Source: an uncultured Candidatus Bathyarchaeia archaeon (GTDB lineage: Archaea > Thermoproteota > Bathyarchaeia > TCS64 > B23). From it: a DNA stretch of 29,195 bases. The stretch lies in NCBI GenBank assembly GCA_964511325.1, contig CAZEET010000001.1, positions 1 to 29,195 of the forward strand, in the 5' to 3' direction. A program made the translations under genes and the position numbers. Of the stretch, positions 1-29,195 are shown in pieces; the stretch's first letter is position 1, and every line of letters begins with the position of its first letter. The notes beneath the pieces were generated by a model. That model was not told the origin of the DNA, made no database searches, and saw nothing but the letters and a program-made list of their open reading frames with translations.

Positions 1-312
1 TACAGGGCGGCTTGGATGCTGGATAAGAAGTATGAGAAGGCTGAGCCTGGGAAGACACCTGATCGACGTATGTCACTAGAGTGCTGTAAATATATCTCGA
101 TGTGTAAGCTATTGGCTCCGAGGCTGGCTTATGACATCTTCACGAAGGTTATGCTCTGGTTCGGAGCTTATGGTTACACGAAGGAATGCCCCCTGGAGAT
201 GGGTCTCAGAGGCGTGATGAGCTACTACATCGGAGCTGAGGGAGCCACCAACATACAGAGGGTTATCATAGCGAGGGAGACCCTCGGCAGGGAGTACACG
301 AGGGCGAGGTAG
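1..312 (+). CDS. Acyl-CoA dehydrogenase, C-terminal part (gene starts before the window)
   Basis: Frame is open from base 1 (YRAAWML...). It contains the ACAD C-terminal signatures FGAYGY and IGAEGATNIQRVIIAR (typical form: GGxGY...EGTxEIQRxIIAR). Confidence 0.85.
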   Translation, partial: YRAAWMLDKKYEKAEPGKTPDRRMSLECCKYISMCKLLAPRLAYDIFTKVMLWFGAYGYTKECPLEMGLRGVMSYYIGAEGATNIQRVIIARETLGREYTRAR

Positions 313-323
313 CCTCCGCCTTT

Positions 324-1559
324 TTATCCCCTCGTCACCGTCGATGGCATGGAGAGCAGTATCAAGGCCTTACCCAATTGAGTTAGGAGGATTAGGTGGA
401 AGACGGCTGAGGGTGAGATGGCCTCCCATAGATAGCCTCCTATTAAGGGTGCCAGAACGCCTACAAGGCCCCTGATGAGGCCTAGGATGCCGAACCAGCT
501 TCCCAGTAACTCCCGGGGAATGATCTCCACCGTTATAGCTCCTTGGATCGCGGCGATGAGGGTGTTGAAGCCGTTGAGGAGGCCTGCGAGGAGGAGGAAT
601 TGAGGGGTCGGCGCATAGATGAGGAAGAGTAGGGAAGCGCAGTATAGAGGCATCATCGAGAAGATCACCCTCTTCCTACCAAATCTATCGGCGAGGTTTC
701 CGGTGGGAAGAGATAAGAGAACGATGATGAGGGTTGAAGCCATATTCATCCCCGCTATCACATATTGATCGGCTCCCTTCACCTCCTTAGCGTAGAGGGG
801 AAAGTAGGGGTATAGGTAGAATGGAAGGACGGAGAGGACGAGTAGAAGTATCCACCTCTTAACCATCCTCCCCTCCCTGAAGACTCTACCTACAGCTTCG
901 AAGATATTTAGCTGCTCTGTTCTACCCCTCGGCTCTATAGGATTGGTGAAGTAGAGGTAGATGATGAGCGCACCGATGGATACCCCTAAGCTCCTCAACC
1001 AATAAAGGGGCCTAATACCCCTCGCATTTAATCCCCCTGCGAAGGTGATTATCTGGGCCGCAACTAGGGGGGCTATCAACCTAGGTAGGGCAGAGAGGGT
1101 GTCGCAGAGCTGCATTCCAGTTACGCGCTCCTCATCTTTAAGGGTGTTACCGCAGATCATGGGGCAGACGGTCATCTCCATCCGGAGGGATAGGGCTGAG
1201 ATAAGGAAGGCTAGAGCTGTGATCTCCCAGCTCTTAGAAAGGGCGAAGATCATTGATCCCATGGCCATTAGAGGGAGTGCCATGAGAAGTATTCGCCTTA
1301 TGCCGAAGCGATCGGCGAGCCATCCGACGGGTACTGCTGTTAGGGCTCCCGCCACTCCGCCGACGCTGTTAACATACCCCAGCTTGACGGGGTCTGCGCC
1401 CAAGGCTGTGATGTATATGGATTGATATTGGTCCGTGAGGGAGAGGGAGAAGTTCTCGACTATGTTCTTCGCGAGATTCACCTTGAAGGGCTTCTCCTGT
1501 CTCTTTAGAAAGCTGACGAGTCCTAGGAGGCGGGATGCCATCTCCTTTACCCTCATCAA
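324..1559 (-). CDS. MFS transporter
   Basis: About 12 hydrophobic segments. MFS motif A occurs in both halves (GWLADRFGIRR and GNLADRFGRKR). Probable true start is ATG at 1541, preceded by AAGGAG. Confidence 0.9.
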   Translation of the reverse strand: MMRVKEMASRLLGLVSFLKRQEKPFKVNLAKNIVENFSLSLTDQYQSIYITALGADPVKLGYVNSVGGVAGALTAVPVGWLADRFGIRRILLMALPLMAMGSMIFALSKSWEITALAFLISALSLRMEMTVCPMICGNTLKDEERVTGMQLCDTLSALPRLIAPLVAAQIITFAGGLNARGIRPLYWLRSLGVSIGALIIYLYFTNPIEPRGRTEQLNIFEAVGRVFREGRMVKRWILLLVLSVLPFYLYPYFPLYAKEVKGADQYVIAGMNMASTLIIVLLSLPTGNLADRFGRKRVIFSMMPLYCASLLFLIYAPTPQFLLLAGLLNGFNTLIAAIQGAITVEIIPRELLGSWFGILGLIRGLVGVLAPLIGGYLWEAISPSAVFHLILLTQLGKALILLSMPSTVTRG

Positions 1560-1564
1560 CCATC

Positions 1565-1571
1565 TTTAAAA
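1565..1571. promoter_or_regulatory. TATA-like element TTTAAAA between divergent MFS and topA
   Basis: Only AT-rich box in the short divergent gap. It lies 23 nt from MFS ATG 1541 and 19 or 37 nt from the topA TTG candidates (1591, 1609). Confidence 0.4.
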
Positions 1572-1590
1572 GGGGCTCGGGATGTTCTAG

Positions 1591-3672
1591 TTGAAGGCTG
1601 ATCGGGCTTTGGGTAGGATACTCATCATATGTGAGAAGCCTAGGGCCGCCCAGAGGATCGCCGAGGCCCTCGACGAGGGGGGTAAACCCCTGAAGAGGCG
1701 TATGATGGGAGTCACCTACTATCTGGCGAGGAGAGAAGGCGATGAGCTCGTCATAGTCTCAGCTCTCGGACACCTCTATACCGTAGCCCAGAGGGAGGGG
1801 CGATGGACCTACCCAATCTTCGACTTCACTTGGGTTCCCGTCCATGAGGCTGACCGTAGGGCGGGGAAGAGGAGGAGCTTCATAGAGACCATTAAGCGAC
1901 TCTCCAGGGATGCGGAGGGCTATGTTAGCGCCTGCGATTATGACATCGAGGGAAGCCTCATCGCATATAACATCCTCCGTTATACCTGTGGCGAGGAGAG
2001 CCTAAAGACAGCAAGGAGAATGCGTTTTTCAGCCTTAACGAGGAGGGATATCCTCAGAGCCTGGGAGAACATGAGCAGAACACTTGACTTCCCTCTCATA
2101 GAGGCTGGGAGGGCTAGACATGAGGTGGATTGGCTCTTCGGCATAAACCTAAGTAGAGCTCTAACGCTCTCGGTGAAGAGAGCCTCAGGATTCTACAAGA
2201 CGCTGAGCATAGGCCGAGTCCAGGGGCCGACCCTAAGCTTCGTCAGGGATAGAGAGGTCGAGGTTCGAACCTTCGTCCCAAAGCCCTACTGGGTGATAGA
2301 GGCTGAGGCTGAGATCGAGGGTAGACGCCTGAAGATCGAGTATGCCAAGAGCCGCATCGAGAAAGAGGCCGAGGCTCTAGAGATCGAATGGCGATGTAAA
2401 GATAGGATGGGCATCCTGAAGGCCGTTTCAAGGAGCAGGTATCGAATTCCGCCTCCAACGCTCTTCAACCTTGGAGATCTCCAACGTGAGGCGTATAAGG
2501 TCTTCAGGTACAGCCCCTCTAAGACGCTTAGGCTAGCTGAGAGCCTATACCTAGACGCCTACATCAGCTATCCAAGGACTTCGAGTCAGAAGCTACCGCC
2601 AACGATAGATGTGAAGGAGATACTCAGCGGATTGAGGGGGACAAAGTATAGTCCATTAGTCGAGGAGCTCCTCCTAAAGAGAATCCTGAGGCCTAGGGAA
2701 GGGAAGATGGATGATCCAGCTCATCCAGCTATCCACCCCACAGGAGTTGCTCCAAAGGGCCTTAGAGGAGCGGAGGCTAGGGTCTATGATCTCATCTGCC
2801 GACGTTTCATGGCCTCACTCGGCGATGAAGCTGTGAGGGAGAGGGTGAGAGCCGAGATCGATGTGGAGAGCCATCGCTTCCGCCTGAAGGGGGGGAGAGT
2901 CATCGAGGCTGGGTGGATGAGATTCTATCAGCCCTACATAAGGGAGAGGGAGGTGGAGCTTCCACATCTAGAGGAGGGAATGCCCATTAGGCTGTTGAAG
3001 GTGAGGGCCGTTAAGAGATTCACTAAGCCTCCCAGCAGGTATAATCAGAGCTCCCTTCTTAAGAGGATGGAGGAGGCTGAGATCGGAACTAAGGCGACGA
3101 GGGCTGAAATTCTTGACACCTTATATAGGAGGGGCTACGTCGAGGGCGATCCCATGAGGATCACAGACCTCGGCTTCGCCGTCGTCGAGACCTTAAGTCG
3201 CTATTGCCCGGAGATACTCTCAGTTGAGATGACGAGGAGCCTAGAGCGAAAACTTGAAGCCATCCAGCTCGGCAAGGTCGAGGCCGACGAGGTGGTGGAG
3301 GAGGCCGTTAAGGCCTTAAAGCCCATCTTGAGGCGGTTTAGAGAGCATGAAATGGAGATAGGTCTGGAGATCGACAGGGCGATTAGAGGTGACATCATCA
3401 GGGCTAACACCCTTGGAAGCTGCCCCCGATGCGGAAGGGAGCTCCGAATCTTCAGGGGGCGTGAATCTGGTAAGCGCTTCGCGGGATGCGTCGGCTATTT
3501 CGACGGCAGCTGCGCCGTCACCTATCCTCTTCCCCAGAGGGGGCGCATTGAGGCCACCGGTAAGCAATGCGAGGTTTGTGGAGCTCCGATTATAAGGGTT
3601 ATAAGGCGAGGCCGTAGGCCCTGGGAGCTCTGCATAAACCCAAGCTGTCCATCGAAGGGGGTGAGGCGTTGA
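1591..3672 (+). CDS. topA: DNA topoisomerase I (type IA) with C-terminal zinc ribbons
   Basis: TOPRIM motifs ICEKP, GHL and ACDYDIEG. Also SIGRVQGP, active-site YISYPRT, AHPAIHP and GTKATRA. Two C-terminal Cys4 ribbons (CPRCG..C..C and CEVCG..C.NPSC). Start may be TTG 1609. Confidence 0.97.
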   Translation: MKADRALGRILIICEKPRAAQRIAEALDEGGKPLKRRMMGVTYYLARREGDELVIVSALGHLYTVAQREGRWTYPIFDFTWVPVHEADRRAGKRRSFIETIKRLSRDAEGYVSACDYDIEGSLIAYNILRYTCGEESLKTARRMRFSALTRRDILRAWENMSRTLDFPLIEAGRARHEVDWLFGINLSRALTLSVKRASGFYKTLSIGRVQGPTLSFVRDREVEVRTFVPKPYWVIEAEAEIEGRRLKIEYAKSRIEKEAEALEIEWRCKDRMGILKAVSRSRYRIPPPTLFNLGDLQREAYKVFRYSPSKTLRLAESLYLDAYISYPRTSSQKLPPTIDVKEILSGLRGTKYSPLVEELLLKRILRPREGKMDDPAHPAIHPTGVAPKGLRGAEARVYDLICRRFMASLGDEAVRERVRAEIDVESHRFRLKGGRVIEAGWMRFYQPYIREREVELPHLEEGMPIRLLKVRAVKRFTKPPSRYNQSSLLKRMEEAEIGTKATRAEILDTLYRRGYVEGDPMRITDLGFAVVETLSRYCPEILSVEMTRSLERKLEAIQLGKVEADEVVEEAVKALKPILRRFREHEMEIGLEIDRAIRGDIIRANTLGSCPRCGRELRIFRGRESGKRFAGCVGYFDGSCAVTYPLPQRGRIEATGKQCEVCGAPIIRVIRRGRRPWELCINPSCPSKGVRR

Positions 3673-3944
3673 GGTGTAGGCTCTGCTGGAGAGACGCCGT
3701 TGAGGGGGAAGATTACTGTAACTATCACCTTGAAGCCTATCGGAGGCTTCAGGACGCCTATGAGGATTGGAAGAGGGCGATGGAGGTGAGCTGGGAGGAG
3801 TTTCTCAGGGAGGTCTCTGAAAACCCGGAGACTGGTGAGTGGGTCCGGGAGGTAGCCTTAAGTCTCCTCGGAGAATTCAGATCCTTATCTCCCAGCGGCT
3901 CTCCTTCCCCTCCCTCACCCAGACGCCGCCGATCTCCCTCATAA
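3669..3944 (+). CDS. Small putative zinc-binding protein (CxxC...CxxH), coupled to topA
   Basis: TTGA overlap with the topA stop and a GGTGAGG SD-like sequence upstream. Motif CRLC-x10-CNYH followed by helical acidic/aromatic segments. Confidence 0.75.
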   Translation: MRCRLCWRDAVEGEDYCNYHLEAYRRLQDAYEDWKRAMEVSWEEFLREVSENPETGEWVREVALSLLGEFRSLSPSGSPSPPSPRRRRSPS

Positions 3945-4206
3945 TATCGTTGATCCTTCCCCAGAGTTCTCCCAGGAATCTTCTAGGCGTGACAACTATG
4001 ATATTTCCCTCTCGTGTAAATTCGAGGATTGAGGGGTCCACTTCGATTGAGGAAAGGCGTTCCTTTATCTCCTCGATGGTTATGGCCTTAACCTCTGAGG
4101 GCCTGACCCCTCCGACGGAGATGATTATACCCAGCTTCGCCCCACACTCGGGGCAAGTTATCCACGTAACCTTAGTCTCCTCCCTCTCCCCCAAAGAGTG
4201 CACCAA
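3877..4206 (-). CDS. Hypothetical protein: N-terminal CPECG knuckle plus small alpha/beta domain
   Basis: 109-aa ORF with the same codon style as its neighbours. Contains CPECG and a C-terminal FLGELWGRINDIMREIGGVWVREGKESRWEI segment. Confidence 0.7.
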   Translation of the reverse strand: MVHSLGEREETKVTWITCPECGAKLGIIISVGGVRPSEVKAITIEEIKERLSSIEVDPSILEFTREGNIIVVTPRRFLGELWGRINDIMREIGGVWVREGKESRWEIRI

Positions 4207-4244
4207 TTAAAGGGTCTCGGAAGCTCTAATAAGCCCTCTGATGA

Positions 4245-4272
4245 TTTTCGTCTCAAATTTCTGAGACGAAAA
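4245..4272. promoter_or_regulatory. Inverted repeat TTTTCGTCTCA-AATTTC-TGAGACGAAAA (11+6+11), putative operator
   Basis: Perfect 11-bp arms in a divergent intergenic region. Matches the palindrome at 16107-16130 at 20 of 24 positions. Confidence 0.75.
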
Positions 4273-4332
4273 ACCCTCTCCGAAGCGATATTGAAAAATA
4301 AGGTCTCTTAACAATCTCTGAGAGGTGGTTCA

Positions 4333-4509
4333 ATGTCGAAGATCGAAATGGAGCGATATCGATGCCCCTACTGCGACTGGGACTCCGTGAGTCCTGGAGG
4401 TATAAGGTGGCATGTGAGCGTAGAGCATCCAGACAAGATGGAGGAGTTCATGGAGAAGCATTACCCAGAGATGGCTAAGAGGTTCCAGGAGGCTATGGAG
4501 AAGCGCTAA
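4333..4509 (+). CDS. 58-aa C2H2 zinc-finger protein (absent from the ORF track)
   Basis: MSKIEMERYRCPYCDWDSVSPGGIRWHVSVEHPDKMEEFMEKHYPEMAKRFQEAMEKR, giving C-x2-C-x12-H-x4-H. GAGGTG SD at 4322-4327, AT-rich box near 4293-4301, and a T-run just after the stop. Confidence 0.8.
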   Translation: MSKIEMERYRCPYCDWDSVSPGGIRWHVSVEHPDKMEEFMEKHYPEMAKRFQEAMEKR

Positions 4510-4762
4510 CACCCATTTTTCTACACGGCCAGGAACTCTATCCAAATCCATGAAACCCCATATTTCAAGAAGCCTCTAGAATTCACGTCGAATCGAGATC
4601 GAAGTTTAGGGGTTTAGACAATTCGAGTTGCATAGAGATGTCAATTCAAGGCCCCGTGGAAGAGGGGATTCGAGAGCTCGAACTCTTCGAAGGGTTAGAA
4701 CCTCTATCCATCCAGCTCGAAATGGGCAAAGAATAGATAAGAGGTTTTCAGAAGATGATTAA

Positions 4763-5503
4763 TTGATGTATGCCCTAAGGCTTACGGAGAGGGTATACCT
4801 CGTGGGAGGGGGAGCTTACGGCCTCTCGGATCCCCGTGACTGCAACATCTACCTCATCGATGGCGGTGGCGCCCTGGCGCTAATAGACGCCGGTGGGGGA
4901 GGAGGCGTCAAACGGATTATGGAGAACGTCAGGGGGCTGGGCCTGGATCCAAAGAGGATAGAGCTTCTAGTCCTCACCCACTGCCACTTTGATCACATAG
5001 GTGGAGCCGGAGGCATCAAGCGTGAAACAGGGTGTAGCGTTGCCGCCCATGAGGCGGAGGTCGAGGAGGTTGAGAAGCTGGGCCCCCTAACCCTCTATGA
5101 GATGGCTAAAGCTAGAGGTCTCGAGTTCGAAGGTGTTAAGGTCGACGTGAGGCTACAGGGTGGTGAGAGGCTTAAGGTCGGCGAGGTTGAGATCGAGGTC
5201 CTTCACACTCCCGGTCATACTCCCGGAGGCGTGTCACTGCTGTTGAGGGAGGACAAGGGCTTAGATCTATTCACAGGCGATACAGCCTCAGCCCAGGGCA
5301 GATTGGGCTGGATCAACGGCCCTGGGTGCAACCTAGATGAGTGGAAACGATCGATCAAACGGATGGTGGATCTCCAGCCGGATAGACTATTCCCTGGGCA
5401 TGGAGTCTTCGTCCTCTCAGGAGCCCTAGATCATCTTAGGCTCCTAGATGAGAAGATGAACGCCCCTTGGATAAACATCGTCACCACCGCGGACTTTAGA
5501 TAA
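4763..5503 (+). CDS. MBL-fold metallo-hydrolase
   Basis: THCHFDH (HxHxDH), PGHT, FTGD and PGHG metal-ligand motifs. Confidence 0.92.
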   Translation: MMYALRLTERVYLVGGGAYGLSDPRDCNIYLIDGGGALALIDAGGGGGVKRIMENVRGLGLDPKRIELLVLTHCHFDHIGGAGGIKRETGCSVAAHEAEVEEVEKLGPLTLYEMAKARGLEFEGVKVDVRLQGGERLKVGEVEIEVLHTPGHTPGGVSLLLREDKGLDLFTGDTASAQGRLGWINGPGCNLDEWKRSIKRMVDLQPDRLFPGHGVFVLSGALDHLRLLDEKMNAPWINIVTTADFR

Positions 5504-5515
5504 AAGGGAAGAGTT

Positions 5516-6325
5516 ATGAGACAGCTCGTCCTGGAGAAGCCATCGCTGGATGAAGCCTATGAAGCTGTGAGAAATGGCATCGCCCAGAGGAGGATGCTCC
5601 TAATCGTCGGGAACTGTACCGTCGACTATGTCGGCAGAGCCTCCTCCAAGTTGAGCCCTGGGGAACGGGTGCTTATCATAAAGCCCGATGGATCGACGTT
5701 AATCCATCGACCGAGGGACTATGCCCCGGTGAACTGGCAGCCTCCAGGCTCCATCTTCAAGACCCGCCTCGTCGATGGTTGCCTACACATTAGGGCCTAT
5801 AGACGTAAGGGAGGAGAGGTGCTTGATATCGCCTTTGATAGGGTCGCCCTCGTAGCCATCTTCCACCTCATCGATGACGGGGAGTTCTATCTCTATGCCA
5901 GCGAGGAGGACATGAAGCAAGCCATCCTACATGATCCATCCCTACTTGAGGAAGGTTTCAAACCCATCGAGACAGAGAAACCCGTCGAGCCCGGCTTCAT
6001 CGACATCTTAGGCGTAGATAAGGAGGGAGTTCTCACGGTTGTAGAGATTAAGCGTAGAGCCGCTGATAGGGCGGCTGTCCTACAGTTAAAGAGCTACGTC
6101 GATGCCCTGAGAGCTGAGACCCGGAGGAGGATTAGAGGTATTCTCGCCGCGCCTAGCCTCGCTAAGGGAGCTCAAAGCCTTATGGCAGCTCTAGACCTAG
6201 AGTTTAAGCCCTTATCCCCTAGGAGATGTGCAGATATACTTAGAGCCAGAAGGGGGAGGAGGCTGACGGAGTATCTCAACGTAAAGGGAGAGAAACGACG
6301 AGAGGAGAGCGGGTCTCAGCCCTAG
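5516..6325 (+). CDS. nucS: Endonuclease NucS/EndoMS (mismatch-specific)
   Basis: N-terminal C.VDY.GRA.S.L..G.R..IIKPDGS.LIH...PVNWQPPG. RecB-like catalytic IDILG...VEIKR...AVLQLKSY. Confidence 0.95.
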   Translation: MRQLVLEKPSLDEAYEAVRNGIAQRRMLLIVGNCTVDYVGRASSKLSPGERVLIIKPDGSTLIHRPRDYAPVNWQPPGSIFKTRLVDGCLHIRAYRRKGGEVLDIAFDRVALVAIFHLIDDGEFYLYASEEDMKQAILHDPSLLEEGFKPIETEKPVEPGFIDILGVDKEGVLTVVEIKRRAADRAAVLQLKSYVDALRAETRRRIRGILAAPSLAKGAQSLMAALDLEFKPLSPRRCADILRARRGRRLTEYLNVKGEKRREESGSQP

Positions 6326-6372
6326 TTTTGTTCCTTCCCTATAATGAGGTGCTTTCCAGAAAAAGGGAGGGT

Positions 6373-7575
6373 TTAAATGATCTCAAGCTCTTTTCCGATC
6401 TCCTCCAGAGCCTCGATAACTCTGTCTAGATCCTCCTGCGTGAGTTGCGCATGCATCTGTATCCTTATCCGAGCCTGGTCTCTAGCTACCATGGGGTAGA
6501 CGATGGGCGTTACATATATGCCTCTCTCATAGAGCTTCTCGCTCAGCTTCTTCGCCTTACTGCTCTCTCCGACGATAATTGGTATTATTGGCGTCTGAGA
6601 CTTGCCGGTGTTGAAGCCTAGATCCTGCACGGCCTTCCTGAAGTAGTTCGTGTTTTTCCATAGGTTCCTCACATGCCATGGCTCAGTTTCCAATACATCG
6701 ATGGCGGCGATGGTGGCTGCGACCACCGGCGGCGGAAGCGATGAGCTGAGAAGCCAGGTTCGACTCTTATTCCAGGCAAACTTGATGAGGTCTTCGGAGC
6801 CGCAGATATGTCCTCCCACTGTTCCATAGGCCTTGCTGAAGGTCCCCATATCGACGTGAACCTGATCATGGTTGAGGTGGAAGTGGGAGACTATGCCTCT
6901 GCCATCTTCGCCTAGAACTCCCTCTCCATGGGCGTCGTCGACGTAGACCATGGCACCATGCTCCTCAGCTAACTTAACGATCTCATCGAGGGGGGCGATG
7001 TCGCCGTCCATTGAGAAGACTCCATCCGTGATGATGAGTATCCTCCTGTAAGGCGGCTTATGTCTCTCAGCCTCATCGAGAACCTGGGCGAGATGCTCCA
7101 TATCCGTATGCCTATAGATGACTCTATCAGCCCTGCTCAGCCGGCAGCCGTCGATGATGCTTCCATGGTTAAGCTCCTCGCTGACGATTAGGTCTCCCTT
7201 ATCGACGAGCTGCGGTATCAATCCGGAGTTCACCATGAAGCCGGTGGGGTAGGTGAGCGCGGCCTCAGCCCTCTTCCACCTTGCCAATCGGCGCTCCAGC
7301 TCCATGTGGAGGCTCATCGTGCCGGAGATGGCCCTCACCGCTCCGGAGCCTACGCCATACTCCTTCGCGGCCTCTATGGCGGCCTCTATGAGCTTTGGAT
7401 GGGTTGCGAGACCCAGGTAGTTGTTGGAGCAGAGCAGTAGAACCTCCTTCCCCTCGACCACCGTTATAGGCTTACTCGGCCCCTCAACGGTCTTAAGCTT
7501 CCAGTCTAAGTCCTGCTCCGCTAGGGCGAGGTACTCCTCCCTTAGAAACTTCGTGGGATGCCTCTTGACGCTCAT
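6373..7575 (-). CDS. kbl: Glycine C-acetyltransferase (2-amino-3-ketobutyrate CoA ligase), AONS family
   Basis: CSNNYLGL, NHGSIIDG, DGVFSMDG, DDAHGEG and PLP-lysine GTFSKAYG. Divergent partner is a threonine dehydrogenase. Confidence 0.9.
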   Translation of the reverse strand: MSVKRHPTKFLREEYLALAEQDLDWKLKTVEGPSKPITVVEGKEVLLLCSNNYLGLATHPKLIEAAIEAAKEYGVGSGAVRAISGTMSLHMELERRLARWKRAEAALTYPTGFMVNSGLIPQLVDKGDLIVSEELNHGSIIDGCRLSRADRVIYRHTDMEHLAQVLDEAERHKPPYRRILIITDGVFSMDGDIAPLDEIVKLAEEHGAMVYVDDAHGEGVLGEDGRGIVSHFHLNHDQVHVDMGTFSKAYGTVGGHICGSEDLIKFAWNKSRTWLLSSSLPPPVVAATIAAIDVLETEPWHVRNLWKNTNYFRKAVQDLGFNTGKSQTPIIPIIVGESSKAKKLSEKLYERGIYVTPIVYPMVARDQARIRIQMHAQLTQEDLDRVIEALEEIGKELEII

Positions 7576-7666
7576 CCAATCCTATTGTCGATTATGAGGA
7601 TTAACGGTTTTCGATGAAAGAATTATCAATTAAATTCACCTTTTCCCTCTTGGAGGAGCATATATT

Positions 7667-8638
7667 TTGATTAGGAGCATGAAGCGGATATTGGTGACGG
7701 GAGCTGCTGGTCAGATAGGCTCTGAGCTGACGCCGAAGCTTCGAGAGCTCTATGGCCGAGAGAATGTAGTCGCGTCGGATATAAAGAAGCCAGGGGAGGA
7801 GCTCCTATCCTCAGGCCCCTTCGAATACCTCGACGTAACCGACGCCGAGAGCCTTAGGAGAGTGGTAGAGGAGTATGACATCGACTCCATCTTCCACCTG
7901 GCGGCGATCCTCTCAGCCAGGGGTGAACGGGATCCTCATCTCGCCTGGCACGTCAATATGAGGGGGCTCTACAACGTTTTGGAGGTGGCCCGTGAGATGG
8001 AGCTTCTTAGGGTGTTCTATCCCAGCTCCATAGCTGTCTTTAGCCCTGAAACCCCGAGGGATAGGACTCCTCAGCTCGCTGTCATGAGGCCTAGGACCAT
8101 ATATGGGGTGACGAAGCTAGCTGGAGAACTCCTCTGCGACTACTATTACGATCGCTTCGGCGTCGATGTCCGAGGGGTGAGGTATCCGGGGGTTATCAGC
8201 TATAAGACGTCCCCAGGAGGCGGGACGACAGATTATGCTGTGGAGATGTTCTATGCCGCCGTTAGAGGCGAAACCTACACCTGCTTCGTGAGGGAGGATA
8301 CGGTTCTCCCGATGATCTATATGCCCGACTGTATCAAGGCGGCGATCCAGCTTATGGAGGCTGACGCTGAGAGGCTGACGAGGCATGCGGATTATAATCT
8401 AGCCTCGATGAGCTTCTCAGCCGGTGAGCTGGCTGAGGAGATTAGAAAGCATATACCAGATTTCAAGGTGGTATACAAGCCGGATTATAGGCAGAAGATC
8501 GCCGATACATGGCCGAGGTCTATCGACGACTCAGCAGCCAGACGAGATTGGAGCTGGAAACCCAGCTACGGATTGGCTGAAATGACGAGGGATATGATCG
8601 AGAATCTGAGAAAGAGGTTGGAGGAGGGGCTTCTCTAA
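7667..8638 (+). CDS. tdh: L-threonine 3-dehydrogenase, extended-SDR (GalE-like) type
   Basis: GAAGQIG, HLAAILSA.GE, SSIAVF, YGVTK (YxxxK), RYPGVIS, PGGGTTDYAVEMF, LPMIYMPD and DTWPRSIDD, all characteristic of SDR-type TDH. Alternative start ATG 7679. Confidence 0.87.
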   Translation: MIRSMKRILVTGAAGQIGSELTPKLRELYGRENVVASDIKKPGEELLSSGPFEYLDVTDAESLRRVVEEYDIDSIFHLAAILSARGERDPHLAWHVNMRGLYNVLEVAREMELLRVFYPSSIAVFSPETPRDRTPQLAVMRPRTIYGVTKLAGELLCDYYYDRFGVDVRGVRYPGVISYKTSPGGGTTDYAVEMFYAAVRGETYTCFVREDTVLPMIYMPDCIKAAIQLMEADAERLTRHADYNLASMSFSAGELAEEIRKHIPDFKVVYKPDYRQKIADTWPRSIDDSAARRDWSWKPSYGLAEMTRDMIENLRKRLEEGLL

Positions 8639-8654
8639 CCTTTTTACCCCCACA

Positions 8655-8679
8655 TGATCTGACGGTGGTTGTCAGATCA
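8655..8679. terminator. 9-bp hairpin plus T-run at convergent tdh/larA junction
   Basis: TGATCTGAC (8655-8663), 7-nt loop, GTCAGATCA (8671-8679). TTTTT at 8641-8645. Confidence 0.4.
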
Positions 8680-9960
8680 ACTTCTCACCGTTCTCCTCGT
8701 CGGGAGTATATCACCACATTTGATGACGCCGACTTTGGCCTTCTCCCCCATCTTCTTCAAGGCCATCCTCAGGGCCTCCTCCACAGAGTCGGCGTGCTCG
8801 AAGCCTAAGGCTGCCTTATCCTCCTCGGATAGGCCGTGGGAGACGCAGATGATCTGGGCGTGCTCCCTGATCTGGGTGTGTATCATCAACGCCGCGGCGG
8901 CGACGCCATCCTCAATCTCACCATGTCTATAGGCATCTAAGACTTCGTCGTAGGTCAGCTGTCCCATCTCCCTTAGATCGCCGTGGACTGGTGAGACTCC
9001 CTCGGGGCAGGGGGCGACGAGGATGATGACGCCGCCTGGTCTGACGCCGAGGCAGGCGTAGTCCGTCGGCTTTAGGGCCTGCCAGTAGTCTATGTCAGCC
9101 GGATAGCTTGAGACCACTACGATGTCAGCCCTATGGGGTATCTCTCGGCAGTAGAGCTTCTCAGCCTCCCTGATGCCCTCCCTGAAGGCCTTTAGAGGGT
9201 GGCCTACAGCGAGGCTGCAGACTTCATCCCTCTCGTTGAGTACGGTGTTCACTATGAATCTCAGCCCCGACTTTATGGCCACCTCATCGATCATACGTCT
9301 CACCCTGTTGTCGGGGTCTCCGGCGATCTTGAAGATGGGCCTTGTCATCCCGGAGGCTATGTGAGTCTCCTCTATCGTTTTGACTCCGCAGACGCCTGGC
9401 TGGACGATCTTGCCTCCCCCAGCCCATCCGGCGTAGCAGTGGGGGACGATATTTCCGACGCCGATGACTAGATCAGCCTCATAGACCTTACGGCTGACGA
9501 CCACCTCCACGCCCATAGGGGTCTTACCGATGTCGATGAGGTCAGCCTCATCATGGCAGTCGAAGTTCCTCACCTCAACTCGGTCTAAGACCTCACCCCC
9601 AAACTTCGCCTCCATCTCGCTCTCCCTCATCGGCCTATGGGTTCCCAGAGCAACGATGACCTCCACTTGATCCTTGCTTACCCCCGCCTCCCTCAACTCG
9701 TCGAGGACTGAGGGCAGCAGCAATCTCTGAGGCGTCGGCCGTGTATAGTCGTCGACGAGTACGACAACCCGCTTAGCGTTAGAGGCCAATTCCCTTAGGG
9801 GTCTGGAGTCGACTGGCTTCCTCAAGGCCTCTCTCAGGGCTTTAGGGACGTCTCCATAGGGTTCTCTGCTCCCCCTGTCGATGATCCAGGCTAAGTTTTG
9901 TTTTGGGATCTCGAAGGAGACCTGCTCCTCCCCGTAGGGTATGGTGATCCTCATGGCCAT
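8677..9960 (-). CDS. larA: LarA-family nickel-pincer (NPN) dependent 2-hydroxyacid racemase/epimerase
   Basis: DYTRPTP, ALGTHR, PHCYAGWAGGGK, a His at the Ni-ligand position (EETH), WQALK and ILVAPCPEG. Substrate is not determinable from sequence by eye. Confidence 0.87.
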   Translation of the reverse strand: MAMRITIPYGEEQVSFEIPKQNLAWIIDRGSREPYGDVPKALREALRKPVDSRPLRELASNAKRVVVLVDDYTRPTPQRLLLPSVLDELREAGVSKDQVEVIVALGTHRPMRESEMEAKFGGEVLDRVEVRNFDCHDEADLIDIGKTPMGVEVVVSRKVYEADLVIGVGNIVPHCYAGWAGGGKIVQPGVCGVKTIEETHIASGMTRPIFKIAGDPDNRVRRMIDEVAIKSGLRFIVNTVLNERDEVCSLAVGHPLKAFREGIREAEKLYCREIPHRADIVVVSSYPADIDYWQALKPTDYACLGVRPGGVIILVAPCPEGVSPVHGDLREMGQLTYDEVLDAYRHGEIEDGVAAAALMIHTQIREHAQIICVSHGLSEEDKAALGFEHADSVEEALRMALKKMGEKAKVGVIKCGDILPTRRTVRS

Positions 9961-10976
9961 TATTCACGGGGCTTGAGGGGTCTGACCTCCCTAACCTCTG
10001 GATTCACGAGGTTTGGCGGCTCCACGCCTTTGAGGACGGAGACGAGGTTCTCAGCCGCTATCATCGCCATCTTCTTCCTCGTCTCGACGCTGGCGCTCCC
10101 GATGTGAGGCGTCAACACCACATTATCCAGCTCCAATAGTGGATCATCCGGATCAATGGGTTCCTTCTCGAAGACGTCTAGGGCTGCTCCAGCTATCCTC
10201 CGCTCCTTCAGGGCCTTATAGAGAGCCTTCTGATCGATGACGGCTCCCCTGGAGGTGTTTATGAGATAGGCCGTAGGCTTCATCAGGTCGAGCTCCCTCT
10301 CCCCGATGAGATGATAGGTCTCCTTAGTCAGGGGAACGTGGAGAGTTACATAATCCGCCTCCTTGAGGAGCTCCTCAAGAGGCTTGTATTCTAAGCCCAG
10401 CTCCCTCTCCAGGTCTTCCCTCCTGAAGACGTCGTAGTAGATGACCCTCATGTTGAAGCCCTTAGCCCTCCTCGCAACCGCCGATCCAATCCTGCCGAGG
10501 CCGACGATGCCTAGGGTTTTTCCATGGACATCGGAGCCCAGCATCATCTTCGGCCCCCAGGCGTGAACCCATCGCCCAGCCCTCACATACTTGTCAGCCT
10601 CCACCACCCTCCTGGCTATGGCCATGAGGATAGCCCAGGCTAGGTCAGCCGTCGTCTCCGTCAACACACCTGGAGTATTGGTGACGTAGATGCCCCTCTT
10701 CGTCGCCACCTCCACATCTATGTTGTCATACCCCACGGCATAGTTGCTAATGACCTTCAACCGCTCACCAGCCTCGATGATCCTCGCGTCAATCTTATCG
10801 GTGAGAAGGCAGAGGAGACCATCAATATCCCTCACCTTCTCTAGGATAAGATCATAGGGCGCCGGCTCCTCCTCACTCTCATATACCTCCACATCGGCAT
10901 ACTCCTCGATAAGGCTGATAGCCTCATCGAAGAGCTTCCTGGTTACAAAGACCTTAGCCCTCGCCAAACACTCCAC
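9960..10976 (-). CDS. gyaR: D-2-hydroxyacid dehydrogenase, glyoxylate/hydroxypyruvate reductase type
   Basis: AVGYDNID, NTPGVLTETTAD, GLGRIG, NTSRG, DVFEKEP and PHIGSA. Shares one base with the larA start. Confidence 0.9.
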   Translation of the reverse strand: MECLARAKVFVTRKLFDEAISLIEEYADVEVYESEEEPAPYDLILEKVRDIDGLLCLLTDKIDARIIEAGERLKVISNYAVGYDNIDVEVATKRGIYVTNTPGVLTETTADLAWAILMAIARRVVEADKYVRAGRWVHAWGPKMMLGSDVHGKTLGIVGLGRIGSAVARRAKGFNMRVIYYDVFRREDLERELGLEYKPLEELLKEADYVTLHVPLTKETYHLIGERELDLMKPTAYLINTSRGAVIDQKALYKALKERRIAGAALDVFEKEPIDPDDPLLELDNVVLTPHIGSASVETRKKMAMIAAENLVSVLKGVEPPNLVNPEVREVRPLKPRE

Positions 10977-11056
10977 CAGGGATAAATGATCGCTATCTGG
11001 ATTTAACAGATTCGGGAGGGGGCTTACGGGGCGTAAAGGTAATATTCAGAAATTTT

Positions 11057-11782
11057 TTGAATATTGTATCCATGGCAAAATCAATAAAATCTAACATGGA
11101 GCGCCATCACCTCGATGAGAAGCTCTTCGACAGACTCTTCGAAGTTCATCTAAGGCCGCTGAGAAGTCGGATGGCGAGGGCCATATACAGGATCTTCTTG
11201 GAGAATAGACAGTATCCATATCTAACAACGCTGGAGATTCAGGAGGAGTTGGATAGAAGGGGGATAGAGCTGGATAAGAGGGAGATAAACGCCTGGCTTA
11301 AGGGCCTACTGAAGGCTGGCCTAATAGAACGGGGGGAGAGGCGAAGACCCGCGAGGAAAGACTATCGGGGGAGATACACCTACCTAACCTGGAGGCTTAC
11401 ATCCCTTGGGGAGAGGATCGCGAAGAGGATCAGCCTCCTAATCGAGGAGAGAACCACACCCACTCTAACCCAACTCAACGGGGAGGAGACGCAGAGACTG
11501 TTGAAGCTCTCCCTCACCCTCCGCATATTGAAGGCCCTCCACCTTAAAGATGGCTGGATAAATCTACGAGACCTTCTGGGACAGGTAAACCCAGAGAGGG
11601 AGGAGGTGGAGAAGGCGATAAATAGATGCATCGAAGAGCTGGGGGTCATAGAGGCTAGGGAGGCTGGTGGAACCCTCAGCCGAATATTGAGACTTCTCGG
11701 CATAAGGCAGAGGGAATTCAGGTTAACCGAGGGAGGAAGAGAGATCGCGGAGCGGCTCTTCGAAGCGTCAAAGGAGGGATAG
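11057..11782 (+). CDS. Hypothetical protein with two winged-helix-like repeats
   Basis: Two segments ending in the wing-turn signature (WRLTSLGERIA and FRLTEGGREIA), each preceded by L..LL.AGLIE or ..LGVIE helices. Start may be ATG 11072 or 11096. Confidence 0.75.
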   Translation: MNIVSMAKSIKSNMERHHLDEKLFDRLFEVHLRPLRSRMARAIYRIFLENRQYPYLTTLEIQEELDRRGIELDKREINAWLKGLLKAGLIERGERRRPARKDYRGRYTYLTWRLTSLGERIAKRISLLIEERTTPTLTQLNGEETQRLLKLSLTLRILKALHLKDGWINLRDLLGQVNPEREEVEKAINRCIEELGVIEAREAGGTLSRILRLLGIRQREFRLTEGGREIAERLFEASKEG

Positions 11783-11940
11783 AAAACATATCCAAATCCT
11801 CGAAACCCCTTAATTCATGAAGCCTCCAAGATTTCCCCGGCCTCTTCCTGGGAAGATTTTTAAAGTCTTAGCCGAGATAGATGGAATTCATATCCATAAT
11901 TACCCTCTCAGCAGATGCCGTAAGGGAATAATGGACAGGG

Positions 11941-12735
11941 TTATTGTCCAAGTTTCAGGGGCTTCGCCGTCTTCCATAGGTGGTTAAAATAGATCTTCGC
12001 TATATTGGTCAATCCCTTATGGTCTGAGGCGATGGCGAGGCGTCCACCTGGGGTGGTGTCTAGTATCAGCAGCGTCTCAGCCCCATCCGCTATGATGCCG
12101 CCGCCGAACATCTCATCTCTAATCCTAACCTCATCGAAGAAATGATGGATGTATTCTCCGAGCTTTGAGATAGCCTCCATCGTCGTCAATAGGAGCATTC
12201 TCACTCCCCTATTCCTCACCAGGCTGAGGGAGGTTGAGAGCGGCATCAGAAGTTTCTCATCAACCGCTGGGAGGGCGATCATCAGCTCTCTCCTCACCTC
12301 CTCCACCATCCTCTGGAGGCTGGAGAGGATGTTATCTAGGCCCCTGATGATCCAGACCTCAGGGCGCTCTCTCAGTCCTCTACCCTCATAGATGGGTTGA
12401 AGCTCCTCGAGGATGATGCTTCGATGCTCCTCGAAGCGCCTCTCCCGCCTAATCCGCTCAACCCTCAAGGCTTCCAGGGGAGATTTTGGGTAATATACCC
12501 TGGGCCTCCCACCACTCACCTCGATCCATCCTCTTCTCCTCAGGGACTCCAGAACCCCATAGACCCTGGAGTAAGGGATCGATGCCTTCTCGCTGAGTTC
12601 CAGGGCCGTTAAGCTTCCATGCTGTAGGAGGGTGACATAGGCTAAGGCCTCATACTCCGTGAAGCCCAAACCTCTAAGCGCTCTAAGGGATCTCTCACCC
12701 GCTATGGGTTTCAACCTCTCAACACTATTCCCCAT
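11941..12735 (-). CDS. TrmB-family transcriptional regulator (HTH plus effector-binding domain)
   Basis: LGFTEYEA.AY..LL, IPYSRVYGVLESL..RGWIE, GRP.VY. C-terminal PLD-like sensor domain (GGIIADGAETL). Confidence 0.92.
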   Translation of the reverse strand: MGNSVERLKPIAGERSLRALRGLGFTEYEALAYVTLLQHGSLTALELSEKASIPYSRVYGVLESLRRRGWIEVSGGRPRVYYPKSPLEALRVERIRRERRFEEHRSIILEELQPIYEGRGLRERPEVWIIRGLDNILSSLQRMVEEVRRELMIALPAVDEKLLMPLSTSLSLVRNRGVRMLLLTTMEAISKLGEYIHHFFDEVRIRDEMFGGGIIADGAETLLILDTTPGGRLAIASDHKGLTNIAKIYFNHLWKTAKPLKLGQ

Positions 12736-12819
12736 TAGATTTTAAAGGGTTCTCACACCAAGTTGAGGAGGAGTTTTCGGATAACCTTAAAATAAATTCG
12801 TCGAGGAATCTTCAGCCGT

Positions 12820-14340
12820 ATGAACTTCATCAAGGAGACGAAGAGCCTCTGCCCTGAATGCCTGAAGGTGCTGTCAGCCACCATCTATGAAGAGGGGGGG
12901 AAGGTCTACATAAGGAAGACATGCCCAGAACACGGCGAGTGGACGGACCTCTATTGGGGAGACTACGAGCAGTATATGAGGGTTTTAAAGTATGAGCATC
13001 TCGGCAGGAAGCTGGACAATCCAAGAACCGAGACGAAGCTCGGCTGCCCCTACGACTGCGGCCTCTGCCCAGAGCACAACTCCCATACGGTTCTAGGCAT
13101 CATCGACGTCACAAACCGATGTAACCTCAGATGCCCCATCTGCTTCGCCCACGCTGGGGCGGCTGGATATCTCTACGAGCCGAGTTATGAGGAGATAGAG
13201 GATATGCTCAGAAGTCTTCGGGAGAACCGCCCGGTTCCCACTCCGGCCCTCCAATTCAGCGGCGGCGAACCAACGGTGAGGGAGGATCTCCCCGATCTAG
13301 TGAGACTTGCTAAGAGACTTGGCTTTAACCATGTTGAGGTAAACACGAATGGGATACTACTAGCTGAGAGCGTCGACTACTGCAAGGAGCTCCTCGATGC
13401 CGGCGTTGATACCTTCTACCTCCAATTTGACGGCGTCTCCCCGAAGCCCTATCTTGCGGCTAGGGGCTTCAATCTCTTTGAGATCAAGGTTAAGGCCCTT
13501 CAGAATCTGAGGGAGGCGGGATGCAGGAGCGTCGTCCTCGTGCCGACGCTAGTCGGAGGGGTAAATGACCAAGAGATCGGCGACATAATCCACTTCGCCA
13601 TAGAGAACAGGGACATTGTCCGATGTGTAAACTTCCAGCCGGTTTCCATCACCGGAAGGATCAATCGCAGAGAGAGGGAGAAAATGAGGATAACCATCCC
13701 AGATTTGATGAGGTTAGCTGAGGAGCAGACGGAGGGCCTCATCAAGCGGGAAGATTGGTATCCCGTGCCGACAGTCGTTCCCTTCTCTAGGTTCGTAGGA
13801 AAGCTGAAGGATCGCCATTACGTCGACTTCAGCGCCCATCCCCACTGCGGGATGGCCACCTACCTCGTCGCCGGAGGGGATAAAGTTGAGCCGATCACCC
13901 GCCATCTGAACGTCGACGGTTTCCTAAAGGCCTTAGAGACGGCCTCAAGACTGGTGGATGAGGGACATAGCACGAGGGCGAAGATGACTATAGCCGCCGC
14001 GGCCATAAGGAATATCAGCTTCGGAATGCTCAGGAGATTTCTCCTCCCCATCATCTGGAAGGGAGACTACAGGAGCCTCGGAGACCTCCATCATAGACTC
14101 ATAATGATTGGAGCGATGCACTTCATGGATCCCTATAACTTCGACCTAGAACGCGTGAACCGCTGCGTCATCCACTATGCCGTCCCAGATGGGCGCATCA
14201 TACCCTTCTGCACCATGAATACGCTGCATAGGAAGGCCGTTGAGAAGAAGTTCGCTCAACCTCTCGACGAATCGAGGATCACGCCCCTATACGATGTGGA
14301 GTCACTGAGAAAGAAAATATTGAGGGAGATGAAGGCCTAA
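12820..14340 (+). CDS. tes: Tetraether lipid synthase Tes / GDGT-macrocyclic archaeol synthase (MJ0619-like radical SAM)
   Basis: CPEC..CPEH N-terminal metal site, [11 protein letters not shown] auxiliary cluster, radical-SAM [28 protein letters not shown], and [26 protein letters not shown]. Confidence 0.92.
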
Positions 14341-16019
14341 AGCATCACCGCCCCCCTATTGGCGGAGGAGACGAGGCGAGAGTATCTAGCTAAATAACCC
14401 CTCTTAACTCGAGCCTCGGGGGGAGTCCAACGTCGACGACGCCTCTCAAGTTCCTCCTCTGAGACCTCTAGATCAAGCCTTCGCTTCTCCACATCCAGCA
14501 CTATTCGATCTCCATCCTCCACCAGGGCGATAGGCCCTCCCTCAGCGGCCTCGGGTGATATATGCCCGATGCAAGGCCCCCTCGTCGCCCCCGAGAAGCG
14601 CCCATCCGTGGCGAGAGCCACAGACCTATCAAGGCCAGAACCCACCAGCGCTGCGGTGGCCATCAACATCTCCCTCATCCCAGGCCCACCCTTCGGCCCC
14701 TCGTAACGGATGATGATGAAGTCTCCCTCCTCAATGCTACCCTCCTTAATCCCCTTAACAGCCTCCTCCTCACGGTTAAAGACCCTCGCCGAGCCCTCAA
14801 ACCTCCACATCTCCCTGGGGAGAGCAGCGATCTTTATGACGCAGCCATCGGGAGCGAGGCTGCCGTGGAGGACGGCGATTCCTCCCTCCCTATGCACGGG
14901 GTCATCCCTCGGCCTTATCACCTCCCTATTCCACACCCTCGCCCGAGTCGTGATCTCGGAGACTCGCATACCTGAGACGGTCTGGCAGCTTCCGTCGATG
15001 AGGTCCCCTAGCTCCCTCATCACAGCGGGGATTCCACCGGCTAGGTGGAGATCCTTAATCTTATAGGGTCCCGCTGGTGCCATGTTGCAGAGATGCGGAG
15101 TCCTACGGCTTATCTCATCGAAGATATCCAAGCCTAGGTCTACGCCTAGCTCATGCGCTATAGCCGGTAGATGGAGCACCGTGTTCGTCGAGCCTCCCAG
15201 GGCCATATCTACAGCTATGGCGTTTCTAAAGGCCTCCTCCGTCATGATGTCGCTGGGCTTCACATCCTCCCTTAAGAGCTCCATGATCTGTCTTCCAGTC
15301 TCGACAGCAAGCCTGAAGCGCTCCGAGCTCATCGCTGGGGCCGTCGCCATATAGGGAAGGGCCATTCCCATGGCCTCTATCAGGCACTGCATCGAGTTGG
15401 CCGTGAACATACCTCCACAGGCCCCGGGGCCGCCGCAACAGATGTCCTCCAGATATTTAAACTCCTCCATGGTTATCTCGCCGCTTCTAATCAGACTCTC
15501 AGCCTCCAGGAGATTCTGAATCGTGATGGAGCATCCCTCAAATCTCCCCCACCTCGGGTATCCCGGCTCCATGGGGCCTCCCAGGCAGAAGATGGTGGGG
15601 ATGTCAAGTCTAGCGGCGGCCATCATCATCCCGGGGTCTATCTTATCGCAGGTGGTGAGACAGATCATGGCGTCGAAGCCATGAGCCTCGATCATCACCT
15701 CAATCGAGTCGGCGATGAGCTCCCTGCTGGGCAGGGACATCCTCATTCCCTCATGCCCCATGGCTATACCATCACAGACGGCGATGGTGTTAAACTCCAG
15801 CGGCATCCCACCGGCCTCTAAGACCCCCCTCTTAACTATCTCCGCTAAGAGGTTGAGGTGGAAGTGACCTGGGACAATCTCATTCCAAGAGTTAACTATG
15901 GCGATGAGAGGTCTCTTCAGCTCCTCGTCGGTGAGGCCGACGCCCTTTAACAGCGATCTATGGATGCTCCTCCCGGGGCCGTCTAGGACCCTGCTGCTCC
16001 TCCATCTGGGGCCACTCAT
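14337..16019 (-). CDS. ilvD: Dihydroxy-acid dehydratase
   Basis: [55 protein letters not shown] and TDGRFSG. Confidence 0.96.
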
Positions 16020-16089
16020 ATTTCTTGAGGTGAGGATAAGGGTTTAAAACGATTTCCAGCCTCGCAATACATGACTGAGGCTGTCTGAG

Positions 16090-16689
16090 ATGCCCCCTCC
16101 CACCTCTTTGTCTCAAAATTTTGAGACAAAAGGGGGTCTAAAGGAGAAGAGGCGTATAATGGAGGGCTTTAACAGCATGGGTGGAGGCCTCTACGAGGCC
16201 CTATATGGAGGAGAGCAAGAGGAGAAGTATGCAGCCTTCCTCCCCCATCTGGGGAGGCTGGAAGGCATAGCCCTAGACGACGGCTGTGGAACCGGCCTCC
16301 TCCTGGAGAGGCTTGGGATAGAGGTCGTCGGCCTCGACTTCTCAGCCTCCCTTATCTCAACGGCCCGACGGAAGAGACTGAAGGGGGGACATCTAATCCT
16401 GGGAGACGCTGAGAACCTCCCCTTCAGGAAGGGTGTCTATCGATACATCTTCGCCATAACCCTCATCAACAACACACCAGATCCCATGAGAGCCCTGAAG
16501 GAGATGGTGAGGGTCTCCAGAGCTGAGGGGAGACTTGTCATAACGGCTCTGAAGAAGGCCTTCACCCGTGAGGACTTCCTACAACTCCTTAAAGACTCGG
16601 GTCTCACAACCCTGATCACGCCGGGAAACGAGGATTTGAGGGATTGGGTCGCCATAGCGGCTCCTGAAGGTAGCCGAAGAAAGCTTTAA
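16090..16689 (+). CDS. Class I SAM-dependent methyltransferase
   Basis: LDDGCGTG (motif I), VGLDFS, GDAENLPF. Start uncertain (16090, 16108, 16159 or 16177). Confidence 0.85.
   Translation: MPPPTSLSQNFETKGGLKEKRRIMEGFNSMGGGLYEALYGGEQEEKYAAFLPHLGRLEGIALDDGCGTGLLLERLGIEVVGLDFSASLISTARRKRLKGGHLILGDAENLPFRKGVYRYIFAITLINNTPDPMRALKEMVRVSRAEGRLVITALKKAFTREDFLQLLKDSGLTTLITPGNEDLRDWVAIAAPEGSRRKL
16107..16130. promoter_or_regulatory. Perfect 24-bp palindrome TTTGTCTCAAAATTTTGAGACAAA, second copy of the GTCTCA-N6-TGAGAC motif
   Basis: Exact reverse-complement symmetry. Lies between the divergent ilvD and the methyltransferase core. Confidence 0.75.
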
Positions 16690-16696
16690 AGGGGAA

Positions 16697-16990
16697 GTGA
16701 GGGGGTCATATACGGGGCCTCCCGTGCCGAGCTTAGAGCCAAGTAAGAAGCCCCTAAACGTCCTGATCAAGAGCGTGGGGAGTAACGTCGTCGTCTGCCT
16801 TAAGAGCAGAGACACCTACTGGGGTAGGATGATCAAGGCGGATGGCTACATGAACGTTCTACTAGAAGGAGCCAAGGAGTATAACAGCGAGGGAGTTGTC
16901 ACAAACTATGGAAACGTCTTCATCAGAGGCAACAACATCCTCTACATCAGCATTGAGCCGACGAATCCACCGAAGCCGAAGGTGGAGTGA
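16697..16990 (+). CDS. Sm/Lsm-like archaeal protein (SmAP)
   Basis: KPLNVL, Sm1 Y.GR...DGYMNVLL, Sm2 YGNVFIRGNNILYI. TTTAAA at 16685-16690 favours the GTG 16724 start. Confidence 0.92.
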   Translation: MRGSYTGPPVPSLEPSKKPLNVLIKSVGSNVVVCLKSRDTYWGRMIKADGYMNVLLEGAKEYNSEGVVTNYGNVFIRGNNILYISIEPTNPPKPKVE

Positions 16991-16992
16991 CG

Positions 16993-17625
16993 TCACTTAA
17001 CCCTATGAGGAGGAGGATACTTTGGGTAGGCAACCCTACTCGGTTTTAGGCCCAGCTTAACGGCCAGCTCAGCCATCTTCAGTGAAGCCTCAGCCCCATC
17101 GACGACGGGAACGCCAAGCTCCTCACGCAAACGCCTACCCAACCCCCAGAGAGCCAGGCAGCCAAGATAGAAGGAATCACCCTCTCCCCGCTCAATCCGC
17201 TCTTGGATCATACGCTTCAAAACCTCCACCGTCCTCTCCAAATCTCTACGCATCTCCAATACAGGTATTTCCGGGACTATGCAGCAGGGCTTCTCACCAC
17301 ACATCGACGCCAGAAGTCTCATCGCCTCCCCGGGGCCTATAACAGGTATATCCACCAGCTCCCGGGCGGCCTCTAAAGCTGGATCACCGCCACACCAGAT
17401 GATGACCGCATCACATCCCTCCTCCTCAGCCTTCTTAACAAGCCTCAGAATCTGGGGGCCGACCTCCACCTCATCAACCCTAGACTCAATCGCCGGAGGC
17501 CCCTCACTAATCGAAACCATCTCCACTTCAGTCCCCGAATCAGCGATGCTCTTTAGATATCTCAACCGTTCCTCCATCGCCTCAGCTGTGAGACCGGTGA
17601 TGGGGACGACAACCCTGATCCGCAT
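16993..17625 (-). CDS. Asp/Glu/hydantoin racemase family protein
   Basis: GPPAIES, AVIIWCGGDP, ARELVDIPVIGPGEA, YLGC and GVPVVDG. Both presumed catalytic Cys residues are present. Confidence 0.8.
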   Translation of the reverse strand: MRIRVVVPITGLTAEAMEERLRYLKSIADSGTEVEMVSISEGPPAIESRVDEVEVGPQILRLVKKAEEEGCDAVIIWCGGDPALEAARELVDIPVIGPGEAMRLLASMCGEKPCCIVPEIPVLEMRRDLERTVEVLKRMIQERIERGEGDSFYLGCLALWGLGRRLREELGVPVVDGAEASLKMAELAVKLGLKPSRVAYPKYPPPHRVK

Positions 17626-17649
17626 ATTGATAGATGGTCTCCAAACCCC

Positions 17650-17657
17650 TTTTATAG
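17650..17657. promoter_or_regulatory. Shared TATA box TTTTATAG for divergent racemase and ubiX
   Basis: 24 nt from racemase ATG 17625 and 22 nt from ubiX ATG 17680. Confidence 0.6.
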
Positions 17658-17658
17658 C

Positions 17659-18231
17659 TTGACGATGCCCCTGAGAGCGATGAGGCTAATAATAGCTGTG
17701 ACGGGGGCGAGTGGAGTAATCTATGCTAAGAGGCTTCTCGAGGAGTTGAGGGCGAGGGATGTGGAGATACATCTAATAGTCAGCGAAGCGGGAAGAGTTG
17801 TGGTCGAGGAGGAGCTTGGAGGCGTCGAGGTTCTAAGGGAGCTCGCAGATAGGGTTTATGAACCCAATGATCTTAGGGCACCTCCCACCAGCGGTTCCTT
17901 CAAAGTCGATGGTATGGTCATCATCCCGGCGTCTATGAAAACCATTGCCGCCATCGCCGGGGGGTATGCTGACAGCCTCATAACAAGGGCTGCTGACGTC
18001 CAGATCAAGGAGGGGCGGAGACTTATCGTCGTCCCGAGGGAGACGCCTCTAAGTCCTATACACCTTAAGAATCTTCTTTGGCTAAGTCTCCTAGGCGTTA
18101 AGATCATCCCGGCCTCGCCAGCCTTCTATCATAAGCCCAACACCGTGATGGAACTGGTAGACTTCATAGTTGGGAAGATCCTAGAACAACTCGGCTTCAA
18201 ACATCAACTTTATCGACCCTGGAGCCCTTAG
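17659..18231 (+). CDS. ubiX: Flavin prenyltransferase UbiX
   Basis: AVTGASG, PPTSGS, SMKTIAAIA, RAADVQIKE.R.LIVVPRETP and PASPAFYHKP. True start is probably ATG 17680 (MRLIIAVTG). Confidence 0.95.
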   Translation: MTMPLRAMRLIIAVTGASGVIYAKRLLEELRARDVEIHLIVSEAGRVVVEEELGGVEVLRELADRVYEPNDLRAPPTSGSFKVDGMVIIPASMKTIAAIAGGYADSLITRAADVQIKEGRRLIVVPRETPLSPIHLKNLLWLSLLGVKIIPASPAFYHKPNTVMELVDFIVGKILEQLGFKHQLYRPWSP

Positions 18232-18803
18232 GCCTCGAGATTCAGCTCCCTTCTAAGCTGCTCCATGTATTCAACCATGAATCTATGCCTCCCCTCAGCC
18301 AGCCTCCTCCCCTCATCGGTGTACATCAACTCCCTCAGTCTCAGCAGCTTCTCATGGAAATGATCTATAAAACCCTCCAAGGGTCTCCGATGTTCACCGC
18401 CGTAAGTTGCGGCTCTATAGATGCCTATAGCTCCCATCGCATCCAGCTTATCGGCGTCGGATAGAACCTTAGCCTCTAGGGTTCTGGGTTCTCTACCCCC
18501 GCTGAAGCTATGTGTAGCGATGGCTTCAACTATAGCATCGATCCTCTCCCGCTCTACTCCCCATTTTCCAAGTATCTCCCTAGCTCTCCTAGCTCCAGCC
18601 TCGGCGTGGTTCGCCTCACCTCGGCCTATGTCATGTAAGAGGGCTGCTGGGAGCAGTATCCCCAGGTCTGCGCCTACCTTTTGACCTATATGGAGGGCTA
18701 GCCTATAGACCCGTTCAGTATGCTCAAAGCCGTGGGTTCCACCTCTCGGCAGCATGCTCCTTACCTCCTCCCTAATACGCTCTATTAGCTCCTTCAGGTT
18801 CAT
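18228..18803 (-). CDS. HD-domain phosphohydrolase
   Basis: HGFEHTERV, LLHDIGR, AIATHSF and SDADKLDAMGAIG. Confidence 0.9.
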   Translation of the reverse strand: MNLKELIERIREEVRSMLPRGGTHGFEHTERVYRLALHIGQKVGADLGILLPAALLHDIGRGEANHAEAGARRAREILGKWGVERERIDAIVEAIATHSFSGGREPRTLEAKVLSDADKLDAMGAIGIYRAATYGGEHRRPLEGFIDHFHEKLLRLRELMYTDEGRRLAEGRHRFMVEYMEQLRRELNLEA

Positions 18804-19102
18804 CGCCGCACCACCTTGATCTCGGATTCCCGCCCCACGTTGATGTGGATGACTCCCTGGAACGATGTGATGAAACAGTTTCTCAACTCCACTAGGGAAC
18901 CCTCCCTAACGCCCTCAAGTTGCCCTATGGATTCATTCCAGACGTTTAGGAGGGCCCTGCCAGTCTCATCTTCGACCTCTCCCTCAACGAGGAGATGCTC
19001 CAAACCCCTGCTCGTCCTCACCTTCCTAGGGCTCTTAAGGCTGACTATCTGGACTATCAGGCTCACACTCTCCATCCCAGGTCTCAGCTCCTTGATCCTC
19101 AA
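18800..19102 (-). CDS. Single OB-fold ssDNA-binding protein (crenarchaeal SSB/RPA-like)
   Basis: IKELRPG.., V.DETG...L.VW, G..V...N..ITSFQG...INVGR. ATGA overlap with the HD gene. Confidence 0.8.
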   Translation of the reverse strand: MRIKELRPGMESVSLIVQIVSLKSPRKVRTSRGLEHLLVEGEVEDETGRALLNVWNESIGQLEGVREGSLVELRNCFITSFQGVIHINVGRESEIKVVRR

Positions 19103-19187
19103 GCTTTCAAACCACCATTGGGAGAGGGGGTAAAAAGGGTGTCGACTCCCAACACTTAAACCCTACTGGCAGTTATCTCATACGTCG

Positions 19188-20600
19188 ATGGAGACCTCTT
19201 ACCGGTTGAGGTGCTCCAGATGCGGAGCTGAGGCTGAGCTCACACCTTGGAATAGATGTCTGCGATGTGGAGGCCTACTGGAATACGCCTTCGATCCCGA
19301 CTATCTTAAAGAGGTGAAACTTAAGGGGCCTATCACCTTCTGGAGGTATAGACCCTTACTCCCGAGGGTTGATAGGGCCATAAGCCTCGGTGAGGGTGGG
19401 ACGCCGCTCCATAGGGCTGAGAGACTCGGTGAGGCCCTGGGGCTGAAGAATCTAATGCTTAAGGATGAGACTCGAAACCCGACAAATTCCTTTAAGGATA
19501 GGCCTGGAGCCCTCCTCGTCTCCGACGCCTATAGCAGGGGCTTCGACGCCATCATATGTGCAACAAATGGAAACCAGGGGGCCTCATTGGCCGCCTACTC
19601 AGCTAAGGTAGACATCGAATGTCATCTCCTCATCCCCAGAGATGTGGATATGGGTAAGCTGGCGCAGATGATCGCCTATGACGCCTACATAGAGGAACAG
19701 TGCAGTAGCATTGAGGAGGCGATTAGGCTGTCGGTGGAGATAGTGGAGAGACATGGATGGTACCAGGCGACCGCCGAGCTGAATCCCCTGACAATAGAGG
19801 CGCTGAAGACCATCTCCTATGAGCTTCAGGAGCAGGAAGCCGAGGCCGATGTGGTTGTAGCTGCGATGGGAAGCGGTGCCACCATCCATTCCCTCTGGAA
19901 GGGCTATGGAGAGATGAGGGCGATGGATTGGGTGGAGGATCCCCCTAGGTTAATCGGGGTTCAAGCTGAGGGCTGTCCACCCATCGCTAAAGCCTTCAGG
20001 CTAGGCCTTGAGAAGCCGATGGAGTTGGAGGAGGCTTTCACGGGCGCCACACCCATAAGGGTTGCCTCGCCAATCTATGGTGAACTCGCCCTCAAGGCGA
20101 TCAGAGAGTCAGGTGGCCTAGCCGTCTCCATCAGTGATGAGGAGATGCTTGAGATGGAGAAGACCATCGCCCGCTTGGAGGGCGTCTTCGCGGAGCCAGC
20201 GAGCGCAGCCACCGTGGCCAGCCTAAAGATCCTCCTCGACTCGGGGGATATCGACGGCAATGACAGGGTTGTCTGCCTCATTGCTAGCAGCGGCCTGAAG
20301 ACCGATGACATACTTAGGGGTCTGAGGATGAGGCGTCGACATCCCGGACTCACATCAAGGCTCACAACGAAGGAGAGAATACTGAGACTGATGGAGGAGG
20401 GGGAGACCTATGGATATGAGCTCTGGAAGAAGCTTGGCAGAGGTATGACCCTTGGGGCAGTCTATCAACACATCTCATATCTCGAGGAGAGGGGCCTCAT
20501 CGCCTCGAGGCTTAAGGGTAAGAGGCGGTATCTCAGGTTGACGGAGAAGGGGCGTAAAGTTCTCAGGGCTCTAGAGGAGCTCCGAGATCTCCTCAGCTGA
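19188..20600 (+). CDS. thrC: Threonine synthase-like PLP enzyme fused to C-terminal winged-helix (PadR/ArsR-like) domain
   Basis: N-terminal Zn ribbon, LGEGGTPL, NPTNSFKDR (PLP Lys) and EPASAA. C-terminal ~75 aa ERILRLM..GETYGYELWKKL...LGAVYQHISYLEERGLI...RRYLRLTEKG. Confidence 0.87.
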   Translation: METSYRLRCSRCGAEAELTPWNRCLRCGGLLEYAFDPDYLKEVKLKGPITFWRYRPLLPRVDRAISLGEGGTPLHRAERLGEALGLKNLMLKDETRNPTNSFKDRPGALLVSDAYSRGFDAIICATNGNQGASLAAYSAKVDIECHLLIPRDVDMGKLAQMIAYDAYIEEQCSSIEEAIRLSVEIVERHGWYQATAELNPLTIEALKTISYELQEQEAEADVVVAAMGSGATIHSLWKGYGEMRAMDWVEDPPRLIGVQAEGCPPIAKAFRLGLEKPMELEEAFTGATPIRVASPIYGELALKAIRESGGLAVSISDEEMLEMEKTIARLEGVFAEPASAATVASLKILLDSGDIDGNDRVVCLIASSGLKTDDILRGLRMRRRHPGLTSRLTTKERILRLMEEGETYGYELWKKLGRGMTLGAVYQHISYLEERGLIASRLKGKRRYLRLTEKGRKVLRALEELRDLLS

Positions 20601-20636
20601 GAGCAGTAATATATGAGACAACCCTAGACCTCATGG

Positions 20637-21518
20637 ATGGCATCGGCTGAAAGGGCTGCAACACTATTAACGCAGCTTGAACCCGAGGACCTCAGGGTTC
20701 TCACGGCGATAGAGCTGGGAATGTCCAGCCATCGATACGTCCCAGTGGAGGAGATCGAGAGGGTTTCAGGTCTGAATCCAAGGGAGCTGGAGTATAGGAT
20801 TAGGAGACTCAATAACATGGGGCTCATATATGGGAGACAACAGCCGTACATCGGCTACATACTCAACTATGCAGGCTACGACGCCCTAGCCCTAAATGCC
20901 TTGGTGAGGGCCGATATACTCGAGGCCTTGGGAAAGCCTCTCGGCGTAGGTAAGGAGTCTGATGTCTATGAGGCTCTCACATCCAAGGGGGAGAGGGTGG
21001 CCGTCAAGTTCCATAGGCTAGGTCGAGTTAGCTTCAGAGACACCAGGCGGAAACGGGGGTACATCGGAGGCCGACGACATATCTCATGGCTCTACGAGTC
21101 AAGGCTCGCGGCGAAGAGGGAGTTCGAGGCCCTGGGCATAGTTTACGAGGTCGGCGTCTCAGTCCCCAGACCTATTCATAGGAATCGCCATGTCGTCGTC
21201 ATGGGCTATATCGAGGGATTTCCCCTCGTCGACGTCGTCAGCCTCGATGACCCCGGGGGGCTTCTTGATGATATATTAAAGAATATTAAGCTGACCCTAT
21301 CGGCGGGCATCATACACAATGACTTAAGTGAGTTTAATATCATCGTAAAACCTGATGGAGAGGTTCTCATCATCGATTGGCCCCAATACGTCACTATGGA
21401 TCACCCAAATGCCGAGTTGCTCATCAGGAGAGATGTGGAGAACGTCCTAAAATACTTCAGGCGTAAGTGGAGAGTTCATAGGGATTTAGATGAGACTTTG
21501 AGGTGGCTTTTAGCTTAG
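20637..21518 (+). CDS. rio2: RIO2 serine/threonine kinase (N-terminal wHTH)
   Basis: LNYAGYD.LAL, GVGKESDVY, AVKFHR.GR.SF, HNDLSEFN and IDWPQ. Confidence 0.95.
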   Translation: MASAERAATLLTQLEPEDLRVLTAIELGMSSHRYVPVEEIERVSGLNPRELEYRIRRLNNMGLIYGRQQPYIGYILNYAGYDALALNALVRADILEALGKPLGVGKESDVYEALTSKGERVAVKFHRLGRVSFRDTRRKRGYIGGRRHISWLYESRLAAKREFEALGIVYEVGVSVPRPIHRNRHVVVMGYIEGFPLVDVVSLDDPGGLLDDILKNIKLTLSAGIIHNDLSEFNIIVKPDGEVLIIDWPQYVTMDHPNAELLIRRDVENVLKYFRRKWRVHRDLDETLRWLLA

Positions 21519-22453
21519 GGTCTCCAACCCTCTAGGAGTAGAATATAGATCGAAGAGGCTGTGAGATCGGCCGTCGTCCCAGGGTTTAGGGTTCCCCCAC
21601 CGCCCCTCAGCTTTAAATCCATCTCCTCCAGTAGGCGTCGCCCCTCCCTAGTTCTCACGCCCCCGGCTTCCAGAACTCCTTGAGCCATCTCACTCACCTC
21701 CATAGCCTTCTCCACTCCACATTTACGCCTGATGAGGCTGTCAGGCCTTTGAACCAAAAGGGTAAGATAGGTCTCGACTATGGCGTCATTCACGTTCAAC
21801 TCCTCCAGGCTTCTCCTCAGCGTTGGATAGCCGACCTCGAAGGTGAGCTGGAAGCAGGTCACCCACTCATAGCAGATGGAGTCATACTCGGAGCAGAGCT
21901 TGAAGATGTCGAGGAGGCTCCAACCCTCCTCCAGGATTCTACATTTAGACTCCTCGTCGAGAACGCTCAGCTCCTCGGCTTCCCCAAGGGTTTCAGGCCC
22001 CATAGCCATCCCTATGGCTTCATAGACCGCCACCGCATCCTGAGGGGTCGTCCCACCTAGCACATCCCTTAAGGCTGATCTAAGTCTTTCAGCCTCCGCT
22101 TTACCCTCCTTTAGAACAGATCCCGCCGCCGCTGCGATGGGGGTGAAGAGGAGCAGGATGCCCAGGTTCACGTTTCCACCCCTCTGCCACTTCAAACTCT
22201 CCTCTACTGCCCCCCTGATAAGCCATCCCATCTCCAACTCGCCCCAGCCTCTCAGCCCCCTGGAGACCTCAAATCCACGCCTCGCCGCCTCCCTGAGATA
22301 GGGCTCCATGGCGACTCCGCCAGCGAGGAAATGCTCATATCGGGTTTCAGGCATGTCGTAGAGCCTATGGACATTTCCAGGCTTCGGATAAGCCGAGACC
22401 TCTAGAAGAGAGGCGAGAACTCCACATCTTGATATAAGGCTCCCTCCCTCCAA
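21515..22453 (-). CDS. citG: CitG/MdcB family triphosphoribosyl-dephospho-CoA synthase, archaeal type
   Basis: LLEVSAYPKPGNVHR, NVNLG.LLL..P, PDSLI.RK.G and LNPGTTADL match the CitG-family PKPG...N...G...PG..ADL pattern. Confidence 0.87.
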   Translation of the reverse strand: MEGGSLISRCGVLASLLEVSAYPKPGNVHRLYDMPETRYEHFLAGGVAMEPYLREAARRGFEVSRGLRGWGELEMGWLIRGAVEESLKWQRGGNVNLGILLLFTPIAAAAGSVLKEGKAEAERLRSALRDVLGGTTPQDAVAVYEAIGMAMGPETLGEAEELSVLDEESKCRILEEGWSLLDIFKLCSEYDSICYEWVTCFQLTFEVGYPTLRRSLEELNVNDAIVETYLTLLVQRPDSLIRRKCGVEKAMEVSEMAQGVLEAGGVRTREGRRLLEEMDLKLRGGGGTLNPGTTADLTASSIYILLLEGWRP

Positions 22454-22477
22454 CTCTGCTGGAATATGTCAACCACC

Positions 22478-22485
22478 TTTTATAA
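22478..22485. promoter_or_regulatory. Bidirectional TATA box TTTTATAA centred between citG and the nucleotidyltransferase
   Basis: Exactly 24 nt to TTG 22453 on the minus strand and 24 nt to TTG 22510 on the plus strand. Confidence 0.65.
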
Positions 22486-22509
22486 CACTCCTCCCATAGG
22501 CTTAGAGGC

Positions 22510-23496
22510 TTGAAACCGATCGAGGGCTATTATCTCGAAACCCATGAGGGATTGCTCTTCGCAGTTAAGGGCCTTCACCATCCGAGGGACGGCGTCATCG
22601 CCTATCTACGCTACATACCTGATGACCATGGAGATCGAATCCGCGGGGGTAAACGGTATAGACGAGTCTACGACCTCGATGAGACCACCGAATATCTGGA
22701 GGAGCATCATCCCCAATACCTTAGGTGGATGAAGGAGAAGGGAATTAGAGTTCAATTCGTCCCTCACAGTCAAATAAGGCGAATCTACGATCCGAGGGAG
22801 AGGCTTAGAGAAGTCGTGAAGCATCCGGAGGAGAGAATTGAGAGCCTCGTTAAGCAATTCGCTGAAGCCCTTAGGGATGAGGGAATTCCGCTGAGAGACA
22901 TTGGGCTGACCGGCTCCCTCCTCATAGGGCTGAGGATAGCTGAATCTGACATCGACCTTGTCATCTACGGGAGGCAGAGCGGCCTCAAAGCCTATGGAGC
23001 CCTCAGGCGGCTTAGGGAGAGAGGCCTTCTCTCGGAGCTTCCACCAGATGAGGCCTTGAAGGTTGCCGAGATGCGATGGGGTGGAACCGGCTTAGACCTC
23101 CATCGATTGGCCGAGTTAGAGAGGGCTAAGCTCCTACACGGACTGATTGGAGGCGTCCCTTATTACGTCAGACTCGTCCCAAACCCCCATGAGTTTGAGG
23201 CTCCTGATCCATCGAGGCCGATAGGTGAGGCGACTATTAGAGGCGTCGTAGTTGATGATGCCCTGAGCATCTACACTCCATGCCGCTATGGTGTTAAGGC
23301 TGAGGTTGAGGGGGAGAGGGTGGAGGAGCTGGTGAGTTATAGGGGTAGGTTCACGGAGCAGGTTTGGAGAGGTGAGCAATTCGAGGCTAGGGGCATCCTG
23401 GAGGAGGTTCACTCATTGAAGGGTGTCTACCATAGGTTGATGATGGGGCGTAGAGGAGACTACTTGATTCCTCTCAGGATTCTGGAGGCCACTTAG
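22510..23496 (+). CDS. Predicted nucleotidyltransferase (COG1665-like; Pol-beta NTase fold plus C-terminal OB-like domain)
   Basis: IGLTGSLLIGLRIAESDIDLVIYG (GS-x10-DxD). N-terminal F.VKG..HP...IAYLRY. C-terminal beta-rich IRGVV...TPCRY...VSYRGRF.EQ...GE..EARG.LE. Confidence 0.83.
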   Translation: MKPIEGYYLETHEGLLFAVKGLHHPRDGVIAYLRYIPDDHGDRIRGGKRYRRVYDLDETTEYLEEHHPQYLRWMKEKGIRVQFVPHSQIRRIYDPRERLREVVKHPEERIESLVKQFAEALRDEGIPLRDIGLTGSLLIGLRIAESDIDLVIYGRQSGLKAYGALRRLRERGLLSELPPDEALKVAEMRWGGTGLDLHRLAELERAKLLHGLIGGVPYYVRLVPNPHEFEAPDPSRPIGEATIRGVVVDDALSIYTPCRYGVKAEVEGERVEELVSYRGRFTEQVWRGEQFEARGILEEVHSLKGVYHRLMMGRRGDYLIPLRILEAT

Positions 23497-24586
23497 CCCG
23501 CCTCTTCCAATCGGCGTAGCCCTCTAGGATGCTTCTCCAGTCGACGTATTCGTCGATCATCTCATGAATTAGCTGTATTTTCCTCTTCGACGTGGGTGAA
23601 GGTGTGATCCTGCCATCGAGATGTTCAAGCTTCATAACCGTCGTGTAAGTGTCGTAGGGAACCAAGAGTATGGGTATGCCCTTTTCCTCAGCCGCCGTCA
23701 GGACGGTGACGGATGGGTAGATATTTCCGGTGAGGATAATGACGCTGGGCATAGTCTCTAGAGCTGTGAGGATGAGGTCCGTTCGGTCGCCGCCGGTGAT
23801 GAAGGCGCAGCCCACGCTCCGCCTCAGCCAGGTCAATGCCGACTCGGGTGTCATGGCTCCTACGAGGTAGCCATCCACCAATCTATCCATCCGATCCTTA
23901 CCGGCTAGAACTTCCGCCTCTAGGATGTCCCTCAGTTCCTCAACGGTGTTCATCGTCAGCTCCCTCTTATCGGGGACAACACCCAAAACCTCTACGCCGC
24001 ATCGCCTCAATATCGGCGAGACGATGCCTCGCATCCTCTCCAGCTGCTGTAGTGGAACGAAGTTGAGAATAGCTCCTAGGAGCTCCACACCTCGGAACTG
24101 GAAGAATTCCTTGTAGAGGATGATCCTCTCCGCCACCTCGTCCTCGACGCCTCTGACGGCGAAGATGATCTTAGCCTTAAACTTCTCAGCAAGACTCGGG
24201 ACATCGAGGCCGCAGCAGATGAGGAGCTCTGGATCAGGAGGAGACTCGATGAGAAGGATGTCCTTATCGTCGCTGATCTCCTCATAAGCCCTTGATATAC
24301 GCTGTCTCAGCTCCTCACAGCTATCCATCTCGTTTAGATATCTCCTGCCAAGGGTGACGGGTGTTATAACCTCACGGGGCTCCCTCAGGCCGAGTATCTC
24401 CCTCATCAGGTGGACATCCGGGTCTATAGGCTCCCCTTCAACCTCCTTTAGGCCGATGCCTATGGGCTTGAAATATCCAACCCTAAAACCCAGCTCGCTG
24501 AACTTCTGCATCAATCCCAGGCAGAGGGCTGTCTTACCGCTGAACCTCGTCCCGGTGATATAGATCGAGTAAATCAATCTAATCAA
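23474..24586 (-). CDS. Phosphotransacetylase N-terminal-like protein (BioD/AAA_26 plus DRTGG domains, no PTA catalytic domain)
   Basis: GTRFSGKT P-loop-like motif, GYFKPIG, VGAMTPE, ITGGDRTDL and ILTGN. Likely start is TTG 24577, 9 nt after GGGAG and directly after the acd stop. Confidence 0.87.
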   Translation of the reverse strand: MIRLIYSIYITGTRFSGKTALCLGLMQKFSELGFRVGYFKPIGIGLKEVEGEPIDPDVHLMREILGLREPREVITPVTLGRRYLNEMDSCEELRQRISRAYEEISDDKDILLIESPPDPELLICCGLDVPSLAEKFKAKIIFAVRGVEDEVAERIILYKEFFQFRGVELLGAILNFVPLQQLERMRGIVSPILRRCGVEVLGVVPDKRELTMNTVEELRDILEAEVLAGKDRMDRLVDGYLVGAMTPESALTWLRRSVGCAFITGGDRTDLILTALETMPSVIILTGNIYPSVTVLTAAEEKGIPILLVPYDTYTTVMKLEHLDGRITPSPTSKRKIQLIHEMIDEYVDWRSILEGYADWKRRAKWPPES

Positions 24587-26699
24587 CTCCCAGGGTGATC
24601 TTCACATCCACAGCTATACAACCTCCACCCTCCTCATAAACCATGAGGGGGTTGATATCCATCTCCAAGATCTCGGGGAAATCCACCGAGAGTTGTCCAA
24701 CCCTCAGGATCGCCTCCACCAGAGCCTTCAAATCCGAAGGCCTCTCACCTCTGATCCCCCTCAAAAGCGTGTAGGCCTTCGTCTCCCTAACCATCTCCTC
24801 AGCCTCCCTTCTAGAGAGGGGTGCAAGGGCGAAGGAGACATCTCTAAGAAAGTTGACGTAGATGCCGCCCAAGCCGAACATTAGAAGGGGGCCAAACTGG
24901 ACGTCTCTGCTCATCCCTATGATCATCTCACGGCCCTGTGGAACCATCTTGGAGACGAGTACTCCATATAGCCTAGCCTGAGGCATATGCCTTGAAACCC
25001 TCGCCATGATCCCCCTATAAGCCAGGCGAACCTCCTCAGCTGAGGAGAGGTTAAGGACGACGCCGCCGATATCGGTCTTATGAAGTATATCGGGCGACAC
25101 TATTTTAAGAACAATAGGATATCCCAACTCCTCCGCATAGTTGACGGCCTCAGACTCGGAGGTGGCCACCTTCATCTCGGGGGTGTCAACGCCATAGGCC
25201 CTCACTATCTCAGATGTCTCATGGGGTAGTAAGACGACTCGTCCATCTCTCCTGACTTTCCTCAATATCTCCCTCACCCTATCCGCATCTACGTCTCCGA
25301 AGTGGATGGGCTCATCCAGCGGCCTCTTCAGATATCTGGCATACCTGTAGAGGGCCGACAGGGTTTTCACAGCCTTCTCGGGGAAGTCGAAGCAGGGGAT
25401 ACCGATCTTTTTCAAATATCTCGATGCCTCCTCCACCTCGCCGCCGCCCATGAACACAGTCAATATAGGTTTCTCCGGGAATCGCCTCTTCACCTCCGCA
25501 ATTACCCTGGCTGTGGCTAGGCTCTCCGTCATCGCCTGAGGCGTCAATATGACGGCGGCCGCATAAACCCGATGATCAGCCATCACCCTCTCAAGGGCGC
25601 ATCTATATCTCTCCGCCCTCGCATCACCTAGTACATCTATCGGATTTCCCGTCGCCGCCTCAGGTGGGAGAACCTCCCTCAGCGCCCTATACGTCTCAGG
25701 GCTGAGCTTGGCCAGTTTGACGCCGTAACGCTCACAGAGATCCGTGAAGACTATTCCGGGTCCACCGGCGTTGGTTACGATGGCCACTCCCTCCCCCCTA
25801 GGCAGGGGCTGCTCGGTAAAGGCTACAGCGTAGTTGAAAAGCTCCTCGACACCCTCCGTGGATAGAACTCCGCTCTTCCAGAAGGCGGCCTTATAGGCGG
25901 TGTAGCTTCCGACGAGAGCTCCAGTGTGGCTTCCAGCGGCCCGCGATCCAGCCTTAGAGACTCCCCCCTTCAAGACGATGACCGGCTTCCTCCTAGTCAC
26001 CTTTCTCGCGATCTCTATGAAGCGGCCACCCTGCTCTATAGATTCAACGTACAGGATGATGGCCCTGACATCCTCATCTACGCCGAGTGCCTCCAGAAAA
26101 TCCACCTCATTTAGGTCAGCCTTATTCCCAAGACTTATGAAGTGGGAGAAGCCGATGCCTTCACCCATCGCCCAGTCCAAGGCCGCCGTTCCGAGGGCTC
26201 CGCTCTGAGAGATGAAGGCTATGCTCCCCCTCCTAGGCATCGCCGGTGCGAAGCTGAGATTCAAGGGCGTATAGGTGTCTATAACCCCGAGGCAGTTGGG
26301 ACCCTGAATCCTCATCTTATAACGCCTGGCGATCTCAAGGAGCCTTCTCTCCCGCTCGGCGCCCTCTCTCCCAATCTCACGGAAGCCGGCTGAGATAACG
26401 ATGAGGGCTTTAACCCCCTTCCTGCCGCACTCCTCAGCAACCTGTAGGACTATAGGCGCCGGAACGGCTATGACGGCGAGCTCGATCTCCCCGGGCACTT
26501 TCAGCACGGAGGGGTAGCACTTGACGCCTAGAATCTCATCGGCGTGTGGATTTATAGGATAGACATCGCCTTTAAAGCCGCATTCTATGAGATTCTTCAA
26601 CAGTGTATGACCAACCTTCCTGGGAGTCCTAGAGGCGCCTATTATCGCGACGGATTCGGGCTTGAAGATCGCCTTTATGTCATGATCCTGAGGGCTCAA
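24579..26699 (-). CDS. acd: ADP-forming acetate/acyl-CoA synthetase, fused alpha-beta
   Basis: CoA-binding IIGASR...VG, GPNCLG, SQSGALG, phospho-His SHTGAL, NAGG and NPIDV. ATP-grasp HKTDIGGV. Confidence 0.95.
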   Translation of the reverse strand: MSPQDHDIKAIFKPESVAIIGASRTPRKVGHTLLKNLIECGFKGDVYPINPHADEILGVKCYPSVLKVPGEIELAVIAVPAPIVLQVAEECGRKGVKALIVISAGFREIGREGAERERRLLEIARRYKMRIQGPNCLGVIDTYTPLNLSFAPAMPRRGSIAFISQSGALGTAALDWAMGEGIGFSHFISLGNKADLNEVDFLEALGVDEDVRAIILYVESIEQGGRFIEIARKVTRRKPVIVLKGGVSKAGSRAAGSHTGALVGSYTAYKAAFWKSGVLSTEGVEELFNYAVAFTEQPLPRGEGVAIVTNAGGPGIVFTDLCERYGVKLAKLSPETYRALREVLPPEAATGNPIDVLGDARAERYRCALERVMADHRVYAAAVILTPQAMTESLATARVIAEVKRRFPEKPILTVFMGGGEVEEASRYLKKIGIPCFDFPEKAVKTLSALYRYARYLKRPLDEPIHFGDVDADRVREILRKVRRDGRVVLLPHETSEIVRAYGVDTPEMKVATSESEAVNYAEELGYPIVLKIVSPDILHKTDIGGVVLNLSSAEEVRLAYRGIMARVSRHMPQARLYGVLVSKMVPQGREMIIGMSRDVQFGPLLMFGLGGIYVNFLRDVSFALAPLSRREAEEMVRETKAYTLLRGIRGERPSDLKALVEAILRVGQLSVDFPEILEMDINPLMVYEEGGGCIAVDVKITLGVD

Positions 26700-26782
26700 C
26701 AGTCATCTGAGAAAACTCTCAACGTCTATTAGAGCATTTCTGGAACTAGGCCTCGCCCTTGTTTAGTTAAAAAGGGATATTA

Positions 26783-28040
26783 GTGAATTTGTGGAAGAAA
26801 CTGGGATCAATGTCTCTTGAGGATATACGTCAATTCCTCGGGAATCGGAATATCGTCTCTATAATGGTCACGCAGACCCTAACCATGTTTATAGCATGGC
26901 TCTGGTGGCCGTATCGCAGTCTCTATATACTGGCGCTGGGGGCCAGCAAGGAGGTGCTTGGGGCTTTATTGATGATAGAGATGGTGGGAGGTATGATTTT
27001 CCAACTTCCAGGTGGAATTCTGGCGGATAGATGGGGTAGAAAAAGGGTGATGCTTCTCAGCGCCATCATCGGCCTTGGCTCACCCCTCATATATCTCTTC
27101 GCGATGAACTGGGTACACATAGCTCCCGCCCTCCTGTTAGCCTCCACAAGCGCTCTGAGTAGACCGGCTTACAACGCCTTAATCGCGGAGAGCCTTCCCC
27201 CCGAGAAACGGGGATCCGGTTTCGCAGCCATAAGCTTCGTACAGAAGATTCCTCAGATATTCACAGGCGTTATTGGGGGCTACATCATCGACCGCTATGG
27301 AGTTTTGAGCGGTGTGAGAATGATCCTTACAGCATCATTCTTCGCGTCTCTGACGGGCGTTTTGATTTATTGGAGGGGACTTGAAGAAACCTTGATTTCG
27401 CACACCTCGGGGAAGATTAAAAATAGAGGCTTCTCCCTCCGAGGCGTCAGCCAGATACCCCGAGACGTATTGTTATTGACGATCGTGGCGAGTCTCAGCG
27501 CCTTCGGCGTTAGAATGATCTTCGACTTCTCGGTGGTTTACGCAGTGGAGGTGATAGGATTATCCAAGATGGAGTATGGGCTGATCGGCACGATGGTGAG
27601 TTTCATAAACCTGTTTCTAACCCTACCTGGAGGAATTCTCGCGGAAGTTTGGTAAAAAGATCGTCGTGATCCTTTCACGGCTCTTATACTCCCTCTCGAT
27701 AATAGGTTTTCCTCTTTCATCGAGTTTCTGGCATCTAGCCGCCTTTAGGGTTGTGGGTAGCATCGGGATCGGGTTTGGAGGCACATTTATGCGGGTGAGG
27801 GGTGGCCCAGTGTGGGAGGCGATGGTGGCTGAGGCCTGTCCACGGGAGCAACGAGGCAGGTTGATGGGGCTGATGGGGACGATAATCAGCCTGATAAATG
27901 TCCCCGCCCCCTTCGTTGGAGGATATCTCTATGAAAATGTCTCCCCGGAGATGCCCTTCATCACCAGTTTCCTGATGAATACCCTTGGCACGGTGTTGAT
28001 CGCGGTCTTCATCAAGCAAAGGGGGAGAGAAAGATCGTAA
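26783..28040 (+). pseudogene. MFS transporter split by a frameshift (26783-27655 and continuing to 28040)
   Basis: First half has LPGGILADRWGRKR. The second-half equivalent reads LPGGILAE in one frame, then FGKKIVVILSR in the next frame, broken at 27644-27647. Confidence 0.75.
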
Positions 28041-28114
28041 TCGTCCAGAGCGTTTTTCATCGCCTTCGATAGTAAAGTTGTTAAAAGGATTGTGAGGGTG
28101 TTATGTGATGCGAC

Positions 28115-29158
28115 ATGTCGTCGAGGCCTAAGGCCTTCGGAAACCTCATGGCTGAGGTCATAAGGAAGAAGCTCTGCGTCGGCTGCGGGGGATGCTCAGC
28201 CGTCTGCCCTTTAAACTCCATAGAGATGGCGGGCTCCACCCCGAGGCTCATAAGCCTCTGCATCGCCTGTGGCATGTGCTACAACAACTGTCCGAGAACC
28301 AGCTTCGACAAGGAGACCCTTGAGGAGCGAGCCTTCGGATGGACCGGTGGGGCATCGGAGGTAGGATTCTATAAAGGCCTTTACGCCGTGAGGGCTCTGG
28401 ATGAGCGGATCCTTGAACGCTGCCAGGATGGCGGAGCCGTGACGGCTCTCCTCGCCCATAAACTCTCGGAGGGATGCGTCTCAGTGGTGGCGGGACTGAA
28501 GCCTGAAAGTGTTTGGGAGCCTCAACCCATCGTCGTCTCAAGCCTCGACGAGCTCCTAGAGGCCGCCGGAACGAAGTATACGTCGAGTCCAACCCTAGTA
28601 GGCGTGGCCTCGGCTGTGAAGGAGTATATGGCTGAACATGTGGCTGTTGTCGGAACCCCCTGCCAAGTGACTGCTCTCAGGCGTATACAACTCGGAGATC
28701 ACTCGGAGGTGAAGTTCTCTAAGGCCTTGGATCTCATCATAGGCCTCTTCTGCATGGAGACCTTCGACTATGGAAAATTGATGGAATTCCTCAGGGCTAA
28801 GGGCGTCGAGCCTAAAGACATCCATAAGTTTGATATCAAGCGTGGCCGCTTCCTCGCCTACGACGCCGATGGAGAAACGTTGCTGAGGGTTAAGTTGAAG
28901 GAGCTGGAGGCGTTGGTGAGGGAATGCTGCCATCACTGCGATGATTTCACCTCAGAGCTGGCTGACATCTCCGTCGGAAACGTCGGCTCACCTGATGGAT
29001 GGTCCACGGTCATTGTCAGAAGCGATAGAGGCGAGAAGGCGCTGAGGGGTGCGGAGAAAGAGGGGTTGATCGAGGTTAAGCCCCTCGCCGAGATGGAGCC
29101 GGGGTTGGAGGCGGTGGTGAAGCTCGCCAGGTTTAAGAGAGAGAGGGCGAAGGCTTAG
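28115..29158 (+). CDS. F420-dependent oxidoreductase, FrhB family with N-terminal 2x[4Fe-4S] domain (FpoF/FqoF-like architecture)
   Basis: CVGCGGCSAVCP and CIACGMCYNNCP ferredoxin motifs. QDGGAVTAL, GTKYT, VGTPCQ, IGLFCME and CHHC...ADISVGNVGS. Confidence 0.92.
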   Translation: MSSRPKAFGNLMAEVIRKKLCVGCGGCSAVCPLNSIEMAGSTPRLISLCIACGMCYNNCPRTSFDKETLEERAFGWTGGASEVGFYKGLYAVRALDERILERCQDGGAVTALLAHKLSEGCVSVVAGLKPESVWEPQPIVVSSLDELLEAAGTKYTSSPTLVGVASAVKEYMAEHVAVVGTPCQVTALRRIQLGDHSEVKFSKALDLIIGLFCMETFDYGKLMEFLRAKGVEPKDIHKFDIKRGRFLAYDADGETLLRVKLKELEALVRECCHHCDDFTSELADISVGNVGSPDGWSTVIVRSDRGEKALRGAEKEGLIEVKPLAEMEPGLEAVVKLARFKRERAKA

Positions 29159-29195
29159 AGGGCTTCTCCAGGAGCCTCCGCTTGCTCAGCAGCGA

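Follow-up and report, generated by a model that had tools for sequence, protein, structure and literature searches.

Within a window of 29,195 nucleotides of Bathyarchaeia DNA (the whole stretch that was analysed), one gene encodes a threonine synthase (ThrC)-like fold joined to a PadR-type winged helix. We propose that this gene belongs to a family of transcription regulators that probably respond to vitamin B6, resemble the bacterial regulator PdxR in action and control a B6 importer in many archaea. In the published literature we found no description of the fusion family and no archaeal vitamin B6 regulator, a gap that the family would fill; its putative operator, target and ligand lend themselves to direct tests.

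A ThrC fold fused to a PadR winged helix

The protein runs from a zinc ribbon, which is also present in both unfused paralogues of the same genome, through a complete ThrC fold and a flexible linker to the winged helix (Table 1). Pfam matched the PALP domain with E 1.4e-67 and PadR (PF03551) at residues 398-460 (E 2.7e-8, 34.1 bits vs a cut-off of 27), and the winged helix of the fusion family bears the signature YGYxLWK...VYQH. The AF2 model of the 470-aa protein has a mean pLDDT of 92.9, with values below 50 only in the linker, and its C-terminal part is arranged as helix-helix-helix-strand-strand-helix. Foldseek ranks threonine synthases highest for this model, with 6cgq at TM 0.87 on the target. 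The preliminary description of this gene had read a complete ThrC fold with an in-frame winged helix; Pfam and the AF2 model bear this out and identify the winged helix as PadR. The motifs SFKDR (residues 101-105), ATNGNQ and ASSGLK also read exactly as it had claimed. In the divergent gap preceding the gene, two TATA-like boxes are kept in relatives, and no family operator was found there.

Table 1. Coordinates of the fusion gene, its parts and the adjoining gaps, given as positions in the window.
Feature	Position	Strand	Basis or remark
Whole gene, ThrC-fold putative sensor + PadR winged-helix fusion, 470 aa	19188..20600	+	ATG start, TGA stop
N-terminal zinc ribbon, CxxC...CxxC, Cys9/Cys12/Cys24/Cys27 (residues 9-27)	19206..19274	+	Read from sequence
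PALP (fold-type II PLP) domain, residues 65-365	19380..20282	+	Pfam, ThrC structures, Foldseek
Lys103 codon AAG, Schiff-base position	19494..19496	+	Alignment
ATNGNQ loop, residues 125-130 (canonical ThrC ASTGNT)	19560..19577	+	Alignment
NPLT, aligned to NPxR of NSxNPxRxEGQK, Arg gone	19782..19793	+	Alignment
GSGAT, glycine loop for the cofactor phosphate in this fold	19869..19883	+	Alignment
ASSGLK, residues 366-371 (family consensus TSSGLK)	20283..20300	+	Alignment
Basic flexible linker, residues 377-393	20316..20366	+	AF2 pLDDT <50 at 379-390
PadR-type winged helix + C-terminal helix, residues 394-469	20367..20594	+	Pfam, AF2
Divergent promoter gap, common to OB-fold gene and fusion gene	19103..19187	.	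Relatives compared
36-bp gap, fusion gene to Rio2 gene	20601..20636	.	S-component gene + operator absent here

Fusions of this kind make up a large archaeal family, and the gene is neither an assembly artefact nor the result of a lost stop codon. Both PF00291 and PF03551 were found, at about 470 aa, in all of the best 120 homologues, and PALP and PadR were both matched in 72/72 diverse fusion-form sequences. Pairwise dN/dS within the genus was 0.06-0.11 for the entire gene, indicating purifying selection, and ranged over four pairs from 0.069 to 0.088 for residues 1-376 and from 0.036 to 0.119 for residues 377-470. As NF004170 at E<=1e-85 failed to tell fused forms from unfused ones, a profile of the winged helix only was used in its place for fusion detection.

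We also predicted the protein as a homodimer, which scored 0.83 vs 0.00 for the best of three controls, with at least 57% of contacts agreeing between runs and a partner pLDDT of at least 87; the mark that it passed was reached by 20/30 proteins solved as pairs and by 1/23 solved as single chains. Since the predicted interface lies within the ThrC-like domain, this pass may merely mirror the resemblance to solved ThrC dimers.

Partner S-component gene, putative operator and link to PdxS

Of the 71 loci examined, 49 contain a gene for an ECF S-component (PF07155, E 3.5e-30). Within the window's order, 15/19 loci from other genera carry this gene together with the operator, either as the next gene downstream of the regulator or at most two ORFs away, and in seven of them the pair lies just before Rio2. 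Three versions of the S-component had a single PDB match at E<=0.01, chain S of 4hzu (E 3.8e-17, 5.2e-10 and 5e-17); one query also matched 4acj, non-significantly (E 0.36). The part of PMC4860826 available to us describes 4hzu_S as HmpT/PdxU2, with pyridoxamine as the identified substrate, and PdxU and PdxU2 are both assigned to PF07155 in the accessible text of PMC9997740. We thus regard the neighbouring S-component, from its sequence, as a candidate archaeal B6 importer; according to the same excerpt, little is known about the transport side of B6 metabolism (PMC9997740).

The putative operator is the inverted repeat TATAGTT-NN-AACTATA; both Lys-bearing (K-type) and Arg-bearing (R-type) loci have one or two copies of it just 5' of where the S-component gene starts. 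An 18-nt form of the palindrome occurred at seven sites in five genomes, six of them at the regulator/S-component junction, vs 0, 0, 1, 0 and 0 for reversed-pattern controls. One genome (G315) carries a tandem site ahead of a second S-component-like gene. Only matches of the 16-nt operator at <=1 mismatch were informative: at two mismatches it was not enriched over the reversed-pattern control in five K-type genomes, and two matches at <=1 mismatch (L107 and L116) fall inside genes. Searches of the window and of its genome gave no operator above chance level: the window holds one match at three mismatches, inside a gene and equalled in 27/100 shuffles, and the 62.8%-complete genome holds two at two mismatches vs 0-3 in shuffles. 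CAAG-N6-CTTG, considered as a clade operator, was rejected, as its two matches in the window lie inside genes 6-8 kb off and 6/100 shuffles did equally well.

In the window's genus, neither an adjacent S-component gene nor a pdxS with the clade palindrome is present at the fusion locus. In this genus the S-component gene has been relocated: its orthologue sits elsewhere in the genome in 4/4 sister genomes, and the site 5' of the relocated gene is degenerate. In the present assembly, tblastn with 50 query proteins detected no S-component orthologue, and the matching contig (C120) breaks off within the aminotransferase gene next to it. Two weak PF07155-like genes of this genome (28.5 and 24.8 bits) were rejected as S-component orthologues.

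A second line of evidence links the family to PdxS. In a phylum sample of 301 genomes counted by hand, PdxS was present in 16/91 genomes with the fusion vs 124/210 without it, counts that include related genomes and a threshold chosen after the output had been inspected. Six of the 16 genomes that have both carry pdxS next to the fusion gene in divergent orientation. The pdxS/fusion gaps of three loci read CCTATATATAGG (L123 and L125) and the variant CCATATATGG (L127), and in other clade-B loci the palindrome of these gaps also stands 5' of S-component genes. No strict operator match was found upstream of clade A pdxS, present in 2/5 genomes tested. Within the window's order, PdxS was found in 0/79 genomes, 23 of them of high quality. 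Our reading suggests that this order of Bathyarchaeia relies throughout on B6 from outside the cell.

Cofactor pocket and competing explanations

The ThrC-like domain shares its fold with threonine synthases (TIGR00260; PDB 6cgq, 2zsj, 2d1f and 1uim; TM 0.85-0.87) at about 33% identity, and both have the SFKDR motif, with Lys103 aligned to the Lys of the solved enzymes. These solved chains (ThrC structures, E 1e-52) read CASTGNTSAS and T(V/L)TGNGLK. In ThrC, STGNT and NSxNPxRxEGQK, which the solved chains have in common with the canonical copy of this genome, serve in binding the substrate carboxylate and phosphate. In the window's protein STGNT reads TNGNQ and NSxNPxRxEGQK is gone, with AELNPLTIEALK in its stead; the Arg column of this motif holds L, F, S or T in fusion rows. 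GNAGN reads GSGAT, TGNGLK reads ASSGLK and, unlike threonine synthase, the fusion protein has an added winged helix and no thrB neighbour. A second, canonical thrC, whose possible presence had been raised before, lies elsewhere in the genome (contig C46) with the motifs FKDRG, CASTGNTSAS, NSINPWRLEGQK and TGNLLKD, adjoining a GHMP kinase gene that is probably thrB. This paralogue scores 284 bits vs 174 for the fusion protein, and a third ThrC paralogue is also present.

The Schiff-base column of a 145-row alignment held K in 62/62 unfused rows vs 4/74 fused rows, the latter being fusion cluster representatives; the remaining fused rows had L (17), I (16), R (15), V (7) and others. The rest of the pocket was kept in the 74 fused rows, with G230 in 74, G228 in 71, N129 in 67, T366 in 70 and both D104 and R105 in all. 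The Lys, Arg and hydrophobic variants form a natural series on how a PLP pocket may sense without catalysis. The window's order, which has Lys at this position, is exceptional within the family: Lys103 occurs in 113/121 near relatives and in 24/24 K-type loci (codons AAG/AAA), and residue 130 co-varies with it, with H or Q alongside K103 and L or M alongside R103 (among near relatives, H/Q in 111/113 K rows and L in 8/8 R rows). In ThrC the TGxGLK threonine is a contact of the PLP pyridine nitrogen; residue 366 is Thr in 117/121 near relatives and Ala in 4/121, Ala366 being specific to the window's genus.

This Lys might have been regained or retained. The maximum-likelihood tree places the K clade among R rows, but in the AU test it is not significantly better than the alternative tree (lnL difference 18.4, p 0.199). 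We consider it unlikely, if conceivable, that in this order a pseudoenzyme regulator regained its catalytic Lys through one AGR-to-AAR change plus a polar residue 130. If it did, covalent PLP capture, perhaps catalysis, would have been restored inside a transcription factor, and a dead enzyme would have become a sensor and then a trigger enzyme again, comparable to the archaeal riboflavin regulator RbkR but for B6.

An explanation to which we likewise give a small chance is that the ThrC-like domain of the Lys-bearing subclade is active on a substrate other than O-phosphohomoserine and also regulates, as RbkR does. The conserved Lys103 and its co-variation with H/Q130, the retained glycine loop and Asn129, and the low dN/dS would all fit such a trigger enzyme, for which RbkR, in the portion of PMC5397151 at hand, offers the precedent of an active archaeal enzyme-regulator fusion for a vitamin. 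However, Arg-bearing sisters at about 50% identity share the operator and the target gene, so that regulation needs no Lys; in addition, the ThrC substrate motifs are replaced, Ala stands for the conserved Thr366 in the window's genus and the gene context yields no candidate substrate.

Less probable still is that the ligand is another vitamin, threonine or O-phosphohomoserine, and that the S-component imports that compound. PF07155 is named for riboflavin S-components and includes such proteins, the gene after the S-component in R-type loci is ThiL/HypE-like, which could point to a different vitamin, and the domain is of ThrC ancestry. In contrast, among solved chains the S-component significantly matches PdxU2/HmpT only, divergent pdxS genes carry the family palindrome in other lineages, PdxS was not found across the order, the Arg that binds phosphate in ThrC has no counterpart at the aligned position, and archaeal riboflavin has its own regulator in RbkR (PMC5397151, in the same portion). 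The preliminary description had suggested a catalytically drifted sensor that controls transcription. This idea holds in outline, with a mostly Lys-less family, its own conserved operator and a conserved target gene. The proposed ligands, O-phosphohomoserine or threonine, are unsupported, as other residues stand where ThrC has its substrate-phosphate motif, and so are the proposed targets kbl/tdh and ilvD (11-13 kb and 3-5 kb off), which are conserved neighbours in 0/70 related loci; the conserved partners are instead the PdxU2/HmpT-like S-component and, in some lineages, pdxS.

The window's protein passes the TIGR00260 cut-off (172.8 bits vs 167.1), which accounts for its automatic naming as threonine synthase. 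It also matches the curated NCBIfam model NF004170 (PRK05638), which bears the same name, over residues 7-462 including the winged helix (360 bits, under the cut-off of 421); as this model of 442 positions spans the fusion, the proteins it was built on were fusions from the present family. Its name implies an enzyme role, which the family-wide loss of Lys contradicts. Relatives carry the name in their source annotations, and we flag a systematic misannotation that affects many fusion proteins. Despite these two profile matches and names, a conventional threonine synthase carrying an extra C-terminal domain is very improbable, given the canonical thrC beside a GHMP kinase elsewhere in the genome, the missing catalytic Lys in most family members, the altered substrate motifs and the NF004170 score below cut-off; the gene is most likely not a threonine synthase but a regulator built from the ThrC fold.

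Proposed regulation and known vitamin regulators

The domain architecture, the loss of Lys across the family, the conserved partner gene and operator palindrome, and the association with pdxS in both phyletic pattern and gene position are observations; from them we infer the ligand, the DNA binding and the sign of regulation. We hypothesize that the ThrC-like domain serves as a vitamin B6 pocket, most likely for PLP, and that in the Lys-bearing subclade Lys103 could hold the cofactor in a Schiff base. The protein would probably dimerise via its ThrC-like domains, allowing two PadR winged helices to bind the inverted repeat, which would overlap the promoter of the PdxU2/HmpT-like S-component gene. 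Consequently, our model suggests that B6 uptake would track the cellular PLP level, with plentiful PLP presumably leading to repression. In the window's genus, the relocated importer gene keeps a degenerate copy of the site, and in this assembly its locus would lie past a contig end. Several findings count against the model: the chance-level operator matches in the window and its genome, the S-component orthologue missing from this assembly, the degenerate site and Ala366 of the genus, the lack of a strict operator match at clade A pdxS, the ThiL/HypE-like gene of R-type loci, the riboflavin S-components within PF07155, and the conservation of Lys103 together with H/Q130, which would suit a working enzyme equally.

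This B6-responsive model has parallels in two known systems. PdxR/MocR of Bacteria reuse a PLP-enzyme fold as the sensor of a winged-helix regulator, as the fusion family would, and the PdxR regulons described in the sections of PMC5320631 that we could draw on include pdxST, pdxK and the transporter gene pdxU, kinds of target that match those of the fusion family. MocR proteins combine an N-terminal GntR winged helix with a fold-type I aminotransferase-like domain, whereas in the fusion protein the winged helix is C-terminal and of PadR type, and a zinc ribbon accompanies a ThrC-like domain of fold-type II. The same sections state that MocR is absent from Archaea (PMC5320631). The two families look like products of convergence and not homologues; by analogy, the fusion protein would be PdxR-like in action, while by its domains it is no member of MocR/PdxR. 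RbkR, the archaeal riboflavin kinase/winged-helix fusion, likewise joins an enzyme domain to a winged helix as a vitamin regulator and, as far as the excerpt of PMC5397151 goes, controls both vitamin synthesis and uptake genes via palindromic operators that vary between lineages. Its enzyme domain is active (PMC5397151) and of an unrelated fold, whereas most members of the fusion family have lost the catalytic Lys.

A ThrC-like fold joined to a PadR winged helix

The preliminary description read the window ORF as a ThrC fold followed in frame by a winged-helix domain (wHTH), and this observation is confirmed, with SFKDR, ATNGNQ and ASSGLK exactly as reported. Alignment with solved threonine synthases also placed GSGAT opposite GNAGN, and AELNPLTIEALKT opposite NSVNP(V/Y)R(I/L)EGQKT. 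An AlphaFold2 model of the protein, built with 72 family sequences, had a mean pLDDT of 92.9, falling below 50 at the linker only (residues 379-390), and a C-terminal fold of helix-helix-helix-strand-strand-helix. Its top matches among solved structures were threonine synthases (TM 0.85-0.87 on target).

Features of the fusion gene and its product
Feature	Position	Strand	Description
Fusion ORF	19188-20600	+	ATG start, TGA stop, 470 aa
CxxC...CxxC zinc ribbon	Cys9, 12, 24, 27		N-terminal to the ThrC fold
PALP domain	residues 65-365		Pfam E 1.4e-67
SFKDR	residues 101-105		Lys103 codon AAG
ATNGNQ	residues 125-130		CASTGNTSAS in aligned solved threonine synthases
ASSGLK	residues 366-371		TGNGLK in aligned solved threonine synthases
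PadR domain	residues 398-460		Pfam 34.1 bits, cut-off 27

The fusion is not a peculiarity of this assembly, such as a lost stop codon. All 120 best database relatives, which the source names as Bathyarchaeia, combine PF00291 and PF03551 in ~470 aa. Of the clusters formed at 50% identity, many have representatives that align full-length to the fusion protein, and both PALP and PadR were matched in 72/72 of these diverse sequences; named members come from Thermococcus chitonophagus, Aigarchaeota, Thermoprotei, Asgardarchaeia and Promethearchaeota. Public annotation as 'threonine synthase' arises because the window protein passes TIGR00260 (172.8 vs 167.1) and because the curated model NF004170, itself named 'threonine synthase', spans residues 7-462, wHTH included (360 bits, under the 421 cut-off). 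The best NF004170 matches (~700 bits; G198:C1:195565-196878 and G046:C1:595605-596918) carry one in-frame TGA, and in several fusion genes of genus g35 the matched stretch includes a single TAA or TAG. Gene decay, an alignment that overruns the true stop, or recoding could each account for these. No description of the family was found in main-text literature linking threonine synthase to winged-helix, PadR or helix-turn-helix domains, to archaea or to vitamin B6.

The window's genome (0.96 Mb, 122 contigs, 62.8% complete) holds three ThrC-family genes. Since the copy on contig C46, which abuts a GHMP kinase, has every canonical motif, the second, canonical thrC whose presence had been in question does exist; the window gene is not the housekeeping threonine synthase. 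The copy on contig C31 (L002 1330-2505, 391 aa), also above the TIGR00260 cut-off, is a further variant with FKARG, PSAGNAAAA and NTGTGLKY, adjoining a 300-aa GHMP-kinase-like gene (L002 2576-3478). Both unfused paralogues share the zinc ribbon.

The cofactor pocket and Lys103

Our alignment took in the query with both paralogues and 142 of 150 representatives, eight rows outside 340-520 aa being dropped; of these 145 rows, 74 had the wHTH, 62 lacked it and nine were ambiguous. The Schiff-base position, 103, was K in 62/62 unfused rows and in 4/74 fused ones (otherwise L17, I16, R15, V7, M4, T4, F3, others 4), and one of those four, P0219, is doubtful, as it groups with unfused proteins. The fused rows keep G228 (71/74), G230 (74/74), N129 (67/74, D in 7), T366 (70/74), G369 (74/74), K371 (70/74), and D104 and R105 (74/74), while the NPxR Arg becomes L, F, S or T. 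In ThrC, the kept columns bind the cofactor phosphate, O3' and N1, and the NPxR Arg column binds the substrate phosphate. With the Schiff-base Lys replaced in most fused rows, the family is mostly a pseudoenzyme.

A FastTree phylogeny on ThrC-like columns separated two fused clades: clade A (22 rows, support 100; R15, K3, other 4) and clade B (50 rows, support 98), where position 103 is always hydrophobic, T or N. With clade B and the unfused rows as root, an IQ-TREE of 64 rows nested a K clade of 15 rows (support 99), which takes in the window's families f1 and f52, in a Bathyarchaeia group (support 97) whose other 15 members comprise 13 R rows, one S (P0123) and P0126 with K; deeper clade-A lineages all have R, F or Y. 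Lysine codons were AAG/AAA in 24/24 loci and arginine codons AGA/AGG in 30/32, so that one transition separates the two. The nesting and this single step favour a regained Lys103. However, an AU test did not reject a tree grouping all non-K rows (lnL difference 18.4, p 0.199), and the Lys may instead have been retained.

When the query was compared with its 120 nearest relatives, the 121 sequences had K (113) or R (8) at residue 103, and H (101), Q (10) or L (10) at residue 130. The two co-vary, with H/Q130 in 111/113 K rows and L130 in 8/8 R rows; P0126, the second K row in the trees, likewise has Q130. At residue 366, 117 sequences have T; the only four with A are the query's own group.

An S-component gene and its candidate operator

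ORFs from 71 loci (the window and 70 from relatives) were clustered by BLAST. The sole widely recurring neighbour family, in 49/71 loci, encodes membrane proteins 165-250 aa long that belong to the S-components of ECF transporters (PF07155, E 3.5e-30). R-type Bathyarchaeia loci (Arg at 103) read regulator > S-component > AIR-synthase-like gene, and clade B loci are divergent (S-component < > regulator). K-type loci (Lys at 103) from other genera of the order read OB-fold gene < regulator > S-component, with Rio2 directly next in seven; the S-component was found in 15/19 of them, and one of the remaining four stops at a contig edge. The kbl/tdh-like pair (6373-8638) and ilvD (14337-16019), earlier proposed as targets, are not conserved neighbours across the compared loci.

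In the window and four genus relatives the order is OB-fold gene < regulator > Rio2, the S-component being absent and a gap of 36 bp taking its place. Its orthologue lies elsewhere in 4/4 sister genomes (~50% identity, E ~1e-46), with a second S-like gene on one side and a class-III aminotransferase on the other. As contig C120 of the window's genome terminates inside this aminotransferase (92.6% identity, residues 232-448), its own S-component is most likely just unassembled. Within the genus, a dN/dS of 0.06-0.11 shows purifying selection, which indicates that the fusion protein is still functional despite the moved target and Ala366. What sets the window member apart is Lys103 with its co-varying partner at 130, together with Ala366 and the relocation of the target gene.

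Several other genes were observed in these loci. The relocated locus of sister genome G303 (L102 826-1449, 1486-1974, 2012-3358) has the PdxU2-like gene between a 207-aa S-component-like gene and the class-III, PLP-dependent aminotransferase, with an ornithine-carbamoyltransferase-like gene upstream. The AIR-synthase-family gene that follows the S-component in most R-type loci (e.g. L024 4164-5189) scored 135 bits for HypE and 104 for ThiL, both under cut-off, and could be a salvage kinase or a pointer to another vitamin. The two ORFs of the kbl/tdh-like pair, window 6373-7575 (-) and 7667-8638 (+), match nothing more specific than the broad families Aminotran_1_2 and NAD-dependent epimerase/dehydratase. 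Adjacent ORFs 26783-27655 and 27666-28040 (290 and 124 aa, both MFS_1) may be a single transporter gene split by a stop or frameshift.

One or two copies of the palindrome TATAGTT-NN-AACTATA lie upstream of the S-component start in K-type loci, and an extended form, AGTATAGTT-NN-AACTATACT, in R-type loci; since it precedes the S-component in both, Lys and Arg proteins appear to share site and target. With up to two mismatches, the 18-nt form gave seven sites in five R-type genomes, six at the regulator/S-component junction (reversed-pattern control: 0, 0, 1, 0, 0). The 16-nt form was no commoner than its control at that tolerance in five K-type genomes. At up to one mismatch, it matched at the junction in four of them, the fifth having a two-mismatch match there; a tandem pair precedes a second S-component-like gene in G315, and two matches inside genes are probably chance. 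The relocated S-component gene of the window's genus is preceded by ATATATTAGACAAAACTATAATAT, in which one half-site is intact and the other degenerate; the window and the assembled genome gave chance-level matches only. Clade B has a different palindrome, CCTATATATAGG. Clade-A and clade-B genes both occur in G252 (G252:C57:16126-17520 and G252:C66:28229-29698), so the clades are paralogues able to coexist, presumably using different operators.

A CAAG-N6-CTTG palindrome was also checked as operator and does not apply here. Between the OB-fold and regulator genes (window 19103-19187, and K-type loci), two TATA-like boxes ~20 nt apart are conserved, ATAAAAGA oriented towards the OB-fold gene and CTTAAAC ~30 nt ahead of the ATG, an arrangement that suggests leaderless divergent transcripts.

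Vitamin B6 and comparison with known systems

For three S-component versions, the only PDB match at E<=0.01 was 4hzu chain S (E 3.8e-17, 5.2e-10 and 5e-17). A further, non-significant match, to 4acj (E 0.36), came from one of the queries, and riboflavin, folate, thiamine and biotin S-components were absent among matches at E<=1. 4hzu is the ECF transporter HmpT/PdxU2, with pyridoxamine identified as bound substrate by mass spectrometry (PMC4860826). PdxU and PdxU2/HmpT, both PF07155, are listed among only three characterised prokaryotic B6 transporters in a 2023 survey, which mentions neither ThrC nor PadR in the parts used here (PMC9997740).

PdxS (PF01680) was found in 0/79 genomes of the window's order (23 being of high quality), in 0/9 clade-B and in 2/5 R-type genomes; search controls were positive in 9/14 reference genomes. 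Across a 301-genome phylum sample (PdxS in 140), 16 of 91 fusion-positive genomes had PdxS and 75 did not, against 124 and 86 of 210 fusion-negative ones, counted by hand at a threshold chosen after the output was seen (wHTH-only profile E<=1e-15 in a long open frame, plus G235 at 2.1e-14, 502-aa frame). We offer no statistic, because the genomes are related. Family f26 offers an internal contrast: genus g107 has PdxS in 4/6 sampled genomes but no fusion in any, and the opposite pattern holds in genera g45 and g69. In 6/16 genomes with both (five of genus g35, and G270) pdxS and the fusion gene lie side by side in divergent orientation, and three of the six gaps were read: they hold CCTATATATAGG in L123 and L125, and CCATATATGG in L127.

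The simplest account is that the fusion protein is a B6-responsive regulator. The ThrC-like pocket would bind PLP or a related vitamer, the protein would dimerise through its ThrC-like domain, and PadR domains on flexible linkers would read the inverted repeat over the importer promoter. Site position and analogy point to repression at high B6. In the K-type subclade, Lys103 could hold PLP covalently, as in a working PLP enzyme. Homodimer prediction scored 0.83 (best of three controls 0.00; contact agreement at least 57%, partner pLDDT at least 87), past a mark that 20/30 proteins solved as pairs and 1/23 solved as single chains reached. Its confident contacts all fall at residues 48-383 and so may reflect a memory of ThrC dimers; they have no bearing on winged-helix placement. 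The reading proposed earlier, a catalytically drifted sensor that controls transcription, is partly right: the protein is probably a sensor-regulator, with B6 rather than threonine as the probable ligand and the S-component and pdxS genes, not kbl/tdh or ilvD, as probable targets.

Such a protein would work like bacterial PdxR of the MocR family, whose regulons hold pdxST, pdxK and pdxU; MocR is stated to be missing from Archaea (PMC5320631). The fusion protein is not a MocR/PdxR member, because both domains differ. RbkR, in which a riboflavin kinase is joined to a wHTH, is an archaeal parallel (PMC5397151).
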